Shown: piece after piece, positions 1 to 64,000 of the stretch
How positions within the stretch are numbered: the first letter of the stretch is position 1
Layout: each line of letters opens with the position of its first letter
NCBI GenBank assembly: GCA_963838045.1
Contig: CAWIPQ010000002.1
Span: 21,014 to 85,013 of the forward strand
Length of the DNA stretch: 64,000 bases
Direction of reading: 5' to 3'
Source: an uncultured Verrucomicrobiae bacterium
GTDB taxonomy: Bacteria > Verrucomicrobiota > Verrucomicrobiia > Chthoniobacterales > UBA10450
The notes under the pieces: model-generated
What the model was told of the DNA's origin: nothing
Database searches by the model: none
The model's input: only the letters and a program-made list of their open reading frames with translations
Translations under genes and position numbers: made by a program

Positions 1-156
1 TGTATGCAGCGGCTTCTCGATCTTGGTTGCGATTTTTTCATTGAGCTCGGCTCGGGGAACGTGCTTGCGGGTTTGTTGAAACGCGCGAACCGGCAAACCA
101 ATGTCATCTCCGTTGGTGACGCGGCATCGGTTCGCAAGTGCGCCGAGGCGCTTTAA
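1..156 (+). CDS. fabD: malonyl-CoA:ACP transacylase (FabD) C-terminal fragment; 5-prime end lies outside the window
   Basis: Frame 1 is open from base 1 to TAA at 154-156. It reads ...DFFIELGSGNVLAGLLKRANRQ..., the F-x-E-x-G-x-G-x-V-L-x-G-L tail typical of FabD. Confidence 0.5.
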   Translation, partial: CMQRLLDLGCDFFIELGSGNVLAGLLKRANRQTNVISVGDAASVRKCAEAL

Positions 157-252
157 CCGCTTCGCTGTGCGAATTGTCACGTTCGACAGGAAAATCGGCG
201 CCCACACCGCGACGGGTACATAATCGACAACTGGTTTCGTCTACGCAATTAT

Positions 253-711
253 TTGCCTATGACCTTACAAGAACGCGTGGACACGGACCTGAAGGACGCG
301 ATGCGGGCCAAAGACGCGACCAAGCTTAACGTGCTGCGCATGTTAAAATCGGCCTTGAAGTATGCCGCGATCGCAAAATCGGGCGCGGAAGCCGAGCTCA
401 GTGATACCGAAGCGACGCAGGTAATCCGCAAGCAGGCGAAGCAACGGCGGGATTCTATTGAAAGTTTTGAAAAAGGTGGCCGCGCAGAGTTGGCTGAGAA
501 AGAAAAAGAAGAGCTGGCGATTCTGAACACGTATCTGCCCCAGCAGATGAGCGCCGAGGAGATGGCAAAGATTGTGCGCGAAGTCATTGCTGAGGTCGGG
601 GCCACATCGAAAGCGCAAATGGGTGCAGTGATGAAAGCCTTGCAGGCCAAAGCTGGCGGGCGCGCCGATGGCAAGGCGTTAAGCGCCGAAGTGCAAAAAC
701 AGTTAACGTGA
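253..711 (+). CDS. yqeY: GatB/YqeY domain protein
   Basis: 152-aa ORF. MTLQERVDTDLKDAMRAKD...LRMLKSALK...ELAILNTYLPQQMS... has the length and pattern typical of YqeY-family proteins. Confidence 0.85.
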   Translation: MPMTLQERVDTDLKDAMRAKDATKLNVLRMLKSALKYAAIAKSGAEAELSDTEATQVIRKQAKQRRDSIESFEKGGRAELAEKEKEELAILNTYLPQQMSAEEMAKIVREVIAEVGATSKAQMGAVMKALQAKAGGRADGKALSAEVQKQLT

Positions 712-720
712 GGAAAACGC

Positions 721-782
721 TCAACGCCCAATGCTGCATTCTGATTTCGAGATTGGAAGTTGGGCGTTGAGCGTTGGGCGTT
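721..782. repeat. intergenic hairpin/repeat (TCAACGCCCAA ... TTGGGCGTTGA, followed by GCGTTGGGCGTT)
   Basis: The 11-nt arms at 721-731 and 760-770 are reverse complements. The same TTGGGCGTT(G/C) motif recurs inside tgt at 30484-30545. Confidence 0.5.
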
Positions 783-795
783 CCTTTCCTGCTCC

Positions 796-1491
796 ATGCT
801 GAGTGCCATCATCGTAGCCGGCGGCACCAGCCAGCGCATGGGACTGGATAAATTGTTTGCCGTCGTAGCGGGCGAATCCGTTATCGCACATGCAATTCGC
901 GCGTTCGACCGCGCGCCTTCGGTCAGCGAAATCATCGTTGTCGCGCGCGAAGATCGGCATGATGAGATTCAAAAGATCGGTCGTGACGTTGGGTTCAAAA
1001 AACTGCGTTCGATTGTGCCCGGCGGCCAACGCCGGCAGGATTCCGTGCGTGCCGGTTTGGATGCGATCGATGCCAAAGCGGAATATGTGGGCGTGCACGA
1101 CGCAGCGCGTCCGTTGATCACGCCAGAACAGATCGAACGCGCCTTCGAACAGTGTCGAGTCTACGGAGCGGCCGCCCTGGCGCAGCCAGTTAACAACACT
1201 TTAAAGCGTGCGGACGCCGATCTTTTAGTCATCGATTCGGTCGATCGGCATCAGCTTTACGCGATGGAGACGCCGCAGATTTTCGAGCGAAAATTGATTG
1301 AGGAGGCGTACCGCGCCGTTTATGCGCAAAATATTTCTGTTACTGACGAAGTCTCCGCGGTGGAGCGACTCAAACACAAAGTGGTTCTCGTTCTGAATGA
1401 CGATTTCAATTTCAAAATCACCTATCCGCGAGATTTGCCGCTCGCGGAACTTGTACTTAAGCAGCGGCAAAATTCTGCTGCCAATAGCTAG
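796..1491 (+). CDS. ispD: 2-C-methyl-D-erythritol 4-phosphate cytidylyltransferase
   Basis: ORF 760..1491; likely start is ATG 796 (MLSAIIVAGGTSQRMG.DKLF nucleotide-binding signature). Conserved VHDAARP and ETPQ motifs are present. Confidence 0.85.
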   Translation: MLSAIIVAGGTSQRMGLDKLFAVVAGESVIAHAIRAFDRAPSVSEIIVVAREDRHDEIQKIGRDVGFKKLRSIVPGGQRRQDSVRAGLDAIDAKAEYVGVHDAARPLITPEQIERAFEQCRVYGAAALAQPVNNTLKRADADLLVIDSVDRHQLYAMETPQIFERKLIEEAYRAVYAQNISVTDEVSAVERLKHKVVLVLNDDFNFKITYPRDLPLAELVLKQRQNSAANS

Positions 1492-1529
1492 ATTGTCACT
1501 GCGTTGATACCACCGGGAGAAGAGGGCGT

Positions 1530-2168
1530 TTAGTCCGCCGCTGCTTTGAGCGCGACGCGCAAATCGGCGACAAAATGCTCGTACTCCCGCCGACGCGATT
1601 CCTCATCGGGCTGGCGAAGAAGCGATGATGGATGAACCGTCGCGAGAACTCGCGGCGCAAGTTTTGAAGATAAAACTTTACCGCGTTCGCGGGTGACACG
1701 GAAGGAAGGCCCAAAGATCGCCTGCGCCGCTGTTGCACCCATTGCCACGACCAGGTTAGGCCTGACGATTCGCAACTCCGCTTCCAGCCAGGGACGGCAG
1801 GCCGCGATTTCACGCGCGTTTGGCTTCTGGTGGATCCTCCGTTTGCCGCGCGGCTCCCACTTGAAATGTTTCACCGCGTTGGTGACGTAGGCCTGCGACC
1901 GGTCGATTCCTGCTTCCTCGAGCGCGCGGTCCATGACCTTCCCGGCCGGCCCGACAAATGGTTTGCCCGCGACATCTTCGTAATCGCCCGGTTGCTCGCC
2001 AATCAGCATCAACTTCGCGCGCTTCGGCCCTTCGCCAAAGACAGTTTGCGTACCGCGCTTGTACAAATGACAGGCAGTGCAGCGAGCTGCAGCTTCGCGA
2101 ACGGTGGCGAGGCTTGAGCTGTCGGGTGGCTGCGCCGGTCGCGCATATTCGTCATCATGCGTTCGCAT
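1530..2168 (-). CDS. udgX: family-4-like uracil-DNA glycosylase of the UdgX type (carries the KRRIH loop)
   Basis: Motif A GEQPG, Fe-S cysteines C..C, motif B HPSSLLR, and the insertion FKWEPRGKRRIHQKP, which matches the KRRIH loop of Mycobacterium smegmatis UdgX. Confidence 0.8.
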   Translation of the reverse strand: MRTHDDEYARPAQPPDSSSLATVREAAARCTACHLYKRGTQTVFGEGPKRAKLMLIGEQPGDYEDVAGKPFVGPAGKVMDRALEEAGIDRSQAYVTNAVKHFKWEPRGKRRIHQKPNAREIAACRPWLEAELRIVRPNLVVAMGATAAQAIFGPSFRVTRERGKVLSSKLAPRVLATVHPSSLLRQPDEESRRREYEHFVADLRVALKAAAD

Positions 2169-2314
2169 CTTCTCAACATGAATCGTATCTCGCGACCTGC
2201 TCGTATTCCTCTGATCCTCCTCCGCGAGCTACGTGCAATCTCGTGAACTGCCAGGATTTATAGTTCGGCAAATAAAATGCCGGCCTCGTCCGTGTCGAAC
2301 TCTGCTTGTGTCAG

Positions 2315-2420
2315 TCACACCGGACTTCAGTCCGGTGTGACGAACGCGCCGAATGCAGAAGCCGTTTAAACGGCTTCACACGTCCCCTTCCGATGCACCG
2401 GCCTGAAGGCCGGTGTTAAC
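2315..2420. repeat. REP-like hairpin cluster (three stem-loops)
   Basis: Three hairpins: TCACACCGGACTTCAGTCCGGTGTGA, GAAGCCGTTTAAACGGCTTC and CACCGGCCTGAAGGCCGGTGTTAAC. The same motif family occurs at 6555-6705, 16797-17005 and 17455-17945. Confidence 0.75.
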
Positions 2421-2483
2421 AAAAATAATGTGCCTTCGCGTGATTCGCGGCTGAGAATGCTAGTATCTCTAAAGTCCCGTGAC

Positions 2484-3014
2484 ATGCCTGCTCTCGAAAC
2501 CGAGCGCCTGATTCTGCGCTCGTTCACCGCAAACGATGTCGATCGGATGGCGCGGTTGTTCGCCAATCCGGATTTCATGCGATTCTCGTTAGGCGCTTTT
2601 ACCAGCCGCGAACAGACCGTCGCGTTCATCAGGAAAGTCATGGACTGGGAGCAGGCTGGCATCCCGTCGCAGTTTGCCGTTGTCCGGCGCGACGAGGACG
2701 CAGTGATCGGTTATTGCGGTTTTCTCCATCACCTGGAATTGCCAAACGAGGTTGAAATTGGGTACCGGCTCGATCCGGAGTATTGGAACCGGGGCCTCAT
2801 TACAGAAGCGGCGCGGGCTGTGCGTGATCACGGTTTTCGCGATCGTCAGCTGTCCCGTGTCATTTCGCTCATTCATCCGGACAATGTGCCGTCCCGCCGC
2901 GTCGCTGAAAAGAACGGGATGAGCGTCGAAAATGAAATTACGTTTCGAGGTTTTCCGACGCTGGTGTATGCGATAACTCGCGAGCAGTGGCTGGCGAAGC
3001 GTGGCGCTGCATGA
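2484..3014 (+). CDS. GNAT family N-acetyltransferase (RimJ/RimL-like)
   Basis: ORF 2430..3014; likely start is ATG 2484 (MPALETERLILRSF...). YWNRGLITEAARAV is an acetyl-CoA binding-type motif. Confidence 0.8.
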   Translation: MPALETERLILRSFTANDVDRMARLFANPDFMRFSLGAFTSREQTVAFIRKVMDWEQAGIPSQFAVVRRDEDAVIGYCGFLHHLELPNEVEIGYRLDPEYWNRGLITEAARAVRDHGFRDRQLSRVISLIHPDNVPSRRVAEKNGMSVENEITFRGFPTLVYAITREQWLAKRGAA

Positions 3015-3762
3015 ATTCGCGCGCCAGCGCGCGATACGCCTGGGCGGAGGGTCCGCTCGGCGTGTATTCCAAAATCGATTTGCCGAAGCTGGGCGCTTCG
3101 CTCAAGCGCACACTGCGCGGGATTACAGTTTTATAAACGCGTTCGCCAAAATGCTTTCGTACATCAGCCACCACCTGCTGGCTAAGGTTGGTCCGGGCGT
3201 CGAACATCGTCATGACGATCCCGCCGAGCTCCAACCGCTCGTTGGCGCCCGAATCGAGCACTTGCTCGATGAGCCGCACAATTTTTACCAATCCTTCCAG
3301 CGCGAAATATTCGCATTGGATTGGAGTTAACAATTCATCCGCAGCCGCAAGTGCGTTGCTCATCAGGATTCCGAGCGACGGCGGACAGTCCAGGAACACG
3401 AAATCAAACGTTTGATCCGTGCGCAGTGGTTTAAGGGTTTCCGCCAGGCGCGTGAGGTGATTTGGCATCCGCGCGATTTCTACCTCGGCGCCTGCCAAAT
3501 CGAGATCGGCGGGCACCAGGAACAGGCCTTCACGCCGTGTGGGCAAAATCTTTTCGGTAATGGAACTCTCGCCAAGGAGCGGTTCGTAAAGACTGATTTC
3601 CTCGGTTCCCTGCAAACCAAATGAGCTGGTCGCATTCGCTTGCGGATCGAGATCGACAATCAAAATCCGCTTACCCATTTCGGCCAGCGCGGACCCGAGA
3701 TTGACGGCTGTGGTCGTCTTGCCGACTCCGCCTTTTTGATTGGCAATCGCGATGATTTTCAT
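2938..3762 (-). CDS. parA: ParA/Soj family partition ATPase
   Basis: MKIIAIANQKGGVGKTTTAVNL deviant Walker A, followed by DLDPQANAT. The 3-prime end overlaps the convergent GNAT gene by 77 nt. No parB is adjacent. Confidence 0.9.
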   Translation of the reverse strand: MKIIAIANQKGGVGKTTTAVNLGSALAEMGKRILIVDLDPQANATSSFGLQGTEEISLYEPLLGESSITEKILPTRREGLFLVPADLDLAGAEVEIARMPNHLTRLAETLKPLRTDQTFDFVFLDCPPSLGILMSNALAAADELLTPIQCEYFALEGLVKIVRLIEQVLDSGANERLELGGIVMTMFDARTNLSQQVVADVRKHFGERVYKTVIPRSVRLSEAPSFGKSILEYTPSGPSAQAYRALAREFMQRHASPATARELSHTPASENLET

Positions 3763-3776
3763 TTTCGGAAATGGGG

Positions 3777-3870
3777 CACGGCCGTCCCGGCTGTGGGGCC
3801 CGTGGGCATCTTGCCCGCCGTCGGAGCAGGCGAGACGCCCGCTTTCCCCACAGACAAGATGTCTGTGCTC
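3777..3870. repeat. about 100-bp multi-hairpin repeat (family B), minus orientation
   Basis: The reverse complement aligns with 20194-20300 (GCACAGAyATCTTGTCTGTGGGG...GGGCGTCTCGCC...GGCAAGATGCC...CCACAGCCGrGACGGCyGTGC). Confidence 0.7.
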
Positions 3871-3961
3871 CGATCGCCAATGATGTTGCCGGTCACGGTA
3901 AACGGAAACTAAATTTTTCGAATTTCAGATTTGGAATTTCGGCAGTAGCGTTCGAGTCTCT

Positions 3962-4798
3962 GTGCCTGTGAAAGTTTCTCCAGTAACGACCGAGCCGTCA
4001 TCGCGACCGAAAACCACAGAAGCCGAAGAGCCGGGCGTCCTGCGAAGCAAAGACGCTCGTGGCGTGGTCACATTAACTCTTAACCGGCCGCGGGCATTCA
4101 ATGCCTTGTCCGAAGCTATGCTTTCCGAACTGCAGCGCGAGCTCGATGCGATCGCCGGCGACGACTCCGTCCGTGCAGTAATCATTGCCGCTGCAGGCAA
4201 AGCGTTTTGCGCCGGACACGACCTGAAGGAAATGCGCGCCGACCCATCGGAGGAATATTACGAACGGCTTTTCGCTCGATGCTCGGACATGATGCTGAGC
4301 ATCCAGCGGTTGCCTGTGCCTGTAATTGCACGAGTCCAGGGAATCGCGACTGCCGCGGGTTGTCAGTTGGTTGCGATGTGCGATCTCGCCGTCGCATCGA
4401 GCACAGCCCGATTTGCTGTGAGCGGGGTTAACGTCGGCCTTTTCTGTTCCACACCGGGTGTGGCACTTTCACGGAACGTTTTGCGCAAGGCAGCCTTTGA
4501 GATGCTCGTGACCGGGGAATTTATCAGCGCCGGGGAAGCAAAGGCGCGTGGATTGATCAATCGCGTTGCGGAACCGGAACAGCTGGACGCCGAGCTCGAG
4601 AAACTTGTCGCTGCGATTGTCAGCAAACCACGCGTCGCAGTCGCAATGGGAAAAGAATTTTTTTATCGCCAACTGGAACTCGGAATCACGGCGGCGTACG
4701 AAGCAGCGAACCAAACCATGGCTTGCAACATGATGGACGAAGCTGCTCTCGAAGGTGTGCAAGCATTTATCGAAAAGCGCCCGCCGCAGTGGAAATGA
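3962..4798 (+). CDS. enoyl-CoA hydratase/isomerase (crotonase) family protein
   Basis: 278-aa ORF with a GTG start. Contains VTLTLNRPRAFNALS and the AAGKAFCAGHDLKE oxyanion-hole region. Confidence 0.85.
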   Translation: MPVKVSPVTTEPSSRPKTTEAEEPGVLRSKDARGVVTLTLNRPRAFNALSEAMLSELQRELDAIAGDDSVRAVIIAAAGKAFCAGHDLKEMRADPSEEYYERLFARCSDMMLSIQRLPVPVIARVQGIATAAGCQLVAMCDLAVASSTARFAVSGVNVGLFCSTPGVALSRNVLRKAAFEMLVTGEFISAGEAKARGLINRVAEPEQLDAELEKLVAAIVSKPRVAVAMGKEFFYRQLELGITAAYEAANQTMACNMMDEAALEGVQAFIEKRPPQWK

Positions 4799-4823
4799 AA
4801 CCGCTGGGTCCTGACACATCGGG

Positions 4824-4882
4824 GTAGGGCGCGACGGCCGGGCGCGCCGTAACGGACGGACGGCCCGGCGGTCCGTCCCTAC
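4824..4882. repeat. GC-rich imperfect palindrome (terminator-like)
   Basis: GTAGGGCGCGACGGCCGGGCGCGCCGTAACGGACGGACGGCCCGGCGGTCCGTCCCTAC, with the ends GTAGGG/CCCTAC and inner arms pairing. Confidence 0.5.
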
Positions 4883-4930
4883 CATTTATGATATGGTGTC
4901 TAAACTCTGATTTGCTTAGCGTCTTCCGAA

Positions 4931-5948
4931 ATGACTTTTAGCCTTCGAGACATAGCCACAAGCTCCGGTGGCGAATTGGTCGGTGATCCGGCGCTGCAAA
5001 TCAACGGCGCGGCGTCCCTCTCGGAAGCGACTCCGGGAGAAATCAGCTTTTTCGCGAATCGAAAATATATCGGCCTGCTGCGCAAAACCCGGGCATCAGC
5101 AATCTTTGTTCCGCCGGATTTTTCCGAACCCATCGATGCGGCGCAGGTTCGCGTTTCAAATCCAACAAAGGCGTTCGAACAAGTCGTTCTCAAATTCGCG
5201 CCGAAACCGATGACTTTCGCGCCCGGGTATTCATCCCAGCGCGGTCGTCGATCCAAGCGCTCAACTCGGCGACCGCGTTTCGATTCAGCCGCTGGCAGTG
5301 ATTGAAGCCGGAGCAAAAATCGGGGGCAACACGATCGTTGGTGCGGGAAGCTACATCGGACATGAGACGGTCATCGGGTCCGGGTGTCACATTTATCCGC
5401 GCGTGACGATTCGCGAGCGAAGCCGGATCGGCTCGCGCGTAATCATTCACAGTGGGGCTGTTATCGGCGCGGACGGATTTGGTTTCGAAATGGTCGATGG
5501 CCGGCACCAAAAAATTCAACAGCTGGGAATTGTCCAAATCGACGACGACGTCGAGATCGGCGCGAATACAACTGTGGATCGGGCGCGGTTTGGCCGGACA
5601 TGGATCCAGCAAGGTGTGAAGATCGATAATCTCGTGCAGATCGCGCACAATGTGGTGATTGGGAAAAATTCCGTCATCGTGGCGCAGACCGGCATCTCCG
5701 GCAGCACACAGCGTGGGCGAAGCGCGTCATGATGGGCGGACAGGTGGGCATCATCGGTCACGTGGAAATCGCGTGATGGCAGCGTGATTGCCGCGCAGAG
5801 CGGCATCACAAGAAATATTGCCGGCGGCGCATGGTTCGGTTCTCCCGCCGTGCCGTTCGCCGAGGCAAAGCAACAGATCGCCTGGGTCCATCGGCTCGGA
5901 AAATTTTTCGCGCGCGTGAAGGAGATTGAAAAGAAATTGGGATTATAG
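4931..5948 (+). CDS. lpxD: UDP-3-O-acylglucosamine N-acyltransferase, read through three apparent frameshifts
   Basis: The N-terminal domain is in ORF 4931..5305 and the hexapeptide-repeat core in 5298..5732. The tail ...[15 protein letters not shown] and [15 protein letters not shown]...KEIEKKLGL ends at TAG 5946-5948. Frame changes occur near 5225, 5716 and 5774. Confidence 0.8.
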
Positions 5949-5956
5949 CAGACGGT

Positions 5957-6084
5957 GGAACATAGGCATTCTGCCTGTGCGCCCAGCGGAGATGTTCTCC
6001 GCTGTTCACTACCCAGCAAGCTGCAGTGCCCAGAGGCAGCGGGTTGCAAACCTGCTGGGCACACAGACTGCAAGTCTATGTTCC
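5957..6084. repeat. 128-bp palindromic multi-hairpin element between convergent genes
   Basis: The ends GGAACATAGGCATTCTGCCTGTGCGCCCAG and CTGGGCACACAGACTGCAAGTCTATGTTCC are imperfect reverse complements. Inner hairpins are AGCGGAGATGTTCTCCGCT and CAGCGGGTTGCAAACCTGCTG. Confidence 0.6.
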
Positions 6085-6097
6085 GAAGCGCCGTGCG

Positions 6098-6499
6098 TCA
6101 GAAAGAAGTCCGCGGAGACGCTTCGGGCGAAATCGACTCCGCGCCGCACGCGTGCACGGTCTCAGCCTCCATCAAATCGGAAGTGGCAACCACCAACTCA
6201 TGCCGTTTAGCGTACTTGCTCGCTAAACGCTCAATAATCGCATCTGCTGACTGGCCGCTGCGCGAATAGAAAATCTGCACTTCACCCCGGTCGGCGCTGA
6301 CATCGACCTTTCGTCCTTTCCCATCAAAAACAACTACGACGCGCACACCGGTCCAATCCTGATAATCGCGCAACTGCTTGATCAACGATTCACGCGCCAA
6401 TGAAGACCGGCGCGCGTGAAGCTTGTGAAGCTCCGGCCACGCAAAAATTATGCTGTGCCCATCGACGATCAGGTAACGCGGTCGGGACTCCATCCGCAT
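6098..6499 (-). CDS. NYN/YacP-like (DUF901) predicted RNA-binding nuclease
   Basis: 133 aa. YLIVDGHSIIFAWPEL...VVVVFDG...IFYSRSGQSADAIIERL is the typical YacP pattern. Confidence 0.75.
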   Translation of the reverse strand: MRMESRPRYLIVDGHSIIFAWPELHKLHARRSSLARESLIKQLRDYQDWTGVRVVVVFDGKGRKVDVSADRGEVQIFYSRSGQSADAIIERLASKYAKRHELVVATSDLMEAETVHACGAESISPEASPRTSF

Positions 6500-6554
6500 A
6501 ATCTAACGTCTTTTTCCATCCAAGGAATCCGCGCGCTATGTAGCGACATTTTTC

Positions 6555-6705
6555 TCATTAACACCTCGCTTCAGCGAGGTGGTCAGAAGCCGTCCTCTCT
6601 CGTGACCGCTTTAGCGGTTTTCTTCCGTGGAAGCAAAAAGCCGCTGAAGCGGCTGCATTTTACCCCTGCATGTGTCACCTCGCTGAAGCGAGGTGTTAAT
6701 GAGAC
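6555..6705. repeat. BIME-like composite of four REP hairpins bounded by an inverted pair
   Basis: CTCATTAACACCTCGCTTCAGCGAGGTG ... ACCGCTTTAGCGGT ... GCCGCTGAAGCGGC ... CACCTCGCTGAAGCGAGGTGTTAATGAGAC. Confidence 0.75.
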
Positions 6706-6737
6706 GTAGCAACTCTCCTGATCCAGTGTGGGTTTGA

Positions 6738-6881
6738 TTATTCCGCCGCTGCGGATTCTTTCTGAGCCTGCTGCTTGGATGGAGTCGGCCGCGTGGCGGC
6801 AGCCCGCCGGGTAGCCTTCTTGCGTTGCAGATACGCCAGTCGGCGTTTGCGTTTGGCTCGTACGCGGAGCTTTTGTCCCAT
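6738..6881 (-). CDS. possible small, highly basic protein (47 aa)
   Basis: ATG (complement of 6879-6881) to TAA. Product is MGQKLRVRAKRKRRLAYLQRKKATRRAAATRPTPSKQQAQKESAAAE. The ORF is below the cutoff of the supplied track and I recognise no homology. Confidence 0.3.
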   Translation of the reverse strand: MGQKLRVRAKRKRRLAYLQRKKATRRAAATRPTPSKQQAQKESAAAE

Positions 6882-7026
6882 GATCTCTCTATCGATTGAA
6901 ATTCAAGAAACGCAATGACGATTCACGAAACATCACCTTTCGAGCCTTGCGCGGGAAGAATTTTACGCAGTGCGCGCTGAAATCGTCATTGCATTCTCTG
7001 CTAATTCGTTGTTAAAAGGCATCCTT

Positions 7027-7878
7027 ATGCCGCAAAGGGAATCGGCGCTTTTCACGGTCACCCCCGGAAGTCTGACCGGGTTGGCCGTCATTTTCCTTGT
7101 GATTGCCGCGTTTTTCGGATTTTTGAATTCCCAGAAAGTGAAGGCCCTTCGCGCGAATGCCGCGAACCTGCCCGCTTCGGTACACGGGCAGGCGAGAACG
7201 AATGCGGCAGCTGGCGCAGGTTCTGCAGCGAAACCAGAGGCCAAGCTTACTGAAGCAGAGAATCGAGCCACAAAAGCGGAGGCGGCGCTCGCCCGTGTTG
7301 AAAAAGAGAAAGCGGATCTGCAAGGTAAACTGGACGCCGGCCAGCAAGAGATCGCTGCGCTGCGACAACGCGCAGCGGGAACAAACGATCCCGCGCCCGG
7401 AAGCACAGCGACACCCGCCGGGAACCCGGAGAGCGCCGGTTTACAATCGCAAGTCGACGATCTCCGGCGTCAACTGGATGGCGCGGAGAAGGAGAAAGCT
7501 TTGCTGGCCGAAAAACTGCAGGAAGCCCAGGACCGCCCGGCACAGTCCCGCGAAGCAACCAGGTCGGAACCGAAAAAAAGGCGCGAAACCACGACCACAC
7601 AGCGCGAAAACGTCGGCAGCCGTCGCGCGGGCGTGCATGGAACAGTGCTTGCCTACAACCAGGCCTATAATTTCGTAGTGCTCAACCTTGGCGCGCGCAA
7701 CGGCGTGGAGCCGAACTCCGAAATGCTGGTTTTACGAGACGGAACCTTGATTGGAAAAATTCGCGTTTCTTCTGTTGAACCGGCGACCGCTATCGGCGAT
7801 ATCATGTCCAACAGCTTGGCGCGTGGTGTCCAAGTACAACCTGGAGACAGTGTGATTTATGCTGGCACAAGTCCTTAA
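7027..7878 (+). CDS. membrane-anchored coiled-coil protein with a C-terminal MreC-like beta-barrel motif
   Basis: ORF 6970..7878; likely start is ATG 7027. It has an N-terminal TM segment (LTGLAVIFLVIAAFFGFL), a long charged coiled coil, and a C-terminus GTVLAYNQAYNFVVLNLGARNGVEPNSEMLVLRDGTLIGKIRVSSVEP homologous to the C-terminus of ORF 37843..38685. Confidence 0.7.
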   Translation: MPQRESALFTVTPGSLTGLAVIFLVIAAFFGFLNSQKVKALRANAANLPASVHGQARTNAAAGAGSAAKPEAKLTEAENRATKAEAALARVEKEKADLQGKLDAGQQEIAALRQRAAGTNDPAPGSTATPAGNPESAGLQSQVDDLRRQLDGAEKEKALLAEKLQEAQDRPAQSREATRSEPKKRRETTTTQRENVGSRRAGVHGTVLAYNQAYNFVVLNLGARNGVEPNSEMLVLRDGTLIGKIRVSSVEPATAIGDIMSNSLARGVQVQPGDSVIYAGTSP

Positions 7879-8065
7879 GTTCCGAACAATCGTTATTCCC
7901 GTTCTGCTCGGTGCATTCGTGGTCGCGCTGACGTCGTGCGCGTCGTCGCCGGATACGGCCGTGGTGCAAGACCCGGATAATCAGCACGCTTCGGCGATCC
8001 CGTGGAACAAGCAGGAACCGTGGGAAAAAGGCGGGCAGTTCGCCGGGATGACCGACCGGCGCTAG
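7859..8065 (+). CDS. small putative lipoprotein
   Basis: 68 aa with a signal peptide and lipobox (VVALTSC). It overlaps the upstream gene by 20 nt, which suggests translational coupling. Confidence 0.55.
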   Translation: MLAQVLKFRTIVIPVLLGAFVVALTSCASSPDTAVVQDPDNQHASAIPWNKQEPWEKGGQFAGMTDRR

Positions 8066-8270
8066 GAGCCGCGACTCCGGATCAGATCCAAAACCGGGTT
8101 CTTCAAAACCAAATTCTGCATCGAAGTCCCGATGCATGCGAACCGATTTCAATGGCGATCGGTCACGGAATAAGCGCAGCGAGCGGAAACCAAATTCGCC
8201 TGAGAAGAAGTAGTTCCCTGCGGGCCCGCCGGGAGGCTTCAAGGACTCGCAGGGATTTGAGGGGGAGAGG

Positions 8271-8795
8271 TTAGGGGGATCTCTTGAAAGCGAATTTCAG
8301 GAAGCGCGACAGGAAATAATTATGGCCCTTTTGTTCGCGCGTCAGTTCGCGGGTGACATCAATAACGGGTTCCGGTGTCAATACCGAAGCACTGGGTCCG
8401 TCGGGTGGCGCCTCATTCGCTTTTGCCAGGATCTCATTCGTCGGCAACACCCAATCCATCGGAATCGAGTTGCAGCCTTCGGTCGGGCAACTCAGCCCCA
8501 TCGGTCCGAGGGTTCCGTCGGCGACCTTAATTTGGCGCCCTGTAATGACTTTCCCGCAAACAAGACAGTAACGTCTTTCGTCGAGCGAACGCCACTGCCG
8601 AAATTGATCGAGCCGGCGCAACGCATCCAGTTTTTGATCGTCCGACGAGCCAGTTGATGTATATGGCGTCACGGATTGAGATACTACCGTCCTCTCAACG
8701 ACGCCCACAATCGGGAACGCGGTGGATTCTTTTATAGGTGAAAATCCGATCCTTCCATCCGCTGCCACAAAAAAATCCCGTCCAAAGCCTGGCAT
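8271..8795 (-). CDS. hypothetical protein with a Cys4 zinc-ribbon-like motif
   Basis: ORF 8271..8984; likely start is ATG 8795 (MPGFGRDFF...). Contains CLVCGKV...(20 aa)...CPTEGC. I recognise no family. Confidence 0.5.
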   Translation of the reverse strand: MPGFGRDFFVAADGRIGFSPIKESTAFPIVGVVERTVVSQSVTPYTSTGSSDDQKLDALRRLDQFRQWRSLDERRYCLVCGKVITGRQIKVADGTLGPMGLSCPTEGCNSIPMDWVLPTNEILAKANEAPPDGPSASVLTPEPVIDVTRELTREQKGHNYFLSRFLKFAFKRSP

Positions 8796-8884
8796 GCAAG
8801 CGTTGTAAAATCTGGATGAAAAAAAAAGGCGATCATTCCAGCGAACGTTCCCTGGCGAACTATGCGTCGACAGCGATCGAGCAA

Positions 8885-9145
8885 ATGAAGATTTACTGCG
8901 CCGGCCATCCCGAGAGCCCGTCAGCGGTGCGGCGCCCGCAGCTATTTTTTCGCGGCGAACTTTGGATCGCACTGCTCGGGCCAAGCGTTGAAGAGGGCAT
9001 CGTCGGTATCGGGTCTACCGTTGCGGCAGCGCTGCGCGCGTTCGATTCGCAATACCTCGTCGGTCTGCGGCCGCCGGTTGCTGCTAACGAACAAAGTTGC
9101 CAGGTCGCGCAGACCGGACACTGCGCCGCAGCGGACCTCCCGTGA
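8885..9145 (+). CDS. hypothetical protein (86 aa)
   Basis: Internal ATG 8885 of ORF 8738..9145 (MKIYCAGHPES...), divergent from the 8795 gene. No homology recognised. Confidence 0.3.
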   Translation: MKIYCAGHPESPSAVRRPQLFFRGELWIALLGPSVEEGIVGIGSTVAAALRAFDSQYLVGLRPPVAANEQSCQVAQTGHCAAADLP

Positions 9146-9343
9146 ACCCGGATCCGATCTGAATGCTTCGCCGAATTTTCAAATTTCTCATGGTCGATAT
9201 AACGATTCTTAGAATCGCCCGAGCAATTCCGGAGTTTAATCTGGACGAAATGCGCGTGCTGGCCGCCAGGTGAATTGGCACGACCATTCCAACACTGCGA
9301 TGCGAAGACCCAAGAGAAAAAGATTTTATGAAGGGGGATATTA

Positions 9344-9562
9344 ATGGGAGCACCACGAGGACGTAGACGCTGGCGAATGTCAAAATCGAAACAGAAACAG
9401 CAAAAATCGAACAAACCTTCAGCGCAATGGCGAAGGGAAAAGTCGTCGGACAATGTATCCACTCAGTCGGAAGGAATCGACCGGCTCCTGCTCTCGGCGC
9501 TGAAGTACTGGGAGGTTGAGCGCGATCTCATCGAAGAACGCATGCAGGCACGGGGATGTTGA
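9344..9562 (+). CDS. hypothetical small basic protein (72 aa)
   Basis: The ATG is preceded by AAGGGGGA at Shine-Dalgarno distance. No homology recognised. Confidence 0.4.
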   Translation: MGAPRGRRRWRMSKSKQKQQKSNKPSAQWRREKSSDNVSTQSEGIDRLLLSALKYWEVERDLIEERMQARGC

Positions 9563-9634
9563 GCGTTTCGTTAGGCGGAAATGGCGTCCAACCGGGATAA
9601 CCCGTTAAATTCGAGCGAACTTTACAAGCCGAAA

Positions 9635-10552
9635 TTATTTCCGAGGCTTGATCTTATGTGTCTGTTTATTGCGAAGGCCATGATGCGAATGCGAAAGCTT
9701 CAGTTTGCTTTTCGGCTGGCTTTGTAACGATTTCGGGACCAGATCGCCCACCGGACCTTTTGCGATCGTCGTGCCTCCATCCACGACGTAAAGCGCACCG
9801 GTGACGTAACTCGCTTCGTCCGATGCCAGGAATGCATACACGTTCGCCACTTCTTCGGGTGTACCGCGCCGGGCTAGCGGCGTCGCTTGCACAAGGGATT
9901 TCTCCATCTCTTTGTCCATCGGGCCTGTCTCTTTGTGTGTCCACGCGGTATCAATCGGGCCCGGGCAGACACAGTTTGCGCGAACACCATTTTGCGCCTG
10001 TTCCACCGCCACACCGCGCATGAACGCGTGCATCCAGCCCTTCGTTCCACCGTATGGGGTGTTCTGCGCCAGTCCGATCATCCCCGACTCAGAACCGGCG
10101 GAAATGATGTTGCCGCGCGTTTTTTGCAATTGCGGCAGGGCGAAGCGCGTCATGAGAAATGCCGAACGAATGTTCATCCGGACGGTCCGATCGAAATCTT
10201 CAATCGGATAATCCTCGGTCATGGCATTATCGAGAAAAACCCCGGCGTTATTTACGAGTACGTCGATTCTTTTGAAATTTTTCAATGTGATATCAAGCAC
10301 GCCGCGCGCTCCGATTTCATCGGATACATCCGCACCATGCGCGATCGCGTCGCCACCTTTTGCGCGAATTGCTTCTGCAACGTCATCGACTGGGTCGTCC
10401 GGCAATCCGCTCACCACCACGCGTGCACCTTCTTTTGCGAATTTATGCGCAATTGCTTCACCGATACCGGTTCCCGCGCCTGTGATAATTGCGACTTTCC
10501 CCTTGAGCCGTCCGTTATCGGACCCATTGCTGCTGTAAATTCTTTTTGCCAT
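9635..10552 (-). CDS. SDR family oxidoreductase with a basic C-terminal tail
   Basis: TGAGTGIG Rossmann motif, NNAG, and catalytic Y-x-x-x-K (YGGTK). Likely start is ATG 10552 (MAKRIY...). Confidence 0.85.
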   Translation of the reverse strand: MAKRIYSSNGSDNGRLKGKVAIITGAGTGIGEAIAHKFAKEGARVVVSGLPDDPVDDVAEAIRAKGGDAIAHGADVSDEIGARGVLDITLKNFKRIDVLVNNAGVFLDNAMTEDYPIEDFDRTVRMNIRSAFLMTRFALPQLQKTRGNIISAGSESGMIGLAQNTPYGGTKGWMHAFMRGVAVEQAQNGVRANCVCPGPIDTAWTHKETGPMDKEMEKSLVQATPLARRGTPEEVANVYAFLASDEASYVTGALYVVDGGTTIAKGPVGDLVPKSLQSQPKSKLKLSHSHHGLRNKQTHKIKPRK

Positions 10553-10616
10553 ACACAATAAATTTCGCGCACCAGCCGCACTTCGCGCGCGCGATTTGAG
10601 ATTTATTAGTTAATCA

Positions 10617-10882
10617 AGGTGGATCGACTTCTCCGATCGAAGATTCGCCGTGGCGAAAGGCGATGACAATGTTCGCCGGAGGCGCTGTCTAGATTCTGGC
10701 GGTAAAGCGCAGCGGTACAGGCAACGCGCCCGGAGGTCGCGTTCCTTGAGGTGGATCGACTTCTCCGATCGGAGATTCGCCGTGGCGAAAGGCGCTGATC
10801 TAAGACTCTGGCGGCAAGCCGCAGCACCTATAGCCAACGCGCCCTCGCCACGGCGAGCTAGCTGCGGTCGCGTTTCACCTTT
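10617..10882. mobile_element. two tandem copies (131 and 135 bp) of a MITE-like palindromic repeat (family A)
   Basis: Each unit starts AAGGTGGATCGAC and ends GTCGCGTT(C/T)C(A)CCTT, giving terminal inverted repeats of about 14 bp. The internal arms CGCCGTGGCGAAAGGCG / CGCCCTCGCCACGGCG pair. Confidence 0.75.
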
Positions 10883-10995
10883 GGGCGCGAAGTGCACGTC
10901 AATGCGCATTTAATTTTGAGTTATTCAAGTCTGCTGCTGCGACGGGAATCGAAGCTTGTATGAGGTATGAGACCCAACTAAGATCAAGAAGGCCC

Positions 10996-13671
10996 ATGGC
11001 AAAGCGAAAAGCCAGGACAAATGCATCCCGTTCACGGAAAAAGCCGAGCGGAACAAAATCGTCCCGCTCAAAAGCAGCGAAGGCGAAATCAACGTCAAAA
11101 ACGGCGAATAAAAATTTGAGTTGCCCGATTGTGGGCATCGGCGGCTCTGCAGGCGGATTCGAAGCGGCGATGGATCTCTTGCGCCATTTAGATCCGAAAA
11201 CGGGTATGGCTTTTGTGATCGTGCAGCATCTCGATCCGCATCACGGAAGCCGCCTTCCTAATTTGCTAAGCAAAGCCACAGCGATGCCAGTCACCGAGGT
11301 GCCCGGGACGATCACGCCAAAACCAAATACGGTGTATGTCCAGCCGCCGAATAAGTGTGTCATTGCAAAGAAGGGCAAGCTGACGCTGGTCCGCCGCGCG
11401 GAGAGAGTCAACGTTGCGATCGACCACTTTTTTGAATCGCTCGCTGACGAATGCGGATCGCAGGGCATCGGAATCGTGCTTTCCGGGACCGGCAGCGATG
11501 GCACGGCCGGGTTGCGTGCCATTAAGGCAGCCGGCGGCTTGACCTTCGCGCAAACTGAAGAGAGCGCGAAGTTCGACGCCATGCCGCGCAGCGCAATTCG
11601 CGCTGGATTCGTTGACCTGGTTCTGCCGCCGCACGAAATCGCGCGCGAAATCGGGCGGGTCGCGAAGCATCCCTACGTCCGGCGTCCCATCAGCGAACAG
11701 GAGCTAACGGAAAAGGCGGCCTACCGACATGCCAACGACATGGGTCGCATTTTTCTTTCGCTGAAAAAGCATACGGGCGTCGATTTCAGCGCTTACAAGG
11801 AAGCCACGCTGATTCGACGGATTAAGCGACGTATGGCCGTGCATCGGATCGACAGCTTGAAGCGGTACGCACAGTTTTTGCGCAACAACAAAACGGAAGT
11901 CCATGCGCTTTTTGACGATCTGCTTATCAATGTGACTCAGTTTTTCCGGGACAAGAATCTCTTTAGTGTGTTGCAGAAGAAAGTTTTCCCGGCGTTGCTC
12001 AAAAGTAAGAGCAAAGATCGGCAACCGGAACTGCGCGTCTGGGTGCCGGGTTGCGCCACAGGCGAAGAAGTTTATTCGCTGGCGATTTGTATTCTGGAAA
12101 CGCTTGGCCAGCGGCCATCCAAATTGCGCATCCAGCTTTTCGGCACCGATCTGAGCGATTCCGTGATCGAACACGCGCGGCTCGGAATTTATTCCAGTTC
12201 AATCGAGAAGGACGTCTCGTCCGCGCGACTAAAGCGATTTTTTGTCAAACGCGACAGCACTTACCAAATCCATCGGAACGTGCGCGACATCTGCACGTTC
12301 GCGCGGCAAAACATCGCCGCGGATCCACCATTTTCGCGGCTCGACCTGATCAGTTGCCGCAACGTTCTCATTTACTTGAACCCGGCGTTGCACAAGCGCT
12401 GCATCCCGCAATTTCACTACGCGCTCAATCCTGGCGGCTACTTGATTCTCGGGCCTGCCGAATCGGTCGGTCCGTACGAGGAGCTTTTTAAATTAGTGGA
12501 CAGGAAAAACAAAATTTACACCAAGACGGCGGTGAACAGGCTGCCTGCGACGGACTTCATTTCGCAGAGAGAGCCTGGGTCGGCAGACTTCGAAGCGAGG
12601 CCGATGGCCGCTGGTCAAAATCTGGGTGGCAATCTCCTGAGAATAGCAGACCGGATTATGCTAAGCACTTACGCGCCAGCTGCGGTGGTGACCGATGAAC
12701 ACCTGCAGGTGCAGCAGTTCCGCGGCCGGACCGATCTCTTTCTCGAGCACCCACCCGGCCCGGTAACATATAATCTGCTGCAGATGGCGCGGCCTGCGCT
12801 GGTGGCAGATCTTCGCGCTATTATCCGTCGCTCCGTCAAGACGGGCAAGCCTGCCCGGAAAGAACGCGCAATTGTGAGGCTCGATGGCAAAAACTACGAA
12901 ATCAATCTTCAAGTGGTGCCATTCAAAGTCCCCGCGTTCAACAAGGTATGGCTGCTGGTGATCTTTGACGAGACTACCAGAGGAGCAAAACCGGAAAGAG
13001 TTGCGCGGCCGCTCGGGAAGACAGGTGCGGAGCGCGAGATACACGAGTTGCAGAACGAATTGGCGGCCTCAAAAGAATCCTTGCAAGCCATCATCGAAGA
13101 ACATGAAGCGACAAACGAGGAGTTGAAGTCGGCCAACGAAGAAATTGAATCGAGCAACGAAGAGCTGCAATCGACCAATGAAGAGCTGGAGACGGCGAAG
13201 GAGGAATTGCAATCTACCAACGAAGAGCTGACCACGTTGAACGAAGAGCTGAGCAACCGCAACCTTGAGATGATGCAATTGACCAACGAATTAAACAATT
13301 TGCTGGCCAGCATTCAAATGCCGATCGTGATGGTGGACAACGCGTTGACAGTGCAGCGCGCCACTCCCGCGGCGCGCGATACTTTTAATATTTTGCCGAC
13401 TGACATCGGCCGGCCGTTGACTGAGCTGCGACCTAATGTCGATGTTCCCGACCTGGAAAATCTTTTGTGCGATGTGATCGAAACGTTGACGCCGCGCGAG
13501 CGCAAAGTCGCGGATAACGAAGGGCGCAAATATTTGCTGCGTGTTCGGCCGTATCGCACCACTGACAACAAGATCGAGGGCGCGGTGCTTACATTGGTGG
13601 ATATCGATGGAAAACAAGATCGCGTTCCTGCAAAAAACAACCGCGCAAAAGATGTCTCGTCGCCCAAATAA
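10996..13671 (+). CDS. CheB methylesterase - CheR methyltransferase - PAS fusion protein
   Basis: CheB-type region (IVGIGGSAGG...GTGSDGT...), CheR SAM-binding region (RVWVPGCATGEEVYSLAI...CRNVLIYL), a NEEL-rich coiled coil and a terminal PAS domain. Start is 10960 or 10996. Confidence 0.85.
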   Translation: MAKRKARTNASRSRKKPSGTKSSRSKAAKAKSTSKTANKNLSCPIVGIGGSAGGFEAAMDLLRHLDPKTGMAFVIVQHLDPHHGSRLPNLLSKATAMPVTEVPGTITPKPNTVYVQPPNKCVIAKKGKLTLVRRAERVNVAIDHFFESLADECGSQGIGIVLSGTGSDGTAGLRAIKAAGGLTFAQTEESAKFDAMPRSAIRAGFVDLVLPPHEIAREIGRVAKHPYVRRPISEQELTEKAAYRHANDMGRIFLSLKKHTGVDFSAYKEATLIRRIKRRMAVHRIDSLKRYAQFLRNNKTEVHALFDDLLINVTQFFRDKNLFSVLQKKVFPALLKSKSKDRQPELRVWVPGCATGEEVYSLAICILETLGQRPSKLRIQLFGTDLSDSVIEHARLGIYSSSIEKDVSSARLKRFFVKRDSTYQIHRNVRDICTFARQNIAADPPFSRLDLISCRNVLIYLNPALHKRCIPQFHYALNPGGYLILGPAESVGPYEELFKLVDRKNKIYTKTAVNRLPATDFISQREPGSADFEARPMAAGQNLGGNLLRIADRIMLSTYAPAAVVTDEHLQVQQFRGRTDLFLEHPPGPVTYNLLQMARPALVADLRAIIRRSVKTGKPARKERAIVRLDGKNYEINLQVVPFKVPAFNKVWLLVIFDETTRGAKPERVARPLGKTGAEREIHELQNELAASKESLQAIIEEHEATNEELKSANEEIESSNEELQSTNEELETAKEELQSTNEELTTLNEELSNRNLEMMQLTNELNNLLASIQMPIVMVDNALTVQRATPAARDTFNILPTDIGRPLTELRPNVDVPDLENLLCDVIETLTPRERKVADNEGRKYLLRVRPYRTTDNKIEGAVLTLVDIDGKQDRVPAKNNRAKDVSSPK

Positions 13672-15955
13672 AAGACGCCCGGCGCTCCACGGCAGGCGAA
13701 AGACAGCTCGGTTGTCCGGGAAAATGACAAAGCGAGCGTCCCACGGGCGGAAATCTTCGACCGATAAAGCCAGGCGTGACGGTTCAACAAATGGCGCGCG
13801 TATTCATTCGCGACGCCCGCGCCTGATCCGGAATTACAGGACTGAATTGGACGCCGCGGTTCAGCGGTTTGTCGATCTTTACGATTTTGCACCGATCGCC
13901 TATGTGAGCTTCAACCGCTCCGGCCGGATTGAGGAAGCCAACCTCGCTGCGACTGAATTGCTTGGTCAACCGCGGGATTTGTTAGTCGGACGCCCGTTCG
14001 CGGTTTATACAGCGGACCTGGATTTGTTCCTCAAGCACCTGGTTCGTTGCCGCACATCGTTGGGACGGGTGGAGACGAAATTGCAGTTGAAGCCGGTGAA
14101 AGACGAACTGATCCCGGCGCAACTTATCAGCGCGCCGATTAGTTCCACGATGCGAAACGGCGCCGGGCTTTATCAAACCGCGATCATCAATTTGAGCGAG
14201 CGCAAAGCAGCCGAAGAGGCGCTGCGACAGGAAGAAGCGAAATTGGCGCGTGAGCTGGAAGATCTGAAGCAATTGCAACAGATCAGCTCCCAACTGATCG
14301 AGCAGCATGATAGCGACGCGATTTACAGGCAGATTGTCGATGCGGCGATAGTGTTGCTGCATGCGGACATGGGAAGTTTGCAAACGTTCCTGCCTGAAAC
14401 CGCCGAACTACTGGTCCTGGCGTCAAGGGGATTCGACCCATCCGCGGCGAAAGCTTGGAAGCGCGTTTCGGTTCGCACTGGTACAGTGTGCGCCGAAGCA
14501 CTCCGGCGCCGCGAACGAGTGATCGTTCACGATGTTCGGCAGAGCCATTTTTTGAAAAACAGGAAAATGCTTGAAATCTTCCGTCGTTGCCAGGTTCGCG
14601 CGGTGCAATCCACGCCGTTAATCTCGCGGGACGGACAATTGGTTGGAATGCTATCAAACCATTGGCGAGAGCCGCATCGTCCTTCCGTCCGCGAGTTGCG
14701 CTTGCTGGATGTGCTGGGGCGACAGGCAGCGGACCTGCTCGAGCGCGCCCACGCCGAAACGGCGCTGCGTGAATCCGAGGCACGCATGCGAGCAACCGTC
14801 GAGCAAGCCACAGCGGGCGTGACACGCTGCGATCCAACCGGCCGAATCACCTTTGCCAATCGAACCTTTTGTCGAATGCTCGGCTACACAGAGTCGGAGC
14901 TTGTCGGCAAATCTTTCGCCGAATTGACTCACCCCGCTCATGTGAAAGACAACATTCGTCGTTTTGCACAAATGATCCGCAACGGCAAGCCGTATGAGAT
15001 CGAAAAGCGCTATATCTGCAAAGACGGCTCGATTCTGTGGGTGGACGTGAGTGCAAGCGCGGTGCACGGGCCTGACGGCGAGGCGCAGTCGGCCGTTTCC
15101 GTGATCGTCGATATCACGGCGCGCAAAAGAGCCGAGGCCGCGTTACGGCGATCGAAGCAACTGCTGGAATTGCGCGTTCGCGCACGGACCCTTGCGTTGC
15201 GCAGGACAAACAGGCAGTTAGAAAGCGAGATCGAACGGCGCAAGGGACTGGAGGGAGAAATTCTGACCATCAGTGACCGCGAGCAACAGCGGCTGGGCCA
15301 GGAACTGCATGATGGGCTTTGCCAGCATCTGACTGCGGTCGCGTTTATGGCGCGCTCGATCGCATTGCGGCTAAAGCAACATCGCGTCATCGACGCAGCT
15401 GATATCGAGAAAATCGCGGAATTGGTGAACAATGCCGCAGTGGATACGCGCAGTCTTTCCCGTGGGTTGCACCGGATCGATGTCGACGCTGCAAGCCTCG
15501 TCACCGCATTATACGACCTGGCGAAACGCGAAATTTGGAGAACTCCATGCCGGGTGGATCTTCACCCCTCATTTCGTATCGAAGACGATATGGTGGCTGC
15601 GCATCTGTACCGGATTGCGCGCGAGGCGGTCATCAATGCCAATAAACATGCGCGGGCGCAGCAAATCGTGATCAGACTCGAGAAGTCGCCGAAGGCGATG
15701 GTGTTGCGAGTGATTGATGATGGCATCGGCTTCCCGAATCAACTGAACCCGGGAAAAGGGCTCGGGTGTCACATAATGAAATACCGGGCGCAATTAATTG
15801 GCGGCAACCTGGAAATCGATTTTCCACAAAAAGGTGGTACCCGTGTGTCCTGCTATTTTCCGCTGCAGGGGTCGCGGTCGAGGAAATCGCAGAATGGCAC
15901 CGAGCCGGCCGATGCTACGGTAAAAGATTCAAGCGACCCGGTAAGGGCAAATTAA
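13652..15955 (+). CDS. PAS/GAF/PAS sensor histidine kinase (HisKA_3 type)
   Basis: H-box EQQRLGQELHDGLCQHLTA, and HATPase N and G boxes (EAVINANKHA, DDGIGF). The start is ambiguous: ATG 13607, 13652 or 13724. Confidence 0.85.
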   Translation: MSRRPNKRRPALHGRRKTARLSGKMTKRASHGRKSSTDKARRDGSTNGARIHSRRPRLIRNYRTELDAAVQRFVDLYDFAPIAYVSFNRSGRIEEANLAATELLGQPRDLLVGRPFAVYTADLDLFLKHLVRCRTSLGRVETKLQLKPVKDELIPAQLISAPISSTMRNGAGLYQTAIINLSERKAAEEALRQEEAKLARELEDLKQLQQISSQLIEQHDSDAIYRQIVDAAIVLLHADMGSLQTFLPETAELLVLASRGFDPSAAKAWKRVSVRTGTVCAEALRRRERVIVHDVRQSHFLKNRKMLEIFRRCQVRAVQSTPLISRDGQLVGMLSNHWREPHRPSVRELRLLDVLGRQAADLLERAHAETALRESEARMRATVEQATAGVTRCDPTGRITFANRTFCRMLGYTESELVGKSFAELTHPAHVKDNIRRFAQMIRNGKPYEIEKRYICKDGSILWVDVSASAVHGPDGEAQSAVSVIVDITARKRAEAALRRSKQLLELRVRARTLALRRTNRQLESEIERRKGLEGEILTISDREQQRLGQELHDGLCQHLTAVAFMARSIALRLKQHRVIDAADIEKIAELVNNAAVDTRSLSRGLHRIDVDAASLVTALYDLAKREIWRTPCRVDLHPSFRIEDDMVAAHLYRIAREAVINANKHARAQQIVIRLEKSPKAMVLRVIDDGIGFPNQLNPGKGLGCHIMKYRAQLIGGNLEIDFPQKGGTRVSCYFPLQGSRSRKSQNGTEPADATVKDSSDPVRAN

Positions 15956-16060
15956 TTTTGTGACATCTGGCTCAACAAGGAACTGCGAATGCGTAAAGGA
16001 GAGTCAACCAGAGACTGAACGTCTCCGTAGCGTATGTTGCAACAGACTGAGCCACAGCTT

Positions 16061-16759
16061 ATGAGCGTCGCGCGATCGACAAATAACAACCCGAAGTGCG
16101 ATCCGCCGGACGCAAAACGGATCGTGATCGTGGATGATCATCCGCTTTTTCGCAAAGGGCTCCAGGAACTGATTCATTCCGACGGCTCGTTCGCCGTGTG
16201 CGGCGAAGCCGCCAACGCAGCTGAAGGCATGGAGGTGATTCGGAAACTGCATCCTGATTTTGTGATTGTGGACCTCAGTTTGCCGGGCACGAACGGCATC
16301 GAACTGATCAAGAACATTCGAGCGGAATTCACGGGGCTGCCCATTCTTGTGCTCTCGATGCATGACGAATCACTTTATGCTTTGAGGGCGATGCGTGCCG
16401 GAGCCGACGGTTACGTGATGAAACACGAAGCGATGGCAAATGTCGTCCAGGCAATCCACGAAGTGTTTGGCGGACGGCCTTATCTCAGCCCGGCGATGGC
16501 CGCGCAGGTCATCACGAAGTTCGCCCATCGCAACGCCGAAGGGGAAGCAGACTCCGTGGAGCGACTAAGCGACCGCGAGCTGGAAATTCTCGAGCTGATC
16601 GGTAAAGGCAATGAAGTGCGTCAAATCGCCAAATTACTGCATCTCAGTCCAAAGACGGTGGAGACGCACCGTGCACACATTAAAGACAAGCTCGACCTGA
16701 AGAATTCGCGCGAAGTCGCCCGCTTCGCCCTGCAGTGGCTTCAGGCGCGCGAGGAATGA
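16061..16759 (+). CDS. NarL/FixJ-family response regulator (REC + LuxR HTH)
   Basis: IVIVDDHPLF...VIVDLSLPG receiver region and the LSDRELEILELIGKGNEVRQIAKLLHLSPKTVETHRAHI helix-turn-helix. Confidence 0.9.
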   Translation: MSVARSTNNNPKCDPPDAKRIVIVDDHPLFRKGLQELIHSDGSFAVCGEAANAAEGMEVIRKLHPDFVIVDLSLPGTNGIELIKNIRAEFTGLPILVLSMHDESLYALRAMRAGADGYVMKHEAMANVVQAIHEVFGGRPYLSPAMAAQVITKFAHRNAEGEADSVERLSDRELEILELIGKGNEVRQIAKLLHLSPKTVETHRAHIKDKLDLKNSREVARFALQWLQAREE

Positions 16760-16796
16760 GGCGTCACCCAATGCGTTCGACGCGAGAATAGAATCA

Positions 16797-17005
16797 GAAT
16801 CGTAAGCCGTTAAAACGGCTGTTCCCGTTTTTCCCGGCGACCCACCGGCTTAAAAGCCGGTGTTAATGAGAGCCGGCAGGTGCAGTGGCGCAGCCGTCAG
16901 CCGTTCAACGGCTTTCTTCGTGGCGCCATCGCATTAACACCGGCCTTCAGGCCGGTGATCACACACAGCTGCGCGTGGTCAGCCGTTTCAACGGCTTTCC
17001 TCATC
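16797..17005. repeat. REP hairpin cluster on one side of the RAYT gene
   Basis: AAGCCGTTAAAACGGCT, CACCGGCTTAAAAGCCGGTGTTAATGAGAG, AGCCGTTCAACGGCT, TTAACACCGGCCTTCAGGCCGGTG and AGCCGTTTCAACGGCT. Confidence 0.8.
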
Positions 17006-17480
17006 GTGCCAACGCAATCCGTGGCGATCGGCGAATTCTCGCAATTCGTCTGCAAACGAGCGTACCGGTGATGTTCTTCTTGATCCGCGATATATCGTGC
17101 TACCTGATCTACGTTGGACTGCGACACCGAGAAGGCGCCATATCCTCTGCCCCACGCAAATTTTCCCGTGACGATGTCGTTGGAATTAACCCAGTGTGAG
17201 GAGCTTCCCTTTAGAAGTTGCACCACCTTCTCGACTGACAAGGCGGTTGGGAGATCGATCAGCGCGTGCACGTGATCGGGGTTTACAAAATTGATCTTCA
17301 TGTACACGCCTTGCTGCTCGGCATATTCCGCCAGATATCGCGACAGACCCGCCGCTGCCTTTTTTGTTTAGAAGTCGTTCCCGATTCAAAGCCGTCGAGA
17401 TCAAGTGAACAGGGCCAGCAGCGAGAAAAGCGAATGCACTGACATGGCCATTGGATCGTAAGCCGTTAAAACGGCTAGTG
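16897..17480 (-). pseudogene. REP-associated tyrosine (HUH/Y1, IS200-like) transposase, N-terminus disrupted
   Basis: ORF 16897..17307 carries the HUH motif (PDHVHALIDL), FAWGRGYGAFSVS and the catalytic-Tyr region VARYIADQEEHH. The upstream part (..VHLISTALNRERLLNKK) lies in another frame across the T6 run at 17360-17365. No clean start codon is present. Confidence 0.7.
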
Positions 17481-17945
17481 TCCATCTTTTGCGCGACGCA
17501 CCGGCTTGAAAGCCGGTGTTAATGAGAGGTCTGATTCGAGCCCCGGATTCAGTTAACCGCTACCGCGGATGCCCGGATGTGGTTTACCTTTTCCAGCTTC
17601 CTCCAAACCTTTTCCGAACGAGTTCCCTTATTCATTAATGCCGACGGCAAACTCGGCAACACCGTGCTGTCATTAACACCGGCCTTCAGGCCGGTGCTCA
17701 CCGAAGCTGCACGTAAGAAGCCGTTTTAACGGCTTCATGCACCGCTTTCGTAACGCAGTCCGGGTAAGTTCATCACGAATCGACTAACACTGCCATTGCA
17801 GGTTCCGCCCGCCCCATCACCAATATTGCCAATGGGTACGCCGATGAACGACTATGTTGATAGGCGCAACGCCCTTCTCATTCACACCGGGCTTTAGCCC
17901 GCTGCCGAGCGACGCCGCAACGTGCAAACGTTTTAACGGCTTTCC
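17455..17945. repeat. REP hairpin cluster on the other side of the RAYT gene
   Basis: A direct repeat of about 75 bp matches 16797-16872 (ATCGTAAGCCGTTAAAACGGCT...CACCGGCTTrAAAGCCGGTGTTAATGAGAG). Further REP copies lie at about 17670-17745 and 17880-17945. Confidence 0.75.
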
Positions 17946-17995
17946 TCTCTCACACCTTTCGCTTTTTTTCACGCTCAGCGGGCGCATATTCAAAT

Positions 17996-18910
17996 GTGAT
18001 GACTACGACGACGCGGGATGCAGTGGAGGAACTGCTTCACACGTATGGCGAAACCGGCGGAATAAATTATCTCGCCGCTGCCGCCTCCCTTCCTTCGCGT
18101 CTGTCGATCGAAGCGGCCTGCATCGAGCTGATGAGCCTGATGTTTCCCGGTTTTCGCAGCGAAGCGCTCGAGGGCACAGACGACCTTGCCGATACCACCC
18201 GCATCCGGGTGCGGCATTTGCATGCACGCCTGAAAACCGAAATTTGCAGGAGCCTGGGCAAAATTCGCCAGGATGAAGCGACGGAAGCAAAAGCCGACGA
18301 AATTCTAACGACATTTTTCAATCAATTGCCAGCGGTGCGCCGGATGCTTTGGACGGACATCGACGCTGCATACGAAGGCGATCCGGCCGCCACTACTTAC
18401 GAAGAGATTATCCTCGCGTATCCCGCTGTGGAAGCGATCGCGATTTATCGGATGGCCCATCTGCTCTACGGAAAAGTGCCGTTGATCCCGCGCATTATGA
18501 CCGAATGGGCGCACAGCCGGACTGGGATCGATATTCATCCCGGCGCGCAAATTGGTTCGCATTTCTTCATCGATCACGGCACCGGCGTCGTTGTTGGCGA
18601 GACCACCCGGATCGGATCGCACGTGAAAATTTATCAGGGCGTGTCGTTCATCGCGCGTTCGCTCGGAGCAGGGCGAGGTTTGCGTGGAAAAAAGCGTCAT
18701 CCCACAATCGAAGACGGCGTTTGTATTTACGCGGGAACCACGGTCATGGGCGGGGACACCGTGATCGGCGCCAATTCCACCATTGGCGCGAACGTTTTCC
18801 TCACCAAGAGCGTCCCACCGAATTCGCTCGTGTATTACGAAGAGAAAGAAGCCCTCGTCGTGCCGAAACGAAGCAAGCCCGCAACCAAAGGCGATGAGTT
18901 TCGAAAGTGA
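17996..18910 (+). CDS. cysE: serine O-acetyltransferase (long form)
   Basis: DAAYEGDPAA..., EAIAIYRMAH, GIDIHPGAQIG..FFIDHGTGVVVGET and a left-handed beta-helix of hexapeptide repeats. Confidence 0.85.
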   Translation: MMTTTTRDAVEELLHTYGETGGINYLAAAASLPSRLSIEAACIELMSLMFPGFRSEALEGTDDLADTTRIRVRHLHARLKTEICRSLGKIRQDEATEAKADEILTTFFNQLPAVRRMLWTDIDAAYEGDPAATTYEEIILAYPAVEAIAIYRMAHLLYGKVPLIPRIMTEWAHSRTGIDIHPGAQIGSHFFIDHGTGVVVGETTRIGSHVKIYQGVSFIARSLGAGRGLRGKKRHPTIEDGVCIYAGTTVMGGDTVIGANSTIGANVFLTKSVPPNSLVYYEEKEALVVPKRSKPATKGDEFRK

Positions 18911-19019
18911 CTATCTGGGGAGCGCACGCGGCCCGCGTGTTGACGATGGCGTCCTCGCCATCGTGGGCTTTTTGCGATTACGAGCACGAGCAGCTGAGCA
19001 TGAGTAGAAGGAACAATTA

Positions 19020-20171
19020 ATGATTTACCTCGATTACAACGCGACCACACCGTTATGCGATCCAGCGCGCGAGGCGATGCTGCCTTATTTCGATCGCCAT
19101 TTTGGTAATCCATCCAGTGTCCACGCGGCCGGCCGCGAAGCGCGCGCGGCAATTGATAACGCGCGCGATAAGATCGCCGCATTGCTTTGCGCGAAACCGG
19201 GCGAAATCATTTTTACCGGCGGCGCAACCGAGTCATGCAATCTGGCTGTGTTCGGCCTGGCGCGATCTCCGTCTTTAAGCGGCAACCACGTAATCTCGAA
19301 CAAAGCCGAGCATCACGCAGTGCTGCATCCTGTCGAGCATTTGGAGCAGCATGATGGTTTCGAAGTAACCTGGTTAAAGGTGTCTGAGAGCGGAATGGTC
19401 GATCTCGATCAGTTGGCCGATTCAATTCGTCCCGACACAAGATTCGTGTCGATCATGACCGCGAACAATGAGACAGGCGTCGTTCAACCAATGCCCGAAA
19501 TCTCACGGATCTGCCGGGAGCGCGGTGTTTTGCTTCATAGCGACATGGTTCAGGCTTTCGGGAAAATGGACGTCGATGTCTCTCTGGTCGATGTCGGGAG
19601 TTTTGCTGCGCACAAGTTCTACGGACCAAAAGGCACAGGTTTCCTTTATCTCCGTGCCGGCCTGTCGATCCAACCAATCATGTTCGGCGGCGCGCATGAA
19701 AATCAGCGTCGTCCAGGGACGGAAAATGTGGCTGGTATCGCGGGAATGGCTGCGGCAGCTGAGTGGATATTGCGCGATCGCGAGATGGAACAGGAACGCA
19801 GAGCGCAACTGCGCGATCAATTATGGAAAAGTATCGCGGACGTTTTTCCCGATGCGCAGCAAAATGGCGACCCGGACCGTCGGCTTACTAACACGCTCAA
19901 TGTAAGTTTTACCGGCATCGACTCGGAAACGATGCTGATGGCGCTGGATTTGGAAGGGATTTGCGCCTCGAGCGGCTCGGCCTGCATGGTCGGTTCGGTG
20001 AGAGCGTCGCATGTTTTGCTGGCGATGGGTCTGCCGATGGAACGTGCCCGTTCCGCCATCCGTTTCTCACTTGGCAAATGGACGACTGCGGAAGAAATCG
20101 CCGCTGCTGGTGATGCGCTTGCCCGAATCGCGAAGCGAAACAAAGACGCGCGCGAATATGCCGTTGCTTAG
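19020..20171 (+). CDS. cysteine desulfurase (NifS/IscS-like, aminotransferase class V)
   Basis: MIYLDYNATTP, the PLP-Lys region (SFAAHKFYGPKG) and the active-site loop SSGSAC. Confidence 0.9.
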   Translation: MIYLDYNATTPLCDPAREAMLPYFDRHFGNPSSVHAAGREARAAIDNARDKIAALLCAKPGEIIFTGGATESCNLAVFGLARSPSLSGNHVISNKAEHHAVLHPVEHLEQHDGFEVTWLKVSESGMVDLDQLADSIRPDTRFVSIMTANNETGVVQPMPEISRICRERGVLLHSDMVQAFGKMDVDVSLVDVGSFAAHKFYGPKGTGFLYLRAGLSIQPIMFGGAHENQRRPGTENVAGIAGMAAAAEWILRDREMEQERRAQLRDQLWKSIADVFPDAQQNGDPDRRLTNTLNVSFTGIDSETMLMALDLEGICASSGSACMVGSVRASHVLLAMGLPMERARSAIRFSLGKWTTAEEIAAAGDALARIAKRNKDAREYAVA

Positions 20172-20193
20172 GCAACTCGAATTCGGGTTCCGT

Positions 20194-20300
20194 AGCACAG
20201 ATATCTTGTCTGTGGGGCCGCCGGGCGTCTCGCCTGGCGCATTGATAAATGAATCAACAGGCAAGATGCCTGCCGGCCACACAGCCGAGACGGCTGTGCT
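20194..20300. repeat. family B multi-hairpin repeat, plus orientation
   Basis: Aligns with the reverse complement of 3777-3870. It lies between the desulfurase stop and the conserved part of the SprT-like gene. Confidence 0.7.
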
Positions 20301-20784
20301 ACTGCAAACACAAGCGCGCCAGCTCCTGCGCTCGTTAGGCGCGAACCGAATCGCAACTGAACTCCGAGTCGAATGGACCTCTCGGCTTACAACCGCCGCC
20401 GGCCGGGCGGATTATCGCCAAAAACTCATTTCGCTGAACCCGCTGCTACATAAGCACCCGGATGAAATCGATCGGACGCTGCGACACGAACTTGCTCATA
20501 TTCTCGCCCAATTTCGCGCAGGTCGCCGCCGGATTTCACCTCATGGAACCGAGTGGCAACAGGCGTGCCGGGACCTGGGGATAACCGGTGAGAAGCGATG
20601 TCACACACTGCCGTTTCCGGCGAAGCGAATCACGCCACGCTTCCTCTACCGTTGCCCGAACTGCCGGCGCGATTTTCCTCGCGTCCGCAAGATCAAACGC
20701 ACAGTCGCCTGTCTTGCCTGTTGCCGCGCGTACAGCGGCGGTGAGTTCGATGCGCGGTTTAAATTAGAACCGACAGCGTTGTAG
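20266..20784 (+). CDS. SprT-like zinc metalloprotease domain protein
   Basis: HELAH zinc motif, then CPNC...(13 aa)...CLAC zinc ribbon. Start is ATG 20266, or ATG 20158 if the repeat is translated. Confidence 0.7.
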   Translation: MPAGHTAETAVLLQTQARQLLRSLGANRIATELRVEWTSRLTTAAGRADYRQKLISLNPLLHKHPDEIDRTLRHELAHILAQFRAGRRRISPHGTEWQQACRDLGITGEKRCHTLPFPAKRITPRFLYRCPNCRRDFPRVRKIKRTVACLACCRAYSGGEFDARFKLEPTAL

Positions 20785-21006
20785 CGGCGTTTGTGTCAAA
20801 CGCCGGGGAGCGCTCCTCAAAACTTTCCGTCTTTTTATATTTTCTTAACGCGGATTGTAGCTGCTTTTATGTCGACGCGATTTGAAAGCACGCCGATGCG
20901 AAAAACTTGTCGGAAACTTTAAACGTTTTGCCAGGTGTTCTGTCAATTCTTGCATGGTTTGATTTGTCGGTGTCAGCGGAGAAAAACACACTTCTGATCT
21001 GCGTTT

Positions 21007-21213
21007 ATGAAAATACTCGCAAGCGTAATTGCAAAGGAATTGAAGAAGGCAAAGCATTTCGCCGTATACGAACCCGAATTGACGCGTGTCTGGCCCCGCG
21101 ATGGGACAATACATGAAGCCAAAGTCGCCTCATTCGCGAAAAAGCATGGCTGGCGACTGCGCTTCTACAAAGAGGGTTTCTGCGCGATTTTTGATAGAGC
21201 GCCGTCTACGTGA
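21007..21213 (+). CDS. hypothetical small protein (68 aa)
   Basis: ORF only; no homology recognised. Confidence 0.3.
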   Translation: MKILASVIAKELKKAKHFAVYEPELTRVWPRDGTIHEAKVASFAKKHGWRLRFYKEGFCAIFDRAPST

Positions 21214-21306
21214 AGGTGGATCGAGCTCTCCGAGCTCGATGACACTATTATCGCCGAAGGCGCAGTAGTTAATCTCGCAGCAAAGCCGCTTGGCCATCCC
21301 AACGCG
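21213..21306. mobile_element. partial family A MITE-like copy
   Basis: AAGGTGGATCGAGCTCTCCGAGCTCGATG...CCCAACGCG matches the left two-thirds of the family A unit, in the opposite orientation to the copies at 22535-22886. Confidence 0.6.
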
Positions 21307-21322
21307 CTCGAGAGATCGCGTT

Positions 21323-22457
21323 CTACTCGATCTCTTCGCCTTTTGTGTTTTTCTCGCCTCGCAATTTTGCCTGGATAAACATATCGATGTCGCCGTCCAT
21401 CACCGCTTGCACATTGCTCGTCTCGGCGCCTGTCCGGTGGTCCTTTACCATTTGATAGGGCTGAAAAACGTAGGAACGAATTTGATTTCCCCACGCAATC
21501 TCGCCTTTTTCGCCGTATTGCCGTTCCATCTCGGCACGTTTCTTGTCTTGTTCCAGCTGGTATAGCTTCGCTTTCAACATCTTCATAGCCAGCTCGCGAT
21601 TGCGGCCCTGGCTGCGCTCGGCCTGACAAGCAACGACGATCCCACTGGGTCTGTGTAGTATACGAACCGCAGTTTCAACCTTATTTACGTTTTGCCCGCC
21701 TTTGCCGCCGCTGCGAAACGTATCGACCTCTAAATCTGCCGGGTTAATTTCAACCGGAGCCGTGTCGGCGATTTCAGGCACGACGTCGATGCTGGCGAAG
21801 GACGTATGTCGCCGTTTGTTGGCGTCGAATGGCGAAATGCGAACCAGCCGGTGCACTCCGCGCTCGGTCTGCAAATGTCCGTAGGCGTACTCCCCGGTGA
21901 TCAGCAGAGTCGCGGATTTTACGCCGACTTCTTCGCCCTGTTGGATGTCCACTGTCTGCGATTTGAATCCGCTGCGTTCGATCCAGCGCTGATACATTCG
22001 CAACAACATATCGGCCCAGTCGCACGACTCGGTCCCGCCTGCCCCGGAATGAATAGTGATGAACGCGTTTGCCCGGTCGTTTTCACCGGACAAAAATTGA
22101 CGCAGCTCGAACTCATCCAGCTTATGAGCCAGGCGGGCATGTTCGGTCGCCACGTCTTTTTCTGCTTCAGCGCGATGCACTGCGTCGGCTTCTTCCGCAG
22201 CGAGTTCCTGTAGCGCGACGAAATCCTCAATCTCGCGTTGCAGTTCCTGGAATGGATTGATCAGTGAGCGCAGTCGGGAGACTTCCTCGACATCGGTCTG
22301 AGCGCGCTCCCGATTCGACCAGAAATCGGGCGCAGCCATCCGCGCTTCTAGTCCAGCGAGATCTTTCTGAAGCTGCTCGACGTCAAAGAAACCTCCGCAA
22401 TTCGCGAACGCGCGATTTCAGATCCTCGGCATCTGGAATGGAGATTTCAGTTGGCAT
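21323..22457 (-). CDS. prfB: peptide chain release factor 2, with the canonical programmed +1 frameshift
   Basis: The N-terminal 25 codons ([24 protein letters not shown]) end at an in-frame TGA within CTT TGA C. The +1 frame continues DVEQLQKDL...MAAPDFW into ORF 21323..22339, which carries SPF and GGQ motifs. Confidence 0.95.
22382..22388 (-). promoter_or_regulatory. prfB +1 frameshift site CTTTGAC with an upstream SD-like GGAGG
   Basis: The minus strand reads CGGAGGTTTCTTTGACG. This is the classical RF2 autoregulatory slippery site. Confidence 0.9.
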
Positions 22458-22534
22458 GGGCAAACATACTTTCACTATGCATTAAGCGCAAAGTTGTAGT
22501 GGCGTCTGTAACAACGGTTTTGGCGAAGCCCAAC

Positions 22535-22886
22535 AAGGTGGAACGCGACCGTAGCTAGCTCGCCGTGGCGAGGGCGCGTTGGGTGCAGCCAGCGGCTCTG
22601 CCGCCAGAATTGAGACTGCGCCTTTCGCCACAGCGAATCTCCGATCGGCGAGTGTTGCCATCGAGCTCTGAGATCTCGATCCACCTTTTAAGAGCAGGTG
22701 CTCGCTTTTGATGGCAAAGGTGGACGCGACTGCAGCTAGCTCGCCGTGGCGAGGGCGCGTTGGATGTAGCCGGCGGCTCTGCCGCCAGAATTGAGACTGC
22801 GGCTTTCGCCACGGCGAATCTCCGATCGGCGAGAAAGCCATCGAGCTCTGAGATCTCGATCCACCTTTGTAGAGCAGGTGCTCGCT
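22535..22886. mobile_element. two tandem copies (period about 182 bp) of the family A MITE-like repeat, inverted relative to 10617-10882
   Basis: Units at 22535-22688 and 22717-22868, each followed by AGAGCAGGTGCTCGCT. The reverse complement aligns with the copies at 10617-10882 and has an extra segment of about 25 nt. Confidence 0.75.
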
Positions 22887-22903
22887 GCGCTGTGTCGCTT
22901 ACA

Positions 22904-23267
22904 CTATTTACGCGAGGGAGCGGCGGGCTTTGCCTTGGCGCGCGGTGTTTCCAGCCGGAAAATTGTTTCGCCTTCCTTCATCAGATCAAGGCGATCGCGC
23001 GCGATTGTTTCCAGGTAGCTGACGTCTGTTTTGAGCAGGTTGACCTCGCGGGTCTGACGCGCCAGCAGATTTTGTTGGTCACTGACCTGTTGCTGAAGAT
23101 CGTCCATCTCGGTCCGGCTTTGCATCAATTTTTTTGTACGGCGGAACGAAAAGGCTCACGATCACCAGCCAGACCGCGATGATGAGCAGAACGAGGAGAA
23201 TCCGGTTCAATCGCTGCCAGAGAGTGGCCTCGCGACGCGCCCGAAAATCAGCGTAACCGTGCTCCAC
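22904..23267 (-). CDS. ftsB: septum formation initiator FtsB/DivIC-like, one apparent frameshift in a T7 run
   Basis: The TM segment (ILLVLLIIAVWLVIVSLF) is in ORF 23079..23369 and the coiled coil (MQSRTEMDDLQQQVSDQQNLL...DRLDLMKEGE) is in 22904..23128. The frames join if the 7-T run at 23129-23135 is one base shorter. The GTG start at 23267 follows the eno stop. Confidence 0.65.
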
Positions 23268-23268
23268 T

Positions 23269-24610
<1,342 letters not shown>

Positions 24611-24745
24611 TCATGCTGAGGACACCATTGCACGGAAACCCGGCATCGGACATTTCGATTCCCCCCAAAAACACATAAAAAGAACGATGCTGCAGGGCCA
24701 GAGATTCCGATTGGCAATTTCGCTGGGGCACGCATAATCTTCGCG

Positions 24746-25558
24746 ATGATTCGTTTGGTTGCATTGATTACCCTTGCGTTGCTTGCTGCAATTTCCACAT
24801 ACGCGGCCGAGAAAGCGCAATCTCTGTCCCCGGATCAAATGGCGAAAGCTGTCAGAACGGATTCCATTACTGTCCCGACGCCGGGCGAACTTTTCGCCGC
24901 GCTTGGCAAAACGGGAAAAATAAACTGGTCAGCTCAATATCGCGGACCAATTCCCACGACCTACAGCGACCGGGCGCAGATAGCGTTGAACCTCGGCGGT
25001 TTGATTGCTGATGGATTCATCGCTGTTGAAGCCAAGGACGGACAGCAGGTCAAAAATATCGGGTCGGACATCTTGAAGCTTGGAAAGGCTCTCGGAGTCA
25101 GCGAACAACTGCTGGGCCGGGGAAATAGCATCAACGAATTTGCCGAGCATAACGACTGGGACACGTTGCAGGAAGAATTGGAAGCAACGCAAAATGAGGT
25201 GAAATCCTCAATGCAATCGCACGATGATCAGGACCTGATTATCCTGGTCACTCTTGGCGGATGGATCCGCGGCACCCAGGTAGTCACCGGCGTAATCATG
25301 AAGAATTACAGTGAGTCTGCCGCAAAGGTCCTGCGGCAACCGGCTCTGGTTCGCTTCATTCAATCAAAGGTGAACGAAATTTCGCCTGAATTGCGGCAGC
25401 AACCTTTGGTCAAAGATGTGAGCGAACAGCTTAGCGGGATCGAAAAACTTGTTTCATTTCCGGCAGACAAAGTGCCGACCCAGGAGGAAGTACGAAAAGT
25501 GAATGAGGCCGTCAGCAAGCTTATGACGGAAATACAAAGCAAGGAACCGGCAAAATGA
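24746..25558 (+). CDS. secreted hypothetical protein (270 aa)
   Basis: Signal peptide MIRLVALITLALLAAISTYA-AE. No family recognised. Confidence 0.65.
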   Translation: MIRLVALITLALLAAISTYAAEKAQSLSPDQMAKAVRTDSITVPTPGELFAALGKTGKINWSAQYRGPIPTTYSDRAQIALNLGGLIADGFIAVEAKDGQQVKNIGSDILKLGKALGVSEQLLGRGNSINEFAEHNDWDTLQEELEATQNEVKSSMQSHDDQDLIILVTLGGWIRGTQVVTGVIMKNYSESAAKVLRQPALVRFIQSKVNEISPELRQQPLVKDVSEQLSGIEKLVSFPADKVPTQEEVRKVNEAVSKLMTEIQSKEPAK

Positions 25559-25989
25559 GACGTTCGATTCAAATTTTCGTTTGGATGCTTGTGCTGAGCA
25601 CAGGCTTTGTGCTGCGCGCAGACACAGATGCCGAAGTGAATGCGCGTAAAGACGCACTCGAAATTGCTGGAGCGTTTTCGAACGATGACTTCAAAATTCG
25701 GGACGGACATTCGTGCGGCCTACTCAAGCCGCACGATCACGCTCTGATCGCGGTCAACCTTTACGCGGGTAACCAGTATTGGTTTTCTGTTGGCACATCA
25801 GACCCCGTGAAAAAAGTCGCGGTCAGCGTGTATGATGAATCCGGAAAGCCAATGAAGACGGAGGACTATAACAACGGCGATAAAGCGGCGGCTGGTTTTC
25901 AGCCGGAGAATAGCGGCCAATATTATGTTGGCGTCGATCTGCTGGAAGGCCAGGAAGGTAGTTTCTGTCTCGTCTATTCGTACAAATAG
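25555..25989 (+). CDS. secreted hypothetical protein (144 aa)
   Basis: The start overlaps the upstream stop (ATGA). It has a signal peptide (IFVWMLVLSTGFVLRA-D) and the rest of the sequence looks beta-rich. No family recognised. Confidence 0.65.
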   Translation: MRRSIQIFVWMLVLSTGFVLRADTDAEVNARKDALEIAGAFSNDDFKIRDGHSCGLLKPHDHALIAVNLYAGNQYWFSVGTSDPVKKVAVSVYDESGKPMKTEDYNNGDKAAAGFQPENSGQYYVGVDLLEGQEGSFCLVYSYK

Positions 25990-26093
25990 ACGGTTTTCGG
26001 TGTTGACTACGGATGCGCGGCACTCAAATTTCGTGCGCATCGGTTTTGCGATCTGGTCTTCAGTACCCGCTATCGGTAATCTTGGAGCAGGTG

Positions 26094-26369
26094 ATGATCT
26101 CGCTTCAGGTATTTTACGAGGGTCATGTCCAGGGCGTCGGGTTTCGTTTCACCGTGCGCCACATCGCCAAAGGATTCGACGTAACCGGCTGGGTGCGCAA
26201 TCTTCCCGACGGTCGCGTGGAATTACAAGTTACAGGTCAGCAGGACGAGGTGCGCGCATTTCTTGATCAGATCGCGGAAAGCGAACTGCACTCGCTGATT
26301 CGCAGACAAATCGAAAACAAGCTAAACGAAGCGGTCAGTGGCCGCGGTTTCGAAATTCGCCATGACTGA
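26094..26369 (+). CDS. acyP: acylphosphatase
   Basis: ATG 26094 follows GGAGCAGGTG. Contains the GHVQGVGFRF signature and GWVRNLPDGRVE. Confidence 0.85.
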   Translation: MISLQVFYEGHVQGVGFRFTVRHIAKGFDVTGWVRNLPDGRVELQVTGQQDEVRAFLDQIAESELHSLIRRQIENKLNEAVSGRGFEIRHD

Positions 26370-27282
26370 TCCGGCGGTCGCAGTTCACGGACTGACCAAA
26401 ATTTTCCGTGTTCCGTTTCATCCCACCCGTGGCGTTGTCGCCGTAAAGGACCTTAGTCTTCGCATTGAACCGGGCGAAGTGTACGGCCTGCTCGGCCCGA
26501 ATGGTTCCGGCAAAAGTACTACACTGAAAATCATTCTTGGCCTGGTCTCGCCAAGCCGCGGCCGCACCGAAATTTTTGGAAGAGACAGTCGGCTGGTCGA
26601 AAGCCGCGAGGCTGTCGGTTTTCTGCCGGAGAATCCATACTTCTACAAATATCTCACCGGCGCGGAAACGCTCCGTTTCTTCGGACGCCTTTGCGGAATG
26701 AAAGGCGCAACACTGAAGAATCGCGTCAATGAATTGCTTGATCTAGTGGGGCTAAACAAAGCGCGCGACCGCCGGCTGAGCACTTATTCGAAGGGCATGC
26801 TGCAACGCATCGGGCTGGCACAAGCATTGGTCCACGATCCGAGGCTGGTGGTACTGGACGAACCGACCGCTGGTGTTGATCCGGCTGGTTCGCGGGAAAT
26901 TCGCGACCTGGTCATGGATCTGAAGCAGCGCGGAATTACCGTGCTGCTCTCGTCGCATTTGCTCGCGCAGGCGCAGGAGATTTGCGATCGTGTCGGCATC
27001 CTCGCTGATGGGGTGCTGGTTCGCGAAGGACATCTGCGGGATTTGATAGCGATCGAAAATCAAACTGAGCTTGTGATCGCCAACGCATCTGACGAGCTGG
27101 TCCAGCAGATTGAATCTTGCATCAATCAATCAAACGCGAAATTGCTCGAGCGACGGAGATCGACGACCACGCTGGAACGACTGTTTTTGGAGTCGACCGG
27201 CGGGAACGACAAAACTCGCGCCTCTGTCAAGGTTACGGACGACGGACAAACGGCGGCTAAGGAAGCGAGGAGGGAAAAATGA
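26362..27282 (+). CDS. ABC transporter ATP-binding protein
   Basis: Walker A GPNGSGKST, signature-like YSKGMLQR, Walker B LVVLDEPT. The start ATG 26362 overlaps the acyP stop. Confidence 0.9.
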   Translation: MTDPAVAVHGLTKIFRVPFHPTRGVVAVKDLSLRIEPGEVYGLLGPNGSGKSTTLKIILGLVSPSRGRTEIFGRDSRLVESREAVGFLPENPYFYKYLTGAETLRFFGRLCGMKGATLKNRVNELLDLVGLNKARDRRLSTYSKGMLQRIGLAQALVHDPRLVVLDEPTAGVDPAGSREIRDLVMDLKQRGITVLLSSHLLAQAQEICDRVGILADGVLVREGHLRDLIAIENQTELVIANASDELVQQIESCINQSNAKLLERRRSTTTLERLFLESTGGNDKTRASVKVTDDGQTAAKEARREK

Positions 27283-28214
27283 CAAACAGCGATGCCGCTT
27301 CGACGCTTCAACCTTTCAACGGTCCCACCGTCGTGAAACGTCACCGGGTTTTTTCCTTTTCGCGCGTACTTGCCATCACCAGCAACACGTTGACCGAGCT
27401 GACCCGTCTGAAAGTCTTTTATGTGTTGCTAGTGTTCGGGCTTCTGTTGATCGGCAGCTCGATTTTCATGGCCCAATTTTCCTTTCAACAGGAATTTCAA
27501 ATTCTGAAGGACGTTTCCCTGGGCGCGATCTCGCTCTTCACTTCGCTGCTGGCGATCGTTGCCACGGCTCGAATGCTCCCACAGGACATCGAAGACCGCA
27601 CGGTTTACACGATTCTCGCCAAGCCGGTGCCGCGCTTTGAATACATCGTTGGCAAGATTGCGGGAGTCCTTTTGCTGCTGGCAATCAGCACCCTGATAAT
27701 GGTGGCAGCCTTTCTGGCCGTCTTGTACATGCGAGAGCAGGCAGTCCTGGCCGCGACGGCAAAACAAATGGCCAGCGCACCGCCGGATCAGCTTGCAGAT
27801 GCTTTGCGTGCCGTCCGGGCGTCCGCGTTGAATAGCGATCTTGTTCCGGGAATCATCGTTATTTTCCTCAAAGCCTGTCTTCTTACAGCGCTGACGCTGT
27901 TTGTTTCCACGTTCGCCACTTCAACCATTTTTACCATCGTGGTGATGGTTTTTATCTATTTCATAGGGCACCTGGAAGCCACTGCGCGCGAGTATTGGTT
28001 GCACGAACATGGCAGCGGACTCGTAACCCGCGCGTTTCTTGCGATCGTGGCGCTGTTCTTTCCCGATCTACAGGCTTTCAATCTGGTCGATGACATCGTT
28101 GCCGGCACCGCTATCTCGACGGCCGTCTTCATCAAGACCGCATTGCTGGGATTTTTTTACACCGTGATTTACACGCTGCTGGCGGTCTTTGTCTTTTACG
28201 GAAAAGAATTATGA
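27279..28214 (+). CDS. ABC-2 type transporter permease
   Basis: 311 aa with about 6 predicted TM segments. Translationally coupled to the ATPase gene (ATGA overlap). Confidence 0.75.
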   Translation: MTNSDAASTLQPFNGPTVVKRHRVFSFSRVLAITSNTLTELTRLKVFYVLLVFGLLLIGSSIFMAQFSFQQEFQILKDVSLGAISLFTSLLAIVATARMLPQDIEDRTVYTILAKPVPRFEYIVGKIAGVLLLLAISTLIMVAAFLAVLYMREQAVLAATAKQMASAPPDQLADALRAVRASALNSDLVPGIIVIFLKACLLTALTLFVSTFATSTIFTIVVMVFIYFIGHLEATAREYWLHEHGSGLVTRAFLAIVALFFPDLQAFNLVDDIVAGTAISTAVFIKTALLGFFYTVIYTLLAVFVFYGKEL

Positions 28215-28978
28215 CGCGGGTTCTCATCACGCTGGCGGTGTTAATCGTGATGGGCCTGCTGAAATTGCCGGTCGAACGCGATCTTGCGGAGCTTCACCGG
28301 CAGGAACATTTCCGCGGTGTGGAATTCAATCTTGATCTCCGCGAAAAACTTGGGCAACTCGGATTTATCGCCGCCTTGAGCGGGTTTCGTGCGATTGTCG
28401 CCGACGCACTTTTTATTCAGGCGCACGCAGCATGGGAAGATACTCAATGGGGCCGGATGCTCTTGTTGTTTCGGCAGATCACCACACTGCAACCGCGGGT
28501 GCTCCTGTTTTGGGACACAGCGGCCTGGCATATGGCCTGGAACGCAAGCGTCGCCGCGATGAACGATCGCAACCAGCCGCGCCTGGCCTTGCGGGTGAAG
28601 GCGCAGCGCGAATATTTTGCGATCGGCAAGGAGTTCCTCGAACGCGGAATAAAAAACAATCCCGACCGTCCCGAGCTCTATGAGGCGCTGGCCCGGCTCT
28701 ACAAGGAAAAATACAAAGACCACGAGCGCGCTGCCGAATATTATGCGAAGGCAGCCACCCTTCCGGAAGCAGCGCCGTGGGACCGGCGTTTCTCCGCCTA
28801 TGAGCTTTCGTACGCCGAAGGGCGCGAGCGTGAAGCGTACGAACGCCTGCGGAGCCTCTACGATGAGGGACCGAAGGAGCGACTGCCGACCTTGATCAAA
28901 CGGCTAAAGTTCCTCGAAGAAAAACTCAATATTCCGCAGGACCAACGAATTTCTGAACCAGGTCCATCGAAGCTTTAA
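28211..28978 (+). CDS. membrane-anchored TPR-like helical-repeat protein
   Basis: N-terminal TM segment (VLITLAVLIVMGLL) and helical repeats (ELYEALARLYKEKYKDHERAAEYYAKA). Coupled to the permease gene. Confidence 0.6.
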   Translation: MTRVLITLAVLIVMGLLKLPVERDLAELHRQEHFRGVEFNLDLREKLGQLGFIAALSGFRAIVADALFIQAHAAWEDTQWGRMLLLFRQITTLQPRVLLFWDTAAWHMAWNASVAAMNDRNQPRLALRVKAQREYFAIGKEFLERGIKNNPDRPELYEALARLYKEKYKDHERAAEYYAKAATLPEAAPWDRRFSAYELSYAEGREREAYERLRSLYDEGPKERLPTLIKRLKFLEEKLNIPQDQRISEPGPSKL

Positions 28979-28982
28979 AATC

Positions 28983-29045
28983 GTTGAAGCGTTGAACCGG
29001 GTTTGACGCTACGGTTGCTGCGTCTTAATGCTTCAACGCTTCCAC
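28983..29045. repeat. hairpin repeat (GTTGAAGCGTTGAA ... TTCAACGCTTC)
   Basis: Inverted arms separated by a loop of about 35 nt, immediately after the stop codon at 28976-28978. Confidence 0.5.
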
Positions 29046-29053
29046 CTTAACCA

Positions 29054-29776
29054 ATGCGGTTCGCAATTTTCAGTGACATCCATTCGAATCTCGAAGCGCT
29101 CGAAGCCGTCATGGCGGACGCGCGCCAGCGAAGATGCACGCACTTTGTTTGCCTTGGCGACATCGTCGGCTATAACGCGAACCCGGGTGAATGCATCGAT
29201 CTGATCCGCCAACTCGATTGCCCCGCCGTAAAAGGCAACCATGACGAGCAGGCAACGTTTCCCGCGTCATCGGAACGTTTTAACGAGCTGGCCGAACGCG
29301 CCATCGATTGGACGCGCGAACATTTGAACGACGAGCACAAGGAATGGTTGCGCAGCCTTCCGTTGCAACGCCGGGTACACGATTTCACCATCGTTCACGC
29401 TACGCTCGATACGCCCGCACAGTGGGGCTACGTATTTAATAACCTCGATGCCGTTGCCAGTTTCACATACCAGCGCACGCCCATTTGTTTTTTCGGCCAC
29501 ACTCATGTGCCGATGGTTTTTGTTCGAGAGGAAGGCGTCCGACGTCACTCAGGTGAGCACATTCGTATCGAGCCTGGCAAAAAATATTTCATTAACGCCG
29601 GCAGCGTCGGGCAACCACGCGATGGAAACTGGCGGGCGGCGTACTGCATTTACGACCTCGACAACAATCTCGTCGAACTGCTGCGTGTGAAATACGATCT
29701 GGCGACCGCCCAAAAGAAAATCGGCCAGGCTGGTCTGCCGCGGCTTCTTGCCGAACGCCTTGGAATGGGCCGCTGA
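29054..29776 (+). CDS. metallophosphoesterase (YfcE/MJ0936-like)
   Basis: Motifs SDIHSN (D-x-H), LGDIVGYN (GD) and GNHD, plus GHTH. Confidence 0.85.
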   Translation: MRFAIFSDIHSNLEALEAVMADARQRRCTHFVCLGDIVGYNANPGECIDLIRQLDCPAVKGNHDEQATFPASSERFNELAERAIDWTREHLNDEHKEWLRSLPLQRRVHDFTIVHATLDTPAQWGYVFNNLDAVASFTYQRTPICFFGHTHVPMVFVREEGVRRHSGEHIRIEPGKKYFINAGSVGQPRDGNWRAAYCIYDLDNNLVELLRVKYDLATAQKKIGQAGLPRLLAERLGMGR

Positions 29777-29815
29777 TCCCGGAGAGCCCATCGCTTTGCG
29801 GGCGTAGTACTTTTA

Positions 29816-31079
29816 TTAGCCCACTGCGTCAGTCGCTGCTTCTCGCGTTTTGTATTCAGCCACGAAGCCCTTGCGGAATTGATCGAATGCTCCGCGTTCA
29901 ATCTCTGCGCGCGCGCGGCTCATGAGGTTTAGGTACAAATGTAAATTGTGCAAAGTGATCAGACGCAGTCCCAGTATTTCTTCCGCCTTGATGAGATGAC
30001 GGATGTAACCGCGGGAGAATCCGCGACAGGCGGCGCACCCGCAGTTTTCCTCGATCGGGCCATTGTCGAGCGCGAACTCCGCGTTCTTTAAATTCAGTGT
30101 GCCAGTCGCGGTAAAGGCTGTTCCGTTCCGGGCGAGGCGGGTCGGCAGCACGCAATCGAACATGTCCATTCCGCGCGCGATCATCTCCAGCATTTGCGGC
30201 GGCGTGCCGAGCCCCATGGCGTAACGTGGTTTGTCTGTAGGCAAAAACGGTTCAGCCGATTCAACCGCACGCATCATTTCTTCCTCCGGCTCGCCCACAC
30301 TCACGCCTCCAATGGCGTAACCGTCGAAATCAATCTCCACAATTGCCTGCGCACTTTCTTTGCGGAGATCTTCGAACGCTCCTCCTTGCACAATTCCAAA
30401 GAAAAGCTGGCGCGCTGTAGCGTGCGCTGTCCTCAGCGCATTCACCGGAGATTCCGCTGAGACAGCGGACGCTACAATCTCAGTTGAGCGTTGGGCGTTC
30501 GGCGCCTGCTCGCGATTTATCGGAGTTGGGCGTTCGGCGTTTTCTGCTTTCCATTGTTTGCATCCTTTCGCCCAGCGCGTGGTCAGTTCTGCGCTTTGCG
30601 CCGCGTAATCGTATTCGCACGGATAGGGAACGCATTCATCGAGCACCATCGCAATGTCGCTGCCGAGCGCGGCTTGAATTTCCATGGCGATCTCGGGCGA
30701 AATGAATGCGCGCGCGCCGTCGATGTGATTTTGGAATTCCGCGCCTTCCTCGGTGATCTTGCGCAACTTTGCCAGCGAGAAAATCTGGTATCCGCCGCTG
30801 TCGGTGAGAATCGGCCCGTCCCAACTCATGAAACGATGCAGGCCGCCCAAATGCCTCGATCACATGAAGACCGGGCCTAACGAACAAGTGATAGGTGTTC
30901 CCGAGAATGATCTGTGCGTTCAGTTCACGCAGTTCGCGTGGGCTGACCCCTTTCACGGAGCCTTGCGTTCCCACCGGCATGAATGCCGGCGTATCGATCA
31001 CGCCGTGTGCAGTTGTTAATCGGCCACTTCGTGCTTTTGACCGTTGGTCGTTCGCCAGGAGTTCAAAGGCATTCTGCAT
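29816..31079 (-). CDS. tgt: queuine tRNA-ribosyltransferase, with one apparent frameshift and an in-frame insertion of about 30 aa
   Basis: The N-terminus MQNAFELL...[15 protein letters not shown]...EAFG is in ORF 30636..31154. The remainder, [21 protein letters not shown]...CGCAACRGF (zinc site), is in 29816..30850. The shift is at the CCC run 30846-30848. Confidence 0.85.
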
Positions 31080-31310
31080 GCGGTATGGAGATTCCTCCAA
31101 CCTTCGCATAAAGCTTCGGCTTGGCAGGCGACTTCGCTCGGAATGACAATTCAACGAACAAAATATTCTTTGCGGATCGCCATTTTCCCTCTATGTTCCG
31201 CGCTTACCGCATCAGGCGCGTGAGTTGGGTTTGTTGCGCGGCCTGAAGCGGGTTTTTTTGTCGCCCGGAGTAACGACTTTTGGCGGCGCATTATTTTTAG
31301 GATTTGGACG

Positions 31311-31736
31311 ATGCCCACCATCAATCAGCTGATTCGAAAAGGACGCCGGAAGGTGTCGGTGAAATCAAAGTCGCCGGCGCTGGCAAGCTGTCCGCAGCGA
31401 CGTGGTGTGTGTGTGCAAGTGATGACGCGCACACCGAAGAAGCCTAATTCTGCCCTGCGCAAAGTGGCGAAAGTGCGGTTGACGAATGGCCAGGAAGTGA
31501 TTGCCTACATCCCTGGCGAGGGGCATAATTTGCAGGAGCACTCCATCGTGCTCGTCCGCGGCGGGCGCGTGAAGGATTTACCTGGTGTGCGCTATCACAT
31601 TGTGCGCGGAACACTTGATGCGCTTGGTGTGGATGGTCGGCGACGCGGTCGCTCCAAGTACGGAGCGAAGCGCCCGAAGGGCGGGGCGGCCGGTGGAGGC
31701 GGCGCGGCGAAAGCGGCGCCGGCAGCGGCCAAATAA
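31311..31736 (+). CDS. rpsL: 30S ribosomal protein S12 (with a Gly/Ala-rich C-terminal tail)
   Basis: [14 protein letters not shown]...PNSALRKVA... Confidence 0.97.
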
Positions 31737-31767
31737 AACAAATCAAATTTGAAACGAACGATCGACA

Positions 31768-32241
31768 ATGTCGCGGCGGAGAAGAGTTCACAAAAAAGAA
31801 GAGCACGTAGATTCCCGATACGGGAGTCCGGCGGTAGCTCGTCTTATCAGCACCGTGATGAAGCGAGGCAAGAAATCCCTCGCCGAACGCGTGGTGTACA
31901 CGGCGATTGATAAATCGCGTGAAGGCTCCGATTCAGTCGATCCGCTTGAAATTGTAAACAAGGCGATCGACAACGTCCGTCCGCGCCTCGAGGTGCGATC
32001 GCGTCGCGTGGGTGGCGCGACCTATCAGGTGCCAATGGAAGTGGCGCCTGCCCGGCAAATCTCACTGGCCACGCGCTGGATCGTGAAATTTGCCGATGGC
32101 CGTAAGGGCTTACCATTGGCTCAAGCTCTGGCACAGGAACTCAAAGACGCCGCGGCCGGTCAGGGTAACGCCATTAAAAAGCGAGACGACACGCATAAAA
32201 TGGCGCAGGCAAACAGGGCGTTCGCACACTTTAGATGGTGA
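31768..32241 (+). CDS. rpsG: 30S ribosomal protein S7
   Basis: 157 aa ending in the conserved S7 C-terminus ...[13 protein letters not shown]. Confidence 0.95.
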   Translation: MSRRRRVHKKEEHVDSRYGSPAVARLISTVMKRGKKSLAERVVYTAIDKSREGSDSVDPLEIVNKAIDNVRPRLEVRSRRVGGATYQVPMEVAPARQISLATRWIVKFADGRKGLPLAQALAQELKDAAAGQGNAIKKRDDTHKMAQANRAFAHFRW

Positions 32242-32314
32242 CCGCAACGCGGAACGACGAAGCATGAATCACGAAACAATAACGAATTTGGAAAATATGA
32301 ACTCGATTCAAGTC

Positions 32315-32407
32315 GTCATCCCGAGCGAAGTCGAGGGATCCCGCCGCGTTAGCTTCAAGTTAACTTCGCGGGATTCCTCGACTCCGCTGCGCTCCGCTCG
32401 GAATGAC
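32315..32407. mobile_element. 93-bp MITE-like palindromic element (GTCATCCCGAGCGAAGTCGAGGGATCCC ... GGGATTCCTCGACTCCGCTGCGCTCCGCTCGGAATGAC)
   Basis: The long arms are near reverse complements. A second copy lies inverted at 48014-48104 and a half-copy at 31128-31147. Confidence 0.75.
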
Positions 32408-32413
32408 AGAGCA

Positions 32414-32446
32414 GCGAACCGCGCATTTGCGCATTTCAGGTGGTGA
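32414..32446 (+). other. orphan duplicate of the last 10 codons plus stop of rpsG ([10 protein letters not shown]), synonymously recoded
   Basis: GCG AAC CGC GCA TTT GCG CAT TTC AGG TGG TGA here, versus GCA AAC AGG GCG TTC GCA CAC TTT AGA TGG TGA at 32209-32241. Confidence 0.8.
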
Positions 32447-32451
32447 CAACT

Positions 32452-34632
32452 ATGGCAACGGCGACCATGGAACAAAAGAAGGCTCCGGCGAAAAATCCAA
32501 ACTCGCCAAATCGCAAGTTTCCGTTGGAGCGGACCCGGAACATCGGGATCGCGGCGCACATTGACGCCGGCAAAACGACGATCACCGAGCGCGTTCTGTT
32601 TTATACCGGCATGATCCACAAAATGGGAGAAGTGCACGAGGGCACCACCGTCACCGATTGGATGGAGCAGGAGCGCGAACGCGGCATCACCATCACGTCG
32701 GCGGCGACAACGTGCAGTTGGGCGCAGCGTAAGGAAGAAGGCGTTTACAAGATTTTCGAAGGCGTCAAAGAGCGTATCAACATCATCGACACACCCGGGC
32801 ACGTGGATTTCACGGCCGAAGTAGAACGTTCTCTGCGCGTGCTCGATGGCGCGATCGCCGTTTTCGACGGAGTGGCCGGAGTGCAGCCGCAATCTGAAAC
32901 TGTGTGGCGTCAGGCAACCAAGTACAACGTCCCGCGTCTGGCTTTCATCAACAAAATGGATCGCGTCGGCGCAGATTTCGAAATGTCTGTCGACAGCATC
33001 CATAAAAAACTCGGGGCCAACGCCTGGCCGGTCTTATTGCCGCTGGGAAGAGAAGATCAGCTGCGCGGCCAGCTCGATGTCATTAATAAGAAGGCGATCA
33101 TTTACTCCGAGAACGATCAGTTTGGATCCACTTATGAAGTGACCGAACTGCCGAAAGAGCACGTGGAAGCGGTTGAGAAGGCGTACAATGATCTGGTAGA
33201 ACAGGTTTCGAATCTCGACGATCAAGTTGCCGAGGCCGTGCTCGAAGAGCGCGAAATCACTCCGGCATTATTGAAAGCCGGCATTCGCCGGCAGACGATC
33301 GCGAACAAATTCGTGCCTGTGATCGGAGGTTCGGCTCTTAAAAACATCGGTATTCAATATCTGGTCGATGCAGTGGTTGATTATTTGCCAAGCCCCCTCG
33401 ACATCCCGCCAGCCAAAGGTCAGAACCCCGACACGGGCGAGCCGATGGAAGCGATAACTGACGACAGTGGCACGTTCTGTTCGATCGCGTTCAAGTTGTG
33501 GAGCGATCCGTTTGTCGGCAAGCTGGTGTTCTTCCGTGTTTACTCCGGCTCGCTCAGTAAAGGCGACACTGTTTACAATCCGCGCACGAACAAACGTGAG
33601 CGGATTTCGCGTTTAATTCAGATCCAGGCAGACAAACGCGAAGACATCGAGACGTGTTACTCGGGCGATATCGCCGCGATCGTAGGAATTAAAAACATTA
33701 CCACTGGCGACACGCTCTGTGATGAAGACCATCCAATTCTTCTCGAGCCGCCGTCGTTTCCCGATCCGGTTATCTCGATGGCGATTGAACCAAAGACGAA
33801 ACTCGATCAGGAAAAAATGGCCACCGCGTTACAACGCCTCGCCGAGGAAGACCCGACTTTCCGTGTTTTCACGCACGAAGATACCGGTCAGACCATCATT
33901 GCCGGAATGGGCGAGTTGCACCTGGAAATCATTCGTGACCGGATGTTCCGGGAGTTCAAAGTCGACGCGAACGCCGGGAAACCGCAAATCGCATATCGCG
34001 AAACGATCACCAGCGGTGCGCACGGCGTGGGCAAGTTGATCAAGCAATCGGGCGGTCGCGGTCAGTATGGACACGTGGAAGTAGATGTTCGTCCCGCCGC
34101 GCGCGGCAACGGCCTGACTGTAGAGAACAAAATTGTAGGCGGAATCATCCCGAGGGAATACATCCCGGCGGTGAAAAAAGGCATCGAAGAAGCGGTGCTC
34201 AATGGTGTGCTGGGCGGCTATCCTGTTGTCGATGTGGAAGTGGACATCGTTTACGGTTCGTTCCACGAAGTTGATTCCAGCGAACTCGCGTTCAAAATGG
34301 CGTCGATTTTCGCCATGAAAGACGGTTTCAAGCAGGGCAAACCCATTCTGCTGGAGCCGATCATGAAAGTGGAGAACATCACGCCGGAAGAATACCAGGG
34401 CGACATTTGCGGCGACTTGAGTCGACGGCGTGGAGCGATCAACAGCATCGAGACCCGGGGGAATCTGGTGATTATCCATGCGCTGGTGCCGCTTGCGGAG
34501 TTGTTCGGATACGCAACGGCGATCCGGTCGTTGTCGAAAGGCCGTTCCAGTTATTCGATGGAGCCGTCGCACTTTGATCCGGTCCCGGCGAATTTGGTTG
34601 CGGCGATTCTCGATCAAAAGGAGACGAAATGA
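32452..34632 (+). CDS. fusA: elongation factor G
   Basis: AHIDAGKTT and DTPGHVDF G-motifs. Likely start is ATG 32452; the track ORF starts at GTG 32440 inside the rpsG remnant. Confidence 0.97.
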
Positions 34633-34940
34633 GCAACGGCCAGCGCATCCGTATTCGCTTGAAGGCGTTCGATCACCGGATGCTGGACCAATCCGCCATC
34701 GAGATTGTGGATACCGCCAAGCGCACCGGTGCGCGGGTGGCCGGGCCGATTCCGCTGCCGACATTGATCGAAAAATTTACGGTGAATCGGTCTCCGCACG
34801 TGGACAAAAAATCGATGGAACAATTTGAAATTCGCACACACAAGCGGCTGTTGGACATTATCGAGCCAACGGCAAAGACGGTGGATGAATTAAAGAAACT
34901 GAATTTGCCTGCGGGCGTCGATATCACCATTAAAATTTAA
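34629..34940 (+). CDS. rpsJ: 30S ribosomal protein S10
   Basis: [16 protein letters not shown]...; ATGA overlap with fusA. Confidence 0.97.
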
Positions 34941-34977
34941 GCGGAGGCGCTTCTGAAAGGTTTGCGATTGTACGGTC

Positions 34978-35703
34978 ATGAGCATCGGACTTCTTGGACA
35001 AAAAATTGGTATGACCAGCGTTTACGACGCAAAGGGCCGGTTATGTCCGGTGACGGTGATCGCGGCTGGCGATAATGTTTTGTTGCGCCGTTTGACCGCA
35101 GAGAACGACGGTTATTCTGCGGTGCAGGTGGGGTTCGGCGTGCAAAAGGAATCGCGCGTGACCAAAGCGTTACTCGGTGAATTTAAGAAGGCCGGCGTCG
35201 GACCGCAGAGAGTGCTGCGCGAATTTCGCCTGCGAAAGGATCCGCCGGAAGGGGAAATCAATTTGGGCGTTACTCAATTTCAACCGGGTGACTTTGTCGA
35301 TGTGATTGGCCGCTCGAAAGGCAAAGGTTTCCAGGGCGTGATGAAAAAGCACAACTTTGCCGGGCAAGGCGCGGCGCACGGTTCGAAGACGCACCGGCGC
35401 ATTGGTGCAGTCGGCAATCGTTCTACTCCGGGCCGTATTTGGAAAAACCAGGGCATGCCCGGGCATATGGGCGATCGGCGGGTGACGGTGCAAAATCTCC
35501 AGGTGATGCAAGTGCGCGAAACGGAAAAAACTATTTTAATAAGCGGCGCGGTGCCGGGACCGAATGGCAGTTACGTTATTGTTCGCCCGGCGGTTAAACA
35601 TCCCGAACGTTTACTGGCCCTGCATGCCGAGCACCGGAAGCATGAGGAAGAGGAAAAGGCCAAGAAGCCAAAAACCTTAAGAGAGATGGCGCAGAACAAA
35701 TGA
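34978..35703 (+). CDS. rplC: 50S ribosomal protein L3 (charged C-terminal tail)
   Basis: GLLGQKIGMTSVYD... and its position after rpsJ. Confidence 0.95.
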   Translation: MSIGLLGQKIGMTSVYDAKGRLCPVTVIAAGDNVLLRRLTAENDGYSAVQVGFGVQKESRVTKALLGEFKKAGVGPQRVLREFRLRKDPPEGEINLGVTQFQPGDFVDVIGRSKGKGFQGVMKKHNFAGQGAAHGSKTHRRIGAVGNRSTPGRIWKNQGMPGHMGDRRVTVQNLQVMQVRETEKTILISGAVPGPNGSYVIVRPAVKHPERLLALHAEHRKHEEEEKAKKPKTLREMAQNK

Positions 35704-36335
35704 GCGCAAAAGTTTTAACCAAAGCCGCTGCGAAAGAAGCAAAGCTCGACCTCATCGATGATGGTCGCGGCACTCAAGCTGTGCACGACGTGATCGTGGC
35801 GATGCGCGCCGCGCGGCGTTCCGGTTCGGCAAACACAAAGACCAAAGCCGAAGTAGATTTGTCAGGTGCAAAACCGTGGCGGCAAAAAGGAACCGGCCGC
35901 GCCCGCGCGGGTTACAAATCGTCGCCCATCTGGCGAGGCGGCGGCGTCGTATTTGGACCGAAGCCCCGTGATTATTCCAAGAAAGTGGCGAAGTCGGTTC
36001 GGCGCCTCGCGTTTCGAAAAGCGCTAAGCGAACGCATCAATGCCGGCGACGTCTTGACCATTGACGACTTCGTGGTGTCAAAGTTGAAGACGAAAGCGTT
36101 TGTCGACCTTCTCAAGAAACAGACTGATGCAGAGAAAGTGCTCATTGTTTCTGATTCATTTGACGAAAAGACGTACAAATCGGCTCGCAACGTGAAGCCG
36201 GCGCGACTTGCGATCGCTTCAGACGTCAACACGGAGCAATTACTCGGGTTTCAGAAGATTCTCGTTACGCAGAAGGCTTTGGAAAAACTGGCGGAAAGAA
36301 TCCGTCCGCCTGCACCGAAAGCCACGGCACAATAA
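35700..36335 (+). CDS. rplD: 50S ribosomal protein L4
   Basis: KPWRQKGTGRARAG motif and conserved position. Confidence 0.95.
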   Translation: MSAKVLTKAAAKEAKLDLIDDGRGTQAVHDVIVAMRAARRSGSANTKTKAEVDLSGAKPWRQKGTGRARAGYKSSPIWRGGGVVFGPKPRDYSKKVAKSVRRLAFRKALSERINAGDVLTIDDFVVSKLKTKAFVDLLKKQTDAEKVLIVSDSFDEKTYKSARNVKPARLAIASDVNTEQLLGFQKILVTQKALEKLAERIRPPAPKATAQ

Positions 36336-36336
36336 A

Positions 36337-36618
36337 ATGAACGAACCACACGAGATCATTAAGACCGCGTCGTTGACCGAGAAGTCGACGCTGATGAGCG
36401 AGAAGGAGAACAAATACGTGTTCCGCGTCAGCCCGAAGGCGAACAAGATCCAGATCAAGGACGCGATCGAACGGCTGTTCCAGAAAACTGTGATCAACGT
36501 GAACACTTGCAATTATGCGGGGAAAGAGAAACGGCTGCGCGGACCGGTAGGGCGTCGTCCGCGATGGAAGAAAGCCATTGTGACTTTGAAGGAGGGCGAG
36601 AAGATCGATCTGATCTGA
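36337..36618 (+). CDS. rplW: 50S ribosomal protein L23
   Basis: ATG 36337; ...[19 protein letters not shown]...KKAIVTL. Confidence 0.93.
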
Positions 36619-36631
36619 TCGCGAGAAACAT

Positions 36632-37480
36632 ATGGCCCTGAAAGAATTTCGACCGCTAACGCCTACGCAACGATTCAAGTTGCTGCCCGCCTTCGAGGAA
36701 ATTACCAAAAGTCGGCCCGAGCGGAGACTGCTTGAGCCGAAGAAAAAAAGTGGCGGGCGCAACAACCATGGCCGGTTGACCTCGCGACACATCGGTGGCG
36801 GGCATAAACACAAATATCGAAAGGTTGATTTCAAACGTCGCAAACACGGAGTCGCCGCGGAAGTGCTTGGGATCGAGTACGACCCGAACCGTTCTGCGCG
36901 CATTGCGCTTATTAAATACACTGACGGCGAACTAAACTACATCCTGGCGCCCAACGGCATCCAGGTTGGAGCGACTATTACGGCGGGAAACGATGTTGCG
37001 CCTGACTTGGGAAACGCGCTACCGCTTCGCGCCATTCCGCTCGGCACGAGTGTCCACAATATTGAATTGGTTCCCGGGCGCGGTGGTCAGGTCGCGCGCT
37101 CAGCAGGGCAGCAAGCGACGCTCACCGCTCTGGAGGCCGGGTATGCGCTGGTGAAGATGCCCTCGGGCGAAATTCGCCGGATCCACGAGAATTGTTTCGC
37201 GACGGTTGGCCAGGTCGGGAATGTCGACCACATGAATGTCTCCAGCGGGAAAGCGGGACGCACTCGCTGGCAGGGTCGCCGGCCGCATGTGCGCGGCATG
37301 GTGATGAACCCCATTGATCATCCGATGGGCGGTGGTCAGGGGAAATCCAAAGGCGGCGGCGGTCGCCATCATCCGGTCAGCCCATGGGGACAGTTGGCGA
37401 AAGGGTTTAAAACCCGCGCGAAACATAAACCGAGCGATCGATTCATTTTGGAAAGGAAACGGTCCAGGAAGAAAGGTTAG
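36632..37480 (+). CDS. rplB: 50S ribosomal protein L2
   Basis: [18 protein letters not shown]...[15 protein letters not shown]. Confidence 0.97.
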
Positions 37481-37563
37481 AATGAGAAATCGAGAACCGA
37501 GATTTGTGAACTGGTTTGCGAATCTCGAATCTCGATTCGCAGATCACGAATCACTTGCAATTT

Positions 37564-37842
37564 ATGGCTAGATCGCTAAAGAAAGGACCCTTCGTCGAGT
37601 CGTATCTTCTTGAGAAGATCGACAAGATGAACGCAGCGGGCGTCAAGAAACCGATCAAAACCTGGTCGCGGCGCTCGATGGTGACGCCGGACTTTGTCGG
37701 CCACACGTTTCTGGTGCATAACGGGAAAACGTTTCACTCCGTTTTTGTCACCGAGAACATGGTTGGACATAAGCTCGGCGAATTTTCACCTACGCGTGTG
37801 TTTAGAAAACACGGTTCGCACACGGCGAAAGTGACGAAATAA
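37564..37842 (+). CDS. rpsS: 30S ribosomal protein S19
   Basis: ATG 37564; [11 protein letters not shown]...[22 protein letters not shown]. Confidence 0.96.
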
Positions 37843-38685
37843 TTGCAGATTGCAGATTGTAGATTGCAGATTGGCAGCGCGCGACTACGTCGCACGGCTG
37901 TGCAGTTTGCAATTTTAAATCTGCAATTTGCAATCGGGTTTTGCGCGTACGCGCAGGGAAATAGTTCTTTGTCAGAATCTAATACTGAAGCAGTGAGACA
38001 ATCGGCGTCGTCTGGATCTTTCCCGGCGGAAGCTGAAGAATTGCGCAGGCAATTGTCAATCGCTCAGGAGTCGGTCAAAGCGTTAACGAGCAGTCTGGCG
38101 GAGTCCAACGCGGAGGCGGAAGAGTTGCGCCGCAAATATTCCGATCTCCAATTGCGAATGGAAGCGCTTGGCCTGACCTCGGCGAGCAAGGACCGGGCGA
38201 AACTCGAGCAGCGTTTGCTTGCGGCGGTGAGCGATCTTCAGTTGGCGCAGAAAGCACGTGACCAGTACCGCGACCAGATGTTGCGACTTAACGAAGCGAT
38301 CTTGCGCTATCTGAAAGCGTCACAGTCCGGAGATGCCCAGGCCCGGATGGATGTGGAGACGCAATTGCGCAGCACCAACGAACTGGTCAGCAAATCGACA
38401 GACGCCGTAGAGGCGCCGGAGTCGACTTTGATGGACGGAAGCGTGATCAGTGTTAAGGAAGAATGGTCGTTTGTCGTCGGCAACATGGGCGAAAAACAAG
38501 GGGTCAAGATTGGAATGCCGCTGCGGGTAATGCGTGACGACCGAAGAATCGCGAGCCTGCGCGTCGTTGATGTGCGGCAGAAAATTTGCGGCGCGGTGAT
38601 TCAGGAAATGGATTCGAAGAAGGAGAAAATTAGGGTGGGGGACCGTCTCCAGGCGGATGCCCAATCCGATGTGAGTTTGAGATGA
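37843..38685 (+). CDS. secreted coiled-coil protein with a C-terminal MreC-like barrel motif, inserted in the S10 operon
   Basis: 280-aa ORF. It has a signal-peptide-like N-terminus (RLRRTAVQFAILNLQFAIGFCAYA-QG), a long coiled coil, and a C-terminus GSVISVKEEWSFVVGNMGEKQGVKIGMPLRVMRDDRRIASLRVVDV homologous to the 7027..7878 product. The start codon is uncertain because the first 35 nt are heptamer repeats. Confidence 0.6.
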   Translation: MQIADCRLQIGSARLRRTAVQFAILNLQFAIGFCAYAQGNSSLSESNTEAVRQSASSGSFPAEAEELRRQLSIAQESVKALTSSLAESNAEAEELRRKYSDLQLRMEALGLTSASKDRAKLEQRLLAAVSDLQLAQKARDQYRDQMLRLNEAILRYLKASQSGDAQARMDVETQLRSTNELVSKSTDAVEAPESTLMDGSVISVKEEWSFVVGNMGEKQGVKIGMPLRVMRDDRRIASLRVVDVRQKICGAVIQEMDSKKEKIRVGDRLQADAQSDVSLR

Positions 38686-38701
38686 AGTGAAAATGAAAAG
38701 C

Positions 38702-38785
38702 GTTACAAAGTTACAAGAGTTACATGGAGAAGCGAACGGCGATGACCTAACTTTGTAATTCTTGTAACAGTGTAACCTTTGTAAC
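38702..38785. repeat. inverted array of GTTACAA(A/G) motifs forming a long hairpin
   Basis: GTTACAAAGTTACAAGAGTTACA ...(about 26 nt)... CTTTGTAATTCTTGTAACAGTGTAACCTTTGTAAC. Confidence 0.6.
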
Positions 38786-38797
38786 TAACGCCAAGCG

Positions 38798-39283
38798 ATG
38801 GAAGTCAGATCAACATACAGGTATGCGCGGATTTCGCCCTTCAAGGTGCGCGAAGTTACGCGTGAGATCCAGGGTTTGCCGGTTTCGGCGGCGCTCGACC
38901 TGCTGACGTTCACGCCAAAGAAAGCGGCACTTCTTATTGGTAAAACACTGAAAAGCGCCATCGCCAATGCGGAGAACAATGCGAACCTCAAACCAGACGG
39001 CCTAGTGATCAAAGAGGCTACGGTGGGCGAAGGTCCAACGTTCAAGCGGATCATGGCGCGTGCTCGTGGCAGCGCCAGCCGGATTTTGAAGCGCACCAGT
39101 CACATTCGCATCGTGCTGTCCGATGAGATTCCCATCGAAACGCGAGAGAAACGAAGAGCGAAACGGGAAGGCGAAAAGAGAGCTGCCAAGAAAGAGATTG
39201 CAGGAAAAGCGACAGAGGATGCAGCGACTTCAGGCGATCAAAAATCGAAGAAGTCGAAGCGGACGACGAAGCCGAAGAAATAA
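38798..39283 (+). CDS. rplV: 50S ribosomal protein L22 (Lys-rich C-terminal extension)
   Basis: [19 protein letters not shown]...; 161 aa, with a Lys-rich tail after the conserved L22 region. Confidence 0.95.
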
Positions 39284-39294
39284 CTACTAAAGCT

Positions 39295-39984
39295 ATGGGA
39301 CAAAAAGTTAATCCAATTGGGTTTCGTCTGAACGTGAACCGTGACTGGCGCTCGCGTTGGTATGCGTCGCCTCAGGAGTTTCCCTCGTTTTTGCACAATG
39401 ATCTGAAGATTCGCGATTACGTGAAAAAGAAGCTGCAATTTGCCGCAGTGGCGAAAATCGTGATCGAACGGGCATGGAATTCCATTCGCGTAACAATTCA
39501 TACAGCGCGTCCCGGGATTGTCATCGGACGGAAAGGCGCGGAGATCGAGAAGATGACGGAAGAGATTTCCAAGATGGCCGACGGCAAACAGGTAAAAATC
39601 GACATCCAGGAGATCAAGACGCCGGAAATCGACGCACAGTTGGTTGCCGAGAACGTTGCCCTGCAGATTGAACGCCGCATCGCGTATCGCCGTGCCATGA
39701 AGAAAGCGGTGCAGACCGCAATGGATTTTGGCGCGGAAGGAATTAAGATCCGCTGCTCCGGGCGACTGAATGGCGCAGAAATTTCGCGTTCGGAGTGGTA
39801 CCGGGAGGGAAAAATTCCACTTCACACCCTACGGACGCCGATTGATTACGGCTTTGCTGAGGCCAATACGGTCTACGGAAAAATTGGTGTGAAATGCTGG
39901 ATGTGTCGAAAAGAAGAGCGACCCGTGGAAGCGCCGGCTGCCCCCGCACCACCACCGCCGCCGCCGGAGCCTGCTGACGTTTAG
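39295..39984 (+). CDS. rpsC: 30S ribosomal protein S3 (Pro-rich tail)
   Basis: [12 protein letters not shown]...KH domain. Confidence 0.97.
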
Positions 39985-39996
39985 GAGATCCTCCCT

Positions 39997-40422
39997 ATGC
40001 CATTGATGCCCAAACGCGTGAAGTATAGGAAATCCCAGCGGGGGAGTCGAAAGGGTACGGCTTCGCGTAATCTCACCATCGATTTTGGCGAGTTCGGCTT
40101 ACAAACACTCGAACGCGCATGGATCACCAACACGCAACTGGAAGCCGCCCGCGTGGCGCTGACTCGCAACATGAAGCGTAAGGGCAAACTGTGGATCCGC
40201 GTTTTCCCGGACAAGCCGGTAACCGCGCGTCCACCGGAAACCCGCATGGGCAAAGGCAAAGGCCAGCCCGAATTCTGGGTCGCAACGGTTCGTCCCGGCA
40301 ACATTTTGTTTGAGCTCGACGGCGTGCCGGAATCTGTCGCGCGTGAATCGTTGCGGCTGGCAGCCGACAAGTTACCTGTGCGCACGAAATTTCTCACACG
40401 CCATCATGTGAGGGTGGCTTAA
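39997..40422 (+). CDS. rplP: 50S ribosomal protein L16
   Basis: [13 protein letters not shown]... Confidence 0.97.
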
Positions 40423-40427
40423 GGACC

Positions 40428-40631
40428 ATGAAGACAAAGGAACTCATCGAGCTTGGGATGGACGAGCTACTGACCAAACGACGCGACCTGCGTCAGGAAA
40501 CCTTGCATCTGCGTCTGCAACAACAGAGCGGACAGCTCGAGCAGCCCAGCAGGTTGCGCTTGTTGCGCCGGGACCTGGCAAGAATTGAAACGGAGCTATC
40601 GCACCGAGCGAAGAAAGTTGAGGAGAAATAG
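40428..40631 (+). CDS. rpmC: 50S ribosomal protein L29
   Basis: 67 aa, helical, in the conserved position. Confidence 0.9.
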   Translation: MKTKELIELGMDELLTKRRDLRQETLHLRLQQQSGQLEQPSRLRLLRRDLARIETELSHRAKKVEEK

Positions 40632-40634
40632 ATC

Positions 40635-40931
40635 ATGGCCGAACAAGAATCTCCGCCAGAGGCATCAACACCAACGCCATCGGCGACCCGTCGCGCGCGC
40701 AAGACGCGCACAGGCGAAGTCGTTTCCAGCGGCATGAACAAAACGATTGTGGTGCGGACGGTCACGCGGGTGCCGCATCCGAAATTCGGCAAGATCGTCA
40801 AGCAGATGAAGAAATTTTACGCCCACGACGAACAGAATGAAGCGAAACCGGGCGACACTGTTCGTATCATGGAAACGCGGCCGCTGAGCAAGCTAAAGCG
40901 ATGGCGCCTGGTGGAGGTCATTCAAAAGTAA
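40635..40931 (+). CDS. rpsQ: 30S ribosomal protein S17
   Basis: ...[16 protein letters not shown]...KFYAHDE...GD.V.I.ETRPLSK.KRW. Confidence 0.95.
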
Positions 40932-40937
40932 AATCCC

Positions 40938-41303
40938 ATGGTCCAAATTCGATCCAGACTGGATGTGGCAGATAACAGCGGCGCACGCATGGCGACGATG
41001 ATCGGCGTGATCGGCAAACAGACCGCTTTCGCCGGTATCGGTGACGTGATTACCGCCAACGTGAAGGAAGCCAGCCCCACTGGCACGGTGAAGAAGGGGG
41101 AAGTGGTTCGGGCGGTTCTCGTTCGGACAAAACAGCCGATCCGTCGCGAGGATGGCTCACTGCTGCGCTTCGATAATAATGCCATTGTTATCATCGATAA
41201 GGATCTGAACCCTCGCGGCACACGTATCTTTGGGCCGGTGGCCCGCGAATTGCGCGAGCGCAATTTTATGAAAATTGTTTCGCTCGCCCCGGAAGTGTTA
41301 TGA
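40938..41303 (+). CDS. rplN: 50S ribosomal protein L14
   Basis: [17 protein letters not shown]... Confidence 0.97.
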
Positions 41304-41614
41304 ACCGCATCAAGTGCCACGTTAAAAAAGGCGACCACGTTGAGGTCATTTCCGGCAACTTCCGCGGGTCTTCGGGGAAAATCCTCGCAGTGTTTCCCGG
41401 CAAGCAGCGCGTCCTGGTGGAAGGGGTTCGCATCATCAAGAAGCACCTTCGCAAATCACAGGACAATCCCAGTGGTAAGATCGCAGAACGCGAAGGTGCG
41501 ATTCACATTTCCAATGTGCGATTACTCGAGCGTGAAAAAACAGCAAAGGACGAAAAATCCAAAAAAGGCAAACAACAGGAAAGCCCGGAACGGAGCGAGA
41601 GCACGCGCAAATAA
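41300..41614 (+). CDS. rplX: 50S ribosomal protein L24 (charged tail)
   Basis: [21 protein letters not shown], a KOW motif. Confidence 0.95.
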
Positions 41615-41667
41615 TGTCAGATCGCGACTATAATATTCTTCCCATTTCAGAATAACAGGTTGTTGGT

Positions 41668-42240
41668 ATGGAAAACGAATTTCGTCGACACTACAAGGAA
41701 CAGGTGATGCCCGCGCTAAAGGAGCGCCACGGCTACAAGAACGTCCATCAAATTCCGAAGGTGGAGAAGGTGGTGATCAATACTTCTGTTGGTTCACAGT
41801 CAGACTTGAAGCAGGCCTTGGAAGAAGCAAAAGCGGAGCTGGAACTGATTACGGGACAACGGCCGGTGGAGACCCTGGCAAAGAAGAGCATCTCCAATTT
41901 CAAATTGCGCAAGAGTCAAGCGATCGGAGCAAAGGTCACGCTTCACGGAGATCGCATGTATGAATTTCTGGAGCGATTTATCAAGGCCGCTCTCCCCCGC
42001 ATTCGCGATTTTCGCGGCGTATCGCCTCGATGTTTCGATAACCACGGTAATTATACACTCGGCGTTTCGGATCAGTCGATTTTCCCGGAAATCGAGCTCG
42101 ACAAAATTAAGCGGAACATCGGATTTGATGTTACAATCGTCACTACGGCTCAAACGGATGACGAAGCGAAATCGCTGTTGAGCGAAATGGGAATGCCGTT
42201 TAGCGACCGGGTAAAGAAGCCCGCCGCGCAAGCCGCCTGA
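41668..42240 (+). CDS. rplE: 50S ribosomal protein L5
   Basis: ...IPKVEKVVINTSVG...FRGVS...GNYTLG. Confidence 0.96.
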   Translation: MENEFRRHYKEQVMPALKERHGYKNVHQIPKVEKVVINTSVGSQSDLKQALEEAKAELELITGQRPVETLAKKSISNFKLRKSQAIGAKVTLHGDRMYEFLERFIKAALPRIRDFRGVSPRCFDNHGNYTLGVSDQSIFPEIELDKIKRNIGFDVTIVTTAQTDDEAKSLLSEMGMPFSDRVKKPAAQAA

Positions 42241-42250
42241 TTTTTTTTCT

Positions 42251-42649
42251 ATGAGTACCGTTACAGATCCTATTGCTGATTTTCTGGCGCGTGTCCGCAA
42301 CGGCGCGGCGGCGCATCGGCCCGAAGTGCTCATTCCGTATTCCCGGATCAAAGCGGAACTTGCGCGTATCCTGAAGGAGGAAGGATATATCTCTGATTAT
42401 TCGGTTGACACGAGTGGCGCTCATCCGCGCATCAAGCTCGTCAATAAGCTTGTGGACCGATCGAGCGCGGTTGCGGGACTACGGCGGATCAGCCGGCCCG
42501 GGTTGCGCCGTTATGTTGGTGCGGATGAAATCCCGCGAGTGCTTGGCGGAATGGGTCTGGCGATTCTTTCCACATCGAGAGGGATTTTGTCCGGCCGCGA
42601 AGCGAGAAAGCAAAGGATCGGTGGCGAACTACTGGCCTACGTTTGGTGA
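42251..42649 (+). CDS. rpsH: 30S ribosomal protein S8
   Basis: DPIADFLARVRNG...; follows rplE after 10 nt, with no S14 gene between. Confidence 0.96.
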   Translation: MSTVTDPIADFLARVRNGAAAHRPEVLIPYSRIKAELARILKEEGYISDYSVDTSGAHPRIKLVNKLVDRSSAVAGLRRISRPGLRRYVGADEIPRVLGGMGLAILSTSRGILSGREARKQRIGGELLAYVW

Positions 42650-42686
42650 CGATTTACCTCCCAACGATTTAACGAATTACGAACTC

Positions 42687-43226
42687 ATGTCACGAATTGG
42701 AAATAAAGCGGTCGAGATTCCCGATAAGGTCAAGGTCAACATCGGCGATAGAGGAGAAGTGTCGGTGGAGGGACCGAAGGGTAAGATGCAATGGACGCTT
42801 CCGCGGGAGATCAGCGCAAGCGTGAAAGACAACTCTGTATCGGTCGCGCGCAAGGCGGAAACCCGCAGCGCGAAAGCGTTGCACGGACTTTCGCGTAGTC
42901 TGGTTTACAACATGGTTTTGGGAGTCAGCGAGGGCTTCACCAAGCAACTCGAGATCGAGGGGGTCGGCTTCAGAGCGGCCGTGCAGGGATCGAATCTCAA
43001 TTTAAGCCTCGGATTCTCGCACCCGGTTGCATTTTCGATTCCGAAAGACATTAAAATTACCGTGGCAGATAACACCAAAATCACGATCCAAGGCGTCGAT
43101 AAAAAGTTAGTGGGCCAAGTTGCCGCCGATATCCGCCGCTTTTATCCGCCGGAGCCTTACAAGGGCAAAGGCGTACGCTACGCGGGAGAACAGATTCGTC
43201 GCAAGGAAGGAAAGACCGTTCAATAA
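42687..43226 (+). CDS. rplF: 50S ribosomal protein L6
   Basis: ATG 42687; [17 protein letters not shown]... Confidence 0.95.
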
Positions 43227-43227
43227 T

Positions 43228-43590
43228 ATGGCGACGATTCGTAAGGCAGCGCGGCAGCGCATTCATGGCAGGATCCGGAAAAAGGTCGCGGGTACGGCTC
43301 AACGCCCCCGGCTCGCGGTTCATTTTTCCGGGAAACATGTTTATGCGCAGGTAATCGATGACGATGCCGGACGGACAATCGCCGCTGCATCGACGGCTGA
43401 GCGCTCGTTGCTGGGCAGCGGTAAAGCGCATGCAAACCGCACCACTGCGGAATTGGTTGGCAAGACAATCGCGGAACGTTCATTGGCGAAAAAGCTTGAT
43501 AGCGTTGTTTTTGATCGCGGCGGGTTTCTCTATCACGGAAAGGTCAAGGCACTGGCAGATGCGGCCCGCGCCGGCGGATTAAAGTTTTAA
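43228..43590 (+). CDS. rplR: 50S ribosomal protein L18
   Basis: ATG 43228; ...[20 protein letters not shown]...[20 protein letters not shown]. Confidence 0.95.
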
Positions 43591-43594
43591 TTAC

Positions 43595-44158
43595 ATGAAT
43601 CATACAAGCTCAGGACGACGAGGAGACTCACGCAGGTCAGAAAAAGCTTCCGTGGCCAAGGGAGATACCTCGGAGAAAGTCGTGTTCATCAATCGTTGCG
43701 CAAAAGTCGTAAAAGGCGGCCGTCGATTCAGCTTCAGTGCGTTGATTGTGGCTGGCGATCATGATGGCAAGGTGGGATACGGGTTTGGAAAGGCCAATGA
43801 AGTTTCCGAGGCAATCCGCAAGGCCTCCGAGGCCGCGCGTAAATCGATGGGAAAAGTTTCGTTGAACGAGAACACGATCCCTCACGAAGTGATCGGTGAA
43901 TTCGATGGTGCGCGTGTGTTACTGCGACCTGCTTCGCCGGGAACCGGGATCATTGCTGGCGGCGGAGTGCGAGCCGTTGCGGAAGCGGCCGGTATTCGCG
44001 ACGTGCTGGCCAAATCTCTGGGCTCAAGCAATCACGCTAACGTGGTCAAGGCGACTATCGCTGCGCTGCGGTCGCTTCGGCGGAAGGAGGAGATTTTTAA
44101 AATACGTGGAATTACGGCACGCGATGGAAAGGGGGAATTACATGGTACGCCTGCATAA
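43595..44158 (+). CDS. rpsE: 30S ribosomal protein S5
   Basis: ...[34 protein letters not shown]. Confidence 0.96.
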
Positions 44159-44705
44159 TCTCCGACCGCGTCCAGGCTCGCGTCATCGCGTCAAACGCCT
44201 CGGCTGCGGTGAAAGTTCCGGTCACGGAAAGACCAGCGGGAAAGGGAGCAAAGGCCAGAAGGCGCGTTCCGGCGGGAGCATCCGGCTTGGATTTGAAGGC
44301 GGCCAGATGCCGTTGATTCGGCGATTGCCGAAACGCGGATTCAACAACGCCGCGTTCCACAAGCATTACGCCGTGGTGAACCTAAGCGACCTCAACGCAT
44401 TTGAGGCTGGCACCGAAGTGGACGAACAACTGTTGCGTCAATCGAATCTAGTACGCGGCCATTTCGAGGGAATAAAAATTCTTGGCGAGGGCGAGCTAAA
44501 GCACGGTCTGAAAGTTCAAGCGGATAAGTTCAGTACGGCCGCGCGGGAAAAAATCGAGAAGGCTGGGGGAACCGTTACCTTGCGTGACAGGCGGAAAAGT
44601 GAGAAAACCGAAAAAGAGGTTGCTCCGTCCGAAACGAAAGCGGTCGCGACAGCGAAGCCGCGTGCTAAGAAGAAAGCCAGGTCGCCCAGGAAAAAGCGCG
44701 AATGA
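44142..44705 (+). CDS. rplO: 50S ribosomal protein L15 (Lys-rich tail)
   Basis: ATG 44142; [35 protein letters not shown]. It overlaps rpsE, and no L30 gene lies between. Confidence 0.94.
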
Positions 44706-46210
44706 TTTCTGCGTTTTTAAACACCGTCAAAATACCGGAGCTGCGGCGGCGCATCTTATATACGCTGGCGGTGATTGTGATTGTGCGTCTGGGGGCGGCA
44801 ATCACCACGCCGGGTGTCAATCAGGGCGTCCTGCAGGAGTGGTTTCATACTTCATTGAGTCAGCGCACCGGAGGCGGTCTGGCAGCGTTATTTAATTTGT
44901 TTAGCGGCGGTGCGCTGGAAAACTGCGCCATATTTTCGCTTGGCATCATGCCGTACATTAGCGCCTCGATCATGATGCAGTTGCTGACGGCGGTGATTCC
45001 GCAACTCGGCAGAATGTCGCGAGAAGACGGTGGTCGTCAGAAGATCATGCAGTTGACGCGTTACACCACAGTGGTGTTGTGTATTTTTCAAGGTTATCTG
45101 CTGGCGCTTTCGTTTCAGCACCCGGAATCGTATCACACCATGCTGCCCGGCATCACTGATACGATAAGGCAGCTCGGCGTCCCGCTGGTGGATGATCTTG
45201 GTTGGAAATTTCGAATTGTAACGGTGATCTCCCTGACGACCGGCACAATGTTGTTGATGTGGCTGGGCGATCAAATCACCGAGCGTGGTATCGGCAACGG
45301 CATCTCGCTCATTATCACCATCGGCATCGTGGCGCGCCTGCCGGCCGCGCTGGTCCAGGCGTGGAAGACTTTTGTGCCTTCGGGGCAAACCGGCTCGAGC
45401 CAGGTGAATCCGATGGTCCTTGTCTTGCTCGTAGTGGTTTTGATTTTTGTCATCGCAGCGGTAATCGCGATTACGCAAGGCGTCCGGAAAATCACTGTGC
45501 AGTACGCAAAGCGTGTAGTCGGCAGGAAAATGTACGGTGGTCAAACACAGTACATGCCTTTAAAAGTGAATTACGCCGGCGTGATGCCCATCATCTTTGC
45601 CTGGGCGCTGCTTCTTTTCCCGGCTACAATCGTCAGCTACGGCTTTAAAGGCAGCCCAATCGCCAACCGTATCGCTGCTGCGCTTTCCACCGGCTGGGTT
45701 CATTATGTCGTTCTTGCGGGTATGATTTTCTTTTTCAGCTATTTCTGGGTCGCCACGCAATTTCAACCGACCCAAATTGCCGATGACCTGAAGAAGTACG
45801 GCGGCTACATCCCCGGTGTGCGGCCCGGAAAACCCACGGCCGACTTTCTTGATTTTACCATGACACGATTGACTTTTGCCGGTGCGATTTTTTTGACGTT
45901 GATCGCGGTTTTTCCAAGCCTGCTCAGTCAGTCGCTCAATGTGCCGGTAATCACCGCTCAGTTCTTCGGTGGCACAAGTTTATTGATCATTGTTGGTGTC
46001 ATGCTCGACACCATGCGGCAAGTCGAGACTCACCTGATTCAGCGGCATTACGACGGTTTTCTGCGCAAAGGCCGGATTCGGGGGAGATCGTTTGACCGAG
46101 CGGCTTACTCGCGCGGCGACGTGGCGACAAGAGGCACCCTGATCTGGTTTGGTGTAGGCATTGCAGTGCTCGTGATTGCCGGGGTCGCGATCTTTCTATA
46201 TGGGCGATAG
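44702..46210 (+). CDS. secY: preprotein translocase subunit SecY
   Basis: 502 aa with 10 TM segments and GIMPYISASI. Confidence 0.97.
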   Translation: MISAFLNTVKIPELRRRILYTLAVIVIVRLGAAITTPGVNQGVLQEWFHTSLSQRTGGGLAALFNLFSGGALENCAIFSLGIMPYISASIMMQLLTAVIPQLGRMSREDGGRQKIMQLTRYTTVVLCIFQGYLLALSFQHPESYHTMLPGITDTIRQLGVPLVDDLGWKFRIVTVISLTTGTMLLMWLGDQITERGIGNGISLIITIGIVARLPAALVQAWKTFVPSGQTGSSQVNPMVLVLLVVVLIFVIAAVIAITQGVRKITVQYAKRVVGRKMYGGQTQYMPLKVNYAGVMPIIFAWALLLFPATIVSYGFKGSPIANRIAAALSTGWVHYVVLAGMIFFFSYFWVATQFQPTQIADDLKKYGGYIPGVRPGKPTADFLDFTMTRLTFAGAIFLTLIAVFPSLLSQSLNVPVITAQFFGGTSLLIIVGVMLDTMRQVETHLIQRHYDGFLRKGRIRGRSFDRAAYSRGDVATRGTLIWFGVGIAVLVIAGVAIFLYGR

Positions 46211-46222
46211 GTGAAGCGATAG

Positions 46223-46882
46223 GTGAAAAGGCGGCTTGTTCTTCTCGGCCCGCCCGGTTCCGGCAAAGGCACCCAGGCGGAAATGATTACGCGGCACTTC
46301 GGGATTCCGGTGACTTCGCCGGGGGCCATTTTGCGCCGCGAACGCGACCTCGGGACGGCGCTGGGCCAGGAAACCGCCGAGGTGCTGCAGAGGGGCGGAC
46401 TCGTCTCGGACAAAATTATCATCGAACTGATCGAGGACTGGTTGCGCTTGCACGGCGGCCATGGATTCGTCTTCGACGGATTTCCTCGGACATTGCCGCA
46501 GGCCGAAAGCTTGATGTCGATGTTGACGAAGTTGCGTACCGCGCTGGATTTGGCGATTTGGCTGGAGGTATCGGAACAAACAGTGCGCGATCGCATCACC
46601 GGGCGTCTTCAATGCGCCGAATGCGGTTTTACCACCAGTTCATCGAGTGCGCAGTTCGCCAACCGGCCGGTATGCCCGTATTGCGACGGACGATTGGAGC
46701 GCCGTAACGATGATGAGCTGGGCGTCTTGCAAACGCGGTTGCAAGAATTCCGCACGAAGACCGAGCCGCTGGGAGCCTTTTACAAAAAGCTGTCGATCCT
46801 GCATCGCATCGATGGCAACCGCGAACGCGAAGAAGTGTTCGGTGAAATCTCGCGATTGATTGAAGACAAGACCCCGAAATGA
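46223..46882 (+). CDS. adk: adenylate kinase (zinc lid)
   Basis: GTG start; GPPGSGKGTQ P-loop; CAECG...CPYCDG lid. Confidence 0.95.
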   Translation: MKRRLVLLGPPGSGKGTQAEMITRHFGIPVTSPGAILRRERDLGTALGQETAEVLQRGGLVSDKIIIELIEDWLRLHGGHGFVFDGFPRTLPQAESLMSMLTKLRTALDLAIWLEVSEQTVRDRITGRLQCAECGFTTSSSSAQFANRPVCPYCDGRLERRNDDELGVLQTRLQEFRTKTEPLGAFYKKLSILHRIDGNREREEVFGEISRLIEDKTPK

Positions 46883-47655
46883 TTCCGATCAAAAACGCGA
46901 AGGAGATCGACAAAATGCGGCAGGCCTGCCGCACGGCGAGCGATATTCTTGACCGCGTAGCGGAGTTAATTCGCCCTGGCGTTACGACCAAGGAAGTCGA
47001 TGAGGCGGCGGCGGACTTTATGCGAGAGGCACAGGTGAAAAGTGCACCTCTCGGCTATCGTCTCGGGCAGCGGGTTTTTCCCGGTAATATTTGTATTTCG
47101 CTTAACGAGGAAGTGGTACACGGCATCGGTAGCCAACGACGAATTCAATATGGCGATATCGTGAAGGTCGACATCACTATCGTTCAAGATGGCTGGGTTG
47201 GTGATACCGCAACGACGGTACCGGTGGGAATCATTGACGAACGCACCGATCTGTTGCTACGCGCCACGGAAAGTGCCCTCGCACGCGCCATCGCTGTCGC
47301 CCACGAAGGGCGACGTGTTGGTGACATTTGTGCCGAAATTGAGGAGGAAGCGCGCCGCAATGGTTTTTCGGTGGTCCGGGAATTTGTCGGACATGGCGTG
47401 GGACGCAAAATGCATGAGGAACCGCAAATACCTAATTACGGGAAGCGCGGCAGCGGGCCAAAACTAAAGGCGGGTATGACGTTGGCCATCGAGCCAATGA
47501 TTAACATCGGCACCTCTGAAGTGCGATTGCTCGACGATGGCTGGACGGTGTGCACGGCGGACGGCCTGCCGTCGGCACACTTCGAGCACACCGTTCTGAT
47601 CACCAAAGGTGACCCCGAAATTCTTACATGGCGCGCAAAGACGCAATTGAGGTAG
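46879..47655 (+). CDS. map: type I methionine aminopeptidase
   Basis: ...VVHGIG...DIVKVD...[10 protein letters not shown]...EPM...EHT. Confidence 0.95.
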
Positions 47656-47846
47656 AGGGCACTGTCGTCGAGTTGTTGCCTAACACCATGTTCCGGGTCG
47701 AGATTCCGGGGGGCCGTCGCGTGCTGGCACACATTTCCGGCAAAATGCGTCTGCATTTCATTCGGATCTTGCCAGGAGACAAAGTTATGCTAGAGATTTC
47801 ACCCTACGATTTGTCGAAAGGGCGAATTATTTATCGCCAAAGATGA
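47628..47846 (+). CDS. infA: translation initiation factor IF-1
   Basis: [25 protein letters not shown]...ISGKMR. Confidence 0.95.
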
Positions 47847-47884
47847 CAACGCGGCGGGCGGCCGCGGTTTTTCGATTTCGAATT

Positions 47885-47998
47885 ATGAAAGTACGACCAT
47901 CAGTAAAAAGGCTTTGTGCGAGTTGCAGGATTGTAAAGCGCAAGAACGTTGTGCGCGTGATCTGCAAAAACCCGCGGCACAAGCAACGCCAGGGATGA
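47885..47998 (+). CDS. rpmJ: 50S ribosomal protein L36
   Basis: Not in the ORF track because it is under 60 aa. ATG 47885 gives [37 protein letters not shown]. Confidence 0.92.
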
Positions 47999-48013
47999 AC
48001 ATATGATTGAACT

Positions 48014-48104
48014 GTCATTCTGAGCGGAGCGAAGCGGAGTCGAAGAATCCCGCGGCTATACTGAGAGCAGTTTTACGGGGTCCCTCGACTTCGTTCGGGA
48101 TGAC
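48014..48104. mobile_element. second copy of the GTCAT(C/T)C(C/T)GAGCG... MITE-like palindrome, inverted relative to 32315-32407
   Basis: The reverse complement aligns along its full length with 32315-32407. It lies between rpmJ and rpsM. Confidence 0.75.
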
Positions 48105-48128
48105 GGCGCAAAACAGGACTATTGATTT

Positions 48129-48524
48129 ATGCCAAGACTATTAGGAGTTGAAATTCCGGCGGATAAACGCGTCGAAGTGTCCCTGACGTACATTTACGGA
48201 GTCGGGTTCAGCACCGCGAAACGCATTCTAGAGCAGACCAACATCGATCCGAACATTCGCGCGAAAGACCTTACCCCCCAGCAGTTAAACGAGATCATCC
48301 ACGCGATCACTAACAACAAGATTAAGATCGAAGGCGATCTGCGCCGCGAGGTGCAAGGCAATTTGAAACGTTTGCAGGCGGTCAATTGTTATCGCGGCAT
48401 CCGTCACCGAAAAGGCTTGCCGGTGCGCGGCCAACGCACTTCGACAAATGCCCGAACACGAAAAGGACCTCGCAAAACAGTGGGGGTAATCCGCAATCCG
48501 GACGCGAAAGCTGGCAAGGTTTAA
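48129..48524 (+). CDS. rpsM: 30S ribosomal protein S13
   Basis: [15 protein letters not shown]... Confidence 0.97.
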
Positions 48525-48536
48525 CCACAATTTCAC

Positions 48537-49133
48537 ATGGCTGAAGAAACAACTCCCGCAAACCCGGACGAAACAAAGACGCCCGACCAACCTGCGCAAC
48601 AGGAACCGGCCGCCAAAGAGGCTGCTCCAAAGGCCGAAGCCGCGCCCAAGCGTCCGGCGCCAAAGAAAACGGCAAAAACCAAGAAAGAGCAGCAGTCGGG
48701 GGCTGCGACCGGATCGTCGGAGAACCTTTCGCTCTCAACGGACGAGGTTGATAAACCGAAGATCGTTAAGGCCAAAGGCAGCAAGAATGTTCATTCAGGC
48801 GTCGCGCACGTGCTGGCAACTTTTAACAATACCATCGTCACGATCACTGATTTGAACGGCAACGTGATTGGGTGGTCGAGTGCCGGGAAAGTCGGCTTCA
48901 AGGGCTCGCGCAAAAGCACTGCTTATGCTGCACAAATGGTGGCGCAGGACGCCTCGCGTCAGGCGATGGGGCACGGGCTGAAGGAAGTGGAAGTCTTAGT
49001 CAAAGGTCCGGGCGCCGGGCGCGAATCGGCGGTGCGCGCGTTGCAAGCCATCGGACTTGATCTCACGGTAATTCGCGACGTCACGCCGGTCCCTCATAAC
49101 GGTTGCCGTCCGCCCAAGCAGCGCAGGGTTTAA
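48537..49133 (+). CDS. rpsK: 30S ribosomal protein S11 with a Pro/Ala/Lys-rich N-terminal extension of about 65 aa
   Basis: The conserved core begins ...[23 protein letters not shown]. Length is 198 aa; typical S11 proteins are around 130 aa. Confidence 0.95.
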
Positions 49134-49161
49134 CGTCCAACGCCGAACATCGAATTTACGA

Positions 49162-49773
49162 ATGGCTAGATACACAGGACCAAAAACAAAAGTGAGCCGG
49201 CGTTACGGTGTACCGCTGTTCGGTTCGTCAAAGGCTCTCGAGCGGAAGAATTATCCCCCCGGCCAGCATGGCCCGCGAGGCTCCCGACGAAAACAATCCG
49301 ATTACGCGATTGCGCTCGGTGAGAAACAGAAGCTGCGTTATCAGTACGGATTGCTCGAGCGACAGTTCCGGCGCATTTTTCAACGTGCATTGCGCAAACG
49401 GGGCGTCACCGGCGAAACGCTTCTTCAGCTGTTGGAAACCAGACTCGATAATGTTGTTTACCGCCTTGGTTTTGCGAATACCCGGAGCGCCGCACGCCAA
49501 CTGGTATCTCATGGTCACGTGCTCGTGAATGGGCGCCGGGTTAACGTCGCCTCATACAACGTAAAAGCCGGCGATGAGGTTACGATCAAAGACAAACCGA
49601 AATCGCGACAACTGGTGCTGCGGAATCTTGATCTCACCCAAATTGTTCCCGTGCCCGACTGGCTCACAGTCGATCGCGACGGCCTCAATGGCAAAGTCGC
49701 GCGCATCCCTTCCCGGGAAGAAATGCAGCCCATTGTGAACGAGCAACTCGTAGTCGAGCTGTATTCGCGATAG
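49162..49773 (+). CDS. rpsD: 30S ribosomal protein S4
   Basis: MARYTGPKTKVSRR...S4 domain. Confidence 0.97.
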   Translation: MARYTGPKTKVSRRYGVPLFGSSKALERKNYPPGQHGPRGSRRKQSDYAIALGEKQKLRYQYGLLERQFRRIFQRALRKRGVTGETLLQLLETRLDNVVYRLGFANTRSAARQLVSHGHVLVNGRRVNVASYNVKAGDEVTIKDKPKSRQLVLRNLDLTQIVPVPDWLTVDRDGLNGKVARIPSREEMQPIVNEQLVVELYSR

Positions 49774-49861
49774 CGGCGAATCATTCGAGTCGGCCGCAAT
49801 ACAAGATCGGTGGGTGGTTCAACCTCGGGCAGCTCGATCAGGATCGTTACCGCGCAGGCAA

Positions 49862-50059
49862 AGGTAGTGTTCGCGAATTGTCAGTTGGCGGTCTTGGCAC
49901 TCGTTGCGAGGGTCGCCTCGCCCTTCTCAAGGGAGAGGGGAGGGTTGCTCCATGCGTCTCGTCTGCCGAACTCAAAAACCCCTCACCTCACTCCTCTCCC
50001 CTTGCGAAGGGGAGAGGCGGAACAACAGCCGTTGAACTGACAATCAACGAACACTACCT
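49862..50059. mobile_element. 198-bp MITE-like element with 25-bp terminal inverted repeats
   Basis: The left TIR is AGGTAGTGTTCGCGAATTGTCAGTT (49862-49886). The reverse complement of 50035-50059 is AGGTAGTGTTCGTTGATTGTCAGTT, matching at 22 of 25 positions. The interior holds GGGAGAGGGGAGGG / CCTCTCCCCTTGCGAAGGGGAGAGG hairpins. Confidence 0.75.
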
Positions 50060-50123
50060 GCAGGTAGAACTCGCTGATTTTGTTCGTGACATTTGCCGCG
50101 GCGTTTTGCAGAAATCCGTAACA

Positions 50124-50762
50124 ATGGACCTTCCCAATACAATTCGCGTGGTACAAAGCGCCGTGGGCGTGGAGTCTGATGGTAAACCCGGACCGGAGAC
50201 GTGGGAGGCGATTCGCAGTCAGATTTGTCCCGGAACCGAGAGTGAACTGGTTAGCGCGGAGGACCTCGCCTCACCGCCATCCTCACTGCAGACCACCGAT
50301 CGGCTCGATGATCGAAGCGAGAAAGTTATCGTGACGTTGTTGCCGGAAGTGCAGCCATACGCGCGGGCATTGGTATCGAGGGCAGCTCAGCATGGGATCA
50401 CGATCAAGGTGATTAGCGGACTGCGCACCTATGAGGAACAGAACGATCTTTTCGCGCAAGGCCGTACCAGACCTGGAAGGATCGTGACCAAAGCGCGCGC
50501 TGGTTTTTCGAATCACAATTTCGGCATCGCGTTCGACATCGGAGTGTTTGAGGGAAACAAATACCTGGATGACTCGCCAAAGTACAAAGCGGTCGGCGTA
50601 CTCGGGATGGACTTGGGGTTGGAATGGGGCGGCAATTGGAAAACGATTGTGGATGAACCGCATTTTCAATTACGTCCGAAATGGGCGGCTGAAATGCCGG
50701 AGAGAGACATGCTTGCAGAGTTGCGCACGCGCAATGACTCGGGCAAAACAGCGTACGTTTAG
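50124..50762 (+). CDS. peptidoglycan-binding domain + M15 family (VanY / endolysin-like) zinc peptidase
   Basis: ATG 50124. PG_binding_1-like VVQSAVGVESDGKPGPETWEAI, with M15 motifs SNHNFGIAFD and VDEPHFQL. Confidence 0.8.
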   Translation: MDLPNTIRVVQSAVGVESDGKPGPETWEAIRSQICPGTESELVSAEDLASPPSSLQTTDRLDDRSEKVIVTLLPEVQPYARALVSRAAQHGITIKVISGLRTYEEQNDLFAQGRTRPGRIVTKARAGFSNHNFGIAFDIGVFEGNKYLDDSPKYKAVGVLGMDLGLEWGGNWKTIVDEPHFQLRPKWAAEMPERDMLAELRTRNDSGKTAYV

Positions 50763-50790
50763 GAAAAAACTGGAACCGCTTTGATTGCGA

Positions 50791-51051
50791 TCACGAATCG
50801 CCGCTGGAGCTGCTTTCCAAATATTCGAGCGCTTTGTCGTAACTTTTTCGCTCGAGATAATGCTTCAGTCGGGGATCAATCGAAGGCGAAAGTGCGTGAT
50901 GAAGCCGGTCGATCTTTTCCGAGACCGCGCGCAATCGAGCAATATGTTTTGCCTGGTCGCGACGGCTTTCCTGGTCCCGAATCACCGCGAGCCGTTCTCG
51001 CAGAGCCTGCGCCAGATCGGCCAAAGCACTTTCCGTTGTTTGCTGCTGCAT
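50791..51051 (-). CDS. hypothetical small helical protein (86 aa)
   Basis: ORF only; no family recognised. Confidence 0.4.
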   Translation of the reverse strand: MQQQTTESALADLAQALRERLAVIRDQESRRDQAKHIARLRAVSEKIDRLHHALSPSIDPRLKHYLERKSYDKALEYLESSSSGDS

Positions 51052-51060
51052 TTCCTCTGT

Positions 51061-51375
51061 TCAGCGACGCCCCTCGGCCAGCAACTGTCGCCTCGCTTCA
51101 AGCCAGTCGGAATCAGCGTCGCCGGCCAGTGCAAATCTCCGCCGCCGTTCGGAAATAAAGTACGCCCGGAGACGAATTTCCTCCTCTGAAGGTTCGGCAG
51201 CCGTGCGGTCTGGCTTTGCCTGCGGAGACGCTGAGATCTGTGTTGTTCCTCCAGTCATATCCTTTTTGTTCGCTGCCTTGCGTGGCTTTTTGGCAGCTAG
51301 TTGCGCGTCGTCCGCTCTGGCGCTTGCCGGTTTTCTTCGTTGCAACGGGCGCGCTGGACTCTGCAGGCGGTTCAC
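51061..51375 (-). CDS. DUF2934-like small protein
   Basis: The C-terminal EEEIRLRAYFISERRR....DADSDWLEARRQLL matches the DUF2934 pattern. The N-terminus is basic and low-complexity. Confidence 0.55.
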   Translation of the reverse strand: MNRLQSPARPLQRRKPASARADDAQLAAKKPRKAANKKDMTGGTTQISASPQAKPDRTAAEPSEEEIRLRAYFISERRRRFALAGDADSDWLEARRQLLAEGRR

Positions 51376-51506
51376 TCTTGTTTTCGATACTCTTGGTTTT
51401 TCTCGGCACGGATTAATATGGGTTGATCACTTTCGTTTATCGTTGATCGGCTCGTTCGCAAGTGCTTTCTCGCCCTTACCTTCGAGATGGGCTAGCATAA
51501 CCGGAG

Positions 51507-51941
51507 ATGGTTGGGGTGAAGCATTTCGTTTTCCGCTGGGCTATTACCACGATTGCGGTGATGGTCGCTTCGTCTCTAATTCGCGGGATACATTACGACA
51601 CCGTCGCGGCTCTGATCGGGGCCTCACTTTTGCTCGGTATTCTCAACGCCTTTGTTCGTCCATTTCTGCTGATCCTCAGCGCGCCTGTCATTCTTCTTTC
51701 ATTGGGCTTTTTCATTCTCATTTTGAATGGACTCTTGCTGCTTCTGGTGCACAGCGTGGTTGTCGGATTCCACGTCGATAGCTTCTGGAGCGCATTTTGG
51801 GGCGCGATCGTGATCAGCATTATCAGCTGGGTGTTGAGCGCATTTTTCCTCGGGAGCGACGGACGAGTTCATGTGTTGACCCATCACCGCGGGATACGCC
51901 GTGTTCGCGGACGAGTGCTGGAAGACGACGAGCGCCGCTGA
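51507..51941 (+). CDS. phage holin family IV / DUF360 (YvlD-like) membrane protein
   Basis: FRWAITTIAVMVASSLI.GI...LGILNAFVRPFLLILSAPVILLSLGFFILILNGLLLLLV, with 4 TM segments. Confidence 0.7.
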   Translation: MVGVKHFVFRWAITTIAVMVASSLIRGIHYDTVAALIGASLLLGILNAFVRPFLLILSAPVILLSLGFFILILNGLLLLLVHSVVVGFHVDSFWSAFWGAIVISIISWVLSAFFLGSDGRVHVLTHHRGIRRVRGRVLEDDERR

Positions 51942-51958
51942 GAAGCAAGTTGGCGCTA

Positions 51959-52561
51959 TCAGTCGAGATACTTGCTGAGCCGGGAGCGAAGTTCTGTGCG
52001 CGCCCGAAAAAGTACGCTTTTTACAGCCGGCACCGAGAGATCAAGGACCTCGGCGATTTGCTCGTAGCTGAGCTGCTGGTATCTGCGCAGCACGAGCGCC
52101 ATCCGCTGCGTGTCTGGTAACCGCTGAATCGCTTCCTCGATCGCTTGTTGTAGTTCCAACTCCAATAGAGAGGCGTCTGGCGCGAGGTTGGTTTCATCCT
52201 TGAGAGGCGGATCTTCCATGCCGGGTTCTGATTGAAGCGGTACAACGGGCCGACGTTTCGCACGGCGCATCTCGTTGAACACCAGGTTACGCGTAATTTT
52301 CAGCAGCCAGGTGGTAAACTTGGCGCGGGCCACATATCGCCGCGCGCTCTTCCACACCCGGATAAACACCTGCTGCGCGATGTCTTCCACGTCCGAACTG
52401 CTGCCCAGCATTCGCGCGACGGTGCCTGCCACCAGCGCCTGATGTTTTTGGATGAGCCGCTCAAGGGCCTGAGTATCGCCCTGGCCAATGAGCTCCATTA
52501 GCCGCACGTCATCGGCATCTTCCTCCGATTGGCCCTGATTTCCTCGGTCCTCCTGAGACAT
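51959..52561 (-). CDS. ECF-type RNA polymerase sigma factor
   Basis: Region 2 (EDIAQQVFIRVWKSARRY) and region 4 HTH (LSYEQIAEVLDLSVPAVKSVLFRAR). Confidence 0.9.
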   Translation of the reverse strand: MSQEDRGNQGQSEEDADDVRLMELIGQGDTQALERLIQKHQALVAGTVARMLGSSSDVEDIAQQVFIRVWKSARRYVARAKFTTWLLKITRNLVFNEMRRAKRRPVVPLQSEPGMEDPPLKDETNLAPDASLLELELQQAIEEAIQRLPDTQRMALVLRRYQQLSYEQIAEVLDLSVPAVKSVLFRARTELRSRLSKYLD

Positions 52562-52714
52562 CGTGACTTAGACGTTCGCACGCCGAAAAGCTTTCCAGAA
52601 AAACGCAATAGCCGGAATCCTTGGGCGTCTTATCACCGTCGTGGTCATCGTTTTTGTTGCAAGCCGGCAGCGGCCTGTGCATGCTTGACGAGCGATTAAT
52701 TCAGAGTCCGGCTA

Positions 52715-53859
52715 ATGAACTACGAACTTATTCCAAAAGAACTCAAATCGATCGCAGAAAAGGTCGAAGCGCAGCAGCGCATTTCAGAAGCGGAAGCCCT
52801 CACGCTGTATCACACGAATGATCTCAACGCGCTTGGAATGATCGCGAACGTCGTGCGCGAGCGAAAGAACGGGAACTACGCGACTTATATCCATAATCGT
52901 TACATCAATTACTCGAACATCTGCATCTTATCCTGCCAGTTTTGTGCGTTCGCTGCCAAAAAGCGCGACGCACATGCGTTCGAATATGCGATCGACGAAA
53001 TCGTGCGCGTCGTTGGGGATGCGCTCCCTCTCGGGGTCACCGAAGTGCACATGGTGGGCGGGCTGCATCCAACCCTGAAGAAAGATTGGTATCTCGATCT
53101 TTTACGCCAATTGCGCGCCCTCGACCAGAAGCTGCACATAAAGGCCTTTACTGCGATCGAGGTTCGTCATTTGGCCCAGCGCGTTTTTAAGATGCCGCTC
53201 CGCGACACGCTGGAAATTCTGCGCGACGCCGGACTGGGTTCGATCACCGGGGGTGGGGCCGAAATTTTCGATCCGGTGCGTGCGCGACAAAATCTGCCGG
53301 GGCAAGGAAACCGCCGCCGAATGGCTCGATGTGCATCGCACCTGGCATTCGATGGGCGGCCGTAGCACTTGCACCATGCTCTACGGGCATATCGAAACCG
53401 TCGCGCATCGGGCTGATCATTTACGTCATTCTGCGTGAACTGCAGGATGAAACCGGGGGATTTACCGGGTTTGTGCCATTCGCCTTCGAACCCACACAAT
53501 CCCACGGAATCCTCACCGACATAAAACGTGCCTCTGCATTCGAACAGCTGCGCAATCTCGCTGTCAGCCGGATTTATCTCGATAACCTTGACCATCTGAC
53601 CGCATATTGGGTCAGCCTTGGATTGCCGCTCGCGCAGGTTTCCCTCAGTTACGGCGTGGACGATCTCCACGGAACAATTCTGGAAGAAAAAATCTTCCAC
53701 ATGGCGGGCGCAACAACCCCGCAACAACAGAGTATTGCCGCGCTCGAGTACGCCATTCGCGAAGCTGGCCGGGAGCCAGTCCAGCGCGATAGTCATTACC
53801 GGCATATTCCGTTGGCCGCGACTCCGGCTTCTGCGCCAGCTGAGCTTGCGTGCGCGTGA
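52715..53859 (+). CDS. radical SAM enzyme of the futalosine menaquinone pathway (MqnE/MqnC family), two apparent frameshifts
   Basis: NRYINYSNICILSCQFCAF is the CxxxCxxC cluster. Three frame segments (52715.., 53253.., 53329..) together give a full-length protein. The shifts are near 53276-53284 and 53421-53425. Confidence 0.8.
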
Positions 53860-53894
53860 ATGGTAAGGCGCGACCGCCGGGCGCGCCGAAACGA

Positions 53895-54689
53895 ATGCTC
53901 CGCGTCGGCTGCGTAAAATACCTTAACGCCCGTCCGCTAATCTCGGGATGGCAAGGCAGAGTCGAGTTTGACCATCCATCGGCATTATGTCGGCGTCTGG
54001 CGAACGGCGAACTCGATGTCGCGCTTGTTTCCAGCTTCGAGTTCCTACGCAATCCGATCTATCAAATCGTTGATGATGTCTCGATTTCATCCGATGGCGC
54101 GGTTTACAGCGTAGTCGTTAGTCACCGCGGCGAGTTCTCCAGGGTCCGGGAGATCCAACTCGATCCCGCATCCAAAACCTCCGTCAATCTGCTGCGGTGT
54201 CTTGTGGCAGAGCTTGGGTCAAGCGCGAATTTGATAGAGAGCGAACCTGCCGACGTCAGCTTGCCAGCGACGTCCCGAGCGCAACTTCTAATTGGAGATC
54301 AAGCCATTCAGTTTCGCCAGAAATACGGCAGTGAATTCCAATTCTGGGATCTCGGGGAACAATGGAAGAAGTTTACCGGGCTTCCCTTTGTGTATGCTTT
54401 TTGGCTGATTCGCCCCGAAGTCGTGGATGCCGAATCAATCGCGCTGCGCCTTCGTAAATTGCGAGATCAAAACCTGGCAAACCTTGACGATTTGATCGCG
54501 AAGGCTGTAGACCGTGTCGGCGGACCGGGCGACCGCAAAATGACTCGCGAATTCGTGGCTCGTTACTACTCTAAATACCTCCGATTCAGTTTTGGAGAGA
54601 GAGAAAAAAAAGGTTTACACGCGTTCGCCGATTTATGCGCAAAGCACGGACTACTTCCGAAGGGCGATCCTGTGTTCAACCTGGTTTAG
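53895..54689 (+). CDS. mqnA: chorismate dehydratase MqnA
   Basis: MLRVGCVKYLNARPLISGW...FVYAFWLIR is the typical MqnA pattern. The gene sits next to the radical SAM Mqn gene. Confidence 0.8.
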   Translation: MLRVGCVKYLNARPLISGWQGRVEFDHPSALCRRLANGELDVALVSSFEFLRNPIYQIVDDVSISSDGAVYSVVVSHRGEFSRVREIQLDPASKTSVNLLRCLVAELGSSANLIESEPADVSLPATSRAQLLIGDQAIQFRQKYGSEFQFWDLGEQWKKFTGLPFVYAFWLIRPEVVDAESIALRLRKLRDQNLANLDDLIAKAVDRVGGPGDRKMTREFVARYYSKYLRFSFGEREKKGLHAFADLCAKHGLLPKGDPVFNLV

Positions 54690-54710
54690 GGTCAAGCGAT
54701 CCGGGTCAAA

Positions 54711-55220
54711 TTACCGCTTGTCCTGGTTTAAAGGGAGATCGAGATCGTAAAGTTGCCAGCCTGTCCCTGTAAAACGGAATCGGAGCTTGATTCCAGCACG
54801 ATCGACAACAAAACTGCGCAACCCGGTGAAGAACGCATACCTCACTCTCCACGAGCTCATGTCTTGTTTGCCGAGTGTAAAATAAAGCTGCTGCGGATTT
54901 TGGAGGTTCTTAAACGTTTCCGGATTTGAGAGTAGCGTCGCAATGCCTTCCGGCGTGACGTAGGCATCGATAATCGCATCGATCAGCGTTGGCCCAAGAT
55001 TGCTCCAGCGTTTGTGCCGGGCCCCTTTGTGTGCGAAGCGCGCCACCAACTGCCTCTTCAGTGACGCTCGAACAGAGGGAAAATCAATGCGGGAACTGAT
55101 CGCCGCAGCATTCCGCGACTGAATCGCCACCGTGAACCGCCAAAATGAAAAGTAAGGCGACGCTCCGTAAACCAGAAGCGCCATCAGGCAAACGATCACC
55201 AGCCAACGGATCACTCTCAT
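54711..55220 (-). CDS. DUF2939-like membrane-anchored protein
   Basis: N-terminal TM segment followed by ASPYFSFWRFTVAIQSRNAAAISSRIDFPSVRASLKRQL. Confidence 0.6.
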   Translation of the reverse strand: MRVIRWLVIVCLMALLVYGASPYFSFWRFTVAIQSRNAAAISSRIDFPSVRASLKRQLVARFAHKGARHKRWSNLGPTLIDAIIDAYVTPEGIATLLSNPETFKNLQNPQQLYFTLGKQDMSSWRVRYAFFTGLRSFVVDRAGIKLRFRFTGTGWQLYDLDLPLNQDKR

Positions 55221-55322
55221 TTTCCCCGATAGCCTTACAATAGTTTGCCTATTTAGAAAACTGCGACGCCGAAGCGATTCCTCCCCATGTTGTCACGCAA
55301 TGCAGAACGAATAAGCTGAACG

Positions 55323-57023
55323 ATGCAGGATCGATGGATTCTGCCGCCATGCGAAAATCTAAATGGTGGCGGTATTTCGTGGAGCGAAATTTGCGGGTCG
55401 GAGTGCATTGCGCGACTGCTTTTCCGCAAAGGCTTTCGCAGCGCGGACGAGGTTCGAAACTTTCTTCGGCCGCGTCTCAAGTCGCTCAGCGATCCATTTC
55501 TGCTTCCGCAAATGGAGACGGCAGTAACCAGAATTCTTGGCGCGCTGGATAGGCACGACCGCATCGTGCTCTTTGGGGATTATGATGTTGATGGCGTGAC
55601 CTCTCTGGCGTTGCTCGATGAAATGTTGAGAGGGTACGGCGCGTCGCCGGACGTTTTCTTACCGTTGCGCATGGAAGAGGGCTATGGCTTGAGTCGGGAA
55701 AGTGTCGAGCGTTGTATCGAGCAGCACCGGCCACAATTGCTTATCGCCGTCGATTGCGGCACTGCTTCAGTTGGTGAAATCGCCGAGCTAAAAGAACGTG
55801 GCGTGGACGTTATTGTGCTCGATCATCACGAGGCAAAATCTGCGCTGCCAGACTGCGTGGCGATCGTAAACCCGAAGACGGATCCAACATTGCCTTTTCA
55901 TTATCTCTGCAGCGTGGGAATCGTCTTCAAGCTCTGTCATGCCTTGCTAAAAAGGCGGCCGCTGCCCGGATTCGATCTGAAATCAAAACTCGATCTCGTA
56001 GCGCTCGGCACGGTCGCTGACATCGTTCCGCTCGTCGGCGAAAACCGCCTGCTGGTTCACCGCGGTGCGCTCGAAATTGCGCAAACCTCGCGCATCGGTT
56101 TGAAGAAGTTAATGCAAGTCGCCGGAGTGCGTCCGCCAATCCTGCCGGACGATATCGGTTATCGGCTCGGCCCGCGACTCAATGCTGCAGGGCGTTTGAG
56201 CACGGCGGAAAAATCTCTGCGGCTATTGCTGACGCATGATGAAAGCGAAGCTGCGGCGCTCGCCACTGAATTGGACCGGCAAAACCGCGAACGTCAGGAT
56301 GTCGAAAAGGAAATTCTGGCCGCGGCCCTTGCGCAGATTGACGAACAATTTGATGCGGCGCGTGATATCGGCATCGTGGCAGGCGCGCGCGATTGGCATC
56401 CTGGCGTGCTGGGGATCGTCGCGTCACGGATCGCACGGAAATATCATCGACCTGCAATTGTAATCGGCTTCGACCAGCACGGCTTGGGTAAGGGGAGCGG
56501 ACGAAGCATCGACGGTCTGAATCTCGTAGAAGCGTTAACCCGTTGCGGGGTTACACTCGAAAAATTCGGCGGCCACGAAATGGCGGCGGGCCTGACGCTG
56601 CGTGAAGAAAATTTCGATCGATTTGCCGAGGCATTTCGCGCTGCGGCGCGAGACATGCTTTCAGAAGAGGCTTTGCAGCGCTGCCTGCGTCTCGATCATG
56701 AGTTGCCATTCTCGGAGATCGATGTGGAGTTTCTGCGCTGGCACGAACTGTTGCAGCCATTCGGAAGTGGAAATCGGCAACCGATTTTTTTTGCGCGCGC
56801 TGTCGAGCCGGTCGCGCCGCCACGAGTTGCAAACGAAAAACATCTTATCTTCCGGTTGCGTCAGGGCGACCGAAATCGTCGTGCCGTTTATTTTGATGGC
56901 GCGACAACTGGACTTCCGGATCCGCCATGGGACGTGGCATTCCGAATTGGAGTGGACGAGTATGATGGTAGAACCCTCGTGGGAATGCGTATTGAGGCGG
57001 TTCGCGCAGCGGGAGCGATTTGA
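55323..57023 (+). CDS. recJ: single-stranded-DNA-specific exonuclease RecJ
   Basis: DHH motifs GDYDVDGVTS, AVDCGT, VLDHH and GGHEMAAG. Confidence 0.92.
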   Translation: MQDRWILPPCENLNGGGISWSEICGSECIARLLFRKGFRSADEVRNFLRPRLKSLSDPFLLPQMETAVTRILGALDRHDRIVLFGDYDVDGVTSLALLDEMLRGYGASPDVFLPLRMEEGYGLSRESVERCIEQHRPQLLIAVDCGTASVGEIAELKERGVDVIVLDHHEAKSALPDCVAIVNPKTDPTLPFHYLCSVGIVFKLCHALLKRRPLPGFDLKSKLDLVALGTVADIVPLVGENRLLVHRGALEIAQTSRIGLKKLMQVAGVRPPILPDDIGYRLGPRLNAAGRLSTAEKSLRLLLTHDESEAAALATELDRQNRERQDVEKEILAAALAQIDEQFDAARDIGIVAGARDWHPGVLGIVASRIARKYHRPAIVIGFDQHGLGKGSGRSIDGLNLVEALTRCGVTLEKFGGHEMAAGLTLREENFDRFAEAFRAAARDMLSEEALQRCLRLDHELPFSEIDVEFLRWHELLQPFGSGNRQPIFFARAVEPVAPPRVANEKHLIFRLRQGDRNRRAVYFDGATTGLPDPPWDVAFRIGVDEYDGRTLVGMRIEAVRAAGAI

Positions 57024-58223
57024 AAAGGCAGTTCGACCTGGTCGCAGCGGAGCGAGATGCCTTTGTGCTACCGTCCTGTCACGCCACCTGTTCATAGACT
57101 TCAGTCGGAATGGCGGCACGAACAATGACCGATTTTTCAACAACCCTTGAGGAATTAGGCTGGATTCAACGGCCGCGTCTGCTCGCGCTCCGACGTCTTG
57201 GCATCGAGACCGTAGAAGATTTGCTGACGCATTTTCCCCGTAGGCACGAGGATCGCACGGAGTTTCCGCATTTCCCCCGGGAGGAAAGCGAGGTTCCAAT
57301 GTGTCTCTGCGGCGAGGTCATTAAAACGTCACTGCGCCGGTTTGGCGGATGGAAGAAAATCTTTGAAGCAACGCTCCAGGAGTCGCAACCAAACGCGCTC
57401 AGCGAGCCGCTCGTGTGCCGTTGGTTCAATCTGCATTACGTGCAAAAAATGATCGCCACAGGCCAGCGCCTCGTTGTTTTTGGCAAACCGCGACTGCGCG
57501 GGAAACGGATTTGCATGGATCATCCGGAGTTTGAGGTGATCGAGAACGACGAAGAAATGTCGATCCATTTTCGACGCATCACGCCGATTTATCCGGCGAC
57601 AGAAGGTCTGTCACAACGCGTCTTGCGCGGCATTATTTATCGCGTCTTACAGGAAGTTTCAGATTCGGCTTGGGAACCGATCGCCCCTCACGGTCTGGTG
57701 CCCGGTCAGCGATCGCAAGCGATTCGCGCCATTCATTTTCCGGAGAACCTGGAGGCGCGCGACGCTGCACGCGAGCATCTGGTGCTCTCAGAGTTCTTCA
57801 CCATGCAAATGCTGATCGCTTCGCATCGTTTCGAATCATCCTCGCGCCCCGGTGAGTCGCACTGCGGGTCAGGCGCGCTGCTGGACAAATTCCTGAAGAC
57901 GCTTCCTTTCGAATTGACCGGTGCACAGCGAAAAGTGATCTCGGAAATCCGCCATGATTTGGCGGCGAATTATCCGATGAACCGATTATTGCACGGCGAC
58001 GTCGGTTCGGGAAAAACTGTGGTCGCCATCGCGGCGATGCTGCTCGCGGTTGAAGCCGGGTTTGAGGCGGCGTTCATGGCGCCGACGCAAATTCTGGCAG
58101 AGCAACATTACGAAGTGCTGCGCCGCTGGCTGGAGCCACTGGGCTTGCGTGTTTCGTTGCGAACAGGCGCAAGGCAGGAAGACGGCGGCCCGCTGCCGCT
58201 CTTTGAACGCGACAGCACAAACT

Positions 58224-58840
58224 CCGGGGAGCACAGGCTGCCAGCCTGTCGTGTCCGGCAGCCTGCCGGACACTAAGACGCGTGGAAGGTTCAAAGGCGT
58301 GGAAGGTCCAAGTTATAGCCGACGCAATCTTCCCCACTTTGAGCGGCCGTGGGCAAAATACGCAATTACATTCGCCACACGAAATCACAGACAATTGTCG
58401 TACAAGGCGCGTGATATCGTACTCGAATCGATTCTGCATTGGAAGGATCTCCGGTACGAATCTGTACGCGGCGTGTGTGATGCCTGATCACGTGCATCTG
58501 TTGATTGAACCCATGATCGAACGTGCTCCGGCGTCTGGTGACCCGGCTTTTTTTGCGGTCCCGAAGATTCTGCGCAGCATCAAGTCGTTCACGGCAACAG
58601 AAATCAACAAGGTGGAGAAGAAAAAGGAGGTCGTATGGGAAACCGAATCCTTTGATCGGTTGATTCGATCCGAGAGGGATCTGCAGGAAAAGTTTCATTA
58701 TATCACGCGCAATCCTTGGGATTCAGGGGTGGTGGAGCGGGGCAAAGATTATCGTTGGGTTTGGTATCCTGGGAGCGGCGATGCTCATGAGTTCGCGGCA
58801 AGCTGCCGCGAACGACAGGCTGGCAGCCTGTGCTCCCCGG
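58224..58840 (+). mobile_element. RayT-type HUH/Y1 transposase element bounded by perfect 29-bp inverted repeats
   Basis: 58224-58252 (CCGGGGAGCACAGGCTGCCAGCCTGTCGT) is the exact reverse complement of 58812-58840. The inner flanks continue as an imperfect IR (14 of 21 positions) and each end forms its own hairpins. Confidence 0.85.
58299..58840 (+). CDS. RayT-like REP-associated tyrosine transposase (one apparent +1 frameshift; no stop codon inside the element)
   Basis: The GTG 58299 frame gives SRRNLPHFERPWAKYAITFATRN...KDLRYE. After an extra base near 58461 the next frame gives LYAACVMPDHVHLLIEP (HUH)...ESFDRLIR...FHYITRNPWDSGVV (Tyr region). Confidence 0.7.
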
Positions 58841-59834
58841 ATGAGAAACACCTCGCTCCCAATATTCCTCAAATCGTCGTCGGGACGCACGCATTGCTGT
58901 ATGAATCAGTTTCCTTCTCGAAACTGGGATTGGCGGTCATTGATGAACAGCACAAGTTCGGCGTCGCGCAGCGCGCTCGCCTAACAGCGCGCGAACCGGC
59001 GCCGGATGTGCTTGTCATGACGGCTACGCCGATTCCGCGCACGCTGACGATGACCATCTATGGCGACCTCGACCTATCGACAATTGATGAGATGCCGGGG
59101 CACCGCGGAAAAATTATCACTGCAGTCCGGGATACTTCGAAGCTGGGTGAAGTACTCAGTTTTTTGCGATCGGAATTGGAGAAAGGACGTCAGCTTTATG
59201 TGATCTATCCATTGATTGATGAAAGCGAGAAGCTCGACGTGAAAGCGGCCGCTGCGGAATACGAGCTCTGGCGTGAACGTCTGCATCCGTACCGCTGCGA
59301 ACTGCTTCACGGCCGGATTCCAGCGCCGGAGAAACAGCAGATCATGGATCGTTTTCGACGTGGCGAGACGAGCGCGCTGATCAGTACAACCGTGCTCGAG
59401 GTCGGTGTGGATGTACCGAATGCCACCGTGATGCTGATCGAAAATCCGGAACGCTTTGGTCTCGCGCAGTTGCATCAACTCCGTGGACGAATCGGCCGCG
59501 GCGAACACAAGTCATATTGCATTTTACTGGGCCCCAAACAGGAAAAGGAGGCGGCCGCGAAACTCGCGGTTTTGGAACGAACAACAAATGGCTTCGAAGT
59601 AGCGGAAGCAGACTGGGAATTGCGCGGTCCGGGCGATCTGCTCGGCACAGCACAGAGCGGCCTTCCGGCGCTGAAGATTGGCGATCTAAAACGCGATGCA
59701 GACCTGATGCGCCGTGCCCGGGCTGCAGCGATGTCGATCTTTGAAATGGACCCCCGCCTGGAGCTGCCCGAAAATCAACGTTTCCGGCGTTTAATTGTCG
59801 AACAACAGGGACAGAGTTTCTCGCACGTTAGTTG

Positions 59835-61370
59835 ATGAAAAATCTCGCAAAATTTTTTCTTTTTGTACTGCTTTTAAGCGCAGGAATTTCACTGCTTTAC
59901 GATTACCGGCTCAAGCATGGAGGGCTAAATTTTTCGTCCGGGCGCACACCGGAAAAGTACACATTTGCCTCCCACTCGGCTGTTGAGCCAAAACAAGTCG
60001 CGTCGCTGGAATCGTTGAGTCAGGAACGGCGTGCGTTGGTGAAAAGTGTGATTCCCTCAGTTGTTTCAGTAAAGACATCGACCAAGGTCGCCGTCCGACG
60101 CGAGTATGGAGTCGATCCGTTCGAATTTTTCTTTCCAAATCAACGCAGGTTCCGCAACCCTCGTGACGAAGAGCTGGTGCAGAATTCACTGGGTTCGGGC
60201 GTGATCGTGACCAACGAAGGCCACATTATCACCAATAATCACGTAGTGACCGACAGACAGGGCCGTCCGGTAGATCAGATTGAAGTGCAACTGAGCGATG
60301 GTCGAACCAAAAAGGCCCGTCTGGTGGGCGCGGACGAACAAGTAGACCTGGCAGTCCTTAAGATTGACGAGCCTGGAGTCAAACCTCTCAAGCTTGCCGA
60401 TTCCGACTCGGTCCAGCCGGGAGATTCTGTTCTGGCTATCGGTAATCCGCTTGGATTTGACGAAACCGTGACCGACGGAATCATCAGTTCAAAAGGCCGG
60501 CCGAACCGGAGCGATTTTTTTGCCGAGCTGCTGCAGACTAATGCGGCAATTAACCCGGGCAACAGCGGCGGCCCTCTGATCAATATCCGCGGCGAGGTGA
60601 TTGGGATTAACACCGTGATTGCTTCGACCACTGGCGGTTCACAGGGACTGGGTTTTGCGATTCCTTCGAACACAGTTCGTAGCGCGCTGGAAAGTTTGTT
60701 GAAACAGGGGCGAATCATTCGTGGATATCTTGGTATCCAGACAGGGCCGTTGCAGCGGGGTGCTGGCGCACCGGATACTGAAGGCGTGACCGTGGGTGAC
60801 GTGATCTCCGGGTCGCCTGCGGAGCAGGCGGGCCTGCAGCCCGGCGATGTCATCCGCAAATTCGACGGACACGACGTGAAGAATTTCGGCATGCTTCGAA
60901 CTCTCGTCGCCGGAGCGCCGCTAAATAAGAAAGTAGACCTGCAAATCGTCCGGGACGGAAAACCTTTGACAGTGCAAGCGCAGATCAGGGAACAACCGAT
61001 GGATTTCGAAAGCGCGCGGGTTCTTCCGCGCGGCAATCAGCCGCAATTACAACGTCCGCGACAGCCAGACGATCAGGGAACCGTCGGCGGTCCCCTGGCA
61101 TCCATTCAGGTGGACCAATTAACCCCGGAAACCGCGAGCCAGCTCGACCTGCCTCCGAACGTGCAAGGGGTGTTGGTAACAGGAGTCGATCCCGACAGCG
61201 GTGTAGCGGAATTACAAAAAGGCGACGTGATTGAAGAAATCAACCAACAGCCGGTGACGTCCGTTGCCGACTATAACAAAATCGCTGCCTCGCTCGACCC
61301 AAGCCAGCCACAAGTCTTGTCAGTTTGCCGCCATCGCGCGCGCTCGTTTTTGGTGTTGCGACCGCGATAG
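59835..61370 (+). CDS. htrA: HtrA/DegP-family serine protease with two PDZ domains
   Basis: Catalytic triad context TNNHVV, DLAVLKI and GNSGGPL. It has an N-terminal TM segment, and the start ATG 59835 overlaps the recG stop. Confidence 0.92.
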   Translation: MKNLAKFFLFVLLLSAGISLLYDYRLKHGGLNFSSGRTPEKYTFASHSAVEPKQVASLESLSQERRALVKSVIPSVVSVKTSTKVAVRREYGVDPFEFFFPNQRRFRNPRDEELVQNSLGSGVIVTNEGHIITNNHVVTDRQGRPVDQIEVQLSDGRTKKARLVGADEQVDLAVLKIDEPGVKPLKLADSDSVQPGDSVLAIGNPLGFDETVTDGIISSKGRPNRSDFFAELLQTNAAINPGNSGGPLINIRGEVIGINTVIASTTGGSQGLGFAIPSNTVRSALESLLKQGRIIRGYLGIQTGPLQRGAGAPDTEGVTVGDVISGSPAEQAGLQPGDVIRKFDGHDVKNFGMLRTLVAGAPLNKKVDLQIVRDGKPLTVQAQIREQPMDFESARVLPRGNQPQLQRPRQPDDQGTVGGPLASIQVDQLTPETASQLDLPPNVQGVLVTGVDPDSGVAELQKGDVIEEINQQPVTSVADYNKIAASLDPSQPQVLSVCRHRARSFLVLRPR

Positions 61371-61455
61371 TTGACAGGGGCGTTGAAGTCGGCGTCCGGA
61401 CATTTCAGCGCGATTTCCTCTACCACATCCAGATGCGCTCACGCGCGCATCTGTG

Positions 61456-62128
61456 TTAGCACGCAATCGCGTGCCTGCGGCAAACGCCAGAAAGCATGTC
61501 CCAAAGCGCGTCGAGAACGCGATCCACTGCTGCTTTCACAGAGTCAAAGTTCTGCTTGTTAGTGTAAGTGGCAAGCAACCTTCGCTCATCGGCAGAATGT
61601 TCACGATCGGCTTCAACGTGCACACTGAAATATTCGTAATGGTTGGGATCCGCAAAGTGGTAATGTTTTTTCAGTCCGTCTATCTTGGATTCACAGATCG
61701 CGGGGATTTGACTCTCATACGCATACAGCGCTGCCAAACCTTCTGCGGTTGATCCTTCGCCGCAAACGGATCGGAACGTGTCGATCAAGTTTTTTGTTTC
61801 CGTCCATTTTTCCGTTTTGCGCACATCAGATGCAGCAATGCCGAAACCTTCAGCAAATTGGAGCCACAGCTGTGGATGATTTGGCGACCCAGCTTCCTCG
61901 TCGATTAAGTTGTTAAGCAACGTTTTGCGCGTCGTTTGATCGTCGCATTTCGCATGCACTGCCGACAGATATGTCGGAAACGCCGCGACATGATGATAAT
62001 ATTGGCGCGCATAATCAGCGAGCGCCTCCCTGGCTAAGCTCCCCGCGCGTCCACGCGAGGTAGAAAGGATGTTTCAAAAGGTGTTTCGTTGCGATCTCAT
62101 GATCGATTTGGTCGAGATATTTATTCAT
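61456..62128 (-). CDS. heme-oxygenase-like / PqqC-TenA-CADD family di-iron protein, one apparent frameshift
   Basis: The N-terminus MNKYLDQIDHEIATKHLLKHPFYLAWTRGELSQ runs from ATG 62128. After an extra base in the CCC run at 62028-62030 it continues EALADYARQYYHHVAAFPTYLSAVHAKC... into ORF 61456..61959 (YAYESQIP, HVEADREH). Confidence 0.7.
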
Positions 62129-62219
62129 ATGTTTTGGCTTTCACAGATTACGCAAAATTACACAAATTCATGCAATTGATTTTGTAGCCTGCGATGATTG
62201 CGCAATCTGTGGATCATCT

Positions 62220-64000
62220 TCAGGCTGCTTGCAAAATTTGTTTGATGCCGCGGACCGGAATGAGGACCCAGCTTGGGCGATTGTTCAATTCGTAGCCGAT
62301 TTCGTACACAGCTTTATCGAGCAGATAGGATTCGACTATGATTTGCAGATCATCACTGTTTTTGGGGATGAAAATCGCTCCGGCAGTGGTGTTGAGATAC
62401 CCTTGCAGAAATACGCTGCTCATCTCGCGATACCAGAGATCGGCCCAGCGCTCCAGAAAAGGCACATCCTCCTGGCGCATCGCCGGCTGCCAGAGTGCGG
62501 AGTAGGCGACATATTGGAACGAGCGCATCATGCCGGCGACATCCCGCAGCGGGGAGCGCTTCATTTTCCGATCGCTTAGCGGACGCGCCGGTTCGCCTTC
62601 GAAATCGAGAATGACAAAATCTTTCCCGGTATAAAGCAATTGTCCCAAATGGTAGTCGCCGTGGATTCGAATCTTTGCCCCATTCGTGCGTCGGTCGAGC
62701 AATCGTTTTTCGCGCGCGAGAATTTCATTTTCCGCTGCGAGCACTTCCCTTGCTTCATCTCGAAATTCTGCAGGGACATCGGGCAACTTCTTCTCCAAAG
62801 ATGTAAAGGCGCGGCGCAATGACGTGCGCATGCTTTGGTAAACGGAGCGTTGTGCCATGGCATTGAACGGCTCCGGCGCGAACGCGGGGTTATCGCTTCT
62901 CGACGCGAGCGCAAGATGCAGTTCGCCCGTGCGCTGTGACATGAGCTTAACTTTTTCGGGGTATACGCCGCCGATCAGCTCTTCGAGAAGAGCACCGGGG
63001 GGCGCTGTCTCATTCTGAAGATCGGCCTTCCGCTCCAGCACGCGATCGTAATAGCGGCCGACCGCGTCCATCGTCAGTGTCCAGACATCGCCTTCGTTCG
63101 CCACCGCCTGTTGCAAGAGGCAGACTACAGTCGGCTCTGCCTTTGCCCGGTGGTATTCGAGCGCTCCAATAAAGGCCGGCACATTTGGAAAATCAGTTTG
63201 CTCGGTAAGAAAACGCGTGATTTCCACGTCAGGGTTTATCCCATACTCGAGTTTGCGATACAGTTTCAGGAAAAATTTATTGTCGAAAAGCATAGAGGAG
63301 TTGCTTTGCTCTGCGCTTAGGACCTGTGAGTTGCCCGAGAACTCAAACTCCTGCGATCCCGGGTCCGCCGTCGCGAACCCTGCAAAATGTCCCGACCGCG
63401 CCCGGAGCGTGCGATGCTTTACGATGACGTCGAACAACTGTGAGCGAAACTTCGGATCCCAAATCGCATCGCACAGAATGGCGCCGTCGCTACCGGCGAA
63501 ATGCGCGATAACCGCCTGCGGCGCGTTCTGCTTGATTGAGTGCGCCATTTCGGAGGAGGCAATCTTTACCGGAACCGCGTACGTCTCGGCTGGCGCGTCC
63601 AGGTAGTTGACCTCAACGAACCAAAGTCGCGTGTCGTCGGCATCGGAGGAAAAATCAACCTGTTCGATCACTTTGAGATTTCGGAAAGTCCTGGCCTTCG
63701 AGCCAAACCAGCGGGAATTGCGGATATGATTGGGAAGAATCTCGCGCTCGATGTGTTCTCGCTCGTTATTACCAAGCAGGCTGTCCAGTTGAGCTGGCGC
63801 ATTGATGCTCGGCACAATGCGTTTCTTCGATGCACGGCGGTTATCGGCCGGCGCTTGCAAGGCAAACCAGTAATAGGCGTGCGGGCCGAGTGTGATGACG
63901 TAATTCGATTTCCTGATCGGGCGAAATAGATTCCGGCTGAAAACCTCCATCGGCACGCACCCTGAAAACCGGGAAAGATCCAACTCGGCCGATTGCGCGA
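62220..64000 (-). CDS. maltokinase domain of a probable TreS-Mak (trehalose synthase/maltokinase) fusion; N-terminus lies beyond the window
   Basis: Kinase motifs RIHGDYHLGQLL and ILDFEGEP. The ORF is still open at the window edge. Confidence 0.75.
   Translation of the reverse strand, partial: AQSAELDLSRFSGCVPMEVFSRNLFRPIRKSNYVITLGPHAYYWFALQAPADNRRASKKRIVPSINAPAQLDSLLGNNEREHIEREILPNHIRNSRWFGSKARTFRNLKVIEQVDFSSDADDTRLWFVEVNYLDAPAETYAVPVKIASSEMAHSIKQNAPQAVIAHFAGSDGAILCDAIWDPKFRSQLFDVIVKHRTLRARSGHFAGFATADPGSQEFEFSGNSQVLSAEQSNSSMLFDNKFFLKLYRKLEYGINPDVEITRFLTEQTDFPNVPAFIGALEYHRAKAEPTVVCLLQQAVANEGDVWTLTMDAVGRYYDRVLERKADLQNETAPPGALLEELIGGVYPEKVKLMSQRTGELHLALASRSDNPAFAPEPFNAMAQRSVYQSMRTSLRRAFTSLEKKLPDVPAEFRDEAREVLAAENEILAREKRLLDRRTNGAKIRIHGDYHLGQLLYTGKDFVILDFEGEPARPLSDRKMKRSPLRDVAGMMRSFQYVAYSALWQPAMRQEDVPFLERWADLWYREMSSVFLQGYLNTTAGAIFIPKNSDDLQIIVESYLLDKAVYEIGYELNNRPSWVLIPVRGIKQILQAA

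What the first reader, a model, noticed from the sequence alone, without database searches (positions are those of the whole stretch)
32209..32446. The rpsG 3-prime end is duplicated 205 nt downstream with identical amino acids but 9 of 11 codons recoded
32209-32241 and 32414-32446 both encode [10 protein letters not shown] plus a TGA stop. All eight differing sense codons are synonymous changes: GCA/GCG, AGG/CGC, GCG/GCA, TTC/TTT, GCA/GCG, CAC/CAT, TTT/TTC and AGA/AGG. The second copy sits where the rpsG stop is normally found, directly ahead of the fusA start. The first copy is the one in frame with rpsG. Between them lie 73 nt of unique sequence and a 93-bp MITE-like palindrome. A simple target-site duplication would give identical nucleotides. 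This pattern fits a remnant of a displaced, divergent rpsG allele left by illegitimate or partly homologous replacement of rpsL-rpsG. It also fits an inserted segment that carried its own replacement gene end.
Basis: seen in the sequence. Interest (0 to 1): 0.65.

Follow-up and report, generated by a model that had tools for sequence, protein, structure and literature searches.

The report
MITE cassette duplicating the rpsG–fusA junction
A small palindromic mobile repeat sits between two essential translation genes of a soil Udaeobacter genome, flanked by two copies of the gene junction, so both genes stay intact; other Udaeobacter lineages carry the same cassette, so it is a recurring, exchangeable structure and not a one-off scar.

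Summary
32209-32241 (c1) and 32414-32446 (c2) both encode [10 protein letters not shown] plus TGA. They differ at 9 nucleotides in 8 codons, all synonymous.

c2 is the native, displaced end: it matches insertion-free relatives at 31-32 of 33 nt and has the native distance to fusA. c1 is the working end of rpsG, and its last 27 nt are foreign. A 96%-identical strain (L081), with an identical S7 protein, lacks the 205-nt insertion.

The "73 nt of unique sequence" is a decayed copy of the fusA 5' region. The true structure is therefore a direct duplication of about 105 nt of the rpsG-fusA junction around a 93-nt MITE and a 6-nt linker.

The same architecture occurs in at least 9 other fetched Udaeobacter contigs, and at least 13 distinct ORF variants point to it. 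There are three MITE variants, and c1 and c2 usually co-vary within a genome. Cassettes are exchanged between host lineages, with breakpoints inside c.

In every carrier an ORF bridges from just after the c1 stop, through the MITE, to the c2 stop. A different repeat at a fusA-rpsJ junction has the same layout.

Best reading: the cassette is tolerated because duplication separates S7's coding end from fusA's ribosome-binding region, and this lineage imported it by recombination. How the duplication first arose, and whether the bridging ORF functions, are unresolved.

The parts
31768..32241 (+). rpsG (ribosomal protein S7, 157 aa). It ends with c1.
   Evidence: ORF. The protein is identical to that of L081, which lacks the insertion. 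Pfam Ribosomal_S7 is assigned to the orthologues.
32209..32241 (+). c1: the functional last 10 codons plus stop of rpsG. Its last 27 nt (from 32215) are foreign, linked to the cassette.
   Evidence: Identity is 22-28 of 33 nt to every relative's single copy. There are 8 mismatches to L081 in 27 nt, against 13 in the preceding 441 nt. All changes are synonymous.
32238..32267 (+). Mini-ORF VTATRNDEA*. Its GTG overlaps the rpsG stop (GTGA) and its TGA overlaps the ATG of the bridging ORF (ATGA). It is the vestigial fusA start region.
   Evidence: Compare native fusA, (GTG ACA ACT) ATG GCA ACG GCG. A role in coupling is inferred only.
32242..32314 (+). Decayed left copy of the spacer plus the first ~22 codons of fusA.
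   Evidence: It is 73 nt long; the native stretch is 72 nt. Collinear matches GCAACG, ATGRA, GAAAA(A)T..AACTCG and CAAGT are visible. The pattern GAAAAN{0,1}TNNNAACTCG occurs only at 32291 and 32490 in 64 kb, with 0.03 expected by chance. Equivalent remnants occur in L104 and L083.
32264..32446 (+). Bridging ('relay') ORF of 60 aa. It runs from the vestigial fusA Met, through the MITE's only open frame and the linker, into c2 in the S7 frame, and stops at the c2 stop.
   Evidence: Equivalent ORFs of 53-64 aa occur in all carriers.
32315..32407 (+). 93-nt palindromic MITE-like repeat (GTCATCCCGAGCG...CGCTCGGAATGAC).
   Evidence: Inverted repeats I1 and I5. Another copy lies at 48014-48104 and a half copy at 31129-31148. 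There is a copy in L002. ORFs derived from copies occur on unrelated contigs. It folds into a strong hairpin. No Rfam family matches.
32408..32413 (+). 6-nt linker (AGAGCA) between the MITE end and c2. Its length never varies among carriers; its sequence does.
   Evidence: Alignments A5, A7 and A8. All relay ORFs have exactly 2 codons between ..ND and [10 protein letters not shown].
32414..32446 (+). c2: the displaced native rpsG end. It no longer ends S7. It holds the Shine-Dalgarno-like AGGTGG 8 nt ahead of the fusA ATG, and it terminates the bridging ORF.
   Evidence: It matches the single copy of L002, L003, L040 and L081 at 31-32 of 33 nt and has the native 140-nt distance to the P-loop codons.
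32452..34632 (+). fusA (EF-G), intact. Its first ~67 nt form the right copy of the duplicated junction.
   Evidence: Orthologues start 5 nt after the S7 stop.
48014..48104 (-). Second full copy of the same repeat family, in the rpmJ-rpsM spacer, without a junction duplication.
31129..31148 (-). Half copy (one arm) of the repeat upstream of rpsL, shared with relatives.
   Evidence: (D2, I2).

Best explanation
WHAT IT IS. The feature is one allele of a polymorphic insertion cassette in the rpsG-fusA junction of Candidatus Udaeobacter genomes. A palindromic MITE-like repeat is flanked by a direct duplication of about 105 nt of the junction. The duplicated stretch holds the last 10 codons and stop of rpsG, the 5-nt spacer, and the first ~22 codons of fusA.

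HOW IT WORKS. In the native junction, the end of the S7 coding sequence and the ribosome-binding region of fusA occupy the same ~35 nt. Any insertion there would break one of two essential genes. With the stretch present twice, the two roles are divided:
- The left copy keeps only the S7 end (c1, under protein-level selection). Its fusA start decays.
- The right copy keeps the fusA start and, just upstream, the old S7 end (c2). c2 now serves only as fusA's translation-initiation region.

An ORF runs from the vestigial fusA start, through the MITE's single open frame, to the c2 stop. It ends exactly where S7 translation normally ends. It may pass ribosomes on to fusA and unwind the hairpin. This step is inferred.

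HISTORY IN THIS GENOME. The cassette was imported by recombination from another Udaeobacter lineage. The breakpoints lie in the conserved block just before or inside c1 (32158-32214) and at the start of c2. That is why c1's last 27 nt are recoded while c2 is native.

SHOWN: the anatomy, the presence in other lineages, the empty site in close relatives, the chimeric c1, and cassette exchange between hosts.
INFERRED: the division of function, the relay role of the ORF, and the route of import.
UNKNOWN: how the first duplication arose.
For: 1. c2 is native and c1 is foreign. L081 is 96% identical, has an identical S7 protein and has no insertion. Of the top 44 ranked relatives' loci from the species-representative scan, mostly Verrucomicrobiota, none has a second copy. 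One of 10 contigs sampled through S10 carries it.

2. The duplication extends into fusA.

3. The same architecture occurs in independent assemblies: L083-L091, L092, L104, L113, L116, L117, L118 and L119. MITE orientation and the 6-nt linker are identical throughout. There are three MITE centre variants. At least 13 distinct ORF variants end in ..ND[12 protein letters not shown].

4. c1 and c2 co-vary within genomes. Differences between the copies number 1, 1, 2, 2, 4, 7 and 9 in seven carriers, and the copies share lineage-specific synonymous variants.

5. Cassettes are exchanged between hosts. L118 has L092/L004-type rpsG and fusA flanks but an L113-type cassette. L092 has another cassette type and L004 has none. 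In the window, L104 and L118, c1 is host-like at its 5' end and cassette-like at its 3' end, while the 3' part of c2 is host-like.

6. The bridging ORF is open in all carriers, including L104, where it was not ascertained through a gene call. ATG-to-MITE distances (51, 36, 36, 30 nt) and MITE lengths (93, 120 nt) are all multiples of 3.

7. The same layout occurs at a different junction with a different repeat. In L106, the fusA-rpsJ ATGA overlap is duplicated around palindromes with a 48-aa bridging ORF. Four more contigs carry it.

8. There is no terminator-like site and no convincing promoter inside the insertion. The MITE folds into a strong hairpin.
Against: - The donor of c1 plus the remnant was not found. 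One metagenome scan returned only a chance hit, and the closest relay ORF is 68% identical.
- Most carriers were found through called ORFs, so 'always open' is biased. Only L104 and L106 are unbiased.
- c2's conservation could come from gene conversion with c1 and not from a role in fusA initiation.
- L016 carries a ~165-nt palindromic insertion between the rpsG stop and the fusA ATG without any duplication. Duplication is therefore not obligatory where the native spacer is longer.
- The copy of this MITE in the rpmJ-rpsM spacer has no long duplication, so the repeat does not itself generate one.
- Single versus multiple origins are unresolved.
- No reads were available to verify the window's assembly.
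Confidence: 0.62

Rival explanations
1. Ancient, vertically inherited cassette. The duplication plus MITE arose once at the base of Udaeobacter. Most lineages lost it by recombination between the c1 and c2 direct repeats. The window's lineage kept it long enough for c1 and c2 to diverge at nearly all synonymous sites.
For: The shared exact architecture (6-nt linker, orientation, boundaries) favours a single origin. 33-nt direct repeats can delete the insert precisely. L081's copy starts with GCA, like c1, and continues like c2, as a crossover in GCAAAC would give. L104 and L116 share a near-identical cassette in related hosts.
Against: The window is nested among at least five insertion-free relatives at 86-96% identity. 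L081 differs by only ~4% overall, yet c1 differs from c2 at 8 of 27 nt. The divergence would therefore predate the split, and L081 would need a deletion through 3-6 nt of microhomology. L117, from the same clade (L002-like), carries a different MITE variant. L118 shows a cassette in a foreign host background.
Confidence: 0.15
2. A miniature site-specific integrative cassette. The ~170-200-nt unit (S7-end 3' part, remnant, MITE, linker, S7-end 5' part) integrates from a circular form by a Campbell-type crossover within the last 33 nt of rpsG, mobilised in trans. It carries its own replacement gene end, as prophages do at icd or at tRNA genes.
For: In the window, L104 and L118, both breakpoints fall inside or at the edge of c even though there are hundreds of nt of flanking homology. 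c1 is host 5' plus cassette 3'. c2 has odd first codons followed by host 3' sequence. Three cassette types occupy exactly the same site. Close relatives differ in presence or absence.
Against: There is no recombinase gene in or next to the cassette. The identical core between c1 and c2 in the window is only 7 nt (TGGTGAC). The breakpoint pattern can also arise if foreign flanks are eroded by later recombination with insertion-free conspecifics. Other copies of the repeat lie at unrelated sites.
Confidence: 0.13
3. Remnant of a displaced divergent allele after replacement of rpsL-rpsG by illegitimate or partly homologous recombination.
For: c1 is divergent and c2 is displaced. Homology-facilitated illegitimate recombination is known to leave displaced 3' ends (PMC5361080).
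Against: rpsL-rpsG upstream of ~32185 is 97% identical to L081, no more diverged than flanking DNA. The same structure, with the same junctions, recurs in many lineages.
Confidence: 0.05
4. Assembly artefact: a chimeric join of two strains in a metagenome assembly.
For: The window may come from a long-read metagenome assembly. The exact-match look-up for its S7 lists one unread contig of 0.2-1 Mb, and tgt appears frameshifted.
Against: The same architecture is present in at least 9 other contigs from unrelated projects, including short-read assemblies. There is no shared k-mer at the right junction that would explain a false join.
Confidence: 0.03

Closest known systems
Prophage e14 (and phage 21) integration into the 3' end of icd in E. 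coli; likewise DLP12 at argU
   Same: The inserted DNA supplies a replacement 3' end fused to the gene. The native end is left as a pseudo-copy (icd', 163 bp) on the far side. The two copies are homologous and differ mostly conservatively (PMC6379469).
   Different: e14 is a multi-kb prophage with its own integrase and defined att sites. Here the insert is 172 nt with no recombinase, its core is a MITE, and the duplication also includes the start of the downstream gene.
Bacterial MITEs and palindromic intergenic repeats (Correia, ERIC, RUP, REP/BIME; Rickettsia palindromic elements that insert in frame) - from my own knowledge
   Same: Small size, terminal inverted repeats, hairpin-forming, several copies, located inside operons and co-transcribed. 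One frame stays open, so they can be read through.
   Different: Those elements make target duplications of about 2-10 bp or none. Here the flanking direct repeat is ~105 nt and contains functional gene parts. No cognate transposase was identified.
C-terminal displacement in Rhs, CDI and T6SS effector loci by homologous or homology-facilitated illegitimate recombination
   Same: Incoming DNA anchors in a conserved upstream part and brings a new 3' end. The old 3' end is pushed downstream as an orphan (PMC5361080).
   Different: In those loci the new end encodes a different toxin domain and the change is adaptive. Here both ends encode the same 10 residues, and the displaced copy retains a likely role as fusA's initiation region.
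Engineered 'decompression' of overlapping genes by duplicating the overlap (T7.1 refactoring) - from my own knowledge
   Same: Overlapping coding and initiation signals are separated by writing the shared stretch twice, so that DNA can be inserted between genes.
   Different: That was a design choice in a phage genome. Here the same solution appears naturally in an essential bacterial operon.

Membership tests
MITE (miniature inverted-repeat transposable element) | Terminal inverted repeats and overall palindromic structure | tested here: met
   Arms 32315-32330 / 32392-32407 are 88% complementary. Inner arms of 32 nt are 81% complementary. Strong hairpin.
MITE (miniature inverted-repeat transposable element) | Small size with no transposase gene | tested here: met
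   93 nt (114-120 nt in other variants). Only a read-through frame is present.
MITE (miniature inverted-repeat transposable element) | Several dispersed copies in the genome | tested here: met
   The window holds 2 full copies and 1 half copy in 64 kb, with 0 expected by chance. There is a copy in L002. Copy-derived ORFs occur on unrelated contigs.
MITE (miniature inverted-repeat transposable element) | Short target-site duplication of fixed length | tested here: not met
   No short direct repeat flanks any of the copies examined. At rpsG-fusA the flanking repeat is ~105 nt.
MITE (miniature inverted-repeat transposable element) | A cognate autonomous IS with matching termini | not tested
   No transposase-like ORF was noticed in the window. 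The whole genome was not available.
Integrative element with a replacement gene end (icd/e14 type) | Element-borne copy of the target gene's end fused to the gene, with the native end displaced to the far side | tested here: met
   c1's 3' part is foreign and c2 is native. The same holds in L104 and L118.
Integrative element with a replacement gene end (icd/e14 type) | Own site-specific recombinase (integrase) | tested here: not met
   The 172-nt insert encodes none. The neighbours are tgt, rpsL, rpsG, fusA and rpsJ.
Integrative element with a replacement gene end (icd/e14 type) | Identical core sequence shared by attL and attR | tested here: inconclusive
   The longest identical run in the window is TGGTGAC, 7 nt. 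In other carriers the copies are nearly identical throughout.
Diversity-generating retroelement (template and variable repeat at a gene's 3' end) | Differences confined to adenines of the template repeat, mostly non-synonymous, with a reverse transcriptase nearby | tested here: not met
   The differences include C/T, T/C, G/C and A/G in both directions, and all are synonymous. No RT-like ORF lies nearby.
Known structured RNA (Rfam) | Match to a curated covariance model at its gathering score | tested here: not met
   Only sub-threshold chance hits: mir-9456 at 27.6 bits against a gathering score of 80.

The most novel reading that the evidence does not exclude
The cassette is a miniature mobile 'junction cassette'. 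It enters the last 33 nt of rpsG by recombination and carries its own replacement gene end. A selected bridging ORF keeps it harmless by handing ribosomes from rpsG, through the MITE hairpin, to the fusA start. This would be a general natural way to insert DNA into overlapping, translationally coupled essential genes, also seen at fusA-rpsJ with a different repeat.
Probability: 0.2. Interest if true: 0.75.

Novelty: new variant of a known kind. Interest (0 to 1): 0.55.

Why it matters
The str/S10 operons are among the most compact and conserved regions of bacterial genomes. Insertions there are expected to be lethal.

This case shows how one is tolerated. The stretch that serves as both the end of one gene and the ribosome-binding region of the next is written twice, and each copy then keeps one job. 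The recoded c1 and the near-native c2 show this directly.

Because the cassette is embedded in extremely conserved DNA, it can move between diverged lineages by ordinary homologous recombination. That is a simple route of spread for a non-autonomous element in Ca. Udaeobacter, one of the most abundant soil bacteria.

If the bridging ORF proves to be selected, it would be a natural example of a translational relay across an insertion. It would also give a practical design rule for engineering coupled operons.

The cassette is also an easily scored presence/absence and type marker for recombination among uncultured Udaeobacter populations.

Tried and rejected
- A simple target-site duplication followed by drift is rejected. 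c2 is still 31-32 of 33 nt identical to relatives, while c1 carries 8 synonymous changes in a genome only ~4% from L081.
- DGR template/variable repeats are rejected. The changes are not adenine-specific and all are synonymous.
- A known RNA family is rejected. There is no terminator or convincing promoter in the insert.
- Replacement of rpsL-rpsG is rejected.
- The idea that this MITE always makes long duplications is rejected. The rpmJ-rpsM copy has none.
- A search for the donor failed. A 22-nt pattern across the c1/remnant boundary gave one unrelated chance hit in metagenome contigs (L082) and nothing in viral contigs.
- The 73 nt resemble the AATGACGAA-repeat element in L016's rpsG-fusA spacer only weakly: score 24 against shuffles of 14.6 ± 2.4, with 1 of 300 shuffles as good. 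I now read most of the 73 nt as decayed fusA 5' sequence, but part could be a second small element.
- An in-frame S7::MITE fusion allele, a possible intermediate, did not turn up. No hit of the profile search was longer than 111 aa.
- Literature searches for Udaeobacter repeats, and for MITEs combined with translational coupling, returned nothing relevant.
- The Python machine was lost. Later statistics rest on the tools' own shuffles and on hand counts.
Full report
OBSERVATION

The window encodes rpsL (31311-31736), rpsG (31768-32241) and fusA (ATG at 32452, ending at 34632) on the + strand.

c1 (32209-32241) and c2 (32414-32446) both translate to [10 protein letters not shown]. They share 24 of 33 nt. 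The 9 differences fall in 8 codons and all are synonymous. The finding's title ('9 of 11 codons') is off by one; its text is right.

c1 is in frame with rpsG. c2 lies 205 nt downstream, in another frame. Between them lie 73 nt, a 93-nt palindrome (32315-32407, I1 and I5) and a 6-nt linker.

WHOSE GENOME, AND WHICH COPY IS NATIVE

A scan of species-representative genomes with S7 places the window in Candidatus Udaeobacter / Chthoniobacterales (Verrucomicrobiota).

- Each of the top 44 ranked loci from that scan, mostly Verrucomicrobiota, has a single S7 end.
- In the closest relatives, the distance from that end to the fusA P-loop codons is 140 nt. This is exactly the distance from c2 in the window.
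- c2 matches the single copy of L002, L003 and L040 at 31-32 of 33 nt. Its downstream flank continues as in those genomes.
- c1 matches any relative at only 22-28 of 33 nt.

An exact-protein look-up for S7 returned L081, a JGI soil contig that is 96% identical in DNA, has the same S7 protein and lacks the 205 nt.

Against L081, rpsG has 13 mismatches in its first 441 nt and 8 in the 27 nt from 32215 to 32241. By my own binomial estimate this contrast has a probability of about 1e-6. c2 differs from L081's copy at one position.

So c2 is the native end, now displaced. c1's last 27 nt are foreign. rpsL and rpsG upstream of about 32185 are not foreign (97% identity, against 96% for the flanks).

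THE '73 nt OF UNIQUE SEQUENCE' IS A DECAYED COPY OF THE fusA START

The stretch is 73 nt long. The native stretch from the S7 stop to fusA codon ~22 is 72 nt.

Collinear short matches run through it: GCAACG, ATGRA, GAAAA(A)T...AACTCG and CAAGT. A pattern drawn from it occurs only at 32291 and 32490 in the whole window, with 0.03 expected by chance.

The same holds in two other carriers: L104 (chance 0.01) and L083 (chance 0.02).

The real structure is therefore a direct duplication of about 105 nt of the rpsG-fusA junction, with a MITE and a 6-nt linker between the copies.

THE PALINDROME IS A REPEAT FAMILY

- A second full copy, in the opposite orientation, lies in the rpmJ-rpsM spacer (48014-48104).
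- One arm lies upstream of rpsL (31129-31148) and is shared with relatives.
- L002 has a full copy near tgt.
- ORFs read through copies on unrelated contigs.
- No Rfam family matches.
- The rpmJ-rpsM copy sits in a normal 26-73-nt spacer and has no long flanking duplication. The repeat therefore does not by itself create one.

THE ARRANGEMENT RECURS

Searching the protein collection with the ORF that runs through the insert found ORFs that end ...RSARND[12 protein letters not shown]. A profile of four such ORFs found at least nine more distinct variants.

Their contigs all place the ORF between S7 and EF-G. They are L083-L091 (including GCA_901459625.1 and GCA_900000265.1), L092, L113-L115, L116 (GCA_003218835.1), L117, L118 and L119. 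An independent sample taken through the S10 protein found one carrier, L104, among ten contigs.

All carriers share the following:
- a functional S7 end (c1);
- a 35-73-nt fusA remnant that starts with an ATG 2-24 nt after the stop;
- the repeat in the same orientation;
- exactly 6 linker nucleotides;
- c2;
- 5 nt (more in the L092 type);
- fusA.

The repeat's centre comes in three variants: 93 nt (window, L092), 120 nt (L083, L104, L116, L117) and about 114 nt (L113, L118, L119).

THE TWO COPIES CO-VARY, AND CASSETTES MOVE

Differences between c1 and c2 number 1 (L083, L116), 2 (L117, L113), 4 (L092), 7 (L104) and 9 (window).

Within the L113/L118/L119 group, which clearly shares one cassette, c1 and c2 carry the same lineage-specific synonymous variants. 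Codon 148 is GCA/GCA in L113 and GCC/GCC in L119. Codon 153 is GCC/GCC in L118 and GCT/GCT in the others. This points to gene conversion or repeated recombination within c.

Non-synonymous changes occur only in c2: A to V in L092, A to M in L104, and N to D in P0014. This is expected if c2 no longer encodes S7.

Cassettes are exchanged between hosts:
- L118 has rpsG and fusA flanks of the L092/L004 type but a cassette about 95% identical to that of L113/L119.
- L092 carries the 93-nt type.
- L004 is empty.
- L117 has L002-type flanks and a 120-nt cassette, while L002 itself is empty.

In the window, L104 and L118, c1 is host-like at its 5' end and cassette-like at its 3' end. c2 is host-like apart from its first codon or two.

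The window is therefore the extreme case of a general pattern. Its cassette came from a lineage with different codon choices, and that lineage was not found.

THE BRIDGING ORF

The repeat has one open frame; the other two contain TAA or TAG (read). The 6-nt linker puts that frame in phase with c2's S7 frame.

In every carrier an ATG in the fusA remnant opens this frame. The resulting ORFs are 60 aa in the window (32264-32446), 64 aa in L104 (not called as a gene there) and 53-64 aa elsewhere.

ATG-to-repeat distances (51, 36, 36, 30 nt) and repeat lengths (93, 120 nt) are all multiples of 3.

In the window, a 9-codon ORF additionally links the rpsG stop (GTGA overlap) to the ATG of the bridging ORF (ATGA overlap).

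The ORF ends at the c2 stop, 5 nt before the fusA ATG, which is where S7 translation ends in the native junction. c2 contains AGGTGG 8 nt before that ATG.

The insert has no terminator-like site and no convincing promoter. The repeat folds into a strong hairpin (271 nt, -100 kcal/mol, z = -3.9).

I infer that the ORF could keep fusA translationally coupled and could unwind the hairpin. The evidence is suggestive only, because most carriers were ascertained through called ORFs.

A SECOND JUNCTION WITH THE SAME LAYOUT

In L106, the fusA-rpsJ junction (normally an ATGA overlap) carries about 110 nt of other palindromic repeats. They are flanked by duplicated junction sequence (AAGGAGRCGAAATGAGC...).

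A 48-aa ORF runs from the vestigial S10 ATG to the vestigial fusA stop, which overlaps the real S10 ATG. Four further contigs carry 83-92% identical 48-aa ORFs.

By contrast, L016 has a ~165-nt palindromic insertion between the rpsG stop and the fusA ATG without any duplication. It belongs to a clade whose native spacer is longer. Duplication therefore seems to be needed only where the junction is tight.

INTERPRETATION

Best supported (0.62): a polymorphic MITE cassette, tolerated because the duplicated junction separates S7's coding end from fusA's initiation region, and brought into this lineage by recombination.

Rivals:
- ancient vertical inheritance with many losses (0.15);
- a site-specific miniature integrative cassette that uses c as its attachment site (0.13);
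- a one-off allele replacement (0.05);
- an assembly artefact (0.03).

How the first ~105-nt duplication arose is not resolved. No in-frame S7::MITE intermediate was seen.

COMPARISON WITH KNOWN SYSTEMS

The closest analogue in outcome is prophage e14 in icd: a replacement 3' end plus a displaced pseudo-end (PMC6379469). Also close is C-terminal displacement in Rhs and T6SS loci by homologous or homology-facilitated illegitimate recombination (PMC5361080).

The closest analogue in the nature of the insert is the bacterial MITE or REP-like repeat (from my own knowledge). The feature fails the integrase criterion of the first family and the short-TSD criterion of the second. I therefore file it as a new variant of known kinds and not as a member of either.

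VERDICT

Novelty: new variant of a known kind. Interest: 0.55.

Noticed in passing
window 29816-31154 (minus strand): tgt (queuine tRNA-ribosyltransferase) is split into two overlapping ORFs in different frames (29816-30850 and 30636-31154). Relatives have a single 352-403-aa gene. The window also has about 50 extra nt at ~30408-30519 relative to L081. This could be a frameshift, a pseudogene or a long-read indel error.
   Followed up: partly
window 31098-31128: A 31-nt insertion specific to the window lies inside the half MITE upstream of rpsL. It is absent from L081, L040 and L003. It contains AAGCTTCGGCTT, a UUCG-type mini-hairpin.
   Followed up: partly
L106 3140-3310: The fusA-rpsJ junction is duplicated around ~110 nt of other palindromic repeats, with a 48-aa bridging ORF (3158-3304). 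Four more contigs encode 83-92% identical ORFs (P0047-P0050).
   Followed up: yes
L016 467-660: A ~165-nt palindromic element built from AATGACGAA repeats lies between the rpsG stop and the fusA ATG, without duplication of the rpsG end. Relatives L008 and L013 have a 16-19-nt T-rich native spacer.
   Followed up: partly
L118 600-960 compared with L113, L119, L092 and L004: Near-identical cassettes sit in different host backgrounds, and different cassettes sit in near-identical host backgrounds. This is direct evidence of recombination at the S7-end repeats.
   Followed up: yes
window 22534-22886: A tandem duplication of about 180 nt (22534-22706 and 22715-22886), 91-96% identical.
   Followed up: no
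window 13082-13247: A 21-nt periodic repeat (heptad-like ..NEEL..) inside the 903-aa ORF 10960-13671.
   Followed up: no
window 10617-10798: Two 50-nt copies spaced 132 nt apart (10617-10666 and 10749-10798), 96% identical.
   Followed up: no
window 37481-37563: The rplB-rpsS spacer holds a small palindromic element (AATCGAGA...TCTCGATT). It is absent from L103, where the spacer is 27 nt. No duplication is present, and none is needed, because this junction does not overlap.
   Followed up: partly
L040 / L111 rpsG; L108 rplC; L109 rplD-rplW: Several long-read MAG contigs show apparent frameshifts in ribosomal protein genes, probably from assembly indel errors. This is a caution for reading single-base differences, such as the missing G before c2, in such assemblies.
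   Followed up: no

Follow-up and report, generated by a model that had tools for sequence, protein, structure and literature searches.

RAYTs, the REP-associated tyrosine transposases of the Y1/HUH type, are textbook domesticated bacterial transposases, and how they are maintained is unexplained. They have been portrayed as genes that are present once per genome and inherited vertically (PMC5581495). The canonical layout, with inverted REPs on either side of the RAYT, is called a REPtron (PMC3733652). REPtrons and the TIRtrons/TIRYTs have both been described already (PMC3733652; PMC6006769). REPs that lie in frame within genes are also known, notably in genes of replication and repair, for example in Opitutus terrae and in Rickettsia (PMC3733652). 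In a large survey (Quentin 2018), 'unexpectedly long' Y1 proteins were thrown out as fusions or errors (PMC6006769).

The locus discussed here lies in a stretch of 64 kb (the window, i.e. the whole of the DNA that was analysed). As the original prediction stated, it comprises a RAYT-type Y1/HUH gene with inverted hairpin repeats at either end, and in the sequence as it stands this insert divides recG. What the arrangement means is read differently here. With a probability of about 0.7, the locus is an ancestral, selected, in-frame REP-RAYT-REP cassette in recG, and the split seen in the window is due to two probable sequence errors.

RecG in the window

The two parts of RecG in the window and their landmark motifs are the following.

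57110..58222, + strand: RecG N-terminal part, with the wedge domain and helicase motifs I and Ia; codon starts 2 mod 3
58004-58018, + strand: GSGKT of the RecG N-terminal part
58842..59835, + strand: RecG C-terminal part, with motifs III-VI and domain 3; stop codon 59833-59835; codon starts 1 mod 3
58882-58896, + strand: GTHAL of the RecG C-terminal part
58942-58953, + strand: RecG motif II, DEQH

The N-terminal part is held by the ORF 57110-58276, which matches the Pfam families RecG_wedge and DEAD; its amino acid identity to the RecG of the closest relative (P0002/L002) is 95%. As sequenced, it ends at a TAA (58274-58276) within the left REP arm. The recG reading frame is interrupted by two frame changes, at ~58223 and at 58461, which split the fused ORF into pieces of 388 and 517 aa. 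If both are errors, the intact recG::RAYT product would be 907 aa long.

The frames of the two RecG parts (2 mod 3 and 1 mod 3) had been called correctly, and the accompanying claim that deletion of 617 nt restores a single RecG frame was borne out as well. Removal of 58224-58840 yields a continuous protein of 702 aa that passes both RecG equivalog models, with 786 bits against NCBIfam NF008168 (cut-off 718) and 673 bits against TIGR00643 (cut-off 659). This cassette-free protein contains the RecG wedge, DEAD, Helicase_C and RecG_dom3_C domains and matches 1gm5, the RecG of T. maritima, at E 2e-136. The insertion site falls within RecA-like domain 1, between motifs Ia and II, where it separates the strands aligned to VALLIG and VVIGTHAL of 1gm5. 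The site is a surface loop of helicase domain 1 that is permissive and hypervariable and directly precedes the GTHAL strand. Between 57 and 60 kb, Rfam detected neither an intron nor a known RNA; a sub-threshold match to Ysr141 lies within recG coding sequence.

The REP-RAYT-REP cassette

58223..58841, + strand: REP-RAYT-REP cassette, type B, with inverted repeat arms; 619 nt here
58223..58273, + strand: left REP arm, with hairpins at 58233-58249 (invariant ACAGGCTGCCAGCCTGT) and 58251-58273
58314..58460, + strand: RAYT N-terminal part (YSRRNLPHFERPWAKYAITF...), frame 0
58461..58461, + strand: surplus T (TACGAA-T-CTG) that shifts the RAYT frame, from the DNA alignment with L001
58462..58773, + strand: RAYT C-terminal part, frame 1
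58489-58497, + strand: HUH motif (HVH) of the RAYT
58699-58701, + strand: catalytic Tyr codon of the RAYT (KFHYITRNP)
58791..58841, + strand: right REP arm, with hairpins at 58791-58813 and 58815-58831; translated FAASCRERQAGSLCSP, in frame with the RecG C-terminal part

The insert (G+C 0.546, window 0.551) had been predicted to encode an HUH/Y1, RayT-like protein, and it does. The frameshift-corrected RAYT translation scores 29.7 bits against Pfam Y1_Tnp (PF01797; cut-off 23). Its best NCBIfam match is REP_Tyr_transpos, which is covered over the entire model at 75.1 bits (cut-off 80), and the transpos_IS200 model gives 23 bits (cut-off 55). In a profile search of PDB sequences, TnpA-REP (4er8) ranks first at E 0.012; single-sequence phmmer gave marginal matches only. 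The structure model of a RAYT that is 80% identical to that of the window (P0121) has a pLDDT of 83.6. All 29 Foldseek hits of this model at E <= 0.001 are Y1 HUH transposases, and 4er8 is matched at E 1.8e-5 (TM 0.53/0.61).

The RAYT of the window has no stop codon and reads into the C-terminal part of RecG (ORF 58282-59835). A translation start of its own (GTG 58282 or 58299) was ruled out, since the linker that would contain it is unconserved and is missing in L001, where the RAYT starts two codons past the REP arm. An intein was ruled out too: there is no Hint or splicing domain, and Y1_Tnp is the only Pfam match of the insert translation.

For a full RecG::RAYT protein (P0008), AlphaFold had only a shallow set of aligned close relatives to build on, and with a mean pLDDT of 48 the model was too poor to be used in the fold search or in any reading of domain packing. 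Within it, the RAYT part reached a pLDDT of 77-86 and the REP-coded linkers stayed below 50. The TnpA-REP of E. coli is reportedly a monomer, according to the work on 4er8. It is therefore plausible that the nested RAYT domain would be active as an insert in RecG.

The REP arms and the REP family

The perfect 29-bp inverted repeats of the original prediction were confirmed to the base (58224-58252 against the reverse complement of 58812-58840). Even when 3 mismatches are allowed, the 29-nt repeat occurs in the 64 kb in these two copies only (0.00 expected from shuffles), and no further copy of the REP unit, termed REP-B, was found in the window. The inverted complementarity extends to 58223-58268 and 58796-58841, that is 46 nt at 91%. 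Each arm folds into two tandem hairpins with a dG of about -19 kcal/mol (z about -4).

From 135 copies, the REP-B unit was defined as tTCYGGGGAGC (the consensus starts TCYGGGG) followed by the invariant hairpin and the second hairpin. The latter covaries across these copies: its outer stem varies in sequence yet keeps its complementarity. The REP core GAGCACAGGCTGSCAGCCTGT was found in at least 116 stretches of species-representative genomes, with several per genome. All hosts of the stretches listed are MAGs of Udaeobacter, Chthoniobacterales or Verrucomicrobiota, and many of the stretches are inverted doublets about 100 nt apart, i.e. REPIN-like. Among the loci listed, the type B RAYT is found only in RecG frames of ~900 aa (L030, L038, L050 and L090). 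Except for the location of the RAYT, this is a classical RAYT/REP association.

The cassette in the recG of relatives

With the reconstructed RecG as a query, close orthologues of 80-95% identity were retrieved, most of which come from Candidatus Udaeobacter and Chthoniobacterales metagenomes. In many cases a single protein of ~900 aa contains PF01797 within RecG; JGI labels these fused orthologues 'RecG-like helicase/REP element-mobilizing transposase RayT'. In 119 RecG cluster representatives, the loop that AEQHY and VGTHAL enclose was extracted. It is of RAYT size in 74, intermediate in 18 (REP-only or truncated RAYT) and short in 27 (e.g. PLPLFSGDDAHQII). The original prediction was to fail if orthologous recG genes had equivalent native coding sequence at this position, and such sequence stands there in those 74 of the 119 representatives. 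The empty junction predicted from the window (...ERDSTN-Y-EKHL...) was not found in any RAYT-less RecG allele examined.

At least four cassette types (A-D) occupy the one RecG site, each with its own REP-encoded flank peptides, and hybrids occur. The flank peptides of two types are as follows.

Type A: GSARLQRAG... to ...STLQACAP
Type B (the type of the window): GSTGCQPVVSGSLPDT... to ...QQAGSLCSP

In all types, the REP arms, the linker and the RAYT are stop-free in the RecG frame. The intact type B cassette measures 618 nt (206 codons) in L129, L130, L131, L135 and L138.

The RecG search is biased to long ORFs. As a second sample, metagenome contigs were scanned with an alignment of the type B RAYT core, independently of ORF structure, which gave 80 loci with 67 distinct RAYT DNA sequences. 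The RAYT lies in RecG in 74 of the 80, always in sense orientation. One uninterrupted RecG and RAYT frame is present in 69 of these 74 (60 of them with both flanks); the other five show a frame break, deletion or stop at varied positions. The remaining 6 of the 80 loci lie outside recG. Their RAYTs are 63-67% identical and are nested in frame in alanyl-tRNA synthetase (AlaRS; L188) or in the methionine synthase MetH (L192, L195 with two RAYTs, L197, L198 and L199). Nesting in AlaRS or MetH is likewise seen in the protein hits P0127, P0131 and P0136. L002, to which the window is most closely related, has a further RAYT cassette that is read in frame within an MqnA-like gene; the MqnA-like homologues of the window and of L001 are without it. 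To judge from these loci, the cassette would normally be carried in frame inside recG in Candidatus Udaeobacter and related Chthoniobacterales, and be translated as part of RecG.

Selection and age of the cassette

Six type B alleles were aligned by codon: the window without its two surplus bases, L001, L030, L038, L050 and L090. In the RAYT core dN is 0.11-0.20 and dS is saturated, so dN/dS is ~0.1 or lower, similar to the RecG parts; with dS saturated in most type B pairs, this ratio is bounded only. The HUH motif and the Tyr are both intact in 71 of 75 RecG-nested copies, and the Tyr is present in all 75. The nested RAYT is under purifying selection.

Identity at third codon positions across the six loci reaches 0.94 (left arm) and 0.83 (right arm), against 0.46-0.50 in the coding parts of RAYT and RecG. 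The high values of the arms imply that they are conserved as nucleic acid, beyond the needs of the protein. Between the window and the other type B alleles the synonymous sites of the RAYT are saturated, which marks the cassette as old. Between the window and L001 in particular, dS is ~0.5 for RecG and saturated for the RAYT, so that the cassette is either older than its flanks or has been exchanged.

Probable exchange between alleles, and an inverted allele

The closest RecG (P0002), whose flanks differ by 2.5%, carries a type C cassette at the same site, and the cassette types are interspersed on the tree of RecG flanks. At the DNA level, the window and L002 are homologous up to 58214 and again from 58867 onward. 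The differing stretch (58215-58866) exceeds the interval from one inverted repeat to the other, which points to recombination rather than transposition. The right flank (...SPDEK...) goes together with the type B alleles. Most likely, then, cassette types, REP-only remnants and empty loops replace one another through recombination of recG alleles.

The proposal that the RAYT unit moved recently survives in this weaker form only, as an exchange of cassettes between recG alleles, P0002 having another type. As a transposition it is contradicted by the occupation of the site across the lineage and by the saturated dS of the RAYT. Nor is a RAYT between inverted REPs in itself a sign of mobility, since this is the canonical REPtron layout (PMC3733652).

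One allele has the same cassette at the same site in inverted orientation. It lies on an Illumina-style contig (L120, which holds P0121). Its flanks align to the opposite strand of L130 and L131 with 99.5% identity, its 618-nt cassette aligns to the same strand with 100% identity, and the flank and cassette alignments overlap by exactly the 46-nt arms. In this arrangement the division of recG is real, and the RAYT does have an ATG and a stop codon of its own. This one contig indicates that the cassette flipped in situ, by recombination in its inverted REP arms. When proteins were searched with the peptide of the antisense cassette, no candidates for more inverted alleles came up.

The split of the window copy

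58208..58226, + strand: left junction zone with one surplus base; RecG N-terminal part in frame 2, left arm and RAYT N part in frame 0 (PGSTGCQPVVSGSLPDT...)

Frame 0 of the left arm and the RAYT N part is the frame used by every in-frame relative (PGSTGCQPVV). At the left junction, the RecG N-terminal part is one base out of register with it. The second frame change, at 58461, was confirmed against L001, L030, L038 and L090. The cassette is 619 nt long here and 618 nt when intact. That the frame is restored by a deletion of 617 nt follows arithmetically from the two surplus bases. For any chosen pair of boundaries, there is a one-in-three chance that a deletion of length 2 mod 3 restores the frame.

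The same kind of break is found around recG. Alignment with L002 reveals four more single-base insertions, at 51297, 53278, 53428 and 62028. They disrupt conserved neighbouring genes: a radical SAM gene is hit twice, and a hypothetical gene and a TENA-like gene are hit as well. For 53278, 53428 and ~62030, the insertion shows up in comparisons with L001 and with either L090 or L030 too, up to three independent relatives in all. After each break the protein stays 86-99% identical to its relatives, with no further decay. All six breaks in ~16 kb of coding DNA are single-base insertions; there are no deletions, and none lies in a long homopolymer. A comparable insertion pattern is shown by L119, an error-rich contig of long-read style. 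As like insertions break three neighbouring conserved genes, those of the window are probably assembly consensus errors. That the two surplus bases in recG are sequence error is thought quite probable.

Alternative readings

Taken at face value, the frame breaks are present in the sequence as given, and they could be genuine. The nested recG::RAYT would then still be ancestral, with RecG and RAYT inactivated by real frameshifts, perhaps as part of a wider gene decay. The breaks in several neighbouring genes would fit such decay, and 5 of 74 metagenome loci also contain a frame break, deletion or stop. The pattern of the breaks speaks against it: real decay sits poorly with six single-base insertions in 16 kb that include no deletion and avoid long homopolymers, with downstream protein that is 86-99% identical and shows no further decay, and with the occurrence of the same pattern on the error-rich contig L119. 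Moreover, essential-looking genes are affected, such as the radical SAM gene of the menaquinone pathway, which is hit twice. A real pseudogene is accordingly judged unlikely. Less likely again is a tolerated passenger, i.e. a selfish in-frame insertion in a permissive RecG loop whose RAYT domain has no activity or role. RecG evidently does not require the cassette, as REP-only remnants, truncated RAYTs and empty loops are found at the site, and in-frame intragenic REPs are known elsewhere (PMC3733652). A dead domain is not expected, though, to show a dN/dS of ~0.1 or lower with a near-invariant HUH motif and Tyr, and the conservation of the REP arms at synonymous positions also argues against a mere passenger.

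The recent arrival of a small autonomous RAYT/IS200-like element, bounded by the 29-bp repeats, in an intact recG that precise excision would restore, is considered very improbable. It would account for the exactness of the 29-nt inverted repeats and for the frame restored by the 617-nt deletion. The nearest allele (P0002) has another type, so the type B cassette of the window is not orthologous to it, and the MqnA-like cassette of L002, absent in the window and in L001, speaks for gain or loss on short time scales. Against a recent insertion stand the cassettes of the same type, at the same site and in frame, in 69 of the 74 RecG-located metagenome loci. As for the type B RAYT, 74 of its 80 metagenome loci, and 4 of the 4 listed from the genome scan, are in recG; no empty allele has the predicted junction, and the RAYT is saturated in dS against the other type B alleles. 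The intact cassette of 618 nt is a multiple of 3, the RAYT has neither a stop nor a conserved start, and the segment that differs from L002 (58215-58866) is larger than the inverted-repeat bounds. An autonomous insertion sequence of the IS200/IS605 type was rejected on similar grounds (no stop, no conserved start, one site per type and saturated synonymous sites between copies).

Proposed mechanism and significance

On this account the ancestral, selected cassette is REPtron-like, with two inverted double-hairpin REP units around a RAYT gene. The sequences show it to be stop-free and in frame from end to end, so that the RAYT has no start, stop or promoter apart from those of recG and forms an internal part of a ~900-aa RecG. 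They also show that selection keeps the RAYT functional and that the REP arms are kept as DNA hairpins. By homology with E. coli TnpA-REP, the nested RAYT presumably binds and cuts matching REP/REPIN hairpins in the genome. The cassette would be inherited together with recG.

A further-reaching reading, offered tentatively and thought rather improbable, is that of a domesticated HUH transposase that has no gene of its own. It would persist as an internal domain of RecG, AlaRS, MetH and the MqnA-like protein, intein-like at the DNA level, with a functional RecG fusion and a flipping cassette. If so, the fork-remodelling RecG would deliver the RAYT to extruded REP hairpins. The cassette would flip between its REP arms and thereby convert a RecG::RAYT fusion into a split recG with a free-standing RAYT and back (L120 compared with L130).

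The broader nesting pattern is of more interest than the original claim. A RAYT is fused in frame into a conserved repair helicase of one of the most abundant soil bacteria, and others into AlaRS, MetH and an MqnA-like protein. This suggests a mechanism of persistence, in which expression is driven by the host gene and loss would require a precise in-frame deletion. It also suggests a physical coupling, open to test, between a helicase for branched DNA and a hairpin-specific single-strand nuclease. The natural alleles form a series that lends itself to experiments: besides the four types of cassette, there are alleles with REPs only, alleles with an empty loop and one in which the cassette is inverted. 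In automatic annotation, loci of this kind will be mistaken for disrupted genes or for fusions to be discarded.

Comparison with known systems

In the literature, no description was found of a RAYT that sits inside RecG or inside any other host gene; the search was incomplete, and a prior description is possible. The system that comes closest is the REPtron of the E. coli yafM type (4er8; PMC2817692, PMC5581495, PMC3733652). Both have a Y1/HUH protein with the motifs and fold of the RAYT type, and both have inverted flanking REPs that belong to a genome-dispersed family, partly as REPIN-like inverted doublets. Furthermore, the RAYT type found here is mostly confined to one fixed site (recG), would be inherited with recG and is under purifying selection. 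Known RAYTs, in contrast, are free-standing extragenic genes, while the RAYT described here lacks a start and a stop codon of its own and is translated, together with its REP arms, within RecG. The REP unit also differs, being a double hairpin that lacks a GTAG or CGTC tag, and the NCBIfam RAYT score is 5 bits below the cut-off.

The TIRtrons or TIRYTs (Di Nocera 2013; Quentin 2018, PMC6006769, subclass 2.1) share the tyrosine transposase between long inverted repeats. Their repeats likewise begin G-rich (GGGGWSAS as published, GGGGAGCA here) and form modest families. The motif agrees in part only, however, and the arms of the present cassette are true REP hairpins; nesting in a host gene is not described for TIRtrons. 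Like the elements of the IS200/IS605 group, the cassette encodes a transposase of this superfamily, measures ~0.6-0.7 kb, has terminal hairpins and lacks a target duplication. An ORF of its own, asymmetric subterminal hairpins in place of inverted repeats, multiple copies at many sites and presence on plasmids, all features of IS200, are not seen here.

The intragenic REPs and the Rickettsia palindromic elements (RPE; PMC3733652) are also palindromic repeats that lie in frame in housekeeping genes, notably those of replication and repair, and are tolerated in surface loops. The REP-only alleles of the RecG loop are of exactly this kind. Inserts of those two kinds, though, comprise 20-80 aa of non-coding origin, whereas the cassette in recG additionally contains an entire enzyme domain of ~150 aa. 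Homing-endonuclease inteins resemble the cassette in that a selfish enzyme domain resides in frame in conserved replication or repair proteins and is expressed via the host gene only. Unlike an intein, the insert in RecG has no Hint or splicing domain and presumably stays in the mature protein. In kind, the locus is a RAYT/REPtron; the arrangement that is new is its in-frame nesting in housekeeping genes.

Orientation and integrity of the type B cassette

The REP-RAYT-REP unit in recG (the type B cassette) occurs in the opposite orientation in one metagenome locus, L120:

L120 (ENA ERZ27285809 k141_4661349), 945-1562: inverted 618-nt type B cassette; counterpart at 2410-3027 of the metagenome loci L130/L131

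The RecG site is the same as in L130/L131 and the cassette is 100% identical, while the flanks (99.5% identical) lie on the other strand. The breakpoints of the inversion fall within the 46-nt arms. In L120 recG is split, and the RAYT there begins at an ATG of its own and ends at its own stop. From the comparison of these loci, the type B cassette could be invertible.

A frame break, internal deletion or stop was found in 5 of the 74 RecG-located metagenome type B loci (L143, L150, L159, L165 and L169). As the lesion lies at a different position in each, some recG::RAYT alleles, i.e. RecG frames that read through the cassette, may be in genuine decay. Frame breaks are also seen near recG in the window itself:

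window 51297, 53278, 53428 and 62028: single-base insertions relative to the closest relative, L002; conserved genes shifted between frames

The genes broken relative to L002 are a hypothetical gene, a radical SAM CofH-like gene (twice) and a TENA/THI-4-like gene. The insertions at 53278, 53428 and ~62030 recur in the comparison with the relative L001 and with L090 or L030. The pattern of these single-base insertions suggests that the window consensus carries insertion errors.

Other repeats and Y1 sequences in the window

window 16897-17307 (-): second Y1 transposase-like ORF, IS200-like (NPDHVHALIDLP...ARYIADQEEHH)
window 2312-2420, 6553-6704, 16799-16957, 17455-17701, 17879-17909: another palindromic repeat family (CACCGGCCTTCAGGCCGGTG, TTAACACC...)
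window 3827-3872 and 20191-20236: 46-nt inverted pair (87%), containing ...GGAGCACAGACATCTTGTCTGTGGGG...
window 10617-10881 and 21213-21244, 22534-22886: repeat clusters, direct (50-119 nt) and inverted (30-48 nt), 91-96%

The IS200-like ORF, possibly truncated, is located amid copies of the palindromic family. The inverted pair displays the type B REP layout (GAGCACAG, then a hairpin) and probably represents a further REP family of this genome. The repeat clusters are common to two sites ~12 kb apart.

A match to Rfam Ysr141 at 57946-58184 (-) scores 54 bits, versus a gathering score of 196. This sub-threshold match falls within recG, in the region of motif I, and most likely reflects a coding-sequence artefact of the Ysr141 model.

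RAYTs nested in other host genes

L002, 5868-7532: MqnA-like (VitK2_biosynth) gene with in-frame RAYT cassette; window homologue at ~53898-54686

This RAYT is of a different kind (RRNLPHWEQEGATYFVTF...VVMPNHVHVLVQP) and is bordered on both sides by ~36-aa repeats. The MqnA-like protein is 554 aa long in L002, compared to 263 aa without the cassette; neither the window nor L001 has this insert in its copy of the gene. Alanyl-tRNA synthetase (metagenome locus L188) and methionine synthase MetH (L192, L195, L197, L198 and L199) also contain in-frame RAYTs, which are related (63-67% identical); protein matches P0127, P0131 and P0136 show such nesting in these two enzymes as well. One MetH in L195 holds two RAYTs.
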